Positions 1 through 64,000 of a stretch of DNA of 64,000 nt are shown piece by piece. The notes beneath the pieces are model-generated. The model saw only the letters and a list, made by a program, of their open reading frames with translations. It did not search any database and had not been told where the DNA came from. Source of the DNA: Polyangiales bacterium (GTDB lineage Bacteria; Myxococcota_A; Polyangia; Polyangiales; Ga0077539); assembly GCA_044229975.1 (NCBI GenBank), contig JBGARZ010000001.1, positions 512,001 to 576,000 on the forward strand, given 5' to 3'. The position numbers and the translations under genes are program-made. Every line of letters begins with the position of its first letter. The first letter of the stretch is position 1.

Positions 1-2118
1 ATGCAGCTCCTCTACCTCCCGGTTCCTGCCGCGGAGCGGGGACGTCGCAAGGCCACCCTCGACGGCATCATCAAGCCCTGCACCGAAGCCCTCGCGGGCG
101 CCTCCCTCTTCGCCTACCGCGCGCTCTCCGGTGCCCTCGCACCGCTCGCTGCCCTCACCGCCATCGTCACCGTGCTGTGGGTGCTCGCGATCCTTCGGAT
201 GCGCCCCGCGTATGCGCGCTCGCTCGCCGAGACGCTGCGTCGTCGTCGGCTGTCCGCGGGTGTTCCTGATGAGGCGCTGGCCCTCGACCTCGCGCAGGCC
301 GTCCGCGGCGCGCTCGACTCCGCCGACCCCGCCGAGCTGCGCCACGGGCTCGACCTCGCTCCCCTCGCCCCACGCCCCCTCGCCGCCAGTCTCCGCGCGC
401 TCGTCGATCACCCAGACGCCGACGTGCGCGCGCGCGCCCTCGCCTGCCTCGCCGCGGGCACCGTCCCCATCGACGACGACGCGCTCGACCGATCGCTCGC
501 TCACGCCGACCCGGCCGTGCGCGCCGAAGCCGCCCGCGCCGCCACGGGAACGCAGATCACCCGCGTCGCGCCGCTGCTCGACGACCCCGAAGCCGCGGTC
601 GTCGCTGCCGCCGCTGGGGTCCTCCACGCGCACGGCGATCGCGAGCGGGTCGTCGCGCGCGTCGAGACGCTCCTCGTCGACGGCGACGCCGCGGTGCGCA
701 CGCTCGGCCTCCTGGTCGCGCGAACCGTAGCCAACCCCGCACTCCTGCCCGCGCTCATCGCCCGCTTCGATGACCCCCGCGAGGCCCGCCGCGCGCTCGA
801 AGCGGCCGCCGCCGTCGGCCCCGCCGCCGAGCCCGCCCTCGTCGCCGCGCTGGCGCAACCCGATCGCGCGCCCGCCGCCGTCCGCGCCCTCGGCCTCCTC
901 GGTCGTCCGTCGTCCATCAACCACGTCGCCGCGGCGCTCTCCCACGACGACGAGCGCGTGCGCGACGCCGCCTGCGAAGCCCTCTCGCGCGCCGCCACCC
1001 GCGACGATCCGCCCGATCTCCCAGGCGATGCGATGCTCGTCGCGTGTGAGACCGATCTGGCCCGCGCGTTCACGGCCATGGCCGCCGCGGCGGGCCTCGG
1101 TCGCGCCGAGTCGGCCCTCATGTCCGACGGAACCCGCGCGCTCGTCCCCTACCGCCCCGACGAGGTCGACGGCCCCGCGGCGCTCATCTCGCGCGCCCTG
1201 CGCGAGCGCGGAGAGCGGGCGCGCAACCGGGTGTTTCTCCTGCTGGGTGCGCTCGAACCCGAGCTCGACGTCCCGACGGTGCGCGAGAACCTCGACGAGC
1301 CCGACCCGGTGCGCCGCGCAAACGCGGTCGAGCTCCTCGATGCAGGCGCCTGGCGAGGCAGGGCCGGGACCATCAAGTCCCTCGTCATCACCCTCGTCGA
1401 CGAGTCGCCGCGCGAGCTGAAGCTGTCCGCCGTGTCGCGACGGCTGAAGCTCCCGGCGCGCGCCCGCGACGGGTGGGTGACGGCGCTCCTCGACGACCCC
1501 AACGCGTGGATGGCCGCGTGCGCGGCGTACTACGCGGGCGCGGCGGGGGTCGTGTCGGCGAGGCCGAAGCTCGACGCGTTGACGCGCGACCCGAGGGCCG
1601 TTGTGAGGGAGACCGCGACGCGGGCGTGCGCGACCCTCGACCGAGGACCAGGGGACACGAAGGAAGAGGGCGCGATGATCACGACGGCGGAGAAGGTGTT
1701 GTTCCTCAAGGGCATCGAGCTCTTCGCCGCGGTGCCGAGCGAGGACCTGGTCGAGATCGCCGCGATCACCACAGAGGTCGCGGCCGACGAGTCCGAGGAG
1801 GTCTTCCGCGAGGGCGACCGCGGCGACGCGCTCTACCTCGTGGTCGACGGGTCGGTGCGGGTCGAACGCGGCGGGCGCACCCTGGCCGTGCTCGGCGTGC
1901 GGGACGTCTTCGGAGAGATGTCCCTCCTCGACGCCGAGGCCCGCAGCGCGACCGCCGTGGCCGTCTCCGGCCTCACGCTCCTTCGTATCGGGCGTGATGA
2001 CTTCACGGCGGTGTTGCGCGAGCGACCCGAGGTGGCGGCGGGCGTGCTGCGGGTGCTCTCCCGGCGACTGCGCGCGGCCAACCTCAGCGCCGACCACACC
2101 GCGGACCCGCCGCGGTGA
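1..2118 (+). CDS. 5'-truncated NTT/MFS-like nucleotide carrier C-terminus fused to HEAT repeats and a C-terminal cNMP-binding domain
   Basis: Starts with 'LLYLPVP..RGRRKATLDGIIKP' and hydrophobic helices typical of the end of Npt/TLC-type carriers. HEAT-like 'DPxVRxxAxxAL' repeats follow, then a cNMP domain 'VFREGDRGDALYLVVDGSVRV...FGEMSLLDAEARSATA'. The ORF runs in from the window edge. Confidence 0.75.
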   Translation: MQLLYLPVPAAERGRRKATLDGIIKPCTEALAGASLFAYRALSGALAPLAALTAIVTVLWVLAILRMRPAYARSLAETLRRRRLSAGVPDEALALDLAQAVRGALDSADPAELRHGLDLAPLAPRPLAASLRALVDHPDADVRARALACLAAGTVPIDDDALDRSLAHADPAVRAEAARAATGTQITRVAPLLDDPEAAVVAAAAGVLHAHGDRERVVARVETLLVDGDAAVRTLGLLVARTVANPALLPALIARFDDPREARRALEAAAAVGPAAEPALVAALAQPDRAPAAVRALGLLGRPSSINHVAAALSHDDERVRDAACEALSRAATRDDPPDLPGDAMLVACETDLARAFTAMAAAAGLGRAESALMSDGTRALVPYRPDEVDGPAALISRALRERGERARNRVFLLLGALEPELDVPTVRENLDEPDPVRRANAVELLDAGAWRGRAGTIKSLVITLVDESPRELKLSAVSRRLKLPARARDGWVTALLDDPNAWMAACAAYYAGAAGVVSARPKLDALTRDPRAVVRETATRACATLDRGPGDTKEEGAMITTAEKVLFLKGIELFAAVPSEDLVEIAAITTEVAADESEEVFREGDRGDALYLVVDGSVRVERGGRTLAVLGVRDVFGEMSLLDAEARSATAVAVSGLTLLRIGRDDFTAVLRERPEVAAGVLRVLSRRLRAANLSADHTADPPR

Positions 2119-5100
2119 CCCGCTCGCCCGACGACACCGCGCCCACGCAGCCGCTCGCGAGCGCGCCGGAGTCGCCGTGGAGCGAGGTGAGCCCCGTCGA
2201 GGCCCTGATCCCGGTCGAGCGGGCGCGCTACGAGGTGCTCGGTGAGTTCGCGCGCGGAGGACTCGGCCGCATCTTCCGCGCCCGCGACCGCCGCACCGGG
2301 CGCGTCGTCGCCATCAAGGAGGTGCTGCTCGCGGAGCCCGACGTGCTGCGCCGCTTCGAGCGCGAGGCGCTCGTCACCGCCAACCTCCAGCACCCGTCCA
2401 TCGTCCCCGTCTACGAGGTCGGCCGCTGGTCCGATGGGGGGCCCTTCTTCGCGATGATGCTGGTGAAGGGTCGCCCCCTCGACGACCTCATCGACGAGAC
2501 CCCCGACCCCGCGAAGCGCCTCGCGCTGCTCCCGCACGCCATCGCCGTCGCCGAGGCCCTCGCGTACGCGCACGGCGAGCGGGTGATCCACCGCGACCTG
2601 AAGCCCGCCAACGTGCTGGTCGGCAGCTTCGGCGAGACCGTGGTCATCGACTGGGGCCTCGCGCGCAACCTCGCAGCGGACGAACCCGACGCCTCGTCGC
2701 GCCCCATCCCGGTGCCTGCCGCGGGCGACCAGACCGTCGCCGGGAGCGTCATGGGAACACCCGCCTACATGCCCCCGGAGCAGGCGCGCGGCGAGGTCGT
2801 CGACGAGCGCGCGGACGTCTACGCCATCGGCGCGATCCTCTATCACCTGCTCGGTGGCGTTCGTCCCTACGCCGAGGCCCTGCGCGCCGAGTTCGTCCTC
2901 CAGCGTGTCATCGCGGGTCCACCACGGCCGCTCACCGAGCTCGCGCCCGAGCTGCCAGCCGAGCTCATCGCCGTCGTCGCGCGCGCCACGGCCCACCGCC
3001 CCGAAGACCGCTACCCGACCGCCCGCGGGCTCGCCGACGACCTCCGTCGTTACACCGCGGGTCAGCTCGTGGGCGCCCACCGCTACACCGTGCGCGAGCT
3101 CGCCGCGCGGTGGGTGCGGCGCAACCGGGCGCTCGTCGCGACGGCCGCCGCCGCGCTCGTGGGCCTCGGTGCCTTCGGTGCGTACAGCGTGCGGCGCATC
3201 TCTGCCGAGCGCGACGAGGCCACGCGACAGCGAGCCGTCGCAGTGCGCGCCCAGGCGCTCGCGGAGCAGGAGCTTGGTGTCGGCCTGGAGGAGTTCGGCC
3301 GGCAGGCGCTCGTCGCGGGCAACGCGGCGCAGGCGATGACGTACTTCGCCGCCTCGTGGGGGCACCGCCCCGAGGGGACCGCCACGCTGCGCTTCCTCGC
3401 AGGCCGGGCGCGCGACGCGACCGCGGGCGTGATCGACGTCGCGCCGGGTCACGACGGGACGACGCTCTGGGCCGCGCGCACCCCCGACGGCGCGTTGCTG
3501 TTGAGCGCGGGCTTCGACCGCGTGCTTCGCGCGTGGGACCTCCGCACCCGCCGCGTTCGTTGGTCGCAGCACGGCCCCGTGTACGCGGCCCTGTCGCCCG
3601 ACGGAACCCGCGTGGCCGCGGTCGACGAGCAGGGGACGCTCAGCGTCTACGCCACGTCGGACGGCTCGGTGGCCCATCGCGCGACCTTCGCCGCGGGAGA
3701 GGAGACGCTCGCCATCGACTGGTCCGCCGACGGGTCGCATCTCGCCGTGGGCGGCCGCGCCGGGACCCTCGGCCTGTGGGGCGCCGGACTCCGCGCGACG
3801 AGCGTGTTGCGAGCGCACACGGGACGCATCCGCGACGTTCGCTTCTCGCCCGACGGTGCGCTGCTCGCGAGCGCGGGCGACGACGGCGTGGTGCTGCTCT
3901 GGGACGCCGCGACGGGCGAGGCGCGCGGCCGTCTCGCGGCCCACCGCGGACAGGTGAACAGCGTCGCGTGGCTGGACCCGGCGCACCTCGCATCGGGCGG
4001 CGACGACGCGACGGTGATCGTGTGGGACGCGCGCACCGCAACAGCACAGCGCACCCTCGCGGCGGGCGCGGGCGTGTACCGCGTGGCGATCGACCGCGAG
4101 CGGCAGCGCATCGCGGCGGCGGTCGTCGACCCGGCGGTCGTGGTGTGGGATGCGCGCACGGGCGAGCGTGTCGCGAGCCTCGGCGGGCACCGCGGCAGCG
4201 CCAACGACGCGATGTTTTCGGCGGGTCACCTGCTGACGACCGACGAGGACGGAACGCTCCGACGCTGGGACATCGACCGCGCCGCGGTGGTGGGAACAGC
4301 GCCGACCGAGGGGCTCGCGTTCAGCGTGACCACGGGGCACGGCTTCGGCGTGGTGGCGGGCGAGGCCGCGCGGATACGTGTGCTGCGCGACGCCCCCGAC
4401 GCGTGGCTCGCGCGACTCGCGGGGCATCGCGCGCGGGTGCGACAGATCGCCTTCGACGCCACCGGGACGACGCTCTACACGGCCTCCAACGACGGAACGA
4501 CCCAGGCATGGGACGCCTCAACCGGTACGCACCGCTTCACCGTCGGCGTGAGCGACCCGTCGCCCGACCTCCCGGCACCATCGCCCGACACGCCGCCGCC
4601 GCCCAACCCGCACGGGGTTCGCGCGCTCGCGGTCACGCCCTACGACCGCACGCTGGTGACCGCCGCGGAGGACGGCACCGTGGGCGTGTGGGACGCCCGC
4701 AGCGGCGCGGCGCTCGGTCGCCTCGACGGACACCGTGGGCGCGTGCGGGACGTGACGCTCACGGCCGATGGCGCGACGGCGGTCACCGCGGGCGAGGACG
4801 GCACCGCGCGCGTGTGGGACGTCTCCACCCGCAGCCAGCGACGGCGCGTCGACATCGGAGCACCGTTGCAGAGCGCGCGGCTCACGCCCGACGGTCGACA
4901 GATCGTCGTGCTCGCGGAGGACCAGTCGCTCTCGTTCTGGGACGCGACCAGCGGCGCGCGGTTGGACGGTGGCGGCCTCGCGCCGACGCGCATCGTCGAG
5001 CTCCACTTCACGGCCAACGGTCGGCTCATCTCGCCGCAGGCCGACGCGGTGCGCCTCATTGATCCGGCGACGGGGGCCGAGGCACGCTCCATCGCGGTGG

Positions 5101-5564
5101 GGATGGTGTCGAGCGTCGACGTCTCGCCTGACGGGCACACGCTCTTCTTCGGAGGAGCGGGCGGCGAGGTGTACCTGGTGAACGAAGCCAACGGCGCGCG
5201 CATCCGGTCGTGGCACGCGCACGAGGGCGTCGTGACGGCGTCGCGCTTCCGCCCCGACGGCGCGGTGCTCGCGACCATCGGAACAGACTCCATCGTGCGC
5301 GTCTGGGAGACGTCCTCGGCGCGCCTGCTCGCCGCGTCACCACGCTTCCCGGGGATGACGTTGCAGTTGCGGTGGAGCGCCGACGGTCGTCGCCTCGGCG
5401 TCGCGGGCGTGTCGAGCGAGGCGTGGGTGTGGCAGGTCGCTCCGGCCGACGGCGACGCGGCGGCGTACGCCCGACGCGCGCGTTGCGTGAGCCCGTGGCG
5501 GCTCGACGGAACGTCACTGGTCGCCGCGACCGCCGACCCGGCGGCGTGCGCGCTGGTCCGGTGA
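2115..5564 (+). CDS. Hanks-type Ser/Thr protein kinase with C-terminal WD40 repeats
   Basis: Kinase motifs ARGGLGRIF, VAIK, HRDLKPAN, DWGLA, GTPAYMPPEQ; a TM-like segment; many GH...WD repeats. GTGA overlap with the upstream stop. Confidence 0.92.
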   Translation: MTRSPDDTAPTQPLASAPESPWSEVSPVEALIPVERARYEVLGEFARGGLGRIFRARDRRTGRVVAIKEVLLAEPDVLRRFEREALVTANLQHPSIVPVYEVGRWSDGGPFFAMMLVKGRPLDDLIDETPDPAKRLALLPHAIAVAEALAYAHGERVIHRDLKPANVLVGSFGETVVIDWGLARNLAADEPDASSRPIPVPAAGDQTVAGSVMGTPAYMPPEQARGEVVDERADVYAIGAILYHLLGGVRPYAEALRAEFVLQRVIAGPPRPLTELAPELPAELIAVVARATAHRPEDRYPTARGLADDLRRYTAGQLVGAHRYTVRELAARWVRRNRALVATAAAALVGLGAFGAYSVRRISAERDEATRQRAVAVRAQALAEQELGVGLEEFGRQALVAGNAAQAMTYFAASWGHRPEGTATLRFLAGRARDATAGVIDVAPGHDGTTLWAARTPDGALLLSAGFDRVLRAWDLRTRRVRWSQHGPVYAALSPDGTRVAAVDEQGTLSVYATSDGSVAHRATFAAGEETLAIDWSADGSHLAVGGRAGTLGLWGAGLRATSVLRAHTGRIRDVRFSPDGALLASAGDDGVVLLWDAATGEARGRLAAHRGQVNSVAWLDPAHLASGGDDATVIVWDARTATAQRTLAAGAGVYRVAIDRERQRIAAAVVDPAVVVWDARTGERVASLGGHRGSANDAMFSAGHLLTTDEDGTLRRWDIDRAAVVGTAPTEGLAFSVTTGHGFGVVAGEAARIRVLRDAPDAWLARLAGHRARVRQIAFDATGTTLYTASNDGTTQAWDASTGTHRFTVGVSDPSPDLPAPSPDTPPPPNPHGVRALAVTPYDRTLVTAAEDGTVGVWDARSGAALGRLDGHRGRVRDVTLTADGATAVTAGEDGTARVWDVSTRSQRRRVDIGAPLQSARLTPDGRQIVVLAEDQSLSFWDATSGARLDGGGLAPTRIVELHFTANGRLISPQADAVRLIDPATGAEARSIAVGMVSSVDVSPDGHTLFFGGAGGEVYLVNEANGARIRSWHAHEGVVTASRFRPDGAVLATIGTDSIVRVWETSSARLLAASPRFPGMTLQLRWSADGRRLGVAGVSSEAWVWQVAPADGDAAAYARRARCVSPWRLDGTSLVAATADPAACALVR

Positions 5565-5593
5565 GGGTTCAGGTCTCGCGAGAGGCACTGCTA

Positions 5594-5753
5594 CCCCATG
5601 GCAGGAGTTCTGATGGGTTGGAGAAGCCGCAAGGACGCGAGGGTCGCCAGGATGAGATGAGATGAGGTGTTGGTGGGTCGCTCTGTTCGTTCCTCCCTTG
5701 CGACCCTCGCGTCCTTGCGACTTCCCCAACCCATCAGAACTCCTGCCATGGGG
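5594..5753. repeat. Long inverted repeat (54-bp arms, 2 mismatches, 52-bp loop) between convergent genes; MITE/REP-like
   Basis: 5594-5647 CCCCATGGCAGGAGTTCTGATGGGTTGGAGAAGCCGCAAGGACGCGAGGGTCGC is the reverse complement of 5700-5753 except at 2 positions. Confidence 0.9.
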
Positions 5754-5755
5754 CA

Positions 5756-7078
5756 CTAGATCAAGTTGTGTCTCCGCATGTAGTCGGCGGCGTCGTCGTA
5801 CTGCCCCGACTCGTTGGCGAACTGCACATGGTTGCGGATGGTTCCGAACCACTCGCGCGTCGACGGTCGCAGCCGCGCGCGCGCCGCTTCGAGCATGGGC
5901 ATGGTGATGGGCTCGACCTTGCCCGACGCGAGGCTCTTCCCGATGGCGGCCTCTGCTCCCGCATCGATGAGGTGCTCTAGATCGGCGCCCGACCATCCCT
6001 CGGTGAGCGCGGCGAGGCGCCCGAAGTCCATCGGTCCCTGCGGCTTGTCGCCGAGCTTCAGCTTGAGAATCTGCGCGCGCCCCGCCGCATCCGGCGGCGG
6101 AACGAAGATCACCTGGCTGAACCTCCCCGGCCGGCGAAACGCCGGGTCGACGTCCCACGGCGTGTTGGTCGCGCCGAGCACCAGCACCCGCTCGTTGCGG
6201 CTCGCGAAGCCATCGAGCTCTGCGAGAAACTGCGTGATGACCCCGCGCATCGCGCCCGTCACCAGCTTCGCGCGCTCGATGCCCAGCGCGTCGACCTCGT
6301 CGAAGAACAACACCGTCGGCGCCCGCCGCCGCGCGTCCTCGAAGATCGCGTGGAGCTGCCGCTCGGAGTTGCCGATCCACATGTCGAGCACCTCGTGCAG
6401 CCCGACCGACACGAAGTGCGCGCCGCACTCCCCGGCCGTCGCGCGCGCCATGAAGGTCTTGCCGCACCCCGGCGGACCGTAGAAGAGAATCCCGCCGCCG
6501 CCCTTCTTCCCGTACGCCGCAAACAGGTCGGGCTTCTGGAAGGGCAGGACGATCCGCATCCGGATGCGCTCCTTCAGCTCGTCGAGACCCCCGACGTCGG
6601 CGAAGGTGACGCCGTCGCGACCCGCTGGCGCCGAGAGGTCCTTCGCCGCGCTCGCGGGCTCCTCTCGCGCGGGCACCAACGCGTCCCAGAGCTGCGTGTC
6701 GGCGAGCCCCGGGTCGATGCTCACCGCGCGCTCGTAGTCCTTGCGGGCCTCGCGCTGGTCGTTGCGCTTCTCGTGGATGCGCGCTCGCAGCAGCAGCGCC
6801 ATCGCGTGGTCGGGCGCGCCCGCGAGCACCCCGTTGGCGAAGCCGAGCGCGCGGTCGACGTCGCCCACCGCCAGCGCGCAGCGCGACGCCCCGACGCCCG
6901 CCTCGTCACCGACGACCCGATCGCTCGTGAGCTTCTCGAAGTGGGCGAGCGCGTCGCGGGGCTGCCCCGCCTTCTCCATCGAGGCCGCGACGTGAAGCCG
7001 GAGCGGGGCGTTGTCGGGGGTCAGCGCGAGGGCATCGAGGAGCAGCTTGAGCGTCGGGTCGGTGGGCCGGTCTTGCAT
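5756..7078 (-). CDS. TPR-domain AAA+ ATPase (Cdc48/FtsH-like AAA module)
   Basis: N-terminal TPR-like helices; 'VTFADVGGL', Walker A GPPGCGKT, Walker B LFFDEVD, SRH 'ATNTPWDVDPAFRRPGRF'. Confidence 0.9.
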   Translation of the reverse strand: MQDRPTDPTLKLLLDALALTPDNAPLRLHVAASMEKAGQPRDALAHFEKLTSDRVVGDEAGVGASRCALAVGDVDRALGFANGVLAGAPDHAMALLLRARIHEKRNDQREARKDYERAVSIDPGLADTQLWDALVPAREEPASAAKDLSAPAGRDGVTFADVGGLDELKERIRMRIVLPFQKPDLFAAYGKKGGGGILFYGPPGCGKTFMARATAGECGAHFVSVGLHEVLDMWIGNSERQLHAIFEDARRRAPTVLFFDEVDALGIERAKLVTGAMRGVITQFLAELDGFASRNERVLVLGATNTPWDVDPAFRRPGRFSQVIFVPPPDAAGRAQILKLKLGDKPQGPMDFGRLAALTEGWSGADLEHLIDAGAEAAIGKSLASGKVEPITMPMLEAARARLRPSTREWFGTIRNHVQFANESGQYDDAADYMRRHNLI

Positions 7079-7129
7079 GGGCGCAGTGTAGCCCGACCGC
7101 CTTGCGCGCGGCGTCGCCGCGGCGCGGGC

Positions 7130-8878
7130 TCACACCGTCAGCGCCGCGTCGATGAGGAACACCTCCGGCACCACCCGCCGCAGCCGACCTCGCGACACCG
7201 GCCGCTTCGCATCGGCCGCCGCCTCGTCGCGCATCACCCGCGTCCCCTCACCCGTCATCGCCCGCAGCTCGGCCCGCAGCGCGTCGGCCTCTCGCGCCTC
7301 GCCGAGCGCCGCCAGCACCCGCGACTGCCACAGCAGCAGCCGCGCCCGCCGCACCGCTCCGCCCTCCAGCGAGAGCGCCACCCGCAGGTGATCGCGCGCC
7401 GCCGCGAGGTCGTCGCCCATCATCGCGAAGAACGCCGCCACCGTCCGAAAGCCCGGCTCCCGCGGCGCCCGCCGCACGATCTCCTCGAAGCGCCGCCGCA
7501 CCTCGCGCGGAGGGGCCCCTTCGAGGTGCGCCTGCCCCGCCTCGGCGTACATCCGCGCCGTCGCCCGGTCTTCGTCTGTCAGCGCGCCGCCGCGGTGCGA
7601 GCGCCCCGTCCCCTGCCCCGTCGCGGACGCCACCGCCACCTCGCCGACGTCCCCGTCCCACGACCACGGCACCGTCACGTACGGCCCCAGCCCCGCGGGC
7701 GCGCTTCCCACCGACACGCGGATGCACCGCGCCTCGGGCTCCGCCACGATGGCCTGCGCCGCCATCGCCGACACCACGCAGTCCCCCGACAGCCGCTGAA
7801 CGCCCTCCCCCGCGTCGCACGCGTCGGGCGCGCAGTAGTCGCCGAGCAGCGACTCCAGGTCGTCGCCCGAGAGTCCGCCGACGGCGCCGCGCACGCGATC
7901 GTTGAGGCGGTGGTACCGCGCGTCAGAGTCGTTGGCGAAGGCCGCGCTCGTCGTGGTCTGTCCCTCGCGCAGAGGCTCCGCGAGGTAGCGGTTGGTCGTC
8001 GCGAGGTGCTGCGCTTCACGGCGCGCCCGCGTCGCTTCGACGGCCGCTCCGCTGGTCTCGATGACGACGGCGCTGCGCTCGGCAGCCGACGACACCAGCA
8101 GCCCCCACGACGAGGACGCCCCCACATCGCGCGCGATGGACACCGCCTCGTCGAGCGTGCGGGCGCGGCGGACGATCTCGTGGCCGAGGTCGGCGATGGC
8201 GGCGCCGGTCCCCCGCACGTCGCGGTGGAAGCGGGTGTGCGCGGTGATGGTGATGCCCGCCTCGTTGAAGCCGGTGACGCCCGGGAGGTCGGCGCCGCGG
8301 GTCGTGACGAAGCCATACCGAACACCCTCATCGGGATCGCAGAAGACCACTGCGGGTTGAGCGCTCCAGAGGGTGGCGCCGGGGAAGTCGAAGGTGCGCG
8401 CGTGACGAAGCGCGCCGTCGTCGGAGGCGTCGCCCCACACCGCGACGCTCGAACAAGCGGGGATGGCCGCGAAGCTCGCGACGTGAGCGGGGAATGCGCC
8501 CGCGCGACCGAGGACGCCGACGGCGTTCTGGAGGACGTCCATGGTGAGCATCGCGACTGCGGTGCGAGCAGGCATGCCCGCGGCGGCGAGCATGGCCTCG
8601 TTGCGCGCGAGGTAGTTGGCGAAGTGGCGCCCGCGGTAGCGGTGGAGAACCTGCGCGGCGGCGAGCAGCATCGGCCCCACCACCGCCTCCATGGGGCGAC
8701 GCGCCGCGTGCGGAACGGCGAGCGCCAGCATGCGCGCGGCCATCGTCGGATAGAAGGCGTTGGCCGCCTGGTAGCCGCCGAAGCGTCGGAGGAGGGCGCC
8801 GTGCTGGGCGCCCATGTCTCGCTGCGATCCGCGGAGGCGAAGGACGAGGAAGGGGTTCGAGGCGGGCGTCGACGACAT
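7130..8878 (-). CDS. C45-family (Ntn-hydrolase) autoproteolytic acyltransferase/peptidase with a C-terminal TPR-like region
   Basis: 'LRLRGSQRDMGAQHG' N-terminus, nucleophile motif 'ACSSVAVWG', 'HARTFDF', 'GFNEAGI', 'TNRY'. Confidence 0.8.
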   Translation of the reverse strand: MSSTPASNPFLVLRLRGSQRDMGAQHGALLRRFGGYQAANAFYPTMAARMLALAVPHAARRPMEAVVGPMLLAAAQVLHRYRGRHFANYLARNEAMLAAAGMPARTAVAMLTMDVLQNAVGVLGRAGAFPAHVASFAAIPACSSVAVWGDASDDGALRHARTFDFPGATLWSAQPAVVFCDPDEGVRYGFVTTRGADLPGVTGFNEAGITITAHTRFHRDVRGTGAAIADLGHEIVRRARTLDEAVSIARDVGASSSWGLLVSSAAERSAVVIETSGAAVEATRARREAQHLATTNRYLAEPLREGQTTTSAAFANDSDARYHRLNDRVRGAVGGLSGDDLESLLGDYCAPDACDAGEGVQRLSGDCVVSAMAAQAIVAEPEARCIRVSVGSAPAGLGPYVTVPWSWDGDVGEVAVASATGQGTGRSHRGGALTDEDRATARMYAEAGQAHLEGAPPREVRRRFEEIVRRAPREPGFRTVAAFFAMMGDDLAAARDHLRVALSLEGGAVRRARLLLWQSRVLAALGEAREADALRAELRAMTGEGTRVMRDEAAADAKRPVSRGRLRRVVPEVFLIDAALTV

Positions 8879-8928
8879 GGGCGGGACGTTACCGCGACGA
8901 CGGCGCTGCGGTCAGCGTCGCGGGGCGA

Positions 8929-10281
8929 TCACCACTCGACTGGAGCGGGCGTCGGGCTCCTCGTGGGAGAGACCGACCCCCAGCACCAGACGCTGTGATC
9001 GGTCCGTATCGCGCAGCCGCCCCACACGCCGAGGTAGAGCCGATCGACGTGGTCGAGGCCCGGAACGATCGTCGGGCGGGTCACGCACTCCTCCGTGGCA
9101 CTGCTGCCGACACAGCGCTCGGTCGGGGCGAAGCCGAGCGCGCCGTTGTCGCCGTCGCCCCAGCAACGCACGGTGCGATCGACCATGACCGCGCAGGTGT
9201 TGTACGTCCCGGTCGCGATCGAGCGAACACCGCAGAGGCCAGGGTCCGACGGCTCCGTGACTCCGGGCAGCGCGTCGAGGGAGGCACCGTTGCCGACCTT
9301 GCCGTGGGAGTTGTCGCCGAGGCAGCGGGCCGAGCCGTCGGGGAGGCGGTAGCAGAGGTGTTCGCTGGGAGGGCCATCGGCCATCTCCGCTTCGTCCGGG
9401 AGCGCGATCCCCATCAGCGCCGAGTCGCCGGTCTCGTACCGCCCCGATCGACGGCGCCAGACCCACCCGAAGCTACGCCACCACATGGCCGCGACGTCGG
9501 TAATGCGCACCGTGATCGGGGTTGGCCGGGAGGTGCCGATCAGTCGATCGGACCCCCAACAGGAGACGCTCCCGTCACGTCGGATCGCGCAGATGGAGTA
9601 CCTCCCGGCCGCGAGCTGCACCACGTCCGTGAGCCCAGCGACGAGGGTCGGGCTCGGCCGGCAGGGAGTGCCTTCGCAGTCCTGTTCGCCCTCGCGCCCG
9701 ATGCCCAGGAGGCGGGCGCGGTTCGAGCCCCAGCACCGCACTGTCCCGTCTCGATGGCGGGAGCACGTCACGTCCGGGTTGACGGTCACCACCTGCTCCA
9801 CGTCGTTCAGACCGGAGACCGTGGCCGGTGGGACGCCGTATTCGCCAACGGTGCCGAAGCCGAGGCTACCGTTGCGGTTCCAGCCCCGGCAGCGGACGGT
9901 GTGGTCGCTCATCAGGGCGCACTGATGGAGCTGCGAGGCGACCGCGAGCTCCACGACGTAGGGCGCGTCCGTCGCCGCGACGTCCACTGCGGGAACGTCC
10001 TCGTCGATCACGGGGCAGGCGCGCGCCTCGGGCGGCACGTCGCGCGAAGGTGTGACCGCATCGAAGACATCAACCGGAGGTCGGTCGGGCATCGGCGCGT
10101 CAGCGATCGTCGCATCGACGGGCCCCGCGTCGAGATCGATGGCCGGGACATCAACGGGGCTCGGCCCGCTGTCGCTAGCGCTCACCGTCGACGCGCACCC
10201 CGTCGCGATGACCGACAGCATGAAGAGACGCGCGAGCGAATTGGCGTGGCGCACCGGTCGACCCACCAACCACCGTAACAC
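8929..10281 (-). CDS. RCC1-repeat lipoprotein
   Basis: Repeated 'C(A/V)xxxDxTVRCWGxN' RCC1-like units; lipobox-like 'ATGC' followed by a D/P/A-rich linker. True start may be ATG at 10221. Confidence 0.8.
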   Translation of the reverse strand: MLRWLVGRPVRHANSLARLFMLSVIATGCASTVSASDSGPSPVDVPAIDLDAGPVDATIADAPMPDRPPVDVFDAVTPSRDVPPEARACPVIDEDVPAVDVAATDAPYVVELAVASQLHQCALMSDHTVRCRGWNRNGSLGFGTVGEYGVPPATVSGLNDVEQVVTVNPDVTCSRHRDGTVRCWGSNRARLLGIGREGEQDCEGTPCRPSPTLVAGLTDVVQLAAGRYSICAIRRDGSVSCWGSDRLIGTSRPTPITVRITDVAAMWWRSFGWVWRRRSGRYETGDSALMGIALPDEAEMADGPPSEHLCYRLPDGSARCLGDNSHGKVGNGASLDALPGVTEPSDPGLCGVRSIATGTYNTCAVMVDRTVRCWGDGDNGALGFAPTERCVGSSATEECVTRPTIVPGLDHVDRLYLGVWGGCAIRTDHSVWCWGSVSPTRSPTPAPVEW

Positions 10282-10308
10282 GACGACCTCCGACGCCGAG
10301 AGGCGCGC

Positions 10309-10863
10309 TCACCGCCGCGCGGGCAGCGTCACCAGTCGATCGAGGTACTGCACCAGCACAGGATCAGCCCGCAGCGATGCGACGGCCTCCGCGATGGTCG
10401 CGTCGTCGAGCGATGAGCGTCGCGAGATGAGGTCCATCCCCGCGGGGGTCGCGATGGTCGACTCGAAGGTGATCGCCGCCCATCGCCCGCCCGGATCGAC
10501 CGCCACCACGTCCCACCCGCTGGTGAAGAACACCAGCCACCCCTTACCGCGCCACGTAAAGTGCGTCGGCACCTCCGGGTGCTGCGTGTCGACGCCCTCG
10601 ATGGTCCCGCGCTCGCCATCGCGCACGAAGCCCACCGTGTCGTCGAAGCGCACGCGATCACCGTCGCGCCGCAGGTTGGCGTAGTCGAAGGTCGGCTCGC
10701 GCGGGTCGCCCCCGGTCCACATCGGCAGCGTCGTCGCGATGACGTGCCAATGCCCCTGGATGGTCGCCGCGTCGAGCGACCCCTGACCCATCAACGGCGG
10801 CCTGCGAGGAGCGCCCGCACAACCCAGGAGCCCCATCAGCAGCACCACCGCGGCGCGGCGCAC
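10309..10863 (-). CDS. Lipocalin-like lipoprotein
   Basis: Lipobox 'GLLGC', lipocalin-type 'GHWHVIAT' motif and C-terminal 'MDLISR'. GTG start at 10863 lies right after the upstream stop. Confidence 0.7.
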   Translation of the reverse strand: MRRAAVVLLMGLLGCAGAPRRPPLMGQGSLDAATIQGHWHVIATTLPMWTGGDPREPTFDYANLRRDGDRVRFDDTVGFVRDGERGTIEGVDTQHPEVPTHFTWRGKGWLVFFTSGWDVVAVDPGGRWAAITFESTIATPAGMDLISRRSSLDDATIAEAVASLRADPVLVQYLDRLVTLPARR

Positions 10864-10864
10864 C

Positions 10865-12079
10865 TCACGCGCCCGCGCGTCGCACCCGTCGGGCGCTCGC
10901 TTCGATGAGCATCCCGTGGAGTTCTTCCGAGCGCGGCTCCCAGCCGTAGCGGTTTTGCACCCGCAGCCGCGCCGCGTCGGCGATGCCCTGCGCCCGCTCG
11001 CGGTCGTGCAGCAGCGCCAGCACCGCCTCGGCCATCGGCGCGCCCTGCTCACCGTACGGCGCCACCACGAGCTGCGTGCCCGCCTCGGCCTCGATGCCCT
11101 CCGCGGCGGCCGGCGTGCACACCACCGGGACGCCCATGGCCATCGCTTCGAGCACCTTGTTCTGCACGCCGCGCGCGACGCGCAGCGGGATGACGCACAC
11201 CGCGCAGCCCGTCACGTGCGCGCGGATGTCGGCGACGTACCCGGTGACCGTCACGCCCTCGATGGAGGCCAGCGCCTGCACCTCCGGCGGCGGCCGCGAG
11301 CCCGCGATGACCACGCGGAAGTCCGGGTGGCGCGCCCTCACGCGGGGCATCACCTCGCGCACGAGGAAGAGCGCCGCCTCCACGTTGGCGTGATAGTCCA
11401 TCGCGCCGAAGAACACCGCCGACGCATCCGTCGGCTTCTTCGCCGCGGGCGCGAAGTACTCGGTGTCGACGCCGTTGGGCAGCGTTCGCGCGTCGCACCC
11501 CGGCGCGATGGCCGCGAGCAGCACCTTCTCGCGATCGGCCGTCACGGTGGAGATCACCGCGCGCCGCGCTACTTCGCGCTCATAGCGCTCCAGCGTCGAC
11601 GCCTCGCGCCGGTACACCGCCCCCATCGGGAAGCGCGCCTCTTCGGCGTAGGCCCGCCACTTGGCCGAGTCGACGTCGACGAAGTCCATCACCAGCGGAA
11701 CGTCCGGGTGCCGCAGCGCGTACGGCGCCATCGAGCTGCTCTCGGCGAGGATCGCGTCGGGGTTGATCTCCCGCACCGCGCGGTCGACGTCGGCCTCGAA
11801 GCGCGCGCTGCCGAACACCGGCAGCGTCATCGGCCGCTCGCCCAGCAGCGACGGAATGGCCTTCACCTTCTGCCAGCGCATGTCGAGCGGAACGAGGTTG
11901 ACCGACGCGAAGTGCCGCCGCAGCAGCGCCGTGTGCGCGACGTCCGTCGGCGGCTCGGCGAAGGCCATGAGGTGCACCTCGCAGCGCTTCGCGAGGCGCG
12001 TGAGCAGGTGGTGCGTGCGGATCTTGTCGCCCTTGTCGGGAGGGAAGGGCGTGCGGTGCGTGAGCGCGAGCACCTTCAT
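10865..12079 (-). CDS. GT4 glycosyltransferase (TIGR03087-like sugar transferase)
   Basis: 'MKVLALTHRTPFPPDKGDKIRT', 'DFVDVDSAKW', 'FFGAMDYHANVEA', 'ARGVQNKVLEAMAMG'. ATG at 12079 overlaps the upstream stop (ATGA). Confidence 0.9.
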   Translation of the reverse strand: MKVLALTHRTPFPPDKGDKIRTHHLLTRLAKRCEVHLMAFAEPPTDVAHTALLRRHFASVNLVPLDMRWQKVKAIPSLLGERPMTLPVFGSARFEADVDRAVREINPDAILAESSSMAPYALRHPDVPLVMDFVDVDSAKWRAYAEEARFPMGAVYRREASTLERYEREVARRAVISTVTADREKVLLAAIAPGCDARTLPNGVDTEYFAPAAKKPTDASAVFFGAMDYHANVEAALFLVREVMPRVRARHPDFRVVIAGSRPPPEVQALASIEGVTVTGYVADIRAHVTGCAVCVIPLRVARGVQNKVLEAMAMGVPVVCTPAAAEGIEAEAGTQLVVAPYGEQGAPMAEAVLALLHDRERAQGIADAARLRVQNRYGWEPRSEELHGMLIEASARRVRRAGA

Positions 12080-12702
12080 GACGGCCTCACCCACGCCTTG
12101 GTCACCGGGTCGCGGCGACGGATGATGCGCGCGGGGTTGCCGCCCACGATGCTGTCGTCGGGCACCGCGTCGACGACCACCGAGCCCGCCGCCACGACGC
12201 AGCGCTCGCCCACGTCGGCCATCACCAGCGCGCCGTTGCCGAGCCAGGTGTTGCGGCCGACGCGGATCTGGTCGAAGCGCCCCGGCTGGTCTTGCACCGG
12301 CGCGTCGGGGTCGTCGATGCCGTGCTGGTTCTTGCCCGAGAGCACGTGAACCCCCGAGCCCAGGGTGACGTGATCGTGGAGCAGCGCGCGCCCGATGCTG
12401 CAATTGGCCCCGATGTAGACGCCCTTCGAGATCACCGCGTCGGGCGTCGAGAAGGTCGTCCCCCATTGGATGCACGTGTCGGGGTGGCACTCCGCCAGCA
12501 CCGCCCCGTAGAACGCCCGGCGCACGAGCTGACCCGTCAGCCCCGGCACCATCGCGAGCGCCTGCGAGTACCCCGAGAAGAGCGTTCGCAGCCTGTGCTC
12601 ATCTGCCCCGCGCGTCTCCGCGCGGAAGGCCACCACCACCGGCAGCACCGCGCCCCGCGCCGCCGCGAGCGCCACCATCTTCACCAGTCGTCGCGCGTCC
12701 AT
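12076..12702 (-). CDS. Hexapeptide-repeat (LbH) sugar O-acyltransferase
   Basis: Hexapeptide repeats 'ISKGVYIGANCSIG', 'VGRNTWLGNGALV', 'VAAGSVV..VGGNPARII'. AAGGAG RBS before ATG at 12702. Confidence 0.85.
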   Translation of the reverse strand: MDARRLVKMVALAAARGAVLPVVVAFRAETRGADEHRLRTLFSGYSQALAMVPGLTGQLVRRAFYGAVLAECHPDTCIQWGTTFSTPDAVISKGVYIGANCSIGRALLHDHVTLGSGVHVLSGKNQHGIDDPDAPVQDQPGRFDQIRVGRNTWLGNGALVMADVGERCVVAAGSVVVDAVPDDSIVGGNPARIIRRRDPVTKAWVRPS

Positions 12703-12722
12703 CGCTGCTCCTTCGCTGCCCT

Positions 12723-13847
12723 TCAGCGCCGCACGCCCAGGGCGTCGTACACGCGCAGGTACCGCTCCGCCCGCTTCGCCGGGTCGTGCCGTTCCACCGC
12801 CCGCTGCCTCGCCGCGGCCACCCGCCGCGCGCGCTCGTCGGGCCTCGCCACGCAGTCCACCACCGCCTTCGCGATGGTCTCCGCCGACTCCGGGTCGACG
12901 ATCCACGCCATCTCGCCGTCGTCGGCCACCTCGGGGACACCGCCCACCCGCGTCGCCACCACCGGCAACCCGAGCGTCATCGCTTCGAGCAGCGCGTTGG
13001 GCATCGCCTCGGAGCGCGACGGCATCACCAGCATGTCGCACGCCTTGTAGACCACACCGACGTGCTTCTGGTGCCCCAGGAAACGCACCGCAACCCCGAG
13101 GCCGAGCTCCTTCGCGAGCGACTCCAGCATCGCGCGATCGGGGCCGTCACCCGCCAGCGCGAAGGTCACGTCGGCGCCCTGGGAGCGCGCCTGCGCGAGC
13201 GCTCTCAGCGCGAGGTCTTGCCCCTTCTCGTGCGAGAGCCGACCCACCACCGCCGCCACGAACTCCCCCTGCGGGATCCCGAGCTGCGCCCGCGCCTCAT
13301 CGCGGCTGAGCGGCGTCGAGATGTCCCGCGCGTCGACCGCGTTGGGGATCACGACCACCTTGTCGGCGCTCACGCCCTCGTGCTCGACGATGCGCCGCGC
13401 GCTCTCGGCCACGGCCACGACGCGGTTGGCCTTCGGCAACGACCACGCGTCGATACGGTGGTAGCGCTTCACCTTGTCGTTCTCGGCGGTCCACCCGTGG
13501 TGGTGGCCGATCCAGGGGACGCGCCGCGCCGCGCGCACCGCCATCGCGATGAGGTGCGGCTTGTACGAGTGGCTCTGCACCACCTTCGCGCCGATGCGCC
13601 ACGCGGTGTGCACCGCCTTCGCGATGATGGTCGGGTCGAAGGCCCCGCGCTCTTGAATCTCGTGCACCGTCAGCGCGCCATCGGACAGCTTGTCGAGCGG
13701 CGGAACGGGCCCGGCCCCCTTCCCCCGGAGGATGGCCACATGGAGGCGCACGTCGGGCGGCAGCGCGCGAGAGAGATGGATGAGACCACGCGCCGGCCCG
13801 GTGACCACCGGCGCATCCAGAAACGACAAGACAACCGTCGGTGCCAT
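12723..13847 (-). CDS. GT4 glycosyltransferase
   Basis: 'VIPNAVD', 'VGRLSHEKGQD', 'GDGPDR', 'PSRSEAMPNALLEAM', 'TRVGGVPE'. Confidence 0.9.
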   Translation of the reverse strand: MAPTVVLSFLDAPVVTGPARGLIHLSRALPPDVRLHVAILRGKGAGPVPPLDKLSDGALTVHEIQERGAFDPTIIAKAVHTAWRIGAKVVQSHSYKPHLIAMAVRAARRVPWIGHHHGWTAENDKVKRYHRIDAWSLPKANRVVAVAESARRIVEHEGVSADKVVVIPNAVDARDISTPLSRDEARAQLGIPQGEFVAAVVGRLSHEKGQDLALRALAQARSQGADVTFALAGDGPDRAMLESLAKELGLGVAVRFLGHQKHVGVVYKACDMLVMPSRSEAMPNALLEAMTLGLPVVATRVGGVPEVADDGEMAWIVDPESAETIAKAVVDCVARPDERARRVAAARQRAVERHDPAKRAERYLRVYDALGVRR

Positions 13848-13860
13848 CGGGATTGGTTCT

Positions 13861-14670
13861 CTACCGTCGCGTCGGGCCGGCGTCGGGAGTGCCAGCGTCC
13901 GTAGCCGCAAGCGTCGGGGCGGGCGTCGGGGCGGTGCGGCCGCGCCCTTCGAGGATCACCGCGCGGATGAGTCCGGTCATGCGCTGTCGCCCGGCGGCGT
14001 TGGGGTGCAGGCCATCATCGGAGAGCGAGTCGGGCAGGTAGCCGTCCTCGTCGCCGAGGGCCTGGGCGTAGTCGAGCAGCGTCTCCTGGCGCATGCGGGC
14101 CTGGTCGCGCACCCACTCGTTGAAGCGACGGATGAGCGGGGTCGCGGTGCCGCGAGCTTCGGTGCGATCCCACGCGCGGGTGACCGGAACGGTGGTGGCG
14201 AGCACGACCTTGCTGCCGTGGGTGCGCACCGCGTCGGCCATGGCCGCGTAGTAGAACTGGGTCTCCTCGAAGGGCGGCGCGTCGGGCAGGAGATTGATCG
14301 CGCACATCTTGATGACGACCATCTCGGGGGTGAGCTGGAGGGCGTCGGGCTCGATGCGGAGGTACTGCTGCCAGACGAGCTGACCCGAGTCGCCGCGGTT
14401 GACGAAGGGGAGCCCGGGAAACTCCCCCGCGAGGTCGAGCTGCTCGGTGATGCTCGCTCCGAGAAACACCACGCGACCCGGGACGACCCCCTGGTTGCGG
14501 AGCCGCTCGTTGTCGGCCCGGTAGCGCCCGCGGTGGGCCGGGTCGCTGTGCAGCGTGTGCCAGCGGTCGTGCCAGGTCTTCGCGTCGGAGCGATAGCGCC
14601 AGGCTTTGTAGGAGACGACGCCGAGGCCGGTCAGGAGCAGGGCCATCGCGCCCTGGAGGAGTCGGTTCAT
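13861..14670 (-). CDS. SGNH/GDSL-family esterase with N-terminal membrane anchor
   Basis: Block I 'VFLGASIT', block II 'NRGDSG', block V 'DGLHPN'. Lies in a polysaccharide cluster. Confidence 0.85.
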   Translation of the reverse strand: MNRLLQGAMALLLTGLGVVSYKAWRYRSDAKTWHDRWHTLHSDPAHRGRYRADNERLRNQGVVPGRVVFLGASITEQLDLAGEFPGLPFVNRGDSGQLVWQQYLRIEPDALQLTPEMVVIKMCAINLLPDAPPFEETQFYYAAMADAVRTHGSKVVLATTVPVTRAWDRTEARGTATPLIRRFNEWVRDQARMRQETLLDYAQALGDEDGYLPDSLSDDGLHPNAAGRQRMTGLIRAVILEGRGRTAPTPAPTLAATDAGTPDAGPTRR

Positions 14671-14789
14671 CGCGGGCGATCACTCCTGCGCGTCGGGTCA
14701 GATGCTCGACACGCGCGGCGCATCATGCCATATCGCCCGGCCACGGCGGGTGCCTGAAACACCGCACGGAAGGAACGTTCCGGTCCACG

Positions 14790-16430
14790 ATGGTCGCCTC
14801 ATCCCTCGCGCTGCTGGTCGCGATCCCCATGCAGCTCGCAGGCGCGGCCGGGGTCGAGCTCGCTGGTGGCTACGACTCGACGGTGCTCAACCAGAGCACG
14901 CTCAACTACGGCGACGGCGCCCTCGCCCGCGGCGCGGTCGACCTCCAGTTGGGGCATCGCACCGAGACGGTCCGGCAGCTCCTTCGCACCCGCGGCGAGT
15001 ACTACTTCACCGACGGCGAGGGGCGCCGCATCGACGAGGGCGACTTCCTCTCCATCACCCGCTACGCGCTCCACGCCGAGCCGAGCGACACCTGGCAGAT
15101 CACGGGCGAGGCGACGTACACCCTCGGCCAGTCGTCGCTGCTGCTCGGGCGCACGGGCCGCGCGTTTACGTCGTTTCAGCGCGGCGTGTACGGCGACTAC
15201 ACCGGGCAGGTGCAGGCGCAGCACGACTTCAGCGAGCGCTTCCGCGCGGGGCTGCTCGCGGGCGTGCTCGGCCGCCACGCGGTGGACATCCCCGTCGAGG
15301 TCACGCGCAACAACATGCTGACCTTCGTGTCGGCCCTCGAGACCTCCTACGAGGTCAACGACGAGAACTCCATCCTCGTGGCCGCGCGCGGCGAGTACTT
15401 CCTCGTCGACGGCTACCTCGACTGGGTGCCGCGCATCCTCGGCTACGGCGGGTTGCGCCACCGCTTCGGCGAAAACATCACCCTCACCGTCCTCGGCGGC
15501 GTCGACTCCCTCGCCGACCAGAACGACACCTCCGACTTCTTCGTCGGCCCGTACGGCAACGCCGCGCTCTCCGTGGCCATCCCCGACGAGCACCTCGCGT
15601 TCGGCCTCGGCACCCGCTACGAGTACGCCATCGTCGCCACCACGCGATGCAACCGCCCGGTGCTGGGCCAGCCATGCCCCGCGAGCGAGATCATCCCCGG
15701 CGGCACCGGCCGCGTGCTCGGCAGCAACCTGAGCTTCCTGTGGCGCCCCGGTGAAGGGCGCGTGGCCTTCACGGGCGACGTCAACGCCGACTACGGCACC
15801 ACCGAGACCGCCGTCCCCGGCATGGTCGGCGCCACCCGCGAGATCGAGTCGCTCAACCTGTCGGCGCTGGCGGGCGTGCGCTTCATCGTGTCGCGCAACC
15901 TCTCGTTCTTCGCCCGCTACAACTTCCTGTACTCGGACATCGACATGGGCGGTCCGGCCCCGCTGCCTGGTGTCATCAACGTGCTGGTGCGCCACGTCGC
16001 CTTCGCCGGCCTCACCTTCGCGCTCGGCACCGACGACGACGGGGTCACCGAGCCGATGATTCCGCTCGAAGAGATCGAAGCGTTGCAGGACGCGCAGGGC
16101 GGCTCCGGCGGAGCCCCGACCGGCGGCGAGAGCGACCCGCTCACGAGCGACCCCTTCGACCTCGTGGCCGCCGACGACGCCGCCAACCGGGTGGGCGAAG
16201 CGGGCTCCGGGCTCATCCCCCCGCCCGTCGACCCCAACGCTCCGGTCGACCCCAACGCCCCGCCGCCGCCGCGGCCGCGCACGGCGACCCAGCCGAGCAC
16301 CCACGGCTCCACGCAACGATCGACCGCGCCGGTGAACCACGGCGGCGCACCGGTCGCCCCCAACACGCCACCGTCCGGCTCGACGCCGGGTGACACCGGC
16401 CTCGCACCGCAGGGAGAATCCAACCCATGA
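14790..16430 (+). CDS. Putative outer-membrane beta-barrel (EpsX/Wzp-like) with a Pro-rich C-terminal tail
   Basis: Signal peptide and alternating amphipathic beta-strands with aromatic girdles (e.g. 'LSFFARYNFLYS', 'AFAGLTF'). First gene of the copolymerase-OPX operon. Confidence 0.6.
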   Translation: MVASSLALLVAIPMQLAGAAGVELAGGYDSTVLNQSTLNYGDGALARGAVDLQLGHRTETVRQLLRTRGEYYFTDGEGRRIDEGDFLSITRYALHAEPSDTWQITGEATYTLGQSSLLLGRTGRAFTSFQRGVYGDYTGQVQAQHDFSERFRAGLLAGVLGRHAVDIPVEVTRNNMLTFVSALETSYEVNDENSILVAARGEYFLVDGYLDWVPRILGYGGLRHRFGENITLTVLGGVDSLADQNDTSDFFVGPYGNAALSVAIPDEHLAFGLGTRYEYAIVATTRCNRPVLGQPCPASEIIPGGTGRVLGSNLSFLWRPGEGRVAFTGDVNADYGTTETAVPGMVGATREIESLNLSALAGVRFIVSRNLSFFARYNFLYSDIDMGGPAPLPGVINVLVRHVAFAGLTFALGTDDDGVTEPMIPLEEIEALQDAQGGSGGAPTGGESDPLTSDPFDLVAADDAANRVGEAGSGLIPPPVDPNAPVDPNAPPPPRPRTATQPSTHGSTQRSTAPVNHGGAPVAPNTPPSGSTPGDTGLAPQGESNP

Positions 16431-18004
16431 CCATGGGAGAAAAGGAAGACCAGCCGCTCTCGCTCAAAGACCTGCTGGCCAACTACGCCGCGCTCGCGCG
16501 ACGGGGCTTGCGGTACTGGAAGCGCGGCGCCGCCATCTTCACGGTGATCTTCATCGCCGGGATGGCGTGGGTCGTGACGCGACCGCGCACCTACCGCTCC
16601 GAGGCGCGCTTCCAGGTGCAGGAGCAGGAGCGCTCCGACGGCAACGGGCCGGGCGCCGAGGAGGTGCAGCGCTCCATCGACAACCGGCTGTCGCAGGTCT
16701 ACGGGTCGCGCACCAACATCCTCGCGCTCATCACGCGGCTGCACCTGTTTCCGCTGCTCCAGGGGAAGACGTCGGAGACCAAGCTCGCCGAGCTGTTCTG
16801 GGGCGCGCTCGACCGCAAGGTGGAGACCGACACCGTGCAGATCGGGTTCAAGTACGGCGACCCCCAGGACGCGCAGCGGGTGGTGCGCGGGCTCATCGAC
16901 CTCTTCGTCAACGCGCGGCGCAACACCGCCGTCGAGCGAGCGCGCGAGGCCTTCCAGACCATCGACGCGCAGTTTCACCAGCTGGAGCAGTCGCTCGCCG
17001 ACCGGCAGCAGTCGTTCGACCAGTTCGTGCTGGCCAACCCGGAGATGGTCGAGATCGTGCGGCGCCGACTCCAGGGCGGGCCGGTCATCAACGTGGGCGG
17101 CCCCGGCCAGCAGGTCGCGCGCCCGGAGCCGGAGAACCCCCGCGACTCGATGCGTACGCGCCGCCTGCGCACCCGCATCGCGCAGCTCACGGCGAGCGTG
17201 GAGTCGCTGCGCAACCCGGGGCAGGCGGCCGCGCCGCAGGCCGACGAGCCGGCCGCCCTCACCGAGCTGCGTACGCGGGTGCAGACCAAGCGCACCGAGG
17301 TCGAGGGCCTGCGTCAGCGCTTCTCCGCCGACTACCCCACGCGGGCCGCCGCCGAGCGTGAGCTCACCGCCATGAACAACGAGCTCGCCGCCGCCGTCGC
17401 GCGCTTCCGCGGCGCTCAGCAGAGCCAGGCCAACCTCTCGCAGTCCGAGCGCGAGCAGCGCATCGAGCAGGTCAACCGCGACCTCCAGGCGGCGCGCATC
17501 GAGCTCGCCGACAGCCAGCGCTCCGACAGCGCCGGTAGCGGCGCGCACCCCACCGCGCCCGCGCCCGTCCCCACCGCGCGCAACCCGCTCACCCGCACCA
17601 CGTTGGTCGAGGTCGAGGCCGAGTACACGCGGCTCAACACCGACGTCACCACCACCCGCGCCAGCTACCAGGAGCTCCTGCGGCGCCGCCTCGACTCGCA
17701 GGCCCTCCTGCGCCGGGCCGAGCTCAGCGGCGGCGAGCAGATTCGCGTGCTCGACGCCCCGTCGCTGCCCATCGAGCCCGAGCCGCCGGGGCGCACCAAG
17801 CTCGGGATGATCGTCTGCATCTTGGCCGGGCTCTTCGCCCTCGGCACCGCCCTCGTCTCGGGCTTCATCGACACCCGCATCTACGACCAGGACGACCTGC
17901 GTCGCTGGGGTGAGCTCGTCGAGCTGCCGTTCATCCCCGACCTGCACCTCGATGGCAGCGGCACCCGCCGTCCGCTCTCCACCCCGCCCGACCCTTCGGG
18001 ATAG
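16427..18004 (+). CDS. Polysaccharide copolymerase (Wzz/Wzc-N, GumC-like) without kinase domain
   Basis: TM1 then 'PRTYRSEARFQV', long coiled coil, 'IRVLDAPSLPIEPEPP' before TM2, 'DTRIYDQDDL'. No Walker motif. Confidence 0.85.
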   Translation: MTMGEKEDQPLSLKDLLANYAALARRGLRYWKRGAAIFTVIFIAGMAWVVTRPRTYRSEARFQVQEQERSDGNGPGAEEVQRSIDNRLSQVYGSRTNILALITRLHLFPLLQGKTSETKLAELFWGALDRKVETDTVQIGFKYGDPQDAQRVVRGLIDLFVNARRNTAVERAREAFQTIDAQFHQLEQSLADRQQSFDQFVLANPEMVEIVRRRLQGGPVINVGGPGQQVARPEPENPRDSMRTRRLRTRIAQLTASVESLRNPGQAAAPQADEPAALTELRTRVQTKRTEVEGLRQRFSADYPTRAAAERELTAMNNELAAAVARFRGAQQSQANLSQSEREQRIEQVNRDLQAARIELADSQRSDSAGSGAHPTAPAPVPTARNPLTRTTLVEVEAEYTRLNTDVTTTRASYQELLRRRLDSQALLRRAELSGGEQIRVLDAPSLPIEPEPPGRTKLGMIVCILAGLFALGTALVSGFIDTRIYDQDDLRRWGELVELPFIPDLHLDGSGTRRPLSTPPDPSG

Positions 18005-18057
18005 TCCCGCTGCCAGCGATTGCCACCGAAGCCCGCGGGTATGATACATCGCGGGCC

Positions 18058-18639
18058 ATGCGTGGACTGCGCCCCCTCTGCCTCGCCGCCCTCCTCTCCC
18101 TCCCCGCCTGCCGCGGAACGCTCTCGGGCCCTTGGCCGCCCGTCGAGTCGGGCGTGCAGGAGTACCGCGTGGGTGCGGGCGACATCGTCCGCATCTCGGT
18201 GTTCGGCAACGCCGAGCTCAACACCCGGGTGACGGTTCGTCCCGACGGCCGCATCACGCTGCCGCTCCTCAACGAGGTCACCGTCTCGGGCAAGACCATC
18301 AACGACATCACCCGCGAGGTCACCGAAGGGTACCGCCGCTTCCAGCAGGACGCGCGGGTCGCCGTGGTCGTCGAGGAGGTGCACAGCTACCGGGTGTTCG
18401 TGACCGGCAAGGTCATCCGCCCGGGTGACTTCGAGTCGCGCACCCCCGTCAACGTGGTGCAGGCCCTCGCCCTCGCCGGCGGCGGCGCGCGCGGCGCCAA
18501 CCTCGATCACATCATCGTGCTGCGCCGGGCCACCAACGGCCGCGAGGAGCGCTACGAGGTGTCCATCAACGACATCCTCGAAGGCCAGATGCAGCAGAAC
18601 TTCACGCTGCGCTCCGGCGACACCGTCGTCGTCCCCTGA
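18058..18639 (+). CDS. Short OPX (Wza-like) polysaccharide export protein
   Basis: PES motif 'YRVGAGDIVRISVFGNAEL..VTVRPDGRITLPLL', one SLBB domain 'VFVTGKVIRPG..ALALAGG', ends 'LRSGDTVVVP'. Confidence 0.9.
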   Translation: MRGLRPLCLAALLSLPACRGTLSGPWPPVESGVQEYRVGAGDIVRISVFGNAELNTRVTVRPDGRITLPLLNEVTVSGKTINDITREVTEGYRRFQQDARVAVVVEEVHSYRVFVTGKVIRPGDFESRTPVNVVQALALAGGGARGANLDHIIVLRRATNGREERYEVSINDILEGQMQQNFTLRSGDTVVVP

Positions 18640-18783
18640 TTGGTTGATTGAGAGACGGGTGGGAAGGTCATCCCAACCCGTCGCGAGCGCCCGGAGGCGA
18701 GCAAGGCCGCGCGAGACATACGCGGGGTATTTCGAGCGCGGCCGACCGCTGCATCCGGGTGCGCAGCAGGGGTGGGGTGACCT

Positions 18784-19272
18784 TCAGTGGTGGTGGCCGC
18801 CGTGGCCGTGCACGTGGCCGTGCGCCAGCTCTTCCTCGCTCGCCTCACGCACCGACTGAACGCTCACCTCGAAGTGCAGCTCCTGCCCCGCCAGCGGATG
18901 GTTGGCGTCGAGGCTCACCTGGTCGCCCTCGATCGCGATCACCCGCAGATGCATCGGCTCGCCGCCCGGACCCACGCCCTGTAGCTCCATGCCCACGCTC
19001 GGCGTCGGGCTCTTCGGCAGGCGGGCGCGCGCGACCTTCATCACGAGCTCTTCCTGCCACTCGCCGTAGCCGTCCTCGGGCTTCACGACGACCTTCATGT
19101 TGGTGCCCGCGGTCTTGCCCTGGAGCGCGACTTCCAGGCCCGCCACGATGTTGCCGTGGCCGTGCAGGTACACCATCGGCGCGCCGCCCTGCGAGCTGTC
19201 GATCACCTTCCCCGCGCCGTCGCGGAGCGTGTAGTCGAAGGCCACCACCGATCCATTCGCAATCGTCGTCAT
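18784..19272 (-). CDS. slyD: FKBP-type peptidyl-prolyl isomerase SlyD
   Basis: 'VVAFDYTL', 'YLHGHGNIVAGLE', 'LDANHPLAGQELHFEV' and a His-rich tail 'AHGHVHGHGGHHH'. Confidence 0.92.
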   Translation of the reverse strand: MTTIANGSVVAFDYTLRDGAGKVIDSSQGGAPMVYLHGHGNIVAGLEVALQGKTAGTNMKVVVKPEDGYGEWQEELVMKVARARLPKSPTPSVGMELQGVGPGGEPMHLRVIAIEGDQVSLDANHPLAGQELHFEVSVQSVREASEEELAHGHVHGHGGHHH

Positions 19273-19470
19273 CGTCAGCTCCGTCTCCTCTCGCACCGTC
19301 ACCCGCCGCTCGGCGAGGCCGCGCAAGTTTCGGCGCAACCTGCCACCAAGCTCGCGGCGAGTCGATGCCATCGACGAGCAATCTGCCCAGAGAATTGCTG
19401 ATGGCGACAATGTAGGTGTAGTCGATCGAACAACGAGGCAGGACGACGAAGGCGCCCCGCGGGTGACCCA

Positions 19471-20400
19471 ATGGAGGGGGCGCGCGTGGAGGGGCACCGG
19501 GCCCGCGTCATGCACTCGTCCACGACGGTGCTTCCCATGAACCCTCAGGCTCCCAAAGGTCTCCGCAGCATGATGGCCCTCGTGGTCGTGGCCTCGGTCT
19601 CCGTCACGGCACATGGCGTCGCGCGAGGGCAGGATCGTCCACGCCAGCAGACGCTGACGGTTCCGCTGGTGGTGCAGCTCAACGGCACGCCGCCGGTGGT
19701 TCCCGCGGCGCCGCCGACGTCGCGCTGCCCCGATGGGATGACCCTCGCGGAGGGCGAGTACTGCACCAGCACCGATCAGCGCTGCCTGCGCTGGCTCGAC
19801 CCCGACACGCAGATGCGCTGCGCGGAGTTTGCGCCGTCGCGCTGCACCGGCCGTCGTCGGCCGCTGTCGGTGTGCATCGACCGCTACGAGTACCCCAACC
19901 AGCCGGGCGTTCGTCCGCAGGTGATGGTGAGCTGGTACGAGGCGCGCCGCGCGTGCGAGTCGCAGCACAAGCGGCTCTGCACCCAGTCGGAGTGGACCTT
20001 CGCGTGCGAGGGCCCCGACATGAACCCGTACCCCACCGGGCTGCGCCGCGACGCCGAGGCGTGCCGCATCGACCACCAGACCATCCGCCCCGACCGGCAG
20101 CGCTTGAGCAACCCCTCGACCAGCGCCGACGAGAGCGCCCGCCTCTACGAAGCCGTCCCCTCCGGCACGATGAACCGCTGCGTGTCGTGGGCGGGCGTCC
20201 ACGACATGACCGGCAACGCCGACGAGTGGACCATCAACGAGTCGGGCCGCCCGTTCCAGTCGGCGCTCAAGGGCGGCTGGTGGGGCCACATCCGCGCGCG
20301 CTGCCGCCCGTCGACCATCTCCCACAACGAGGGCTTCGTGTACTACCAGATCGGGTTTCGCTGCTGCGCCGACCCGGCCGCGTCGGCGCCGGCGCCGTGA
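19471..20400 (+). CDS. Secreted SUMF1/FGE-sulfatase-fold (EgtB/PvdO-like) domain protein
   Basis: 'CIDRYEYPN', 'VSWYEARRAC..KRLCTQSEWTFAC', 'GVHDMTGNADEW', 'KGGWW', 'IGFRCC'. Start codon uncertain. Confidence 0.8.
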   Translation: MEGARVEGHRARVMHSSTTVLPMNPQAPKGLRSMMALVVVASVSVTAHGVARGQDRPRQQTLTVPLVVQLNGTPPVVPAAPPTSRCPDGMTLAEGEYCTSTDQRCLRWLDPDTQMRCAEFAPSRCTGRRRPLSVCIDRYEYPNQPGVRPQVMVSWYEARRACESQHKRLCTQSEWTFACEGPDMNPYPTGLRRDAEACRIDHQTIRPDRQRLSNPSTSADESARLYEAVPSGTMNRCVSWAGVHDMTGNADEWTINESGRPFQSALKGGWWGHIRARCRPSTISHNEGFVYYQIGFRCCADPAASAPAP

Positions 20401-20430
20401 CGCAAGCGGCTGCGCGCCGCGACACGATTG

Positions 20431-21324
20431 TCAGTACTCGCCCCGACCCGCGATGCGGATGCGCGACGCCGACTGCGTCTCGTCCCACAGCTCCCCCTCG
20501 CGCCACGCGACCTCGCCCGTGGTGCCCCAGCCCACCTCCTTCACGGTGGTGCCTTCGATGTTCATCCAGAGCAGGCCGCCGTCCGAGCGCGTCGCCTGGT
20601 CGAGGCACGCCACCCGCGTCGTCGCCCCGTTGTCCCAGTACAGCGTCGCCGCGTGCGGAACATGGATGTGCCCGCACAGCACCCAGGTCGGCCGCAGCCG
20701 CGTGACCAGCAGCGCCGCGTAGGGGTTGCCCACCTGCGGCCAGTGCGCGCGACGGATGCCCCGCGCACCCACCACCGCGACGGCGCTCTCGGTCCCGGCG
20801 ATGCCCCGCGGCCACTCGTGCATCAAAAGCAGGTCGGCGCGATCGACCGCACACGCCGCGTCGACATCGTCCTTGCGGAAGTACCCCGCCTGCTTGTTGG
20901 TCTCTGCGTTGGACGCCGGAACCCTCGGCCGAAGGTACCGCGTCGGCGCGTAGATGCCCGACAGGAAGCCCACCCGCAGCCCGTCGATGACCCGCGACCC
21001 CGCGCGGCCCAGGTAGTGGACCCCGGGCGCGAGCGTTCCGCCGTCGGGCATCACGTCGAGCTCTTCGAAGCTCTCGTTGTTGCCGCCCACGAAATAGAAC
21101 GGCCGCGCCATCTGCCGCTCGCCCGTCGCGTACGCCGAAAACTCCGCGGGCATGTTGCGCTTGGTCGCCTTGCGCCGGTGATCGTCGGGCGTCGAGAAGG
21201 TCTCCACATCGCCGACACACAACACCGAGGACACACGCTCGCCCCGCGCCTGCTCCAGCGCGTCCACCCACTCCTCGACCCGGAAGAACCTTCCGTGCAC
21301 ATCTCCGACCACGGCCACGAGCAT
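20431..21324 (-). CDS. Calcineurin-like metallophosphoesterase resembling RNA lariat debranching enzyme Dbr1
   Basis: Motifs GDVHG, CVGDV, FVGGNNE, LMHEWP, CGHIH, plus Dbr1-like 'GGTLAPGVHYLGRAG..GLRVGFLSGIY'. Confidence 0.8.
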   Translation of the reverse strand: MLVAVVGDVHGRFFRVEEWVDALEQARGERVSSVLCVGDVETFSTPDDHRRKATKRNMPAEFSAYATGERQMARPFYFVGGNNESFEELDVMPDGGTLAPGVHYLGRAGSRVIDGLRVGFLSGIYAPTRYLRPRVPASNAETNKQAGYFRKDDVDAACAVDRADLLLMHEWPRGIAGTESAVAVVGARGIRRAHWPQVGNPYAALLVTRLRPTWVLCGHIHVPHAATLYWDNGATTRVACLDQATRSDGGLLWMNIEGTTVKEVGWGTTGEVAWREGELWDETQSASRIRIAGRGEY

Positions 21325-21449
21325 CGCGTCTGGCGGAGCCTACCCCAGTCCCGCCCCTGAAGGGTGCCTGACAGGCAATGTCCCGTTCTTCGGGCTTCTG
21401 AAGGGGTTTTGTGGGGTTGCGGACTTCCTGCCGCGCACCGATCAGGGTC

Positions 21450-22064
21450 TCAGCGGTAGCGGGCGAGGGTCTCGACGAAGCGTGCCTCGGCCACGTCGAG
21501 CCACGCCGCCGGGGCCTCGGCCAGGGTCGCCGCGAGGGCCTCGCTCCAACGCTCCAGGATGGACGCGCCGGGTGACTCACCCGCGGAGCGCACGGGCAGC
21601 CCGATGGCCTCGACGATGTCCTGGGCGCGCTCGGTCTCGAGCAGACGGAGGGCGTTGCGCAGGGCGGCGCGCACCCGCTCGGCCTCGATCTCGGAGAAGA
21701 CCGGGTCGGCCGGCTGACGGTGCGCCGCGAAGTACCGGCGCAGCAGCAGACCCGCGCCGTAGGTGCGGTAGACGTTGGCGACGGCGTCGGCGGCGCGACC
21801 CCCGGGGACGAAGCGCTCGATCACCCAACGAACGCCCTGCGTGACGTTGCCGCGGATGGTCGCGGTCTCCTCGATGTCCACCAGGATGCGGCGCGCCCCG
21901 GTGGTGAGCACCACGCCGTAGCTGCGCGCGAGGCGGTCGACCATGGCCGCGCGGAGGGTTCGCACCACGGGGGTGTCGACCATGGGCGGCAGCCCCAGTC
22001 GCGCGGCCCCCGCGAGGAGGCCGTACATCGCCAGCACCGAGTCGCTCTGGGCTCGTTCGCTCAT
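21450..22064 (-). CDS. Hypothetical helical protein
   Basis: Coding-like composition, fills the gap, and has a TACGGT box 8 nt before ATG. No motif recognised. Confidence 0.6.
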   Translation of the reverse strand: MSERAQSDSVLAMYGLLAGAARLGLPPMVDTPVVRTLRAAMVDRLARSYGVVLTTGARRILVDIEETATIRGNVTQGVRWVIERFVPGGRAADAVANVYRTYGAGLLLRRYFAAHRQPADPVFSEIEAERVRAALRNALRLLETERAQDIVEAIGLPVRSAGESPGASILERWSEALAATLAEAPAAWLDVAEARFVETLARYR

Positions 22065-22133
22065 GGGGCGACACCGTACCGGAGCGAAGGGCGCCCTGGA
22101 AGCCGTGACCCGCAACCGTTACCGTCGCGCGCC

Positions 22134-23495
22134 ATGAGCCTGCCGCCCGGCCCGACGAGCCCTACCCCCTGGATGCTGGTGCGCTGGATGCGAACGCCCT
22201 TCGAGGTCATGGAGGAGTGCCGCACACGCTACGGCGAGACCTTCCTGCTGCGCCTCGGAGCGCTGCCGCCGTTGGTGATCCTGTCCAACCCCGACCATGT
22301 GAGGGAGGTGTTCGCGAGCGCGGGCGACGACATGCACGGCGGCGAGATCGGCAGCGGCCTCAAGCCCTTCCTCGGCGAGCGCTCGGTCATCGTCCTCGAC
22401 GGTCAGCCCCACCGCGCGATGCGCAAGCTGGTGATGCCGCCCTTCCACGGCGAGCGCATGCACGCCTACGGGCAGCAGATGGTGGAGCTCACCCACGCCT
22501 CCATCGACGCGTGGCCCGTCGGCAAGACCTTCGCCGCGCACGAGCCGCTCCAGCAGATCACCCTCGACGTCATCCTGCGCACGGTGTTTGGCGTCGACGA
22601 CGCGGCCGCCCGCAAGCAGCTCGGCGACCGCCTCACGCGGCTCATGGACATCGCCTCGTGGCCGCCGCTGCTCATCCCGCAGGTGCAGCGCGACCTCGGG
22701 CCGTGGAGCCCGTGGGGCCGCTACCTGCGCGAGTCCAAGGTGGCCGACGACTCGCTCCTCGCCGAGATCGCGCGACGACGACGCGAAGGCACCGAGGGGC
22801 GAACGGACATCCTGTCGATGTTTCTCGGGGCACGCGACGAGGAGGGCAACGGGCTCGACGACCATGCCCTGCGCGACCAGCTCGTGACGCTGCTCGTCGC
22901 CGGTCACGAGACCACCGCCACCGCCCTCGCGTGGACCCTCCGCTGGGTGCTCGCCCTCCCCGCCGTGCGCGCGAAGCTGCTCGCCGAACTCCACGCCGCC
23001 GAGCGCAAGGGGCCGCTCACCCCCGAGCGCATCGCGAAGCTCGAATACCTCGACGCCACCGTGCGCGAGGCCCTGCGGATGCAGCCCGTCATCCCGCTGG
23101 TGGGGCGCATCCTCCAGCAGCCCATGCGCTTCGCGGGCTACGACCTCCCCGCGGGCGTCGGCCTCGCGCCGTCGGTCTACCTCCTCCACCAGAACCCCAG
23201 CCTCTACGACCACCCCACGCGCTTCGAACCCGAGCGCTTCATCGGCCGGCAATACAAGGCCCACGAGTGGATCCCCTTCGGTGGGGGCATCCGTAAGTGC
23301 ATCGGGATGGCCTTCGCCATCTACGAGATGAAGATGGTGCTCGCGACCATGCTGTCGCGCGTCTGGCTGCGCGTCGCGCCCGGGTACTCACCGCGCGCCG
23401 TGCGACGCAGCATCACGCTCACGCCCTCCGAGGGCATGCCCGTCATCGCCGACGCCGTGCTCCCGCGCGGCGCCCCCATCGTCGCCGCCGCTTGA
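22134..23495 (+). CDS. Cytochrome P450
   Basis: 'LPPGP' start, I-helix 'LLVAGHETT', ExxR 'EALR', 'FEPERF', heme motif 'PFGGGIRKCIG'. Confidence 0.95.
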   Translation: MSLPPGPTSPTPWMLVRWMRTPFEVMEECRTRYGETFLLRLGALPPLVILSNPDHVREVFASAGDDMHGGEIGSGLKPFLGERSVIVLDGQPHRAMRKLVMPPFHGERMHAYGQQMVELTHASIDAWPVGKTFAAHEPLQQITLDVILRTVFGVDDAAARKQLGDRLTRLMDIASWPPLLIPQVQRDLGPWSPWGRYLRESKVADDSLLAEIARRRREGTEGRTDILSMFLGARDEEGNGLDDHALRDQLVTLLVAGHETTATALAWTLRWVLALPAVRAKLLAELHAAERKGPLTPERIAKLEYLDATVREALRMQPVIPLVGRILQQPMRFAGYDLPAGVGLAPSVYLLHQNPSLYDHPTRFEPERFIGRQYKAHEWIPFGGGIRKCIGMAFAIYEMKMVLATMLSRVWLRVAPGYSPRAVRRSITLTPSEGMPVIADAVLPRGAPIVAAA

Positions 23496-23506
23496 CCCGT
23501 CGACCC

Positions 23507-24751
23507 GTGCGACGCGTCCTCCTCTTCGTCGGCCTCGCGCTCGCCTGCCGCCGACCGCGCCCTGCGCCTGTCACGCCGCCGCCCGTGGTGACGGAGGTCG
23601 ACGCCGGGCCGCCGCCCATCGTGCTGGAGACGCCGCCGCCCGCCGCGCCGCCGCGGATGTTTCGCTTCGACGCGAGGCACACCGGGCGCAGCGGGTACCG
23701 CCTCCCGCGACGGCCGCAGATCGTCGCCCACTTCGCGACGCGCGCGCGCATCACGTCGCAGCCGGTGGTGAGCTCGCGCGGGGCGGTGGTGGTGACCTCC
23801 CACGACGGCGTGGTGTACGGGCTCGCGCGCGACGGCTCGCTGACCTGGCAGGTGAACACCGGCGACCGCGTCTACACGACGCCGCTCGTTCGCGATGACG
23901 GCACCATGGTGCTCGGCACCGACGCCGACCGGGTGGTGGTGCTCGGCCCCAACGGGACGCTCCAGCTCGCGCTCGGAACCACCGACGACGCCGACACCTC
24001 ACCGGCCGCTGCGGCGGATGGGTCGCTGCGCTTCGGGGCGGGACACTCGCTCTACGCGACAGAGGCCGACCTCACGGTGCGATGGCGGCTCGACCTCGGT
24101 GGAAAGGTGTTTTCGTCGCCCGCGGTGACCGCGGATGGCGTCGCGGTGATGGGCTCGCAGGACGACCGCGTGCGCGCGATCGACCCGGACGGGGGCGTTC
24201 GGTGGACGCTCGCGACGGGTGACGACGTGGACGCGCCGCCCGCGATCGGCGACGACGGGACGGTGTACGTGGGCGGCGACGACGGGGCGCTGCGGGCCAT
24301 CGCGGCTGACGGCACCGAGCGGTGGCAGCGACGGCTCGGCGGCTATGTGCGCGCGGGCGTGGCGCTGGGCCTGGACGGATCGCTGGTGGTGGGCACCTAC
24401 GGTCCGCGGGCGCAGGTGGTGGCCGTCGACCGGGCGACGGGTGAGGAGCGCTGGCATCGGGCGGTGCCGGGTCCGCCGACGCGGGACTACGGCGTGGCGT
24501 CGAGCGCGCTGGTGGACGTCCATGGGTCGTACGCGGTGGGCGTACCCGACGACGCGCTGTGGTTTCTCGGGCGGGACGGTGGGTTGCTCGCGCGGGTGAC
24601 GCTGCCCGCGGATGTCGACAGCAGCCCCGCCCTCATCGACGACGGAATTCTGGTGGTGGGCTGCGATGATGGGGTGGTGTATTTCATCGGGGACGGTCCC
24701 GCGGCCGATGGCGGATCAGGCGCGCAAACACCACGAGGGGACGACCGATGA
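23507..24751 (+). CDS. PQQ-like beta-propeller repeat lipoprotein
   Basis: GTG start, lipobox 'LALAC', repeats such as 'SSPAV..DGxxVxGSxDxxVxAxDxDGxxRW'. Confidence 0.8.
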   Translation: MRRVLLFVGLALACRRPRPAPVTPPPVVTEVDAGPPPIVLETPPPAAPPRMFRFDARHTGRSGYRLPRRPQIVAHFATRARITSQPVVSSRGAVVVTSHDGVVYGLARDGSLTWQVNTGDRVYTTPLVRDDGTMVLGTDADRVVVLGPNGTLQLALGTTDDADTSPAAAADGSLRFGAGHSLYATEADLTVRWRLDLGGKVFSSPAVTADGVAVMGSQDDRVRAIDPDGGVRWTLATGDDVDAPPAIGDDGTVYVGGDDGALRAIAADGTERWQRRLGGYVRAGVALGLDGSLVVGTYGPRAQVVAVDRATGEERWHRAVPGPPTRDYGVASSALVDVHGSYAVGVPDDALWFLGRDGGLLARVTLPADVDSSPALIDDGILVVGCDDGVVYFIGDGPAADGGSGAQTPRGDDR

Positions 24752-26025
24752 GTGACACGACCACCGAGCGCGAATGGAACCGCACCCGAGGCAGCGCGCC
24801 CAACGTCCTGGCGATGGTGCTGGCGGGCGGCGAGGGGCGACGGCTGTCGCCGTTGACGTTGGAGCGCGCGAAGCCCGCGGTGCCCTTCGGCGGGCGCTAC
24901 CGGATCATCGACGTGGTGCTCTCCAACCTGGTCAACTCCAACATCTCCCGCATCAAGGTGCTGACCCAGTACAAGTCGGCGTCGCTGGAGGAGCACATCG
25001 CGCGGGCGTGGCGGCTGTCGCCCATCCTCGACGGCTTCATCGAGACCATCCCGGCGCAGCAGCGCACGGGGCTGTCGTGGTTCAAGGGCAGCGCCGACGC
25101 GGTGTGGCAGTGCTTCAACGCCATCGAAGACGCCAACCCCGACTTCGTGGCGATCTTCGGCGGCGACCACATCTACAAGATGGACGTTCGGCCGATGCTC
25201 GATCGGCACTTCGACACGCACGCCGACCTCACCGTCGCGGGCATCCCGGTGCCCACCGCCGACGCGCTCGGCTTCGGGGTGCTCCAGGTCGACGAGGAGG
25301 GCCGCGTCATCGACTTCGTGGAGAAGTCGCGCAACCCGCCAGAGATTCCTGGGCGCCCTGGTTGGGTGCTCGCCTCGATGGGCAACTACATCTTCACGAC
25401 GGGGGTGCTCGCCGAGGAGCTCCAGCGCGACTCGCAGGAGGAGGACAGCGCCCACGACTTCGGCAAGAGCATCCTGCCAGCGATGGTCCAGTCGGGGCGG
25501 CGGGTGATGCTCTTCGACTACGGCACCAACGAGATTCCCGGCGAGGGCCCCACCACCTACTGGCGCGATATCGGGACCATCCAGGCGTACTTCGACGCGC
25601 ACATGGACCTCGTGGAGATCAAGCCGGAGTTCAACCTCTACAACCGGCGCTGGCCCATTCGCACGGGGATGAGCTTCGACCCGCCGGCGAAGTTCGTGTT
25701 CAGCGACCAGACGACGGCGCGCGTGGGGAGCGCGACGGACTCGCTGGTGAGCGACGGGTGCATCATCTCCGGCGGGCTCATCCACCGCGCGGTGCTCTCG
25801 GCGGGCGTGCGGGTCAACTCCTTCTCCCACGTCGAGCAGTGCGTGCTGCTGGAGCGCGTGCAGGTGGGCCGCCACGCGCGGCTGCGGCGGGTCATCGTCG
25901 ACAAGGACGTGGAGATCCCCGCCGGGATGCAGATCGGCTTCGACCTCGAAGAAGACCGCAAGCGCTTCACCGTCACCGACGAGGGCCTCGTGGTCATCCC
26001 GAAGCGCGCCCGCCTCACGGGCTGA
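24748..26025 (+). CDS. glgC: Glucose-1-phosphate adenylyltransferase
   Basis: 'VLAGGEGRRLSPLT..RAKPAVPFGGRYRIID', 'GDHIYKMD', 'FVEK', 'ASMGNYIF', 'DFGKSILP', 'YWRDIGT'. Confidence 0.96.
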   Translation: MSDTTTEREWNRTRGSAPNVLAMVLAGGEGRRLSPLTLERAKPAVPFGGRYRIIDVVLSNLVNSNISRIKVLTQYKSASLEEHIARAWRLSPILDGFIETIPAQQRTGLSWFKGSADAVWQCFNAIEDANPDFVAIFGGDHIYKMDVRPMLDRHFDTHADLTVAGIPVPTADALGFGVLQVDEEGRVIDFVEKSRNPPEIPGRPGWVLASMGNYIFTTGVLAEELQRDSQEEDSAHDFGKSILPAMVQSGRRVMLFDYGTNEIPGEGPTTYWRDIGTIQAYFDAHMDLVEIKPEFNLYNRRWPIRTGMSFDPPAKFVFSDQTTARVGSATDSLVSDGCIISGGLIHRAVLSAGVRVNSFSHVEQCVLLERVQVGRHARLRRVIVDKDVEIPAGMQIGFDLEEDRKRFTVTDEGLVVIPKRARLTG

Positions 26026-26057
26026 CCTCCCTCCTCCGACTGGTCTACGATCGCCCG

Positions 26058-26779
26058 ATGGTGGCGGGCGCGACCGATTTCCAATTGCTCTTCGAGGCGT
26101 CCCCGGACGTGCTGCTGGTGCTCCTGCCAGACGCGCCCCGCTACACGATGGTGGCCGCGACCCGGGCCCGTCTCGCAGCCACCGGGACGACCCTCGAAGA
26201 GACCATCGGCCGCGGGCTCTTCGAGGCCTTCCCGGACAACCCCGACGACCCCGAGGCCACCGGCACGGCCAACCTCCGCGCCTCGCTCGACCGCGCCGTC
26301 GCGACGCGCGCCCCCGACACGATGGCGGTGCAGAAGTACGACATCCGCGGCGCCGACGGCGCCTTCGCGGTGAAGTACTGGAGCCCCAAGAACATCCCGG
26401 TGCTCTCACCCAACGGCGACGTGATGTACCTCCTGCACCGGGTCGAGGACGTCACCGAGCTGGTGCGCGCGAGCGACGAGGGCGAGGTGCTGCGCGACCG
26501 CACGCGCGCCATGGAGGGCGAGGTCATCGCCCGCAGCCGCGAGCTGTCGAACGCCGTGCGCGAACTCCGCGACGCCAACGCGAAGCTGGGCGAGCTCGAC
26601 GCGGCGAAGACGGCGTTCTTCAGCAACGTGAGCCACGAGTTTCGTACGGCGCCCACGTCTCGGTCGAGAGCGCCATTGGCCACGGGACCACCTTTCGCGT
26701 CGCCCTCCTCCGCGGATACGCGCACCTCCCGCCCGAGTTCACGCTCCCCGCCGTCACGCCTTCCGCGCCACCAGTCTGA
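26058..26779 (+). pseudogene. PAS-domain sensor histidine kinase with internal deletion and frameshift
   Basis: Frame 1 from 26058 encodes a PAS domain and H-box 'AKTAFFSNVSHEFRT', ending at 26648. A second frame from 26648 gives the HATPase end 'GAHVSVESAIGHGTTFRVALLRGYAHLP' and stops at 26777-26779. The N, G1, F and G2 boxes are missing. Confidence 0.8.
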
Positions 26780-27578
26780 ACAGCGGCGCCACGCTCACCC
26801 GCACCGCGCCCCACCGCCTCGCGGCGCCACGCAACCACGGCGCCCTTGGCACCCGCGCATCCCACCAACGCTCGGCGTCGTCGCGGGCGCTGTCGATGAC
26901 CGTGAGCCCGTCGCGCGCGAGCCAGCGCTCGACCACTCCCCCGACCGGCAGCACGCCCACCTCGTAGCGGGGAAAGCCTCGCACGCGCGTCACATAGAGC
27001 TCGCCCAGCCAGTGGGGCAGCACGCTCACCCCGGCGAGCTGGTAGTGCGGGTCGCTCCGCAGCAGCGACGGCGACAACCGATTGGGGCCGAAGAGATAGA
27101 GGGTCCCGCCGGGGCGCAGCACGCGGGCGATCTCGCGCACGGCGGCGCGGGCGTCGGCGACGTGCTCGATGACGTCGACGAAGGTGACCACGTCGAAGCT
27201 CGCGTCCGCGAAGGGCAGGCGCTCGGCGACCGCCACCGCGAAGGTCGGCGCCACGCCGTGACCGCGCGCCCTGATGCGCGCCCCCTCGATGAGCTTCTCG
27301 TCGACGTCGACGCCCGTCACGGCCGCGCCGCGCTTGCACAGCGCGATGGGCAGCGACCCGGCCTGGCAGCCGACGTCGAGCACCCGTCGTCCGCGCAGGG
27401 ACACGAAGCCGTCCACCTCGGCGGCGATGCCCTCGTTGCGGGCGATCTGCGAGCGCTCCATCGCGGCCCAGCGCTCGCGCTGCGGGTCGGCCGGGTCGAG
27501 CAGCGCACGCTCCCAGTACCGGATGAACGCGTCGTCGGGACCGTCCCCCGCGCGGGCTTCGGCGTCATTGTCGGGCAT
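26754..27578 (-). CDS. Class I SAM-dependent methyltransferase
   Basis: Motif I 'RVLDVGCQAG', 'GVDVD', 'AERLPFADASFDVV..DVIEHV', 'RVLRPGG'. Confidence 0.88.
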   Translation of the reverse strand: MPDNDAEARAGDGPDDAFIRYWERALLDPADPQRERWAAMERSQIARNEGIAAEVDGFVSLRGRRVLDVGCQAGSLPIALCKRGAAVTGVDVDEKLIEGARIRARGHGVAPTFAVAVAERLPFADASFDVVTFVDVIEHVADARAAVREIARVLRPGGTLYLFGPNRLSPSLLRSDPHYQLAGVSVLPHWLGELYVTRVRGFPRYEVGVLPVGGVVERWLARDGLTVIDSARDDAERWWDARVPRAPWLRGAARRWGAVRVSVAPLFRLVARKA

Positions 27579-27606
27579 GGGGCGCTTACGGTACACGGTC
27601 GGCATC

Positions 27607-29559
27607 GTGGCGACGACCGCAGCCTGGGCCTCCCTCGCGCTCACCCTCTACCTGCTGCCGCACGCGGTGTTCGTGCTGTGGCTCCAGCGCTGGCGTCCCG
27701 CCGGTGCGTGGGCCCGCAGCCTCGACGTGGCCTCCGCCGTCGCGCTCGACCTGATGCTGGTGCTCGCCCTCTCGTGGCTCGTGCCCTTCGACCGCGCCGT
27801 GCTCGCCGTCCGGGCGCTCGCGCTCGTCGCGCTGCCGCTGGTGTTCGTGCGCGCGCCCAGGGCCCAGCCCCGCCCTCACCTCGCGGCCGTCGTCGCGCTG
27901 CTCGCGCTCGCCGCAGGTGTGGTCGCGCTCCACGTCACCCTCTCGTGGCGACTGGTGATGTGGGACCGCGACTGGCACATCACCATCGCGTCGGCCATCC
28001 GCACCTCGCGCCTGCCCTTCGAGAACGTCTTCCTCCCTACGACGCAGCTCCGCTACCACTACCTCGGCGACGCCCACGCCGCGATGCTCCAGGTGCTCTC
28101 GCTCGACCACCTGCACCCCGCGACGACCTTCTCCCTCGCCCACGACCTCTTCCTCTTCGGCGCCTCCGCGCTGCTCGTCGTGGCCGCCGCGTCGGCGGGC
28201 CTCAAGCCCTACGGTCTCGGCGACCCGAAGCTCTCCCTGAAGAGCCTCCTCGCGTGGCCCACGGCGCTCGCGCTCCCGCTGGCGCTGCTCTTCGCGAGCC
28301 CCTTCACGCTGGGCAACGTCCCCGCCGCCGAGCGCTTTACCACCCTCGACTCGGCGGCCCTGTGCGGGCACTCGTTCCTCGGCTTCACCACCCTCGCCTA
28401 TCGACCGCATGTGGTGATGGCGACCTTCTTCCTCGTGGCCATCGCGTCGTCGGTGCTGCGGCGCGCGCAACCCGACGCGGACGACACCGAGTCCCCCCGC
28501 AGCGCCCTCGTGCTGCTCGCCTCCGCCGCCGCGCTCGCGCTCCTCGACGAGGCCTCCCTCGCCCTCGTCGCAGGCGCCCTCGGCGTCACCTGGGTCTTCG
28601 TCCCACGCGCCATCCAGCCCACCCGCCTCCGCGGTCTGCTCGTCATCGTCGGCGTCGCCGCGGCGCTCCCGCTCATCAGCCGCGCCTTCGCCGGATCGCT
28701 CTCCCCGGGCGGCCCCGCCAACGTCGTCGAGGTCGTCGCCGCGCGGCACATCGCGCTCTTCTCGGGCGTCGTCCCCTTCGCCGAACGGACGCGCTTCCTC
28801 AAGGTCGCCGCCAACGACTGGCTGCCCTTCTACGCGACAGTCCTCGGCCTCGCCCTCACGGCGGCCTGGACGCGTCGTCGCGAGGCCGTCGCGGCCTTCG
28901 TGTTCGTCGGCTCGCTCACCGTCGCGGCGGTGCTCGCGTCACTCAAGATCGAGGTCAACCACGACCCAGGCGAGGGGCACCGCTTCCTCACGGCGGCCAT
29001 GGTGCTCACCGCGGCCGTCGGCGCATTCGTGGTGGGTGCACAGCGCGGCGCGTTCGTCGTGCGCGCGGCCCTCGCGGCGGCCCTCACGGCGAGCGCGCTC
29101 TCGGGCTGGGCGTGGAGCGGGAGCTTCCTGCGACAGCGGTTTCAGCCCAACAACATCCCGCGCGAGCGGGCGTGGGCGGGCGCGGCCGACCCCTTCGTGA
29201 TGGACTGCCACACGGACGTCGGAGCGCCCCGCCGCGAGCGGCCGCCGGTGGAGTACGTCGAGGCGCCCATCGCGGTGCGCTACACGGGCTGCGAGCGCGT
29301 TCGCCTGCCGGGGCGACCGTCGGTGTGGAGCCTCACGGTGGTGGGCCCGACCTTCGGCGGCGAGGCGCGGGCACAGCTCCGGCCCGCGCCCGAGGCCGAT
29401 CAGCCGCGCGCCGTGGTGTGCGGTCGCGACCCGGTGGGCCGTGAGCGCGTCTGCGCGTGGGCGCTGCGAACGCTTCGCTGCGCGGCGATCGGTGGTGGGG
29501 TGATGACTCGGTGTGAGCTCCCGCCGGAGCGGCGGGCGACGTTCTACGAGGAGCTGTAG
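27607..29559 (+). CDS. Polytopic membrane protein, possibly GT-C-fold
   Basis: More than 10 hydrophobic segments and a loop 'WDRDWH...PFENVFLP...LRYHYLGD'. Start GTG 27607 or ATG 27577. Confidence 0.65.
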   Translation: MATTAAWASLALTLYLLPHAVFVLWLQRWRPAGAWARSLDVASAVALDLMLVLALSWLVPFDRAVLAVRALALVALPLVFVRAPRAQPRPHLAAVVALLALAAGVVALHVTLSWRLVMWDRDWHITIASAIRTSRLPFENVFLPTTQLRYHYLGDAHAAMLQVLSLDHLHPATTFSLAHDLFLFGASALLVVAAASAGLKPYGLGDPKLSLKSLLAWPTALALPLALLFASPFTLGNVPAAERFTTLDSAALCGHSFLGFTTLAYRPHVVMATFFLVAIASSVLRRAQPDADDTESPRSALVLLASAAALALLDEASLALVAGALGVTWVFVPRAIQPTRLRGLLVIVGVAAALPLISRAFAGSLSPGGPANVVEVVAARHIALFSGVVPFAERTRFLKVAANDWLPFYATVLGLALTAAWTRRREAVAAFVFVGSLTVAAVLASLKIEVNHDPGEGHRFLTAAMVLTAAVGAFVVGAQRGAFVVRAALAAALTASALSGWAWSGSFLRQRFQPNNIPRERAWAGAADPFVMDCHTDVGAPRRERPPVEYVEAPIAVRYTGCERVRLPGRPSVWSLTVVGPTFGGEARAQLRPAPEADQPRAVVCGRDPVGRERVCAWALRTLRCAAIGGGVMTRCELPPERRATFYEEL

Positions 29560-29572
29560 AGCGGAGGGTCGG

Positions 29573-30424
29573 TCAGCGCGGGCAGGTGCCGCCCGCGAGC
29601 GGGTCGGTGTTGAATCCGGGCGGCGAGCAGAAGGGGTTGGATCCCGAGCAGAGGCGGCAGTCGACGTTGAAGTCCTGTCCGAGGCGGCAGGCGCCGGCGC
29701 CGCCGAGCGCGTTGCCGCCGCGGCAGTCAGGGCCGCGGTAGAGCGAATCGGGCGCGTCGGAGTCCGGCGGGAAGTTGATGAGCCCGCCGCAGGTGACCCT
29801 CACCGGAAACAAGAACGGCGTGGACTCGACGCCGTTTTGCCCGAGGGACTCACCGAAGGCCGTGAGCTTCACGATGATGCGCCGATCGGCCGACTCGTAC
29901 CGCGGCACCGGACACTCCGCGGTGGTCGGCACCGAGGTGTTGACGCGGCAGACCACGGGCTTGAGCGCGGCGACGATCTGGGGCGGAATCACCTCGATGG
30001 TGCCGACGCCGTAGCCCGGGGTGCCGGCGGCGAGGGACGGGGGCACCGCGATGTTCTGGTAGACCGAGAACGCCGGCTGGATGAGCGTGCCGTCGGGAGA
30101 GCCTTCGCGGAGCTCGACGACGAAACCCTGGACGTTGAGGAAGTTCGTCTCCGGGCGCCGCTGATCCATGTTGGCGGTGGTGATCAGTTGGTTGGCGAGG
30201 AGGGGCGAGACGACGTAGTTCGGTGCCAACGCCACGTCGAGCACGCCGCCGGGAATGAAGGGGGCGGACGGGTCATTGGTGACTCCGCATCCGGTCCCGG
30301 ACACCACCGGCGCCTGGATCTGCCGAATGAACAACGACACGGTGTTGTCGACGCAACCCATCAAGGTCGAGCCGAGGACGAGCGCACCGAGCAGGGGTCG
30401 CGACGCGTTGGACCAGTTCCACAT
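29573..30424 (-). CDS. Cys-rich hypothetical lipoprotein
   Basis: Lipobox 'LMGC' after a hydrophobic stretch; TATCAT box 6 nt before ATG at 30424; Cys-rich C-terminus. Confidence 0.7.
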   Translation of the reverse strand: MWNWSNASRPLLGALVLGSTLMGCVDNTVSLFIRQIQAPVVSGTGCGVTNDPSAPFIPGGVLDVALAPNYVVSPLLANQLITTANMDQRRPETNFLNVQGFVVELREGSPDGTLIQPAFSVYQNIAVPPSLAAGTPGYGVGTIEVIPPQIVAALKPVVCRVNTSVPTTAECPVPRYESADRRIIVKLTAFGESLGQNGVESTPFLFPVRVTCGGLINFPPDSDAPDSLYRGPDCRGGNALGGAGACRLGQDFNVDCRLCSGSNPFCSPPGFNTDPLAGGTCPR

Positions 30425-30453
30425 GCGCCGATGATAGGGCAGCCCAAGGAGCG

Positions 30454-32016
30454 CTACCGAATTTCGTTCACCTTCCGGAGGACGCGCGTCACTTCCGCGG
30501 TCGGGACGGCGCACATCACCCCCTGCCCGGGCCCCGTCGGCAGGGCCACGCGCAGCGCCGATCCCTCGCGCTTTTTGTCGTAGATCAAAGCGTTTTTCGC
30601 GCTCGCGCGGTCGGCCTTGACGTACCGCGCGAGCCCCAGCGTGTCCATCAGCCCCTCGACCCTCCGTCGGAGCTCTCGCGGCGTCACCCCGAGCGCCTCG
30701 CCGAGACCGAGCTCGGCCCGCATCCCGGCCGCCACACAGTCCCCGTGCAGCGCGCGGTACGCGGCTCCGACCTCCAGCGCATGGCCGACGGTGTGCCCGA
30801 AGTTGAGCAGCCCCCGCACGCCCGCCTCGCGCTCGTCCTGCGCCACGACATCGATCTTCGCCTGCACCGCGCGGCGCACCATGTCCTCGATCACGTTGCC
30901 GGTCAGCAGCGCCTCGGTGTCCGGTCGTCCGCGCAACGCATCGGTGTGCGCTTCGAGCCACTCCAGCAGCGAGGCATCGCAGACCGCGGCGATCTTCACG
31001 ACCTCGGCGAGCGCCGCCCGGTAGTGGCGCGCCGGGAGCGTCGAGAGCGTGAGCGGATCGATCCACACCAGCGACGGCTGGTGAAAGGCGCCGACGAGGT
31101 TCTTGCCGATGGGGAGGTCAACGCCCGTCTTCCCTCCGACCGCCGCGTCGACCATGGCCAGCAGGCTCGTCGGCAGCGAGATGTACCGCACGCCGCGCAA
31201 CCACGTCGCCGCGGCGAACCCGCCGATGTCGGTCACCACACCGCCGCCCACGCACGCGATGACGTCGCCGCGATCGGCACCGCGCAACCCGACTGCTTCC
31301 CACACCCGCGCGACCGAGCGCAGCGTCTTGCTCCGCTCACCGGGTCGCAACTTCACGTTCGCGGTGTTCCAGGCTGCCCCTTGCGACACCACAACGCCCC
31401 AACGAGGGAAGACGTTGGCGTCCGTCACCATCACCGAGGGACGCACCGGCTCGTCGCGGAGTCCCTTGAAAGACTCCACGTGCACCCGATAGCTCTGCTC
31501 GCCCAACGGCATCACCAGCGGCAACGCCCTCGTCGCGAGCGCCACCACCCGCGCCGCGACCGCCGCCACATCACCGCTCGCGTCGAGGCTCGCGTGCGCC
31601 TCGGCGTACGCCGCGCGTCGCCCGGCGAGCAGCGCCTCCAGCGAGGTCTCCTTCAACAACGGACGCACGACCCCCAACGCGAGCCGTCCGCGCAACGTCT
31701 CGACCGACGCCCGCAACGTGATCACCCGCGCGCGTCGCAGCGCCTCGTGCCGCAGCGTCCGGTCGACCAGCGCGCCACCGCCGACGGCGATCACCACGCG
31801 CTCTCCATCGAGCGCCGAGCGCAGCACCCGCGCCTCTCGCGCGCGGAAGCCCACCTCCCCTTCACGCGCGAAGACCTCCGCGACGCTCGTCCCCGCGTCG
31901 CGCTCGACCTCCGCGTCGAGGTCGACGAAGCGCCATCCCAGCAGTCGCGCGACCTCCGCGCCGACCGTGCTCTTGCCCACTCCCGGTGGTCCGGAGAGCA
32001 CGCAACGCGAGGCCAC
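30454..32016 (-). CDS. aroB: Bifunctional shikimate kinase / 3-dehydroquinate synthase (AroK-AroB fusion)
   Basis: AroK part: GPPGVGKST, 'FVDLD', 'GEVGFRARE', 'GGG'. AroB part: 'GGGVVTDIGGF', 'PTSLLAMVDAAVGGKTG', 'KNLVGAFHQP', 'LNFGHTVGHALE'. Confidence 0.92.
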   Translation of the reverse strand: MASRCVLSGPPGVGKSTVGAEVARLLGWRFVDLDAEVERDAGTSVAEVFAREGEVGFRAREARVLRSALDGERVVIAVGGGALVDRTLRHEALRRARVITLRASVETLRGRLALGVVRPLLKETSLEALLAGRRAAYAEAHASLDASGDVAAVAARVVALATRALPLVMPLGEQSYRVHVESFKGLRDEPVRPSVMVTDANVFPRWGVVVSQGAAWNTANVKLRPGERSKTLRSVARVWEAVGLRGADRGDVIACVGGGVVTDIGGFAAATWLRGVRYISLPTSLLAMVDAAVGGKTGVDLPIGKNLVGAFHQPSLVWIDPLTLSTLPARHYRAALAEVVKIAAVCDASLLEWLEAHTDALRGRPDTEALLTGNVIEDMVRRAVQAKIDVVAQDEREAGVRGLLNFGHTVGHALEVGAAYRALHGDCVAAGMRAELGLGEALGVTPRELRRRVEGLMDTLGLARYVKADRASAKNALIYDKKREGSALRVALPTGPGQGVMCAVPTAEVTRVLRKVNEIR

Positions 32017-32020
32017 GCCG

Positions 32021-33196
32021 TCAGCGCGCCGCGAGCTGCTCACGGTATCCGCCAAGGTTGCGCAGAAGCTCTCGCATCGAGTCACCCGCAAACTTCTCCA
32101 GCATGGCGTCGGCGAGCGTGAGGCACACCATGGCTTCGAGGACGACGCCCGCCGCGGGCACCGCACACACGTCACTGCGCTCGGTGTTGGCCGGCGACGG
32201 TTCGTGGGTGAGAACGTTCACCGACCCCATGGGCCGACGCAGCGTCGAGATGGGCTTCATCGCGGCGCGCAGCACCACCGGTTCGCCGTTGGTCACGCCG
32301 CCTTCCACGCCACCCGCGCGGTTGCTCGTCCTCGCGTACGCACCCTCGCGGTGCTCGATGGCGTCGTGCACGGCCGACCCGCGCAGCGACGCCGCGGCCC
32401 ACCCCTCGCCCAGCTCCACGGCCTTGATCGCCTGCACCGACATCGCAGCCTGCGCGAGCCGTCCGTCGAGCCGACGGTCCCACTGCGCGTAGCTGCCGAG
32501 GCCCACCACGACGCCCACCGCCGCGACCTCGATCACCCCGCCCAGCGTGTCGCCCGCGTGCGACGTCGCCAGGATCTCCGCCCGCATCGCCGCCTCCGCC
32601 GCTTCGTCGAGCACGCGCAGCGACGACGCCTCCAGCCGATCGGCCAGCTCACCGTCCGGCACCCACGCGCGCGCATCGGCCTCCGCCCCATCGCGAACGC
32701 TCCCGATGGACACCACCCGCGAGCGCACCACCACACCGCACGCCGCGAGGAGCTTGCGCGCCACCGCCCCGCACGCCACGCGCGCCGCCGTCTCCCGCGC
32801 GCTCGCTCGTTCGAGCACATCGCGCACGTCGTGGCGGTCGTACTTGAGCAGCCCCGCGAGGTCGGCGTGTCCGGGCCGCGGCGTGGTCACCGGCTCGGGC
32901 GGCGACACGAAGGGCTCTGGTCCCATGCGCCCCTGCCAGTTGGCGTAGTCGCGGTTGTCGATGCGGAGCGCGATGGGCGAGCCGAGGGTCTCTCCGCCGC
33001 GAACACCCGCGTCGAGGCGCGCGGTGTCGTGCTCGATCTTCATGCGACCGCCGCGGCCGTAGCCGCGCTGCCGACGAGCGAGGTCGCGGTCGACGTCGGC
33101 GGCGACGAGCGCGAGGCCCGCCGGGACGCCGTCGATGAGCGCCAGGAGCGACGGGCCGTGGGACTCGCCCGCGGTGGTCCAGCGAAGGTGGGTCAT
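32021..33196 (-). CDS. aroC: Chorismate synthase
   Basis: 'TAGESHGP', 'RRQRGYGRGGRM', 'PRPGHADL', 'ERASARETA', 'MKPISTL', 'ERSDVCAVP'. Confidence 0.97.
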   Translation of the reverse strand: MTHLRWTTAGESHGPSLLALIDGVPAGLALVAADVDRDLARRQRGYGRGGRMKIEHDTARLDAGVRGGETLGSPIALRIDNRDYANWQGRMGPEPFVSPPEPVTTPRPGHADLAGLLKYDRHDVRDVLERASARETAARVACGAVARKLLAACGVVVRSRVVSIGSVRDGAEADARAWVPDGELADRLEASSLRVLDEAAEAAMRAEILATSHAGDTLGGVIEVAAVGVVVGLGSYAQWDRRLDGRLAQAAMSVQAIKAVELGEGWAAASLRGSAVHDAIEHREGAYARTSNRAGGVEGGVTNGEPVVLRAAMKPISTLRRPMGSVNVLTHEPSPANTERSDVCAVPAAGVVLEAMVCLTLADAMLEKFAGDSMRELLRNLGGYREQLAAR

Positions 33197-33256
33197 CAGG
33201 GCTGTAGGGGGAGGATAGAGAGGCGGAGGCGGGGGAGAGTCAACCGTCGGGGCGGT

Positions 33257-34849
33257 TCAGCGCCCGAGGGACTCTGCGCGGTTCACGATGCGGGGCGTGA
33301 TGAAGATGAGCAGCTCGGTGCGGCGGTCGCTCTGGCGGCGGCGCTGGAAGAGCACGCCGAGGATCGGGATGTCGCCGAGCAGCGGGACGCCTTCCACGTT
33401 GCGACCGGTGTTGCGGGTGTAGATGCCGCCGATGACCGCGGTGCGCCCGTCCTGGATGAGCAGGTCGGTCTCGGCCTCGCGGCGCAGAATCGTGGGGTCA
33501 CCACGCGCGCCGGTGTTGTTGAAGTCCGGCTCGTCGCGGTTGACGCGAACGTGCAGCGAGATCGACCCGTCGGCCGTGACGTGCGGACGCACGCGGAGCT
33601 GGAGCTTGGCCTCCTGGAAGGCCGTCTGGATACCGGCGGCGCTCACCTGCGAGTAGGGGATGAGGGTTCCCTGCGCGATGGTCGCCTCGCGGTTGTCGAG
33701 GGTCAGGATGCGCGGCGAGCTCACGATGCGGAGCACGCCGGTGCTCTCGGCGGCCGAGAGGCGCACGTTGAGGTTGAGCGCGCGGCCGATGGAGCCGAGC
33801 GTGAAGCCGAGCGCACCACCGGAGCCACCGCCGGTCGCGGCCGGAAGGTTCACCGCGAAGTTGGGGTTGGTCACGCGGGCTTGCGTGGCCGACAGACCGC
33901 CCGTCGGGGAGTTCACGTCGCTCGCGCCGCCGACGACCGCGATGTCGCTCGGGAAGCTGAGGCCCGTGGGGTTGCCGGTCGCGGCGAGGAAGCCGAGATC
34001 ACCGCCCCACTGGATGCCGACGTCGCGCGAGAAGGTGCTCGTGGCCTCGACGATGCGCGCCTCGACGAGCACCTGCGGGGTCTGCGTGTCGAGCGAGCGA
34101 ACGAGCTGCTCGACCTGGTTGAGCGAGCCCGCCACGTCGCGGACGATGAGCATGTTGGTGCGCTCGTCGACCGAGAGGGTGCCGCGGGAGGTGAGCAGCT
34201 CGCGAGCGCGAGGAGCGACCTCGCCGCCGAGGGCGTAGCTCACCGGGATGAGCCGCGTCTCGAGGGGTTCGAGGGCGATGTTCTGCTTGGCGCGCTCGAT
34301 GGCGAGCTCGCGCTCCTTGTCGAGCACCGACTGCGGCGCGATGCGGATGATGTTTCCGTCGCGCTGCATGCCGAGCGAGCGGGCCGCGAGGATCACCTCC
34401 AACGCACGGTCCCAGGGGACGTTGTGCATGCGGATGGTGACGTTGCCGGCCACGTCGTCGGAGGTGACGATGTTGACGTTGCCGACCTCCGCGAGGAGGC
34501 GCAGCACGTTGTGGATGTCCGCATCGCGCAGGTCGATGTCGATGCGACGCCCGGTGCCCGGGGTCTGCCCCCGCGCTCCGTTGATCTGCATCGGGACGGT
34601 GGAGAGGAACCCCGCCTCGTCAGCCTGCGCCCCCGCGACGACCTCCGCGGACTCGCGCGCCACCACTCGGGAGGCTGGGCGAATCGGCGGCGGACCGTCC
34701 GACGGCAGCTGCTGCGCTGCGGAAGTGCGCGGCGCTACGAGCGCAGCGACGAGCATGAAAAGGGGCCCGGCGAAGCGCCACGGGAGCGCGCGTGCTTGCC
34801 GGGGGCCATCAGACCGCTTGGTACGGAGCCGGTTCATCCAGGACCTCAC
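33257..34849 (-). CDS. pilQ: Type IV pilus secretin PilQ (short, no AMIN domains)
   Basis: N0 'RIDIDLRDADIHNVLRLLA..VPWDRAL', 'SVDERTNMLIV', 'QVLVEARIVE', 'VPLLGDIPILGVLF', 'ELLIFITPRI'. Start uncertain (34849, 34837 or 34756). Confidence 0.95.
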   Translation of the reverse strand: MRSWMNRLRTKRSDGPRQARALPWRFAGPLFMLVAALVAPRTSAAQQLPSDGPPPIRPASRVVARESAEVVAGAQADEAGFLSTVPMQINGARGQTPGTGRRIDIDLRDADIHNVLRLLAEVGNVNIVTSDDVAGNVTIRMHNVPWDRALEVILAARSLGMQRDGNIIRIAPQSVLDKERELAIERAKQNIALEPLETRLIPVSYALGGEVAPRARELLTSRGTLSVDERTNMLIVRDVAGSLNQVEQLVRSLDTQTPQVLVEARIVEATSTFSRDVGIQWGGDLGFLAATGNPTGLSFPSDIAVVGGASDVNSPTGGLSATQARVTNPNFAVNLPAATGGGSGGALGFTLGSIGRALNLNVRLSAAESTGVLRIVSSPRILTLDNREATIAQGTLIPYSQVSAAGIQTAFQEAKLQLRVRPHVTADGSISLHVRVNRDEPDFNNTGARGDPTILRREAETDLLIQDGRTAVIGGIYTRNTGRNVEGVPLLGDIPILGVLFQRRRQSDRRTELLIFITPRIVNRAESLGR

Positions 34850-35054
34850 TCAGGGTTCGCCCTGACGCTAACGGAGTCGCGCGGAGTAGCCCGCATTTCG
34901 TGCAAAAATTCTGCTTCTCGGAGCTCCGCACCGCCCTCCCCCGCGGGCGCAGCGGCCCCTCGGAGAGCCCACTTCCTGCGAGCAGGAAGGGGAGCTCTCT
35001 CTGGAGGACGATGCGGTTGATTCGCGGGAGAGGTGATGGGTGCGGTGGGGACGT

Positions 35055-35996
35055 TCAGCGCAGCGGCGACTCTCCGCCCGTCGTGACGATGGGCGGCGGG
35101 GTCGTCGGGAGCGGCACCAGCGTCGGCCCGGCGGGCGGAGCCGCGGGGGCCGGAGGCTGCTGCACGATCACCGTGGTGGTCGTGGTCGGCGGCTGTTGAC
35201 CGCCCTGGCCCGGGATGCCGCGCGCCTGACCCGGACCGGCCGAAGCCGACGGGACACTCGAGGGCAGGAAGCTCGGCGTCGGACCGCCCACACCCGGGAT
35301 GGGCATCCCGAGGGCGGAGCCCACCGACGGCGGGGGCTGCGACTGCGAGCTGGTGACGCCCGCGGACGTCATGGCCACCGCACGCTCGACGACCTGCGCG
35401 TTGGGGTTGAGCGGATCTTCGCGCTCGAAGACCACCTCGGCGGGGATCTCCGCGAGCACGCCATCGGGCGAGCGGCGGAGGCGAGCCGGGCTGATGCGCG
35501 CGACGCGCCAGTGCACGGCGTAGTCGGTGCGGCCCTCCTGGTTCGACCGGATGATCTCCTGTCGACCCACGTACATGCCGCGGCGGAGGATGGTCCCGGT
35601 GTTGGTCGGGTCCTTCACCATGGCGTACGGGCTGTCGGTGCCCAGCACGATGGCGACGAGGCGGAGCTCGTCGAGGGAGAAGCGCGGCAGCACCACGGCG
35701 CGTGAGTCCGTCGTCGTGATGATGTCGATGCGGTTGCTGAAGCGCCGGAACGGGTCGCGCACGCTCGGGCTCTCCACGAACGACTGGTCGGTCACCGCGA
35801 TGGCGGGGGGACCAGCGTCGGACTGGTTGGGCGAGCCCGGGGTCCGGCCGTTGCGGGCGTTGTTGCTCCCCGTGCGCGCGGTGCTGTTGGCCGCCGGAGG
35901 CGCCGGGGCCGGGGGTGGCGGCGGGTCGTCACACCCGGCCGCGCCGAGCGCGAGGCACAGGGCCCACGCCGCGTCACGTCGTTGCCAGCGCTTCAT
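35055..35996 (-). CDS. pilP: Type IV pilus lipoprotein PilP with Pro-rich C-terminal extension
   Basis: Lipobox 'AAGC', 'RDPF', 'FSLDELRLVAIV...AMVKDP..G..LRRGMYVG'; lies between pilO and pilQ. Confidence 0.85.
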   Translation of the reverse strand: MKRWQRRDAAWALCLALGAAGCDDPPPPPAPAPPAANSTARTGSNNARNGRTPGSPNQSDAGPPAIAVTDQSFVESPSVRDPFRRFSNRIDIITTTDSRAVVLPRFSLDELRLVAIVLGTDSPYAMVKDPTNTGTILRRGMYVGRQEIIRSNQEGRTDYAVHWRVARISPARLRRSPDGVLAEIPAEVVFEREDPLNPNAQVVERAVAMTSAGVTSSQSQPPPSVGSALGMPIPGVGGPTPSFLPSSVPSASAGPGQARGIPGQGGQQPPTTTTTVIVQQPPAPAAPPAGPTLVPLPTTPPPIVTTGGESPLR

Positions 35997-36646
35997 CGCG
36001 CACCTCCGGGGGCCGCCGGGGCCGCAGCGCCAGCGGGACGGGCCGCGGCGGGGGCCGGGGTCACGACGCCGCGGAAGGTCGTCGCGAGCATGGTCGCCGA
36101 CAAGAGCATGTCGTGCGTGTTGGGGTCTTCCGTCGGGGTCGCCAGCTTGATGTTCTCCATGTTGATCACGCGGGGGAGCTGCGACACCGAGTGGAAGAAC
36201 CGCGCGAGCGAGAGGTAGGTGCCGTTGACCTGCATCTGCACCGGGATGCGCGCGAAGTAGCGCTCGACCCGCTCGTCCACCGGCTGGATGAGCCGGATGG
36301 AGAGGCCGCTCGCCTCCGCGAGCGCGTTGATGCTCCGCATGAACCCGGGGATGTCCGGGTCGTTGGGGAGCACGGACTCCAGCGACTGCGCGTGCACCCG
36401 CGCGCGGGCGAGCTCGGCCACGTCGGTGTTGTACCGACGCAGGTTCTGCTCCTCCCTCAACCGCGAGGCCGCGAGCTCGGTGCGACGGGCCTCCTGCTGG
36501 GCCTTGTCCTGCGCCAGCGGGTCATACAAGAGGAAGTAATACCCGGCGAGCACGCCGATGACCGCGATGACCCAGACGACGACGAGCACCACCGTCTGGT
36601 TGACGCCGCCGAGGCTGACGCCGCCGCCACTCTTCTTGGCTGCCAT
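35993..36646 (-). CDS. pilO: Type IV pilus protein PilO
   Basis: TM, coiled coil, 'LP..DIPGFM', 'IPVQMQVNGTY..FF..VSQLPRVIN'. Confidence 0.9.
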   Translation of the reverse strand: MAAKKSGGGVSLGGVNQTVVLVVVWVIAVIGVLAGYYFLLYDPLAQDKAQQEARRTELAASRLREEQNLRRYNTDVAELARARVHAQSLESVLPNDPDIPGFMRSINALAEASGLSIRLIQPVDERVERYFARIPVQMQVNGTYLSLARFFHSVSQLPRVINMENIKLATPTEDPNTHDMLLSATMLATTFRGVVTPAPAAARPAGAAAPAAPGGAR

Positions 36647-36647
36647 G

Positions 36648-37298
36648 TCAGTACCTCACCCGGGCGCTGATGGTGAACTGCTGCACCGGCAGGCCGTTGG
36701 TCGCCGTCATCGCAGCAGCGCGCTCCAGGCGAACGTTCTGGAAGTAGAGGCTGAGCTGCATCCTGCGCATGGCCTCACCGACGTCGTCGGCGGTGCGGCC
36801 CTCGCCCTGGATCTTCACGTTGCGGTTCTCCTCGTCAAAGGCCGTGAGCCAGAGACGCTTGGTGTCCCAGGTCGCGCTCCAGAGCTGGTCGCGCAGGCCG
36901 CGGGCTCGGAGCGACTCGACCACCGTGGGGTCGGCCGTCGGCGCGCCGCCCGTGGTGAGGATGTGCGAGATCTCCAACAGCATGGAGGTGGGGCCCGTGC
37001 GGGCCGCCTGGAGCTGCTGGATCGCCTCTTCGCGGCGGTGGATCTCGGCGAGCTCGTCGAGGATCTTCTGGTGATCCGCGACGCGGCCCTTGATGGCGTC
37101 GATCTCGCTCGACGTCCGGCTGTTGGCCGAGCGGATCGCATCCACCTCGCTCGCCTGCGACGTGTGGAACAGGAAGAGCCCGCTGAGCAGCAGCACCAGC
37201 GACCCGATGACGCCGACCAGCAACAGGTTCGGGATGCCACCCGCGAAGCCCGACGGCTTGGTGGTGGCCCTGTCTGGCAGTAGGTTGATTTTCAACAT
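36648..37298 (-). CDS. pilN: Type IV pilus protein PilN
   Basis: N-terminal 'INLLP' PilM-binding motif, TM, coiled coil, 'LWLT'. Confidence 0.92.
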   Translation of the reverse strand: MLKINLLPDRATTKPSGFAGGIPNLLLVGVIGSLVLLLSGLFLFHTSQASEVDAIRSANSRTSSEIDAIKGRVADHQKILDELAEIHRREEAIQQLQAARTGPTSMLLEISHILTTGGAPTADPTVVESLRARGLRDQLWSATWDTKRLWLTAFDEENRNVKIQGEGRTADDVGEAMRRMQLSLYFQNVRLERAAAMTATNGLPVQQFTISARVRY

Positions 37299-37312
37299 CG
37301 TCGTGGGTCCTC

Positions 37313-38383
37313 TTAGGCCTTCTCGCGGTCCTTGCGCAGGGCGAGACCGATCGACACGGCCACCTGCGCGCGGTGGAGGTTCAGGAGATCACCGTTGACC
37401 TCCTTCAGGTCGACGGCGATGTCTCGGAAGGGATCCAACAACTCGACGGGCGCTTTCGTCCTGCGCTCGATGGCGGCGCCCACCTCGGGGATGTTCGCCG
37501 TGCCGCCCGAGATGTAGATGCGCGAGATCTCGCGCTCGCCGCTGGTGGCCAGGTAGAAGTCGAGCGAGCGGAGAATCTCGCCCGAGAGCCCCTCGCACAC
37601 CTGCCGCACGATCTGCGGCACCTCGTTGGGCACCACCGAGCGACCCGTCGCTGCGCCCTGGAGCACCGCGCCGGTCTTGTACGTCTCGGCCTCCTCGTAG
37701 GAGATCCCGAGGCGCTTCTGGATCTCCTCGGTGATCGCGTTGCCGCCGTTGATGATGTTGCGGGTGAAGGCCGGAATGCCCTGCGACAGGATGTTGATGG
37801 TGGTGAGCGTCGCGCCGATGTTGATCAGCGCGATGGTCCCCTCCTTCGGCAGCCCGTAGTTCACCTCGAAGGTGTTCTGGACGGTGAACGCGTCGACGTC
37901 GATCACGACGGGCTTCAGCTTCGCCTCGCGGGCGACCTGCGCGGTGTCGTTGATCTCGTCCTTCTTCGCCGCGACGAGGAGCACGTCCATCTGCCCCTGC
38001 TCGCTGCGGCTGCGGAGCACCTCGTAGTCGATCTGTACGTCCTTGATGTCGTACGGGATCTGCTGCTCGGCCTCCCAGTCGATCTGCTCGTCGAGCTCGG
38101 CGGCGCTCATCAAGGGCAGCGTGATGCGCTTGATGATCACCGCGTGACCCGACACCGCGAGCGCCACTTCGCGGCGCTTGATCTTGAGCTGCGTGAAGAG
38201 GCTGTTGAGCCCCTCGAGCACCGCCGCGGTGTTCATCACGTGCCCGTCCACGATCGTCTGCGGTGGCAACGGGTGATACCCGAAGCGCACCAGAGTCCGC
38301 TTACCGCGCACCTCCTTGAGCTGGCAGACCTTGATGGAGCTCGAACCGATGTCGACGCCGACGAGATAGTTGCCTTCGGCCAT
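37313..38383 (-). CDS. pilM: Type IV pilus actin-like protein PilM
   Basis: 'VGVDIGSSSIK', 'EAEQQIPY', 'DVLLVAAKK', 'INIGA', 'SGG', 'IGLALR'. Confidence 0.95.
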   Translation of the reverse strand: MAEGNYLVGVDIGSSSIKVCQLKEVRGKRTLVRFGYHPLPPQTIVDGHVMNTAAVLEGLNSLFTQLKIKRREVALAVSGHAVIIKRITLPLMSAAELDEQIDWEAEQQIPYDIKDVQIDYEVLRSRSEQGQMDVLLVAAKKDEINDTAQVAREAKLKPVVIDVDAFTVQNTFEVNYGLPKEGTIALINIGATLTTINILSQGIPAFTRNIINGGNAITEEIQKRLGISYEEAETYKTGAVLQGAATGRSVVPNEVPQIVRQVCEGLSGEILRSLDFYLATSGEREISRIYISGGTANIPEVGAAIERRTKAPVELLDPFRDIAVDLKEVNGDLLNLHRAQVAVSIGLALRKDREKA

Positions 38384-38496
38384 CCGCGTTCCTTGAAGCA
38401 GCGCCGTGGGGTGGACGCTGATCCAAGCCATTCAACCACCCGCGCGTCTCGCGGGTCAAAACTTGATCCGAGAGCGCGGGCGAATCGCGGAGAGCT

Positions 38497-39012
38497 CTAC
38501 CGCCTGGCGCCCTTCGACGAAGACCCCTTGGCCGGGACCTCTTCCTCGTCTTCGCCCACGTCGATGTCCTCCAGCCGGGCGACGCGCACCTTGGCCGTCG
38601 ACGCGTCGTCGCCCTTGCCGTCGTTGTCGAGCTCGATGAGCGACGCGTAGACCACCGCCAGCATCGGGGCGAGCACGATGGGCTGCTGCACCAGCCGGTC
38701 AGGCGCGGTGAGGGAGGGGTGAAGCGCGGTGAGGTCGATGCCCTTCAAGGTGAGGAAGGCGCTCGCCAACGCGTAGAGCCCGCAGCCCACGGCGATGCCG
38801 AATACACCACGGAGTAAAGCTTCGATCCACGCGCCCGGCTTCCACAGCGCCTTGCCCGCGACGGCTCCGGTCACGGCGCCGAGGAGGCCGTAGAAGACGT
38901 AGGCGAACCCACCGAACAACGGCCCACGGTGAAGGACGATGGACATGAGCGCCCCCAGACCGCCGCCGACGACGATGCCCTTGAGGACTCCAACGAGCAG
39001 GCGCTTGAGCAT
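38497..39012 (-). CDS. Hypothetical membrane protein with about 4 TM helices
   Basis: Gly-rich hydrophobic helices and an acidic tail; co-oriented upstream of pilM. Confidence 0.7.
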   Translation of the reverse strand: MLKRLLVGVLKGIVVGGGLGALMSIVLHRGPLFGGFAYVFYGLLGAVTGAVAGKALWKPGAWIEALLRGVFGIAVGCGLYALASAFLTLKGIDLTALHPSLTAPDRLVQQPIVLAPMLAVVYASLIELDNDGKGDDASTAKVRVARLEDIDVGEDEEEVPAKGSSSKGARR

Positions 39013-39093
39013 GGGGTGAGGGCGAGGCTGCCATGCGTGTTCCGCAGCGGCAACCGCCCTGACGCGGGGCGAGAGCGATGGATGGAGAGGGCG

Positions 39094-41646
39094 TCAGAAG
39101 CTGGGCGCGGCGCCGGTCGGGACGAGCTGCGCGGCCACGATGCCCTGCGCGTCGACGCCGTCGATGCGGAGCGAGAAGAGCGCTTCGAGGTGGACCCCGT
39201 CGCCCGCGGGGCGGGCCTCGGAGATGCCGACGACACGACACGTCCCGTCACCGAGGCGGGCGGTCTCGATGAGGAGCGGGCGCGACGCCGCGAGGCGGAC
39301 GAGCGCCTGCGGGTTGGTGATCCAGTCGGAGGACGCCCCCTCGCCCGCGACGCGGAGGAGACCCGCGTGGGCGCCCGGCGCGTCGACCGCGGCGAAGATG
39401 CCCTCGGCGCCCGTCACCAGGTGATGCAACACCGCGCGCGCCGTGGAGGGTGTGGTCTCGCCGAAGACGAGTCGGTGTGGCCGCATGCGGACGGCCGCGT
39501 CGACCGCCGCCGCGCTGTCGCCCTCGGCGTGCAGCACCGCGGCGTCGCGACGCACCCGCCCGAGCTCGTCACGGGCCTCGACGATGGCGATGCGATCGGT
39601 GCCCGGCAGGGCAGCGACCAGCGCCGCGAGCAGCGTGGTGCGACCGGAGCCGGCGCCGCCGACCACGAGAACGTTGCGCCGCGATTGGATCGCGTGGTGG
39701 ATGAGCGGCAGCGCGTTGGGGGACACCGTGCCGCGCGCCGCGAGGTCATTGAGCGTCGAGGCGCGCACGGGCGCACGCTCGACGGAGGCAACCGGACCGT
39801 TGATGGCGACCGGGGGAAAGACCGCCACGAGCCGCGCGCCGTCGCGCAGGGTGGTCTCGATGGCCGGGCGACCGCCGCGGTCGATGCCGTTCGCTCGTAG
39901 CAGCCGGTCGATGCCTTCGGCGGCGGCCGATGGCGAGGAGAAGCAGTAGCCCGACGGGCCGACGAGCCCGCTGCGCCCGACGGAGACGACGCCCGTCGAC
40001 TCGACGATGATCGTGGTGATCTCGCCGTCCTCGATGAGGGTGTCGAAGGGCCCGGCGCCGGCGATCTCGGCGAGCGCGTCGCGCGTGAGGCGCTCGGGGG
40101 TCACGCCGTTGGGGAGGTTGGGCAGGCTCCGGGCGGCCTGCTCGACGGTCGGACGCAACCGGGCGCGCGCGACCTCGTCGCCCACGGCGGACTCGGCCCC
40201 GCGACTGCGAGCGCCGCGCACGACCTGGGCGAGGAGTTCCTGGTACTCGTCGGGGGCGTGGGTCGAGGGGCGCACCGTCGATCGCGGCGCCGGGGCGGCC
40301 ATCATCGGTGACGGCGGGGTGCCGCCCGGAATGGAAGTCGGCTCGAGCGGGCGCGCCATCGCGACGGCGGCGGCCACGTCGGGCTGCCGCGTGGGCTCGT
40401 CGAGGTTGGGCGCCATCGGGATCACCTCACGCTGCTGAGGCATCTCCGCGGTGCTGGGCATGCTCATCGGGCTGAGCGGCGGTGCCGATGGACCACCCAT
40501 GGGCGGCATCGGTTGCGCGCTGAACTGCGGCGCCGGTCCGCCGAAGGAGGGCGCTGCTCCAAAGGAAGGCGGAGGGCCACCGAGCGAGGGAGGCATTCCA
40601 CCCATGGACGGCGGAGGACCACCCATCGGAGGACCGCCCAACGACGGCGGAGGGCCGCCCAACGAAGGCGGAGGGCCACCCAACGAAGGCGGAGGACCGC
40701 CCAACGAAGGCGGAGGACCGCCCAACGAAGGCGGAGGGCCACCCAACGAAGGCGGAGGGCCACCCAACGACGGCGGAGGACCGCCCAACGACGGCGGAGG
40801 GCCACCCATCGGAGGGCCACCCATCGGAGGACCACCCAACGAAGGCGGAGGACCGCCCATCGGAGCGCCGCCCAACGAGGGACCGCCCATTGGAGGACCG
40901 CCCATCGGCGAGCCCCCCAACGAGGGCGGTGGGCCACCATCGAGCGAACTGCGTCCTCCGATCGGAGGCATTCCGCCGCCCGTCGGGCCAGGCCGGAGCG
41001 GAGGAGGAGCGCCCATCCCCGGAGCGGACTGACCGCCCGGGCCCATCATCGTGCCGCGGATGGGAGCGCCGCCACCGAGCGGGGCCGTCGCGCGCGGCTC
41101 GGGAGGACCACCCATGCCCATGGGCGCCGGACCAGGCATCGAGCCCGGCGAAGAAGGCCGCCCCGGACCGAGCGGACTACCGCCACCCGGGCGACCACCA
41201 CCCAGGGGAGGCGGCCCGAAGCCGCCTGCGCGCGGAGGCTCTGGGGTCTCGGGCTGATCGTCGTAGCCCTCGTCGATTCCACCACCGGGCGGCGGGCCCG
41301 CGTCGACGTCGCCGCCCTCGTAGTTGTCGCCCGCGTCGTCCATGGCGCCGGCCATGTCGCCCATGTCGACGGTCACCACGAAGTCGCCGATATAGATCTT
41401 GTCGCCGGGGCGAATCACCGACGGCGTCGTGATGCGACGGCCGTTGAGATAGGTGCCATTGGTGCTCTTCAGGTCGGCGACGAAGAAGCGCCCCTCCCGG
41501 CGAAACACCTGCGAATGACGCTTGGAGACGTTGCCCTTCGGCAGCACGATGTCGTTTCCAGGGACGCGGCCCACGGTGACCTCGTCCTTGTCGAACTCCA
41601 TCCGCTTGGGCGTCCCCCCCTTCTCCGTCACGTTCAGCGTCAGCAT
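39094..41646 (-). CDS. FHA domain + Pro/Gly-rich linker + degenerate CpaF/TadA/VirB11-like ATPase
   Basis: FHA 'VTVGRVPGNDIVLPKGNVSKRH..DLKSTNGTYLNG'. ATPase-like 'GAGPF..LIED', 'LRDGARL', 'GGAGSGRTT', 'RMRPHRLVFGE'. GAGGAG RBS before ATG at 41646. Confidence 0.85.
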   Translation of the reverse strand: MLTLNVTEKGGTPKRMEFDKDEVTVGRVPGNDIVLPKGNVSKRHSQVFRREGRFFVADLKSTNGTYLNGRRITTPSVIRPGDKIYIGDFVVTVDMGDMAGAMDDAGDNYEGGDVDAGPPPGGGIDEGYDDQPETPEPPRAGGFGPPPLGGGRPGGGSPLGPGRPSSPGSMPGPAPMGMGGPPEPRATAPLGGGAPIRGTMMGPGGQSAPGMGAPPPLRPGPTGGGMPPIGGRSSLDGGPPPSLGGSPMGGPPMGGPSLGGAPMGGPPPSLGGPPMGGPPMGGPPPSLGGPPPSLGGPPPSLGGPPPSLGGPPPSLGGPPPSLGGPPPSLGGPPPSLGGPPMGGPPPSMGGMPPSLGGPPPSFGAAPSFGGPAPQFSAQPMPPMGGPSAPPLSPMSMPSTAEMPQQREVIPMAPNLDEPTRQPDVAAAVAMARPLEPTSIPGGTPPSPMMAAPAPRSTVRPSTHAPDEYQELLAQVVRGARSRGAESAVGDEVARARLRPTVEQAARSLPNLPNGVTPERLTRDALAEIAGAGPFDTLIEDGEITTIIVESTGVVSVGRSGLVGPSGYCFSSPSAAAEGIDRLLRANGIDRGGRPAIETTLRDGARLVAVFPPVAINGPVASVERAPVRASTLNDLAARGTVSPNALPLIHHAIQSRRNVLVVGGAGSGRTTLLAALVAALPGTDRIAIVEARDELGRVRRDAAVLHAEGDSAAAVDAAVRMRPHRLVFGETTPSTARAVLHHLVTGAEGIFAAVDAPGAHAGLLRVAGEGASSDWITNPQALVRLAASRPLLIETARLGDGTCRVVGISEARPAGDGVHLEALFSLRIDGVDAQGIVAAQLVPTGAAPSF
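40565..40940 (-). repeat. Intragenic tandem repeat encoding GGPPPSL/GGPPM (21-nt unit, 8 contiguous copies plus degenerate flanks)
   Basis: CAACGA recurs every 21 nt from about 40639 to 40786; units differ mostly at synonymous positions. Confidence 0.9.
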
Positions 41647-41698
41647 CGCGGCAACTCGCTCCTCGCGGGCATCGTAACCGATTCCTCTCCGTGAATGC

Positions 41699-42631
41699 CT
41701 AGCAACTTGGCGACGCCGCCGAGATGCCTCGCAACACGCGAAGCACACCGTCGCTGCGACCGCCCACGCACACCGGCGCACCCGACGGATCAAACACCAG
41801 ACAAGTCCCCTCGCCCTCCGCCGCCACCGGCCGACCGAAGCGCAGCGCCCGCGCGACCTCCGCGTCGACCGTCACCGTCGACATCCAGCGCGACGCGCTC
41901 GACCAACCCTCCACCGCGGCGCGCACCCGATCACGCGTCTCCGCATCACCGCGCGCCGCCGCGAGCAGCTGCGCGCCGTCGAGCGCCCCGTCGAGCGTAA
42001 ACGCCCCAGACCGCGTACGTCGCAGCGCCGAGAGGTGCCCTCGCGTGCCGAGCGCGAGCGCAAGATCACGCGCGAGCGAGCGCACGTAGAAGCCCTTGCT
42101 CACCGCCACGCGCAGCGAGCACCACGGCGGGTCGAGCGACACCTCCAACAGTTCGGCCTCGCGCAGCGTCACTTCGCGCGCCTCGGGCACCACCACCTCG
42201 CCGCGACGCACCCGCGCGTGCATCGCCTCGCCGTCGACCTTGATGGCGCTCACCGCTGGCGGCACCTGGTGGATGGTTCCGCGCATGGCTTCGAGCGCTG
42301 CCGCGATGGCTTCGCGCGTGGGTGCCGCGGTGCCTTCCGGGGCGCGCTCGGTGACGACGCCGTCGGCGTCGAGGCTGTCGGTCTCGGCGCCAAAGGACAC
42401 CGTCGCGTCGTAGGCCTTGTCGTCGGCCGAGAGGTGCGACGAGAGCTTCGTCGCCTCGCCCAGCATCAACACCATCACCCCGGTGGCCATCGGGTCGAGC
42501 GTCCCCGCGTGGCCCACCTCGCGCTGACCCAGCACCCGACGCGCCGCCGCGACGAGGTCGTGCGACGTCGGGCCGCGGGGCTTGTCCACCCGCAGCACCC
42601 CGTCCACCGGCGCGCCTCGGGTGCGCCCCAA
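41699..42631 (-). CDS. truB: tRNA pseudouridine(55) synthase
   Basis: 'DKPRGPTSHD', 'GHAGTLDPMATG', 'PPAVSAIKVDG', 'SKGFYVRSLA', 'LRRTRSG'. Confidence 0.95.
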   Translation of the reverse strand: MGRTRGAPVDGVLRVDKPRGPTSHDLVAAARRVLGQREVGHAGTLDPMATGVMVLMLGEATKLSSHLSADDKAYDATVSFGAETDSLDADGVVTERAPEGTAAPTREAIAAALEAMRGTIHQVPPAVSAIKVDGEAMHARVRRGEVVVPEAREVTLREAELLEVSLDPPWCSLRVAVSKGFYVRSLARDLALALGTRGHLSALRRTRSGAFTLDGALDGAQLLAAARGDAETRDRVRAAVEGWSSASRWMSTVTVDAEVARALRFGRPVAAEGEGTCLVFDPSGAPVCVGGRSDGVLRVLRGISAASPSC

Positions 42632-42634
42632 CGT

Positions 42635-43066
42635 TCAGCCCGTGCCGTCGGATGAGGGCTTCTCGTCGGTCGCGGGCTTCGCCGCGGCGGACTTGAGCTC
42701 CTCGCCCACCTCGCGCAGCACCGCGTCGAGCCGCATGGCGTCGTCGCGGCTCGCGTCGAGGGAGAAGTGCAGCTCCGGCGCGTGCCGGAGGTTGAGCCGC
42801 GGTGCGAGCTTCGAGCGCAACATCGACGACAGCTTGTCCAGGCGCCGCCCGGCGACCTTCGCGCGGCGGCCGCCCGGATCGTCGCCCATCATCACGAAGC
42901 CCACCTGCGCCTGCGACACGTCGTCGGAGACGTGCGTCCCCGTGATGACGATGCCCTCCAGCCGCGGGTCGCGGAGCTCTTGCGAGAGCATCACCGCGAG
43001 CTCCTGTGTCACGCGCGAGCCCACCCGCGCCGCCCGGTGGCTCGCGTCAGCCTTCTTCGCTACCAC
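42635..43066 (-). CDS. rbfA: Ribosome-binding factor A
   Basis: 'RAARVG', 'LRDPRL', 'LRHAPELHFSLD'; expected position in the operon. Confidence 0.9.
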   Translation of the reverse strand: MVAKKADASHRAARVGSRVTQELAVMLSQELRDPRLEGIVITGTHVSDDVSQAQVGFVMMGDDPGGRRAKVAGRRLDKLSSMLRSKLAPRLNLRHAPELHFSLDASRDDAMRLDAVLREVGEELKSAAAKPATDEKPSSDGTG

Positions 43067-43424
43067 CGAACTTCTCCATCAGCCCGGAGGCGTCGTCCAT
43101 CTCGTTGCCGCCCGCGAGCGCCTCGTCGTCGGGGTGCACCGTGATGACCACCTCGCGGCCCGTCACCAGCGCCTCGCCCGCCACCGCCGACGCCACCGCC
43201 GCGGTCACCTTGTCCAGCACCTCGCTCACATGACCGCGCTCCGTCGACACGGCCGAGACCGCCAGCGTCGCGACCTGCCAGCGCTCCTGATCGCCGACCT
43301 CGGCGATGGAGACGTTGAAGCGCGCGCGGACGCGGTCGGCCGCGCGGCGGACCACCGCCCGACGCTCCTTGAGCGAGTGCGCCGCGGGCAGATGGAGCCG
43401 CAGCCGGAGCAGACCGATCACCAT
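43047..43424 (-). CDS. DUF503 (YlxP-like) protein
   Basis: 'LRLHLPAAHSLKERR..RFNVSIAEVGDQERWQ'; typical position between infB and rbfA. Confidence 0.88.
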   Translation of the reverse strand: MVIGLLRLRLHLPAAHSLKERRAVVRRAADRVRARFNVSIAEVGDQERWQVATLAVSAVSTERGHVSEVLDKVTAAVASAVAGEALVTGREVVITVHPDDEALAGGNEMDDASGLMEKFGGSEEG

Positions 43425-43431
43425 CGCCGAT

Positions 43432-43926
43432 CTACTCCGCGCGCCACTGGACGCGCAGCCCGCCGTCGCACTCCACCGCCGCCTTGAGGGCGTCGCGGAG
43501 CCCGCGGAGCATCACCGCCGCGAGGAGCTCGGGCTGCACCTCGCGCTCCTCCTCCGAGGGCTCGCGCTTGCCGTTGAGCACCTCGAGCACCGACGCCGCG
43601 TCGACCTTGCGGCGCTGCTTCAGCTCGAACTCCTCGGCCACCACGCGAGCGATGTAGGCGGCGACGGCGGCCCGTTGCTCCTTGCGGAGCGCGTTGGCCA
43701 CCCGCACCGCCATCTTCTTGCAGCGCACCGGCGAGAAGCGCCCGGAGCGCGGCCCGCGGGCGGACCACTCCCACGGGCGTCCGGAGACCTCCGTGACGGC
43801 GGCCATCACCGCCTCGAAGGGGTCTCTCCCCTCCCAGGCGAAATCCCACGACCCCGGCAGCTCGTCGCCGTCTTCGTCCAGGATCTGAAAGCGCGTCGCG
43901 CCGGACATCCGAACCTGCATCGCCAC
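43432..43926 (-). CDS. Hypothetical protein within the infB operon
   Basis: Fills the infB-DUF503 gap, co-oriented, with GAGAGG RBS-like sequence upstream. Confidence 0.55.
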   Translation of the reverse strand: MAMQVRMSGATRFQILDEDGDELPGSWDFAWEGRDPFEAVMAAVTEVSGRPWEWSARGPRSGRFSPVRCKKMAVRVANALRKEQRAAVAAYIARVVAEEFELKQRRKVDAASVLEVLNGKREPSEEEREVQPELLAAVMLRGLRDALKAAVECDGGLRVQWRAE

Positions 43927-43954
43927 GACCCTCTCGCTCGCCTCGCGGTCCCCC

Positions 43955-46723
43955 TCAGAGGCGCGCGGCGACCTCCTCGAGCTCGTACACCACGATCACG
44001 TCGGCCGCCTTGATCTCCGGCGTCGGTTCCAGGGAGATGCCGCACTCGAAGCCCGAGGCGACCTCCTTGACGTCGTCCTTGATGCGCCGGAGCGAGCCGA
44101 TCTTGCCCGACCACACCTCGGAGCCACCGCGCATGAGCCGCGCGAGCGCGTTGCGCTTCACGGACCCGGTCGTGACCATGCAGCCCGCCACGACGCCGGT
44201 CTTGGTGATGTTGAACACCTGCCGGACCTCCGCCTCGCCCAGGGCCTTCTCCTTGAAGGTCGGCTTGAGCTGGCCGAGCATGAGCGCCTTCACGTCATCC
44301 ACGGCCTCGTAGATGATCGAGTAGAACTTCAGCGCCACGCGCGCCTCGTCGGCCGCCGCCTGCGCCTTGCCGGCCGGGCGCACGTTGAAGCCGATGATGG
44401 TCGCGTTGGAGGCCGACGCGAGCTGCACGTCGGTCTCGGTGATCGCGCCCACCGCGCCGTGAATCACCGTCACCTTGACCTTGTCCGTGCTGAGCGAGGT
44501 GAGCGCCTTCTTCAAGCCCTCCACCGCACCCTGCGCGTCGGCCTTCACGACGATGTTGAGGTTGATCTGCGCCGCGCCGCCCGCGATCGCGTTCTGGATC
44601 TGCGCCTCCAGGGTCTGCCGCATCGGCGACTCGACCGTGCGCTTGGTGAGCATCTTGATCTGCTCGGCCACCTCCTGCGCCTTGCGCAGGTCGGCCGCCA
44701 CGTAGAGCTTGTCGCCCGCCGAGGGCACCTCGCTCAGACCCACGATCTCTACCGGCGTGCTGGGGCCCGCCTTGTCGATCGCCTTGCCGCGGTCGTCGTA
44801 CATCGCGCGGACGCGGCCGTACGTGCTGCCCACGAGCACCGCGTCGCCGTTGCGCAGGACGCCCTGCTGCACCAGCAGGCGCGCCACCGGGCCGCGGCCC
44901 TTGTCGAGCTTCGCCTCGAACACCGTGCCCACCGCGGGGCGCTTCGGGTCGGCCGTGAGCTCCAGGAGCTCGTTCTGGTTGGCGAGGTTCTCCAGGAGGT
45001 CTTCGATGCCGGTGCGCGCCTTCGCGCTCACCTTCACCACCAGCACCTCGCCGCCGTCGCGCTCGGTGATCACGTCGTACTGGAGAAGCTGGTTGAGCAC
45101 CTTGTCGGGGTCAGCGTCAGCCTTGTCCATCTTGTTGAGCGCGATCACCAGCGGCACCTTGGCCGCCTTCGCGTGGTTGATCGCCTCGATGGTCGTCGGC
45201 ATCACGCCGTCGTCCGCCGCGACCACCAGCACCGCGACGTCGGTGAGCTGCGCGCCGCGCGAGCGCAGCGACGTAAACGCCTCGTGGCCCGGCGTGTCGA
45301 AGAAGACCACCATGCCCTTCGGCGTGCTGACCCGGTACGCGCGCACCTCCTGCGTGATGCCGCCGGCCTCGCCGTCCGCCACGCGCAATCCGAGGATGGC
45401 GTCGAGGAGCGTCGTCTTGCCGTGGTCGACGTGGCCCATCACCGTGACCACCGGGGCGCGGGCCACCGGGGGCGACGGCTCGAAGGTCGCGAGCGCCTTC
45501 TGCACCACCGCGTCGAGGTTGAGGGCGACGTCCTCGACCGAGTACGAGAACTCGTTCGCGAGGATCTTCGCGGTGTCCGAGTCCAGGGTCGAGTTGATGT
45601 TCTTCCCCTTCTCACCCATCTGGATGAGCTTCATCAGGACGTCGGTGGCCTTCAGGCTCATCCGGCGCGCGAGCTCCTGGAGGGAGATCTGCGCCTCGAT
45701 CTTGATGACCTTCTTGTGCTGCGACATCTCCGTGAGGAGCTGGGTCTTGTTGGTCCGCAGCGGCGTCATCGACGGGAAGCGGGTGCCGCCCGGCCCGACC
45801 TTGTTGGGGAACATCCCCGGACGACCCGTCCCCATCGGGGGACGACGCGAGTTGATCGCGCTAGGCAGCGGTGGCTTCACCTCGACCCAGGCGCCGCCGG
45901 GTCGGTTGCCCATCGGCCGCACGCTCGACGGCGCGGGCTTCGTGGCCTCGTAGACCACCGTGCGCGAGATCGGATCCCAGCGCGCGATGCCACTCTTCGG
46001 CTGCGCGTTGGGCGGCGGAACGCTCGGGCGCGCCGACGGCTCCACCTTCGCTTCGACGACGGGCGAGGGCTCGGGCGCAGGCGCGGGCTCCGGCGCGACC
46101 GGCAACGGCGTCGGCTTCGCGGGCTCCTCGACCATGGCCTCGACGACCGGCGCCGCGGCAGCGACGGGGGCGACGGGCTCTTCGACCTTCGCCTCGACGG
46201 TGACGACCGCGGGCGGCGGGGCAACCGGCGCGGGCGGCGCGACGGGCTCTTCGATCTTCGCTTCGACCACCGCGGGGGCGACGGGCGGCTCGACCGCCAC
46301 CGGCGCTTCGACCTTCGCCTCGACCGCTACGGGCGTGGCGGCGACGGGCTCTTCCACCTTCGCCTCGACCGCCACCGGAGCGGCGACGACGGGCTCTTCC
46401 ACCTTCGCCTCGACGCGGGCAGGCGGAGCGACCACCACGGGGGGCGCCTCGACGACGCGAGCCACCGGCCGGGGCGCCGGCTTCGGCGCGGGCGGGGGCT
46501 CCACGCGCTTCAACTTCTTCACGCCGGGGGCGACCTCGACCTCGACGAACTGCGCCTGCTTCTCACGGAGCAACGACGTCCGGATCTGGTCGATGTAGGC
46601 GCCATCGACCTTGGACATCTTGTTCTTCACTTCGATGCCGAGCGCGCGGATCTTCAGGAGGACGGCGTCCGCATCCATCTTGAGATCGTCCGCGATCTCA
46701 TAAACCTTGACCGTACCCTGCAT
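43955..46723 (-). CDS. infB: Translation initiation factor IF-2
   Basis: 'VKVYEIA' N-domain; G-domain 'RAPVVTVMGHVDHGKTTLLD', 'GGITQ', 'DTPGHEAF', 'NKMD'; C-terminal 'GFECGI'. GGAGG RBS. Confidence 0.97.
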   Translation of the reverse strand: MQGTVKVYEIADDLKMDADAVLLKIRALGIEVKNKMSKVDGAYIDQIRTSLLREKQAQFVEVEVAPGVKKLKRVEPPPAPKPAPRPVARVVEAPPVVVAPPARVEAKVEEPVVAAPVAVEAKVEEPVAATPVAVEAKVEAPVAVEPPVAPAVVEAKIEEPVAPPAPVAPPPAVVTVEAKVEEPVAPVAAAAPVVEAMVEEPAKPTPLPVAPEPAPAPEPSPVVEAKVEPSARPSVPPPNAQPKSGIARWDPISRTVVYEATKPAPSSVRPMGNRPGGAWVEVKPPLPSAINSRRPPMGTGRPGMFPNKVGPGGTRFPSMTPLRTNKTQLLTEMSQHKKVIKIEAQISLQELARRMSLKATDVLMKLIQMGEKGKNINSTLDSDTAKILANEFSYSVEDVALNLDAVVQKALATFEPSPPVARAPVVTVMGHVDHGKTTLLDAILGLRVADGEAGGITQEVRAYRVSTPKGMVVFFDTPGHEAFTSLRSRGAQLTDVAVLVVAADDGVMPTTIEAINHAKAAKVPLVIALNKMDKADADPDKVLNQLLQYDVITERDGGEVLVVKVSAKARTGIEDLLENLANQNELLELTADPKRPAVGTVFEAKLDKGRGPVARLLVQQGVLRNGDAVLVGSTYGRVRAMYDDRGKAIDKAGPSTPVEIVGLSEVPSAGDKLYVAADLRKAQEVAEQIKMLTKRTVESPMRQTLEAQIQNAIAGGAAQINLNIVVKADAQGAVEGLKKALTSLSTDKVKVTVIHGAVGAITETDVQLASASNATIIGFNVRPAGKAQAAADEARVALKFYSIIYEAVDDVKALMLGQLKPTFKEKALGEAEVRQVFNITKTGVVAGCMVTTGSVKRNALARLMRGGSEVWSGKIGSLRRIKDDVKEVASGFECGISLEPTPEIKAADVIVVYELEEVAARL
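46030..46420 (-). repeat. Imperfect intragenic repeat (VEAKVEEPVA-like, about 7 copies) in the IF-2 N-terminal linker
   Basis: Recurring 'GGGCTCTTC(C/G)ACCTTCGCCTCGAC' on the + strand. Confidence 0.75.
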
Positions 46724-47313
46724 CAGTCCTCCAGTGCCCCAAGGCGTTCGACCGTCGTGGCGAGCTCCGCCGCGATGCGCGCTTCCCGAACCGCCAGGAG
46801 AGAGACCTCCCCGCGGTTGAGCAGCGCGCCGTAATCCTGCTTCGTTCCGTAAGAGGCCGACCGGCGCGCCCCCTCCGCGATGGACCGCGCGCCGTTGCCC
46901 GCGTCCGTCGCCACCAACACCAGATGCGCGTGGCCGTGCGCCACCGCCGCGTCCGTCGCCTCGGCCCCGATGGCCAGCGACTTCGTGCGCGACGCCACCA
47001 GCAGCAGCGACGTCACCCGCTGCGCCATCGCCGCCCGCAGCTCGGTGAGCAGCGCCGCCGCGTCGAGGCTGCGCTGCACATCCACCTTCAGCGACCGCTC
47101 GGCCGCGTGGCGCTTCACCATCGTCGCCACGCACGCCTTCGTGGGGTGCACCCACGCCCCGCGACCGCTCTTCACGGCGCGCGGGTCGAGGGCGACGCCC
47201 CCGTCGAGGCCCGCGACGACGCGCACGAGCTCGTCACGCTCCCCGCGCTGCCGACAGGCGACGCAGGTGCGCTCGGGAGACCTCGTCTTCGCTTCGTCCA
47301 CGGACCCCATCAC
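46723..47313 (-). CDS. ylxR: YlxR (DUF448) - L7Ae-like fusion RNA-binding protein
   Basis: 'PERTCVACR..ELVRVV..GRGAWVHP..C' followed by L7Ae-like 'LAIGAEA..LVLVATDA..GTKQDYGALLNR'. Confidence 0.85.
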   Translation of the reverse strand: MMGSVDEAKTRSPERTCVACRQRGERDELVRVVAGLDGGVALDPRAVKSGRGAWVHPTKACVATMVKRHAAERSLKVDVQRSLDAAALLTELRAAMAQRVTSLLLVASRTKSLAIGAEATDAAVAHGHAHLVLVATDAGNGARSIAEGARRSASYGTKQDYGALLNRGEVSLLAVREARIAAELATTVERLGALED

Positions 47314-47317
47314 GGTT

Positions 47318-48976
47318 CTATCCCTCCGCCCCTTCGGCGCTCTCGGCCCGCAGGGCCTGCCGCGCCTCGTCGATGACCTTCTGCTCCGAGCTCAGGAAGG
47401 TCTGCGCCCCGAGCTTGATCTGCCGCACCTTGCGGAGACCGAGGCCCGTGTCGCGCAGCAGCGCGTCTTCCTGCGTGCCGTGGAGCTGCTCCACGGTGGT
47501 GATGTTGGTCGCGGTGAGCAGGTTGATGGTGTGCTCGCCGACGCCGCGCACGAAGAGCAGGCGCTCGCGCTCGCTCAGGGGCTCGGTGCGCCGTGACGCC
47601 TCGCGGATGCGCTTCTGCCGCAACTCTTCCATCGCCGTCTCGGCCGACGACTTGATGCGGTCGGCGTTTTCCGCGCCGCCGAGGCCCGGGATGCCCGCGA
47701 GCTCGTCGCCGGCCGCCTCGGCGACCTCTTCGAGCGAGCGGAACCCGAGCTTGTACATGGTCTGCGCCAGGCTCGGCGTGACCCCCGCGATGAGGGAGAG
47801 CGCGTTGATCGACTCCTCCTCCATCTGCTTGAACTTGCTCTCCGAGATGATGTCGAGCTTCCACCCGGTGAGCTGCGACGCGAGCCGGACGTTTTGCCCC
47901 TTGCGGCCGATGGCCAGCGAGAGCTTCTCGTCGGACACCACCAGCTCCATCGCGTGGTCGGCCTCGTTGACCAGCACGCGGGAGATCTCCGCCGGCGCGA
48001 TGGCGTTGCACACGTAGCGGGCCGGGTCGCGCTCGTAGGGGACGATGTCGATGCGCTCGCCGCGGAGCTCTTGCACCACGGCCTGCACGCGCGAGCCCTT
48101 CACACCGACGCACGCGCCCACCGGGTCGACGTCGAGGTCGCGCGAGCTCACCGCGATCTTGCTGCGCACGCCGGGCTCACGCGCCGCGGCGACGATCTTC
48201 ACGATGCCCTCGTAGATCTCCGGGACCTCGGCCTCGAAGAGCTTGATGAGCAGGCCCACGTCGCCGCGCGAGAGCAGCACCTGCGGGCCCTTGGCCTCGC
48301 GGTCGATGTCCTTCACGAAGGCCACGATGCGCTCGCCGGGGCGGTAGCTCTCGCGCGGAACCTGGTCCTTCGCGCGCAGGATCGCCTCGGTGCGCCCGAG
48401 GTCGACGATGATGTCGTTGCGCTCGAAGCGGCGGAAGATGCCGGTGATGATCTCGCCCTTGCGGTCCTTGTACTCGTTGAACACCAGCTCGCGCTCGGCG
48501 TCGCGCACGCGCTGGATGATCACCTGCTTGGCCGCCTGCGCCGCGATGCGGCCGAATCCCTTGCGGAGCGTCGACAGCTTGAGCACGTCGCCCCACTTGG
48601 CCTCCTGCTCGGCCGCCTTGCGCTCGTCCTCGGTGCGATAGAACACCTGGAAGGCGAGCTGCTCGCCCACCTGCGCGTCGGGGTCCATGTTGCGCGCCGT
48701 GTCGAGGGGAATCTCCTGGTCGGGCTGCGTGACCGTGTCCACCACCGTCATGTGCTGGTAGAGGTCCACCGCGCCCTCGCGCTCGCTGTAGCGAGCCACG
48801 AGCTCGCGCGTGCCGCCGAGGTGCTTGCGCGCCGCCGACAGGATCGCGCTCTCCAGGGTCGCCACGAGCACGGATCGCTCGATGCCCTTGTCCTTGGCCA
48901 CCTGGTCGAGCGTGTTGCTCAGGTTGAGCGTCTGCTGCGCGGGGGCCTGGGGTGCTGCTTGCTGCTTGGTCGCCAT
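47318..48976 (-). CDS. nusA: Transcription factor NusA
   Basis: '[18 protein letters not shown]', S1 and KH domains '[20 protein letters not shown]', '[15 protein letters not shown]'; C-terminal HhH repeats. Confidence 0.97.
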
Positions 48977-48982
48977 GTCCGT

Positions 48983-49609
48983 TTACCTTCCAGCCTCGGA
49001 CGCCTTCATCGCGCCCTCGGCCTTCGCGCCGCCGCCCGTCTCCGGTGGTCGAGGCGCCCTGGGGCCCTTCCCCGGCTTCGCCGGCTTGGGGGCCTTGATC
49101 TCCAACAACCGAGCGCGGGACACCTGTCGGCGAGGGATCGCTACCTCGGTACCACCGACGGACACCCGCACGACATATCCCTGATCAGCGTCGGCGGTGC
49201 CGACGATGGGGCCCTCGAAGGACGTGCGCCCGTCGAGCGGACCGCGCGTCCGGATCTTCACCAGCAGACCCACGAAGCGGTCGAAGTCCGCCCGCTTCTG
49301 CACCGGGCGCTCGAAGCCCGGCGAGCTCACCTCGAGGTCGTACGCCCCCTCGATGGTGTCGGCCTCGTCGAGCTTCGCCGAGACCTCCTTGCTCACGAGC
49401 GCGCAGAGATCCGCCGTCATCCGAGGTTGAGCCTCCGTCGGCAGCGTCCGGGGGTCGCTCCCCGGAAGGTCGACGTAGAGGCGCAGCACACCGCGGCCTG
49501 GACCCTGGAGCCATTCCAGGGCCACGAGCTCCGTGCCGTGAAGTTCGGCAAGGGGTTCGATCTCTCCGCGGAGCTGTTCAACATCGACGCGCACGCACTC
49601 TCCGTTCAC
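48983..49609 (-). CDS. rimP: Ribosome maturation factor RimP
   Basis: 'LRLYVD', 'C..VS..LD..D.I.GAYDLEVSSPGFERP', 'RFVG'. Confidence 0.93.
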   Translation of the reverse strand: MNGECVRVDVEQLRGEIEPLAELHGTELVALEWLQGPGRGVLRLYVDLPGSDPRTLPTEAQPRMTADLCALVSKEVSAKLDEADTIEGAYDLEVSSPGFERPVQKRADFDRFVGLLVKIRTRGPLDGRTSFEGPIVGTADADQGYVVRVSVGGTEVAIPRRQVSRARLLEIKAPKPAKPGKGPRAPRPPETGGGAKAEGAMKASEAGR

Positions 49610-49869
49610 CCGCTCCGGGGCCCGAACGGTCGCGCGACCAGCGCCGTCTGCTGACGGATCTCGTCGCCCGCCCCACCTCTGTCACCCGGCGCCTCTCCCG
49701 CAGTGAGGGAGGAGGTTGAGGGGTTTCAGGAGCGGAGCATCGGCGAGGTTAGTGATCCGAGAGAGTCGGACTCACCAGCCTGAGTCACGGGATGAGCGTG
49801 AAACAGCACCGATGGTCCTGCGGGGGGGCACCCGGATGGGAGAAAGAAACATCCCCGAGGACGGCGCGC

Positions 49870-49898
49870 TAACTATCACTCTCCAACAAAGAGAGCAA
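49870..49898 (-). promoter_or_regulatory. Candidate sigma70-type promoter for the rimP-nusA-infB operon
   Basis: Minus strand TTGCTC-N17-TAGTTA (or N15-GATAGT) in a locally AT-rich patch about 260 nt upstream of rimP. Confidence 0.4.
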
Positions 49899-49919
49899 GC
49901 ACGCCGTCGAGCAGAAGCT

Positions 49920-51464
49920 CTATGGGGTCGCCGGGGCGGCAGCCGCCGGAGCGGAGGCGGGAGCAGCGGCGTCACCGTCGGCCACGATGCGGAACTCCAC
50001 GCGCCGGTTGGCGGCGCGGGCGCGCGCGGTGGTGCCCGGGGTGACGGGCCGCGTCTCGCCGAAGCCGGTGGAGACGAGGCGGTCGGCGGCGATGCCGTGG
50101 CCCGTGAGCCAGGTGACGACGCTCGCGGCGCGGCGGCGCGAGAGGTCGAGGTTGGCGGCCTCTTCACCCACGTCGTCGGTGTGACCTTCGACGGAGACGT
50201 GACGAATCTCCGGCGTCGCGGTGAGCGCGTCGGCGACGGCAGTGAGCACCGGGAAGCTGGTGGCCAGCACCACGTCGCGGTTGGGCGCGAAGAACACCGG
50301 GCGGTTGATGCGAATCTGCCCGCCGCCCACCTGCACGAGGCCGGGGCAGCCGTTGCGGTTGGGGTCGGCGCTGGGCGCGCCGGGACGGTCGGGGCAGTGG
50401 TCGGTGGCGTCGGGCACGGTGTCGCCGTCGCGGTCGGGCGCCGGGCAGCCCGCGCGGGCCGGGTCGGCGTGCAGGCCCGTGGGCTCGGTCGGGCACTGGT
50501 CGGCGTGGTCGAGCACGCCGTCGCGGTCGCCGTCGCCATCGGGGCAGCCCGCGCGATCGGGGTTGGGGTGCTCGCCCGCGGGCACGTCGACGCAGAGGTC
50601 TTGCGGGTCGAGCACGCCGTCGTGGTCGGTGTCGGGGATGGGGCAGCCGCGGCGGGCCTCGTCGGGGTGGGCGCCCTGGGGGACGCTCACACACTGGTCG
50701 TCGGGGTCGAAGACGCCGTCGTCGTCGGTGTCGGCCGCGGGGCAGCCGCGACGCGCGGGGTCGGGGTGCTCGCCCGCGGGGACGTCGGCGCAGAGGTCGT
50801 CGGCGTCGAGCACGCCGTCGTGGTCGCGGTCGGGCGGCGGCGGCGCGACGCGCGGCGGGTCGGACACGCCGCGGAAGGCCAGGGTGAGGCCCGCGTGCCA
50901 GTACGAGGAGTCGGGCGAGTCGTGGTTGAGGGAGAGGTTGGGCTGCGCGACGCCGATGCCCGACGCCGAGGGGCGAGCGTCGAAGATGTAGCCGAAGCGA
51001 CCGTAGGGGCCGAAGGAGACACCCTGGGTCACCTGGAACTCGAAGCCGAGGCCCGCGTCGAGCCCGGGCGAGGTGACGGTGCCGGGGAGCGAGGCGCCTG
51101 CGTTGCCGTCGATCCAGAGGCGGCCGACGGAGCCGAGCATGGGCTCGAAGCGCAGACCGGCGTTGACGTTGATGAGGCCGAAGTCGCCGCCGAGATCGGA
51201 CGAGCGGAGGAAGCGCCCGAAGGCGCCACCGAGCTGGATGGCGAGCGGCGTCGAGAACAGGTTGATCGCGATGCGCGCCGTGCCGACGACCAGCGCCGTG
51301 TCGGTGTTGACGTCGTCGTGGTTGAAGTCGCGGATGGTGGTGCCGCCGCCCGCTTCGAGCCGGAAGGTCCACGGTTGTAGCGTCTGGGCCGCGGCGGTGG
51401 AGGGGAGCGCTGACAGCGCGAGGCTGGCAAGCGCGGCGCACGAGAGCAGGGCGGGGCGTCGCAT
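49920..51464 (-). CDS. OmpA-family protein: N-terminal beta-barrel, thrombospondin type 3-like repeats, OmpA C-terminal domain
   Basis: Signal peptide; repeats 'D.D.DGV.D..D.C..VP.G.HPDP.R.GCP'; 'VEGHTDDVG..NLDLSRRRA', 'GFGETRP', 'NRRVEF'. Confidence 0.92.
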   Translation of the reverse strand: MRRPALLSCAALASLALSALPSTAAAQTLQPWTFRLEAGGGTTIRDFNHDDVNTDTALVVGTARIAINLFSTPLAIQLGGAFGRFLRSSDLGGDFGLINVNAGLRFEPMLGSVGRLWIDGNAGASLPGTVTSPGLDAGLGFEFQVTQGVSFGPYGRFGYIFDARPSASGIGVAQPNLSLNHDSPDSSYWHAGLTLAFRGVSDPPRVAPPPPDRDHDGVLDADDLCADVPAGEHPDPARRGCPAADTDDDGVFDPDDQCVSVPQGAHPDEARRGCPIPDTDHDGVLDPQDLCVDVPAGEHPNPDRAGCPDGDGDRDGVLDHADQCPTEPTGLHADPARAGCPAPDRDGDTVPDATDHCPDRPGAPSADPNRNGCPGLVQVGGGQIRINRPVFFAPNRDVVLATSFPVLTAVADALTATPEIRHVSVEGHTDDVGEEAANLDLSRRRAASVVTWLTGHGIAADRLVSTGFGETRPVTPGTTARARAANRRVEFRIVADGDAAAPASAPAAAAPATP

Positions 51465-51586
51465 GGTGGGGCGCGTGGGTACCACCCTTCGCGCGACGGC
51501 GGAAGGGTCGGTCGCGGACTCCCACCGTAGGAAAACCTCAGCGCGCGGGAACCACCGCGATACTTCGTCCCGTCCATGGTCCCGAC

Positions 51587-52279
51587 ATGAGCGACGACGT
51601 CGAGGAGGGGGAGGGCCACCTCCCAGAGGACACCCCGTGGCCAGACGCGCGTGCTTGCGTCGACCCGCCAGCAGGAGCATCACCGACGCCGCAGTCGATG
51701 AGCACGGAGCGGTCAGCGCGCGATCACGCCGCCTTTGAAGAGCGTGTGCGCCCCCACATGAGCCGGGTGTACCGCTACTGCGTCGGCCTCTCGGGTGACC
51801 GCGACGCGGCCGCCGACGTCTTCCAGGAGACCCTGGTGTCCGCGTGGAGGCACTTCGACTCGTACGAGGGTCGGGCCGACCTCGGGGCGTGGCTGTGCGG
51901 CATCGCGCGCAACCAGTTTCTCGACGCGCGGCGCACGGAGGTCCGCCGACGCGGCATCTTCGGGCGCGTGGTCGACGCCTGGCAGAGCTTCCTCGGGGTC
52001 GACGACCACGACGAGCTCGCGGGCCCGCTGCGGGTCGTCATCGAACACGAGGAGATCGACACCCTGCTCGCGTGCCTCCAGGAGCTGTCCGAGGAGTTTC
52101 GCTCCGCCGTGCTGCTCTGCGACGTCGAGGGCCTCTCCTACGAGGCCGCCGCCACCGCCCTCGGCGTCCCCGTCGGCACCGTGAAGAGCCGCCAGGCGCG
52201 CGGCCGCACCAAGCTCCGCGCGGCCCTCGAAGCCCGCAACGAATCCCCCAAGGTCCACTCGACGAAGGTGACGCAATGA
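51587..52279 (+). CDS. ECF RNA polymerase sigma factor
   Basis: Region 2 'AADVFQETLVSAWR..WLCGIARN', region 4 'LCDVEGLSYE..LGVPVGTVKSR..RGR'. Alternative start at 51698. Confidence 0.9.
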   Translation: MSDDVEEGEGHLPEDTPWPDARACVDPPAGASPTPQSMSTERSARDHAAFEERVRPHMSRVYRYCVGLSGDRDAAADVFQETLVSAWRHFDSYEGRADLGAWLCGIARNQFLDARRTEVRRRGIFGRVVDAWQSFLGVDDHDELAGPLRVVIEHEEIDTLLACLQELSEEFRSAVLLCDVEGLSYEAAATALGVPVGTVKSRQARGRTKLRAALEARNESPKVHSTKVTQ

Positions 52280-52878
52280 GTACACGAGACGACCGACCGG
52301 GGGCCGATCTCCTCGACAGCTCCCTCCAGGCGCTGCGCTCCGTCGAGGTGCCCGAGGCCCTCGTCCGAAGGGCCTTCGCCAACCTCGACGCCCCCAAGCG
52401 ACCGCGGCCCCCGGTGCGGCGCGCGGCGTGGTTCACCGCGATGCTCTACCTCGCCCCGGTCGCGGCCACCGCCACCGGCGCGGCGCTCCTGCTCGCCCGC
52501 CCCGTCGCCCCCATCGCCTCGGCGACGAGGGAGTTCACCCACGCCCGCGAGATCGCCCTCGAGCTGCCGCACCTCGGCGACGCCGTGGCCGAGCTCGCGC
52601 TCACCACCCACCACCACACCGACGACGCCCACGTGCGCGTGGAGGTGCCCGAAGGCATCGCGCTGCACCTCGACGCCGACACCCGACCGTCCGCCTGCGC
52701 CCAGCAGAGCTGTGTCCACCACTGGCGCACGGGGGCTCCGCCGCATCGCAACCCGCTCCAGGTGGTGGTGTCCGAACCCGGCCGCTACGTCATCCACGTC
52801 ACGCACGTCTCGCCCACGGCGCGCGTCCACGAGCGCTTCATCGTGCTCGCGCGCCGCCGCGTCGTCCCCGCCGCCTGA
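52276..52878 (+). CDS. Putative single-TM anti-sigma factor
   Basis: ATGA overlap with the sigma gene; short N-terminus, one TM, then a beta-rich His-rich domain. Confidence 0.55.
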   Translation: MSTRDDRPGADLLDSSLQALRSVEVPEALVRRAFANLDAPKRPRPPVRRAAWFTAMLYLAPVAATATGAALLLARPVAPIASATREFTHAREIALELPHLGDAVAELALTTHHHTDDAHVRVEVPEGIALHLDADTRPSACAQQSCVHHWRTGAPPHRNPLQVVVSEPGRYVIHVTHVSPTARVHERFIVLARRRVVPAA

Positions 52879-52904
52879 CCCGCCTCAGGGTACGGGACGC
52901 TGCG

Positions 52905-54275
<1,371 letters not shown>

Positions 54276-54335
54276 CGCGCGCACTCTACACGGCTCGCCG
54301 AACGCTTTGTTCGTGATGGGCTATGGTCGCGACGG

Positions 54336-54791
54336 ATGTCCACCAACCCCGAAGCAAACCACCCGCGCAGCACCGTCCACATCCGCGTCAACTATGCCGA
54401 CGTCGACCGCATGGGGCTGCTCCACCACAGCGTCTACCTGAAGTACCTGGAGCGCTCGCGGGAGGAGTTCATCCGGCGGCGGGGTGGGGCCTACGCGGCG
54501 CTCGAAGACGCGGGTGTGCTCATCGTCGTGGTCGAGGCCGCGCTCCGGTATCGGCGACCGGCGCGCTTCGACGACGTGCTGGCCGTGACGCTGGAGCTCA
54601 CCGACATCGGGGCCGCGTCCATCCGCATCGGGTACGAGCTGCGGAAGGTCGGAGAGGACGAGCTCGTGGCGACGGCGACCACGAAGCACGCGCTCATGAA
54701 CCGCGAGGGCAAGCTGTTGCGGGTGACGCCGGAGGTGCGCGCGATGCTGACGGGGGACGAGGTGGTGTCCCGCGACGGGGAGATCGGGTAG
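54336..54791 (+). CDS. Acyl-CoA thioesterase (YbgC/4HBT hotdog fold)
   Basis: 'IRVNYADVDRMGLLHHSVYLKYLERSR', 'YRRPARFDD'. Confidence 0.9.
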   Translation: MSTNPEANHPRSTVHIRVNYADVDRMGLLHHSVYLKYLERSREEFIRRRGGAYAALEDAGVLIVVVEAALRYRRPARFDDVLAVTLELTDIGAASIRIGYELRKVGEDELVATATTKHALMNREGKLLRVTPEVRAMLTGDEVVSRDGEIG

Positions 54792-54864
54792 GCGGGCGTC
54801 GACCGTCTGCCGTTGCATTCCCTTCGGCGACCGCTCTACCTTGCGCGCTCCACCGGAGGATCTG

Positions 54865-56625
54865 ATGCGCACCTCGCGACTCGCCACCCGTCTCACCCTC
54901 GTCGCCACCCTGTGCCTGGGGGGTGCTTCCCTCCTCGGCTGCGAGAACGAAAACGAGCCCGCCACCTGGGTCGGCAAGCTCGGCGACACCAGCAAGCGCC
55001 CGGCGGCCATGCGTCGCCTGCGGCAGATGTTCGAGTCGAAGCTCGCCACCACCACGCCGCCCAACAACCTGCGCGACCCGGCCGTCGTCGCCTTCCTCAA
55101 CACCGTCATCCCGCCGGTCAACGACGCCTTCGTCGGGCACCGCGACGAGATCGCCGTCCGCAAGGAGGCCATCGAGATCCTGGCGGCCAGCAACGACGCG
55201 CGCGCCATCCCGGCCCTGCTCAACGCGCTGGAGTTCAGCCCCGGCAACAGCGAGAGCGAGCAGATCGCCCTGCGCGCCGCCCAGGCCCTCAAGCTGATGA
55301 GCCCCACGGGCAACGCCCAGGTGGCCCAGCGGCTCCTCGCCACCATCGACCGCGCCTCGGGCAACTCGGGCGCCGCCCCGGCCATCCGCGAGTCGGTCAT
55401 CCAGGCGCTCGGCGCCATGCACGAGCCCACCGCCGTCGACGTGCTCGTGCGCACCCTCCAGAAGCCCATCGCCGAGCAGGAGATTCGCACCGCGCGCGCC
55501 GCCGCCGACGCCCTCGGGGAGATCGGCCGAGCCGTGCCCACGGCCGCCACGCAGCCCGTGGTCGACGCCCTCATCTACGGCCTCTACCTCAACGTCCGCC
55601 GCGCCAACGCCTTCAACAACTGCGCGCGCGCCCTCACCCGCCTCGGCGCCGCCGCCTCGGTGCCGCGCCTCATCGCCACCATCGACAACCAGAACCCCCT
55701 GGTCTCCACCCTCATCACGTCGTTTGCGTCGGTCCCGAACATGCCGCAGGTGCCGCCGGGGTTGCAGCAGTCGACGGCCATCGACGTGCTCCGCAACTTC
55801 GCCGACCGCTCGGCGGTCCCCTCGCTCATCACCCTGCTCCGCAACCGCGAGACCGTCGCCAACGTGCGCGGCGCCGCGGCCGAGACCCTCGGGTACACGG
55901 GCCTCGCGCTCCCGGCCGACGCCCCGGAGCGCGCGCAGATCTTCGAGGCGCTCTCCACCACCTTCAACGAGGGCACGCCCGGCGGCGAGGACGACATGGC
56001 CCCCACCGTCGCCCCGGCGCTGGTGCTCCTGGGCGACACCCGCACCGTCCCCCTCATGGTGCGGCGCCTCAGCACCCCGCAGATGAGCGCGCGCGACGCC
56101 GTGCCCTACCGCCTCGGGCTGCTCATGCCGCTCGCCAGCGCGGTGCGCCACGACACCTTCGCGCAGTTCGACCAGCTCGCCACGCGCGCCCAGGCCGACC
56201 TCGACGCCCTCCTCGCCGCCAACCCCGACGCGAGCGACGAGATCCGCCCGGTGGTGACGCAGCTCGCCACCATCCGGCAGGTGGCCTCGGTCGCCCACGA
56301 CTGCAACGACGGCGACCTCGCCTGCTACCGCGAGCGCCTCACCAACCCCGAGAAAAACGTCGTCCGCAAGGCCGCCTACATGATCGCGTGGACCCTCAGC
56401 GAAAACCCCGCCGCGCGCCAGGCGCTGCTCGCCCAGGCCAACAACCCCGACCCCCTCGTGCGCCGCTCCATCCACGTGGCGCTCGACGCGCTCTCGCCCC
56501 ACGGCTGCACCGAGTGCTCCACCCGTCTGGAGCAGATCATCACCGAAGAGCGCGGCCAGGAGAGCAAGTCGCTCATGCACCTCGAAGCGCAGATGCTCAT
56601 CGCGCGCCTCGCCAACCGCCACTGA
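54865..56625 (+). CDS. HEAT-repeat lipoprotein
   Basis: GGAGG RBS, lipobox 'LLGC', HEAT-like repeats 'AAADALGEIG', 'VRGAAAETLG'. Confidence 0.8.
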   Translation: MRTSRLATRLTLVATLCLGGASLLGCENENEPATWVGKLGDTSKRPAAMRRLRQMFESKLATTTPPNNLRDPAVVAFLNTVIPPVNDAFVGHRDEIAVRKEAIEILAASNDARAIPALLNALEFSPGNSESEQIALRAAQALKLMSPTGNAQVAQRLLATIDRASGNSGAAPAIRESVIQALGAMHEPTAVDVLVRTLQKPIAEQEIRTARAAADALGEIGRAVPTAATQPVVDALIYGLYLNVRRANAFNNCARALTRLGAAASVPRLIATIDNQNPLVSTLITSFASVPNMPQVPPGLQQSTAIDVLRNFADRSAVPSLITLLRNRETVANVRGAAAETLGYTGLALPADAPERAQIFEALSTTFNEGTPGGEDDMAPTVAPALVLLGDTRTVPLMVRRLSTPQMSARDAVPYRLGLLMPLASAVRHDTFAQFDQLATRAQADLDALLAANPDASDEIRPVVTQLATIRQVASVAHDCNDGDLACYRERLTNPEKNVVRKAAYMIAWTLSENPAARQALLAQANNPDPLVRRSIHVALDALSPHGCTECSTRLEQIITEERGQESKSLMHLEAQMLIARLANRH

Positions 56626-56677
56626 GGTTGCGCCGGGCCGTCGGGGCGTCGTAGGCACCCTGACCGACGGCCCTCTG

Positions 56678-57694
56678 ATGCAACCATCCCTCACCGACCC
56701 GGCCACGCTCGTCCGACGCTGGCGCCTCCCCGCATCCTCGCTCCCCGACGTCACCGCGGCCTCGGAGCGCTTCGCCCTCAAGGTCACCGAGCACCTCGCC
56801 CGTCGACTCGAATCACTCGGGCCCGAGCACCCGCTGGTGCGTCAGTTTCTCCCGTCGGCCGATGAGCTCGTCGAGCGCGAGGGCTTCGTCAGCGACCCGG
56901 TGGGCGACGCCCATGTGCAGCGCTCCCCGGGGCTGCTCCAGAAGTACCAGGGCCGCGCCCTCGTCGTGGCGACCGCCGCGTGCCCCGTGCACTGCCGCTA
57001 CTGCTTCCGCCGCGAGTACCCCTACGCCGACGGCAGCGCGGTCAACCACTGGCCCGGCGTGCTCGCCACCCTGCGCGGCGACACCTCCATCACCGAGGTC
57101 ATCCTGAGCGGCGGCGACCCGCTGTCGCTGTCCAACACCGTCCTCGCCCGCATGGTGGGCGACCTCGAATCCATCCCGAGCGTCACCCGGCTGCGCATCC
57201 ACACGCGCTTCCCCACGACGGGCCCGGCGCGCGTCGACGATGAGCTCTTGCGGCTGTTGGGGGGTACTCGCTTCGCGCCCGTCGTGGTGGTGCTGCACGT
57301 CAACCACGCCGACGAGCTCGACGACGAGGTGCGCGCCGCCGTGCGCCGACTGCGATCGACGGGCGCGGTGCTGCTCTGCCAGTCGGTGCTGCTCCGCGGC
57401 GTCAACGACTCGGCCGAGGCGCTCGCGGCGCTCAGCGAGGCGCTCGGCTCGATGGGGGTGGTGCCGTACTACCTGCACCTGCTCGATCGGGTGCGCGGCG
57501 CGGGGCACTTCGAGGTTCCGGAGGCGGAGGCCGTGGCGTTGGTGCGGGCGCTCACCGATCGGCTGCCGGGGTACCTCGTGCCGAAGCTGGTGCGCGAGGT
57601 GGCGGGGGAGCGCGCGAAGTCGGGTGTGCCACTGCATGGCGCGGCGGACGGGGAAGAAGCCGCAAGGGCGCAAGGGTCGCAAGGCGAACGGTAG
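56678..57694 (+). CDS. epmB: KamA-family radical SAM lysine 2,3-aminomutase (EF-P beta-lysylation EpmB-like)
   Basis: 'KYQGRAL', CxxxCxxC 'CPVHCRYCFRR', 'EVILSGGDPL', 'LRIHTR', 'QSVLLRGVND', 'PYYLHLLDRV.GA.HF', 'GYLVPKLVRE'. Confidence 0.88.
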   Translation: MQPSLTDPATLVRRWRLPASSLPDVTAASERFALKVTEHLARRLESLGPEHPLVRQFLPSADELVEREGFVSDPVGDAHVQRSPGLLQKYQGRALVVATAACPVHCRYCFRREYPYADGSAVNHWPGVLATLRGDTSITEVILSGGDPLSLSNTVLARMVGDLESIPSVTRLRIHTRFPTTGPARVDDELLRLLGGTRFAPVVVVLHVNHADELDDEVRAAVRRLRSTGAVLLCQSVLLRGVNDSAEALAALSEALGSMGVVPYYLHLLDRVRGAGHFEVPEAEAVALVRALTDRLPGYLVPKLVREVAGERAKSGVPLHGAADGEEAARAQGSQGER

Positions 57695-57709
57695 AAGGGG
57701 CCCAGGGGC

Positions 57710-58051
57710 TTGGAAGCGGGAGAGTTCATCGCGGTCGACGTCGAGCCGGGTGCCGCCTCGGAGGAAGGCGTGTCCATGCGCTTCAAGCGGGCTGGCGAGT
57801 CGCGCCCGGTGGGCGCCATCACCTTCGAGTCCGAGGACGGCGTCGACGGGTGGTGGGCGGTGCGCGCGGTGTCGAGTGCCGATGGGGCCGAGACCGGGGA
57901 CGCCCGCGCGGTGCAGGTCGACGACTCCAGCGACGGGCTTTGCTGGCTCATCGTGGGAGGCGCCCACGGCCTCGTGCTCACCCACCGCGAGCGGGGCGTC
58001 GAGGAGCGGGCGCCCTACCTGCTGCTCTCGCTGCGTACGGCGATGGAGTAG
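57710..58051 (+). CDS. Small hypothetical protein
   Basis: Fills the gap in a co-oriented run; start uncertain (TTG 57710 or ATG 57776). Confidence 0.45.
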   Translation: MEAGEFIAVDVEPGAASEEGVSMRFKRAGESRPVGAITFESEDGVDGWWAVRAVSSADGAETGDARAVQVDDSSDGLCWLIVGGAHGLVLTHRERGVEERAPYLLLSLRTAME

Positions 58052-58103
58052 CGGGGAGAAATTCGTCCACCCGTGAGCGGGCGGAGGCGCTTAGAATCGC
58101 GGC

Positions 58104-60227
58104 GTGGCTGGACGTGACGACGCGCGCGGCGAGGCGGTGGAAGCCTTCCTCTCGAAGACCCTCCTGCTGCGGGAGTGTGAGGCCGCGGTCATCGCCAAGG
58201 TCGCGCCGCACCTCGTGGTGAGCGAGCACCCGGCGGGCACCACGCTCGTGCGCGCAGGATCACCCTCCGACGGCATCTCGCTGCTGCGACGCGGGCGCGC
58301 GACGGCCTCGCTCGTCCACGCCATGACCGGCGCCAGCACCCCGTTGGAGACGCTCAACCCGGGCGATCACTTCGGCGACGTGGGCGCCCTCACCCGCGCG
58401 GCCCACGCCTACACCGTCGTCGCCGACGAGGGCTGCGTGGTCATGCGGATGAAGCCCGAGCTCGTCGAGGCGCTGCTCACGCGCGTTCCGCAGTTCTCCC
58501 TCGCGCTCGCGCGGCGGCTCGCCACCCGAACGGTGCAGCTCGGCGCCATCACCCTGCGTGCTTCGTCGGCCGCGACGCCCTCCGCGGTGCGCGCCCCGAC
58601 GCCCGCCCTCGGCGTCGATGCTCCGCGGCGCCCCGCCCCGGTGTCCGCCGTCGGGGCGAGCGCCGACGTCGGGTCGGGGGTGATTCCCTTCGTGGAGGTC
58701 AGCGACTTCGACCCGTCGCCCAAGGTCGTGGGGATGCTGCCCGCGAAGCTCATCCTCCAACACCGCGCCATGCCGCTGCGGCTCCAGGGCAACAAGCTCC
58801 TCGTGGGCATGGTGCTGCCCCGCAACGCCGCTGCGCTGGCCGACCTCCGGCGCGTGCTGCACACCGTCGACTTCGAGGTGGCGGCCGTCTCGCTCGAAGA
58901 CTTCGCCCACGCGGTGCTGCGCTACAAGGTCGACACCCCGCGCGGCCCCGAGAGCGCCCGCGACGCGCTGGTGGTGGTGTCGCCCGACTCGCTCTCCTTC
59001 GACGCGTCCGACAGCGAGCGCGAGCCCGACAAGGTCGCGCGCGTGGTGGGCGACGAGGTGGTGCGCGCCGTCAACCGCATCATCGCCGCGGGCCTCACCC
59101 GCGAGGCGTCGGACATCCACATCGAGCCCGAGGCGTCGGGCGTGAAGGTGCGCTTCCGCGTGCACGGGATGCTGCACGAGTGGTCGGAGGTCCCGCCGCC
59201 GTCGTTTGCGCGGGGCATCGCGGCGCGGCTCAAGGTGCTGTCCGGGCTCGACATCACCAACACGCGCACACCCCAGGACGGGCGCATCGGCCTCGCGTCC
59301 GGGGCGCGCGAGCTCGACCTGCGCATCTCGACCCTGCCCAGCAGCCGCGGCGAGAAGGTGGTGCTGCGGGTGTTCGAGGGCGCCGGGATGATGCGCCCGC
59401 TGGAGCAGATCTTCACCGACCCGGGCGCGCTCAACGCCGTGCGCAAGGCGCTGCAACGGCCGCACGGGGCCATCATCGTCGCGGGGGCCACCGGGTCGGG
59501 CAAGAGCTCGTCGCTCTACTCGATGCTCAACGAGCGACGCCGCACGCGCCCCGACACCAACGTGATGCTCATCGAAGACCCCATCGAGTACCGGCTCCAG
59601 GGGGTCACGCAGGTGCAGATCAACGCCAACGCGGGCCTCGGCTTCGCGCAGGTGCTGCGCGCGGCGCTGCGGCAGGACCCCGACGTCATCGCGGTGGGCG
59701 AGACGCGCGACGCGGACACGGCGCACATGGCGCTGGAGGCCGCGATGACGGGCCACCTGGTGCTGACGTCCACGCACGCCAACGACGTGACGTCGGTGCT
59801 GCAGCGCCTGGAGAGCCTCGGCTGCGGTCGAACGCTCGTCGCCGAGGCGCTCTCCTTCGTGCTGGTGCAGCGGCTCGCGCGGCGGCTGTGCAGCAACTGC
59901 GTGCGGCTCGATCAGGTGCCGCCCGCGCTGATGGAAAACCTCGTGGCGCGGCGGCTGGTCGACCGGGGGAGCCAGGTTCCGTTGCCGCGTCCGGTGGGGT
60001 GCGACCTGTGCCAGCAGACGGGCTATCAGGGGCGCATGCCGGTGGTGGAGTGGTGGCAGGTCAACGCCGACGCGAGGGACGCGCTCATCGCGGGCGCGGC
60101 GCCCACCGAGGTGTTGAAGGCGGCGGCCGAGGCGAAGGTGTTTCAGTCCTTCGGGAGCACGGCGGCGTACCTGATGGCGCGCAAGCTCCTGGGTACGAGC
60201 GAGGCGCTCATGGCGGTCGCAGGCTGA
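58104..60227 (+). CDS. cNMP-binding-domain / PilB-GspE family extension ATPase fusion
   Basis: N-terminal cNMP fold 'HPAGTTLVRAG..LNPGDHFGD', T2SSE_N-like domain, 'ASDIHIEP', 'PQDGRI', Walker A GATGSGKS, 'IEDPIEY', 'LRQDPDVIAVGE', 'TGHLVLTSTHA', CxxC..CxxC. Confidence 0.9.
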   Translation: MAGRDDARGEAVEAFLSKTLLLRECEAAVIAKVAPHLVVSEHPAGTTLVRAGSPSDGISLLRRGRATASLVHAMTGASTPLETLNPGDHFGDVGALTRAAHAYTVVADEGCVVMRMKPELVEALLTRVPQFSLALARRLATRTVQLGAITLRASSAATPSAVRAPTPALGVDAPRRPAPVSAVGASADVGSGVIPFVEVSDFDPSPKVVGMLPAKLILQHRAMPLRLQGNKLLVGMVLPRNAAALADLRRVLHTVDFEVAAVSLEDFAHAVLRYKVDTPRGPESARDALVVVSPDSLSFDASDSEREPDKVARVVGDEVVRAVNRIIAAGLTREASDIHIEPEASGVKVRFRVHGMLHEWSEVPPPSFARGIAARLKVLSGLDITNTRTPQDGRIGLASGARELDLRISTLPSSRGEKVVLRVFEGAGMMRPLEQIFTDPGALNAVRKALQRPHGAIIVAGATGSGKSSSLYSMLNERRRTRPDTNVMLIEDPIEYRLQGVTQVQINANAGLGFAQVLRAALRQDPDVIAVGETRDADTAHMALEAAMTGHLVLTSTHANDVTSVLQRLESLGCGRTLVAEALSFVLVQRLARRLCSNCVRLDQVPPALMENLVARRLVDRGSQVPLPRPVGCDLCQQTGYQGRMPVVEWWQVNADARDALIAGAAPTEVLKAAAEAKVFQSFGSTAAYLMARKLLGTSEALMAVAG

Positions 60228-60234
60228 GGGGCCA

Positions 60235-63150
60235 ATGGACAATCCGATCGTCGTAGCGGTGCTGCTCGCGGTGGTGGTGGGCCTCGTCGTGGTGCTGCAA
60301 CGGCAGCGCGCGGCGAAGGCGAAGTCGGCGCGGGGCGAGGTCGACGGGATGGCCGCGCTGCTCGACAAGGGGCAGTACGCCGAGGCGGCGCAGCTCGCGA
60401 TCCGCAACGACCGCTTCGCCGAGGCGGTCGACCTGTACCTCCGCGCCAACGACCCGGCCCGCGCGGCGCAGGTCGCGTCGCGCATGGGCAACCTGCGGCA
60501 GGCGGGCGAGCTCTACGAGCGGGCGGGCGACAGCGAGCGCGCGGCGCTGAGCTACGACAAGGCGGGCATGGCCGACCGGGCCAGGGCGCTGCGCGGCGCC
60601 ACCGCGGCGACGACGACGACCGAGGGCGACGCGAAGGCGCGGGCGCGCGACGCAGAGGGCCGCTACCACGCGCTGCGGGCGAAGGCGGCGGGCGACCCGA
60701 CGCGGACCTTCGAGGTGCAGCAGGCGGCGCAGGGCGCGGCCGAAGAGCTGTTGGCCGTCGGTGAAGTGACGCGCGCGGCGGAGCTGTACCGCGAGGCCGA
60801 CATGATCGACGAGGCGGTGCACCTCTACGTCAACGTGCTCGGAACGCCCGGCGCAGCGGCTCCGCTGGTGGCGGCGCGCGGGTTTCATGAGCGCGCGGCC
60901 GAGCTCTACGAGCTGGCCGGGCAGGGCGAGCGGGCGGCGGTCATCTGGGCCGACGCCGCGCGCAAGAGCCCCGACTCGGACAAGCTGCTCGATCGGGTCG
61001 AGGCGCTCTCGCTCGCGGTGGCCAACACGCTGCTGCGGGAGCTCATCGCGACGCGGCCGCTCAGCAAGACGACGGCGCCGCTGCACTACCGCTACGGCAC
61101 CGTGCTGGAGAAGGCCGGCGAGGTGGACCGGGCCATCGAGGTGTTCATGGCGCTCCAGGGGAGCGTGGCCGGGTACCGCGACGTGGAGAAGCGGGTGCGT
61201 CGGCTGGCGCGCGGCGAGGGTGTCTCCATGAAGGCGCCGGGGGTGCCGAGAGACCTGGTGTCGACCGGCAAGCACAACTTCGCGGTGCCCCAGAACACGG
61301 AGGGAGGCATCGGGCGCGAGGACGCGTCGCGGATGGTGCGCGAGGCGACGAAGGCCGCCGCCGCGAGGGCGAGGCGAGCGAGCAGCCTGCCGCCGCCCGC
61401 GGAGCCCAGGAGCCCGCCGCAGCAGGTGGTGCACATCACGCAGGTGGTGATCCAGGGGAGGCCCGGGCACCCCGATCGACCGCTCGCGCGGGGTCTGGAG
61501 GACAGCCCCATCGGGCTCGGCGCGCTCTACGACGACGCGGTGCGCGCGGCGAAGGAGGGGCCGTCCATCGAGTCGCTCCAGGGAATGGTCGGCGACCGGC
61601 CGTGCGACCTCGGCAACATCGAGGTGTTCTATCGACTGGGTCTGGCGGCGCTGGCGTCGGGCGACTGGTCGCGGGCGCAGTCGTGCTTCGCCGCGGTGGA
61701 GGAGGCGTCGCCGGGGTACCGCGACGCGGGCGCGCGGGTGTTGGAGCTCGCGGGCTGGCAGTCGATGCTGGCGCGCAAGATGTCGGTGGTGGGCGCGCGG
61801 AAGAACGAGGCGCTCGACGCGGCGACGAGCCGCTACGAGGTGAAGGGCGAGCTCGGTCGCGGCGGCATGGCGGTGGTGTACCGCGCGACGGACACGGTGC
61901 TCGGGCGCGAGGTGGCGCTGAAGTTCTTGTCGGAGGAGCTGAGCGCGCAGGGCGAGATGCGCGAGATGTTTCAGCGCGAGGCGCGCTCGGTGGCGCAGCT
62001 CAACCACCCCAACATCGTGACCATCCACGACAGCGGCGTGATCGAGGGGCGGATGTTCATGGCGATGGAGCTCGTCGAGGGGCGCACCGTCGACGCGGTC
62101 ATCGAGGCGGAGGGGAAGATCGCCGTCCTGGAGGCGCTGCGCGTCACGAAGCAGGTGCTGGAGGCGCTGGAGTTCGCGCACGAGCGGCAGTTCATCCACC
62201 GCGACATCAAGCCGTCCAACATGATGCGGAGCTCGGCGGGGACGGTGAAGCTCATGGACTTCGGGCTCGCGAAGTCCGTCACCCAGGGCAACAAGAGCTC
62301 GATGATCGCGGGGACGCCCGCGTACATGCCGCCCGAGCAGTTCATCGGCGTGGGCGTCGACCTGCGCAGCGACCTCTTCGCGGTGGGCGCGACGCTCTAC
62401 GAGATGCTCACCGGCGTCCTCCCCTTCGAGGGCATGGACCGCAAGAAGCGCCCGCGGCCGCCGCGCGAGATCACGCCGGGCGTGCCCGAGATGATCGACA
62501 AGATGATCTTGCAGGCGCTCGACTTCGACCCCGACAAGCGCTTCCAGAGCGCGGCGGAGTTCCTGGTTCCCATCAAGCGGGTGATCTTCGCGGTGGACAA
62601 GGCCACGCGCGGCAGCCCGATGCCCGAGCCCAGCTCTCCGCCGGAGACCCTCTCGGCAGCCCTCGCGGCGGTGCTCTCGGAGACCTCCGTGCGCCCGCTG
62701 GCGGAGACGCGCGTCGACGTCCCGAAGAAGTCAGCGCCCTCCACCGAAGAGACCGTCGCGGTCATTGAGACGAAGGCCGACCCGATCGCGGACCCGATCG
62801 CCGACGCGGCCGCCGTCGCCTCCGCGGAGACCCTGCTGGGCATCCCCGTCGAAGCACCTGCGCCGCCTGTCGACACCGTCGTCGAAGCGCCGACCGAGTC
62901 TGCGGCGCCCGTCGTCGAGGCGCCGACCGAGACCATCGTCGAAGCGGCGCCTCCCGTGCAGTCGCTCGTCAGCACTCCGGCGGCGGCCGATGGTTTCATC
63001 GAGTTCGGCGCGCCCCTCACGCCTCCGCCCGCGGCCGCTCCCGACGCACCCGCCGCGCTGAAGGAGACCGTCGCGTACGACCCCTTCGAGGGCATCGACG
63101 AGGCCGACCGGATGCCGCCGACGGTTCCGCCGAAGACGCCGGAGGCGTGA
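60235..63150 (+). CDS. Membrane-anchored TPR-like repeat Ser/Thr protein kinase
   Basis: N-terminal TM; 'A.ELYE.AG' repeats; kinase motifs 'LGRGGMAVVY', VALK, HRDIKPSN, DFGLA, 'GTPAYMPPE'; acidic Pro-rich tail. Confidence 0.9.
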   Translation: MDNPIVVAVLLAVVVGLVVVLQRQRAAKAKSARGEVDGMAALLDKGQYAEAAQLAIRNDRFAEAVDLYLRANDPARAAQVASRMGNLRQAGELYERAGDSERAALSYDKAGMADRARALRGATAATTTTEGDAKARARDAEGRYHALRAKAAGDPTRTFEVQQAAQGAAEELLAVGEVTRAAELYREADMIDEAVHLYVNVLGTPGAAAPLVAARGFHERAAELYELAGQGERAAVIWADAARKSPDSDKLLDRVEALSLAVANTLLRELIATRPLSKTTAPLHYRYGTVLEKAGEVDRAIEVFMALQGSVAGYRDVEKRVRRLARGEGVSMKAPGVPRDLVSTGKHNFAVPQNTEGGIGREDASRMVREATKAAAARARRASSLPPPAEPRSPPQQVVHITQVVIQGRPGHPDRPLARGLEDSPIGLGALYDDAVRAAKEGPSIESLQGMVGDRPCDLGNIEVFYRLGLAALASGDWSRAQSCFAAVEEASPGYRDAGARVLELAGWQSMLARKMSVVGARKNEALDAATSRYEVKGELGRGGMAVVYRATDTVLGREVALKFLSEELSAQGEMREMFQREARSVAQLNHPNIVTIHDSGVIEGRMFMAMELVEGRTVDAVIEAEGKIAVLEALRVTKQVLEALEFAHERQFIHRDIKPSNMMRSSAGTVKLMDFGLAKSVTQGNKSSMIAGTPAYMPPEQFIGVGVDLRSDLFAVGATLYEMLTGVLPFEGMDRKKRPRPPREITPGVPEMIDKMILQALDFDPDKRFQSAAEFLVPIKRVIFAVDKATRGSPMPEPSSPPETLSAALAAVLSETSVRPLAETRVDVPKKSAPSTEETVAVIETKADPIADPIADAAAVASAETLLGIPVEAPAPPVDTVVEAPTESAAPVVEAPTETIVEAAPPVQSLVSTPAAADGFIEFGAPLTPPPAAAPDAPAALKETVAYDPFEGIDEADRMPPTVPPKTPEA

Positions 63151-63214
63151 GCGGCGCTTCGGTGCTAGCGAGACGGCCGTGTCAGGTCAGCCCGAGAGCG
63201 TAGGTCCGCGCGAG

Positions 63215-64000
63215 GTGGTCTTCGGCTGGCGCGACCGGATGCGGGCCGCGCCCGAGGTCGGGCTCAACGCGTGGCGAGCGCTGGGCCTCGTCGCGCAGGC
63301 CGATCGGGGATTGCTCGCGCGGCTCGTCGCGGGGCAGCTCCTCGATGCGGCGCTCACCGTGGCCATCACCGCGGTGGGCCCGAAGATCATCGACGCCATC
63401 GTCGGTCACGCCTCGCGGGCGGCGCTCACCTGGGTCGCGCTCGAGCTCCTCCTCGTGCTCGCCCGCACCGGCACCACCCAATGGAACACCTACACCGGCG
63501 TGATGCTCCGCTCTCGCCTGGGGCTCCACGTCAACCTGCTGATCCTGCGTAAATCCGCCAACGTCTCGTATCCGCACTTCGAAGACCCGACCTTCATCAA
63601 CCAGCTCACGCAGGCCCGCCGCGAGGCGACTGCGCGCCCCGTCGACCTCGTCAACCAGACCCTCGCGGTGCTGCGCAACACCGTCACCCTCACGGGCTAC
63701 GCCGCGCTCCTGTGGTCGCTCGGGCCGTGGGCCTTCGTGGTGCTCGTGCTCACCGGTCTGCCGCCGTTCTTGTCGGAGACGCGCCACGGCCGCGAGCTCT
63801 TCGCGCTCCAACGCGCGCGCACGCAGCGCAACCGCCAGGGCAACTACCTGGAGACGACCCTCACCACCGAGAGCACGGTGAAGGAGGTGAAGCTCCTCGG
63901 GCTCTCGCAGTGGATCATCGAGCGCTACCGGGTCCTCCACGAGGGCTTCCACGCCGAGGAGAAGGCGCTCCACGGACGACGCGCGCGCTGGTCCGTTGGG
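63215..64000 (+). CDS. ABC transporter permease/ATP-binding protein, 3'-truncated by the window edge
   Basis: Own translation (not in the ORF track): 'AWRALGLV..VGPKIIDAIV..YPHFEDPTFINQLTQARREA..VKEVKLLGL', an ABC exporter TM domain. Start GTG 63215 or ATG 63239. Confidence 0.8.
   Translation, partial: MVFGWRDRMRAAPEVGLNAWRALGLVAQADRGLLARLVAGQLLDAALTVAITAVGPKIIDAIVGHASRAALTWVALELLLVLARTGTTQWNTYTGVMLRSRLGLHVNLLILRKSANVSYPHFEDPTFINQLTQARREATARPVDLVNQTLAVLRNTVTLTGYAALLWSLGPWAFVVLVLTGLPPFLSETRHGRELFALQRARTQRNRQGNYLETTLTTESTVKEVKLLGLSQWIIERYRVLHEGFHAEEKALHGRRARWSVG

Follow-up and report, generated by a model that had tools for sequence, protein, structure and literature searches.

A myxobacterial subfamily of Dbr1-like metallophosphoesterases with asparagine at the general-acid position

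Dbr1 is described as the sole enzyme that opens lariats, and it has been studied as a eukaryotic protein. In the Entamoeba histolytica enzyme (EhDbr1; 4PEF/4PEH/5K77/5K78), residues 130-158 form a lariat-recognition loop with an invariant Arg158, which PMC4176325 describes as absent in other metallophosphoesterases (MPEs). Mutants of the yeast enzyme bear on its catalytic residues. According to PMC5113202, H86N strains phenocopy dbr1-delta (citing Khalid 2005), yet the H86N enzyme keeps 42% of its activity on bis-p-nitrophenylphosphate, for which the authors invoke leaving-group pKa; the C11D enzyme is left with 7%. Related substitutions exist in other binuclear phosphodiesterases. In CthPnkp, H264N brings a gain on aryl diesters and a loss on 2',3'-cAMP, the 2',3'-cyclic phosphodiesterase being selectively impaired, and MJ0936 is a natural His-to-Asn phosphodiesterase that is defective on cyclic nucleotides (both from PMC2190708).

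In a full-text literature search that left subscription journals largely uncovered and bioRxiv supplements outside its scope, we came upon no account of Dbr1 homologues in bacteria. Term searches of a 2025 DBR1 review and of the myxobacterial phosphatome paper with its supplements gave no mention of them, and DBR1 was excluded from the spliceosome-origin phylogeny of Vosseberg 2023 (PMC9887622). The automatic label "lariat debranching enzyme" is already attached to several JGI records and to Stigmatella EAU62490.1. The two bacterial groups discussed below, an Asn-type subfamily that we call clade A and a His-type group ("clade C"), are real and apparently unpublished. A radiation of Dbr1-like proteins in bacteria, lying outside the eukaryotic clade, makes both the origin of Dbr1 and bacterial debranching of msDNA or group II lariats testable, and the genetically tractable Myxococcus xanthus DK1622 carries genes of both types.

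The gene and its kinship with Dbr1

The clade A gene considered here lies in a 64,000-nucleotide stretch of a Polyangiales genome (the window).

20431..21324, minus strand: Dbr1-clade metallophosphoesterase ORF of the GNNE subfamily (clade A), 297 aa

The ORF starts with ATG at 21324 and stops with TGA at 20431. Its codon pattern marks it as a real gene, because GC3 is 0.92 against a GC2 of 0.51 and because the third codon position dominates the differences from eight close relatives (e.g., 25/14/81 at positions 1/2/3). The closest homologues, 60-89% identical, come from metagenome-assembled genomes (MAGs) labelled Myxococcales, Myxococcaceae, Polyangiales, Myxococcota or (delta)proteobacteria. 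A search for sigma-70 promoter-like sites turned up none for the gene. The M. xanthus orthologue is spanned by contigs in 4/4 RNA libraries examined, although contigs cannot show transcription. Beside the gene, positions 10865-18639 of the window hold an ordinary exopolysaccharide-type cluster with glycosyltransferase-like ORFs, a weak Wzz match and a polysaccharide export protein.

The original prediction was that this protein is collinear with eukaryotic Dbr1, and every motif on which it relied is present in the translation in the order given. The kinship itself is confirmed by sequence and by structure. A phmmer search of the PDB with the clade A protein ranked EhDbr1 first (E 1.7e-19), followed by CWF19L1 (3.5e-4), with no generic MPE at E ≤ 10, and a 44-sequence family profile run against solved structures gave Dbr1 at 3e-29, CWF19L1 at 6e-10 and LpxH at 0.13 or above. 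With an AlphaFold model of the protein (pLDDT 91.5), Foldseek, which had been suggested as a check against Dbr1, CWF19 and other MPEs, put Dbr1 first at TM 0.77, compared with at most 0.52 for the generic MPEs listed. VIA-align likewise gave Dbr1 a Z of 29.6 (251 residues of the MPE core at rmsd 2.2), CWF19L1 21.1 and the next fold 17.4. A generic Icc/YfcE-type MPE can therefore be dismissed, since Dbr1 is the best match by phmmer, profile, Foldseek and VIA-align. Sequence identity to a Cys-type Dbr1 is 31% over 268 residues. The likeness far exceeds chance, and the protein belongs to the Dbr1 clade by homology, Dbr1 and CWF19L1 standing well above generic MPEs in both sequence and structure.

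General annotation resources are less specific. Pfam returned only PF00149 (above cut-off) and PF12850, NCBIfam gave no match, PADLOC found 0 families of known anti-phage systems at E ≤ 0.001, PHROGs offered a weak match to a generic MPE only, and ESM Atlas matches fell in unnamed MPE clusters.

Active site and loops

A protein search yielded 182 homologues among 3317 candidates, and conservation was scored on the query plus 120 listed homologues (121 rows). The features that follow are numbered by residue of the clade A protein.

21292..21306, minus strand: motif I, GDVHG, residues 7-11, with Asp8 where Dbr1 has Cys14 and His10 where it has His16; D8 and H10 in 119/119 rows with a residue there
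21208..21213, minus strand: motif II, GD; Asp39 corresponds to Dbr1 Asp45, the bridging metal ligand; 121/121
21139..21207, minus strand: branch-pocket loop, residues 40-62; Glu41 for Gln47, a basic RKxxKR patch and Arg56 for Tyr64
21073..21084, minus strand: GNNE, residues 81-84; Asn82 a metal ligand, Asn83 at the position of the general-acid His91/His86; 121/121
20875..20961, minus strand: equivalent of the lariat-recognition loop, Ser122-Arg150, 29 residues, collinear with EhDbr1 130-158; Arg150 corresponds to invariant Arg158
20809..20820, minus strand: HEWP; His169 corresponds to Dbr1 His180, a metal ligand; 121/121
20662..20673, minus strand: GHxH; His219 and His221 correspond to Dbr1 His230 and His232; 121/121
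20476..20541, minus strand: C-terminal tail of clade A, residues 262-283, with conserved Gly/Trp; subfamily-specific and not aligned to the Dbr1 C-terminal domain

A calcineurin-like fold with DxH / GD / GN / H / HxH metal ligands places the protein in the binuclear MPE superfamily. All seven ligand positions (D8, H10, D39, N82, H169, H219 and H221) are invariant among the rows with a residue there, and six of the seven ligands are those of Dbr1. The exception, Asp for the first-ligand Cys (Cys14/Cys11), had been noticed at the outset together with GNNE for GNHE and the missing C-terminal domain, and each of these differences stands: Asp8 in 119/119 rows, GNNE at residues 81-84, and no match to PF05011 by Pfam at E ≤ 0.01. 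Where Dbr1 has the PF05011 domain, clade A has its short Trp-rich tail; residues 261-280 are modelled at pLDDT 97-98, and the VIA-align range shared with Dbr1 covers residues 1-261.

The loss of the general-acid histidine extends throughout the subfamily. Asn occupies the position in 121/121 rows and also in 200/200 distinct stretches in which the motif was located among 263 strong matches, and GNNE also occurs in 1/60 Cys-type sequences. A sequencing artefact at Asn83 is ruled out, the codon being AAC in 8/8 close relatives and Asn being found across the family. Further departures from Dbr1 are the change of Tyr64 to Arg56, the loss of Arg50 and Tyr74, a branch-pocket loop two residues shorter, and altered RNA contacts in the lariat-recognition loop. 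Alignment mapping onto the 14 residues reported as important for yeast Dbr1 (PMC5113202) shows nine retained in the protein, Glu at the position of Asp180, and Cys11, Arg45, Tyr69 and His86 lost.

In Dbr1, His16 and Tyr64 clamp the branch base; clade A retains the His as His10 and has Arg56 at the Tyr position in 120/121 rows. Around it, E41, R51 and K55 are present in 121/121 rows and K52 in 120/121. The mean net charge of loop 40-62 is +1.3 in clade A (n=9), compared with -1.1 in His-type bacterial sequences (n=67) and +0.3 in Cys-type Dbr1 (n=60). We place Arg56 and the basic patch through alignment to EhDbr1, and from it infer their position in the pocket. His49, found in 111/121 rows, could be a candidate compensating acid.

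For the lariat-recognition loop, a segment of similar length after the SGI motif had been anticipated, and the family profile indeed aligns Ser122-Arg150 to EhDbr1 130-158 without a gap, with Arg150 in 121/121 rows. Among the residues that contact the 3' arm in Dbr1 (Ile132, Lys134, Phe136, Phe155 and His156), Ile124 alone is kept, the other positions being Ala126, Thr128, Gly147 and Tyr148. Two residues kept from Dbr1 set clade A apart from most His-type bacterial sequences: Arg150 is present in 100% of clade A, 100% of Cys-type and 19% of His-type bacterial sequences, and Asp242 in 100%, 88% and 12%, respectively. Simple decay of clade A is disfavoured because these two residues are kept as in Cys-type Dbr1, and their retention suggests that the loop still serves a nucleic-acid-like substrate.

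Wider family, distribution and reverse transcriptases

Among 1.84 billion representatives, a profile search matched 2425 at E ≤ 0.001. Among the best 150 of these, clade A comes first, then Asp/His-type proteins (mostly 250-350 aa), then Cys-type proteins. PF05011 was found in 25/31 Cys-type sequences scanned and in 0 of the Asp-type sequences scanned (72 of the best 150 were scanned in all). The Cys-type representatives, which carry no taxonomy labels, we infer to be eukaryotic Dbr1. His-type sequences (n=67) have His in 99%, Arg50 in 93% and Tyr, His or Phe at the Tyr64 position in 82%. A third group, clade B, also has GNHE. The search for longer proteins with informative fusions, a weak one, gave one match in 7992 candidates, which resembles read-through of a His-type gene. 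Two longer proteins, P0328 (with low-complexity inserts) and P0382, are nested within the bacterial His-type group in a FastTree phylogeny and are possibly eukaryotic acquisitions.

An IQ-TREE phylogeny was built under LG+G4 from 62 rows hand-picked from 164, with EhDbr1 and CWF19L1 left out and the bootstrap incompletely settled. Its 19 Dbr1-type rows form one clade (100/100), so a recent transfer from eukaryotes nested within Dbr1 is not seen. Clade A is likewise supported at 100/100 and joins 18/20 His-type rows at 95/95, with deeper nodes weakly resolved. Asn83 is most simply derived from a bacterial His-type ancestral state, because clade A groups with the His-type rows. AU tests did not reject trees in which clade A was forced to be sister to Dbr1 (p-AU 0.35) or forced together with haloarchaeal GNNE proteins (p-AU 0.24). 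The latter are shorter Dbr1-like MPEs encoded at haloarchaeal plasmid loci (L088:5872-6510 and L089:5866-6495). At the deepest branch with Cys-type Dbr1 (100/100) are P0427, a Carpediemonas membranifera protein (KAG9393657.1), and P0321, both of which have Asp for the hallmark Cys.

Clade A behaves as a core gene in its lineages. Within the window's family all 24 of 24 sampled relatives have it, against 0/16 other genomes of that order; in Myxococcia it is present in 95/201 genomes, a set that includes one unpublished genome (G385). Clade A is thus kept despite being the natural counterpart of a yeast C11D + H86N double change, which implies that the protein has some other job. A phage-borne copy, which an anti-retron role might have predicted, was absent from the GenBank phage set, and IMG/VR scans returned nothing beyond distant MPEs and a single His-type gene carried on an island.

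Co-occurrence with retrons or group II introns, followed here through their reverse transcriptases (RTs), had been suggested as a check. The window's genome does contain several RTs.

L192-L198 (contigs C4, C14, C32, C34, C38 and C39 of the window's genome, G000): RT loci

They comprise five near-identical group II intron copies, which likely reflect recent spread, one type XIII retron and one UG36, the nearest about 175 kb from the window's gene. Strict co-occurrence did not hold up across genomes. The 201 Myxococcia genomes divide into 73 with clade A and a retron RT, 22 with clade A only, 20 with the RT only and 86 with neither, so that 22/95 clade A genomes have no type XIII RT. Fifteen of the 21 clade-A-only genomes tested have no RT match to PF00078 at all, a count to be read with caution because many are MAGs and may be incomplete. 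A tblastn search with these three RTs through 295 loci, whose flanks reach at most about 6 kb and are often shorter, matched the RT loci only and no RT near a family gene. The distribution of clade A is independent of reverse transcriptases.

Gene neighbourhoods, read from crude gene calls, differ between lineages. An FGE-sulfatase-like gene, FKBP and P450 lie near the gene in the window's lineage, and Myxococcaceae-type loci have uvrA (38/80), an Ig-repeat gene (36), an AddB-like gene (26) and Ada (6). By these calls the two lineages have no neighbour in common, and none hints at a substrate in both.

Proposed chemistry and alternatives

What might an enzyme of the Dbr1 clade do without its general acid? 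With moderate confidence, we propose that the clade A protein does not debranch but is a two-metal hydrolase acting on phosphate bonds that have good leaving groups, namely phosphoanhydrides or linkages activated in another way, on nucleotides or the ends of nucleic acids. Its active site is probably metal-loaded and catalytically active, because the metal-ligand set is intact and tightly conserved. In the proposed mechanism, two metals would activate a water for attack on phosphorus; since no acid is there to protonate a sugar hydroxyl, departure would be confined to low-pKa leaving groups, such as the phosphate of a phosphoanhydride. The invariant Arg51/Lys52/Lys55/Arg56 patch, standing in place of the base-stacking Tyr, would hold the leaving phosphate, and a nucleic-acid or nucleotide arm would be bound by the loop that has been kept. 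Ribose-hydroxyl leaving groups, as in lariats, msDNA, 2'-5' oligoA and cyclic nucleotides, are disfavoured because the loss of the acid is fixed, and an anionic leaving group is suggested because a basic patch replaces the base-stacking Tyr. Candidate substrates would include adenylylated 5' ends, NpnN or NAD caps, ADP-ribose adducts and dinucleoside polyphosphates.

This substrate class is drawn from mutants of other enzymes, and carry-over between scaffolds is imperfect, as the 7% activity of yeast C11D illustrates. MJ0936 shares with clade A an Asn at the phosphate-binding His (PMC2190708), but it is a distant fold relative only (1s3l, Z 11.1) without the Dbr1 loop. For the clade A gene alone, the likely outcome is a new substrate for an MPE subfamily.

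A second reading, which we consider rather doubtful, is that the protein is a catalytically silent or weak binder, like Drn1/CWF19L1 or Dbr1-H86A, whose metal site and loop would hold branched or phosphorylated nucleic acid or a nucleotide uncut. Dbr1-H86A binds branched RNA uncut in a Mn-dependent manner with a Kd of 53 nM (PMC5113202), the non-catalytic paralogue CWF19L1/Drn1 is the second-best structural match, and the His loss is fixed throughout clade A. CWF19L1/Drn1, a pseudo-phosphoesterase, shares the Dbr1-clade fold (Z 21.1; profile E 6e-10) and also departs from Dbr1 catalysis. However, Drn1-type pseudo-enzymes lost catalytic residues, as reported in PMC4105757, whereas the seven ligand positions of clade A are invariant, and neither metal-ligand loss nor Drn1/CWF19L1's C-terminal CwfJ domains are found in the clade A protein. 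A Drn1-like partner role is unlikely, as a His-type paralogue is missing from 62/95 clade A genomes; the window's genome has none either, its sole other match being a clade B copy. The branch-stacking Tyr is gone as well.

It was originally suggested that the protein may be a bacterial debranching enzyme or 2'-5' nucleotide hydrolase, and of this the Dbr1 homology stands, lariat-recognition loop included; the activity is unlikely for the GNNE subfamily. A true bacterial 2'-5' phosphodiesterase would debranch msDNA or group II lariats, or cut 2'-5' oligonucleotides, using another acid or Arg-assisted stabilisation of the leaving group, and Glu41 with Arg56 could read a guanine branch. Each method ranks Dbr1 first, the loop is present at full length with Arg150, and RTs of group II introns (five copies) and of one type XIII retron are encoded in the window's genome. 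The Carpediemonas Dbr1-like protein has Asp for Cys, and so the Asp change alone is not disqualifying. In msDNA the branch is at G. The residue at the Gln47 position can bond guanine N1/N2 (PMC4176325), and it is Glu in 121/121 clade A rows; the exchange could favour guanine and so leaves room for the msDNA idea, the more so in the case of the His-type group. Nevertheless, 2'-5' debranching by clade A appears unlikely, because the general-acid His is Asn in every member and H86N phenocopies dbr1-delta in yeast (PMC5113202). Tyr64, Arg50 and 4/5 loop contacts are also missing, as is the C-terminal domain, which PMC4176325 reports to be required in EhDbr1. The RT evidence points the same way: no RT at any family locus among the 295 loci screened, 22 genomes with the gene and no type XIII RT, 20 with the RT and no gene, and 15/21 with no RT found. 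In a broader version, a bacterial Dbr1 family would have given rise to the spliceosomal debranching enzyme and, in myxobacteria, would have divided into a His-type enzyme and the core Asn/Arg-type; the latter would open 2'-5' nucleic acids branched at guanine, retron msDNA for example, without the general-acid His. We regard this scenario as improbable; if true, debranching would be seen in bacteria for the first time, and by a catalytic route new to the Dbr1 fold.

We think it very unlikely that clade A is a DNA-repair end processor, stripping an activated blocking group or a protein adduct off DNA ends together with UvrA or AddAB. Of 80 GTDB loci, 38 have uvrA within 6 kb (in several it is directly divergent), 26 have an AddB-like nuclease and 6 have Ada/AlkA. 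All of the loci with these neighbours are Myxococcaceae-type, and none is among the 22 closest loci, those of the window's lineage (L003-L024), so the association may be shared synteny. The M. xanthus clade A gene and its neighbours we take to be MXAN_2612-2615, the tags being guessed. Under these guessed tags, they are not in the table of DNA-damage-responsive proteins that lists uvrA (PMC12288472).

With clade A itself read as a hydrolase of bonds with good leaving groups, the debranching idea suits its His-retaining sister group better, and that group would be the better candidate for debranching. Both types are present in M. xanthus DK1622, clade A as ABF88707.1 and the His-type as ABF90703.1; clade A is 37% identical to the latter. 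The His-type group resembles clade A in its Asp at motif I, Glu41 and lack of a C-terminal domain; unlike clade A, it keeps the His, Arg50 and Tyr, His or Phe at Tyr64, and it is accessory (33/201 Myxococcia genomes), whereas clade A is core in its lineages. The paralogue, assigned by score, has GNHE in 36/36 sequences examined. It occurs in 33/95 clade A genomes, all 33 with a type XIII retron RT, and in 0/22 clade A genomes without a retron RT (Fisher p 2e-5, which is overstated because kin are not independent). We treat this tie to the retron RT as a lead only.

The loci of these relatives offer further starting points. Clade B, represented in the window's genome by L002:1057-2145 on contig C19 (GNHE, E 1e-13 to EhDbr1), has no conserved neighbours among its adjacent genes, which include HEPN, Fic, HipA, SocA and AbiEii-type genes and suggest that it sits in mobile or defence islands. 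Members of the His-type group are found at L246:1489-2319 (genome G301), as P0263 (the M. xanthus protein ABF90703.1), and at L202-L207 and L276-L295; in one lineage the gene has a PLD-like gene on one side and a DEAD-box RNA helicase gene on the other. On an IMG/VR contig that also carries Fic and ParB-like genes (L235:5001-5777), a His-type gene lies directly downstream of pglZ and brxL (BREX).
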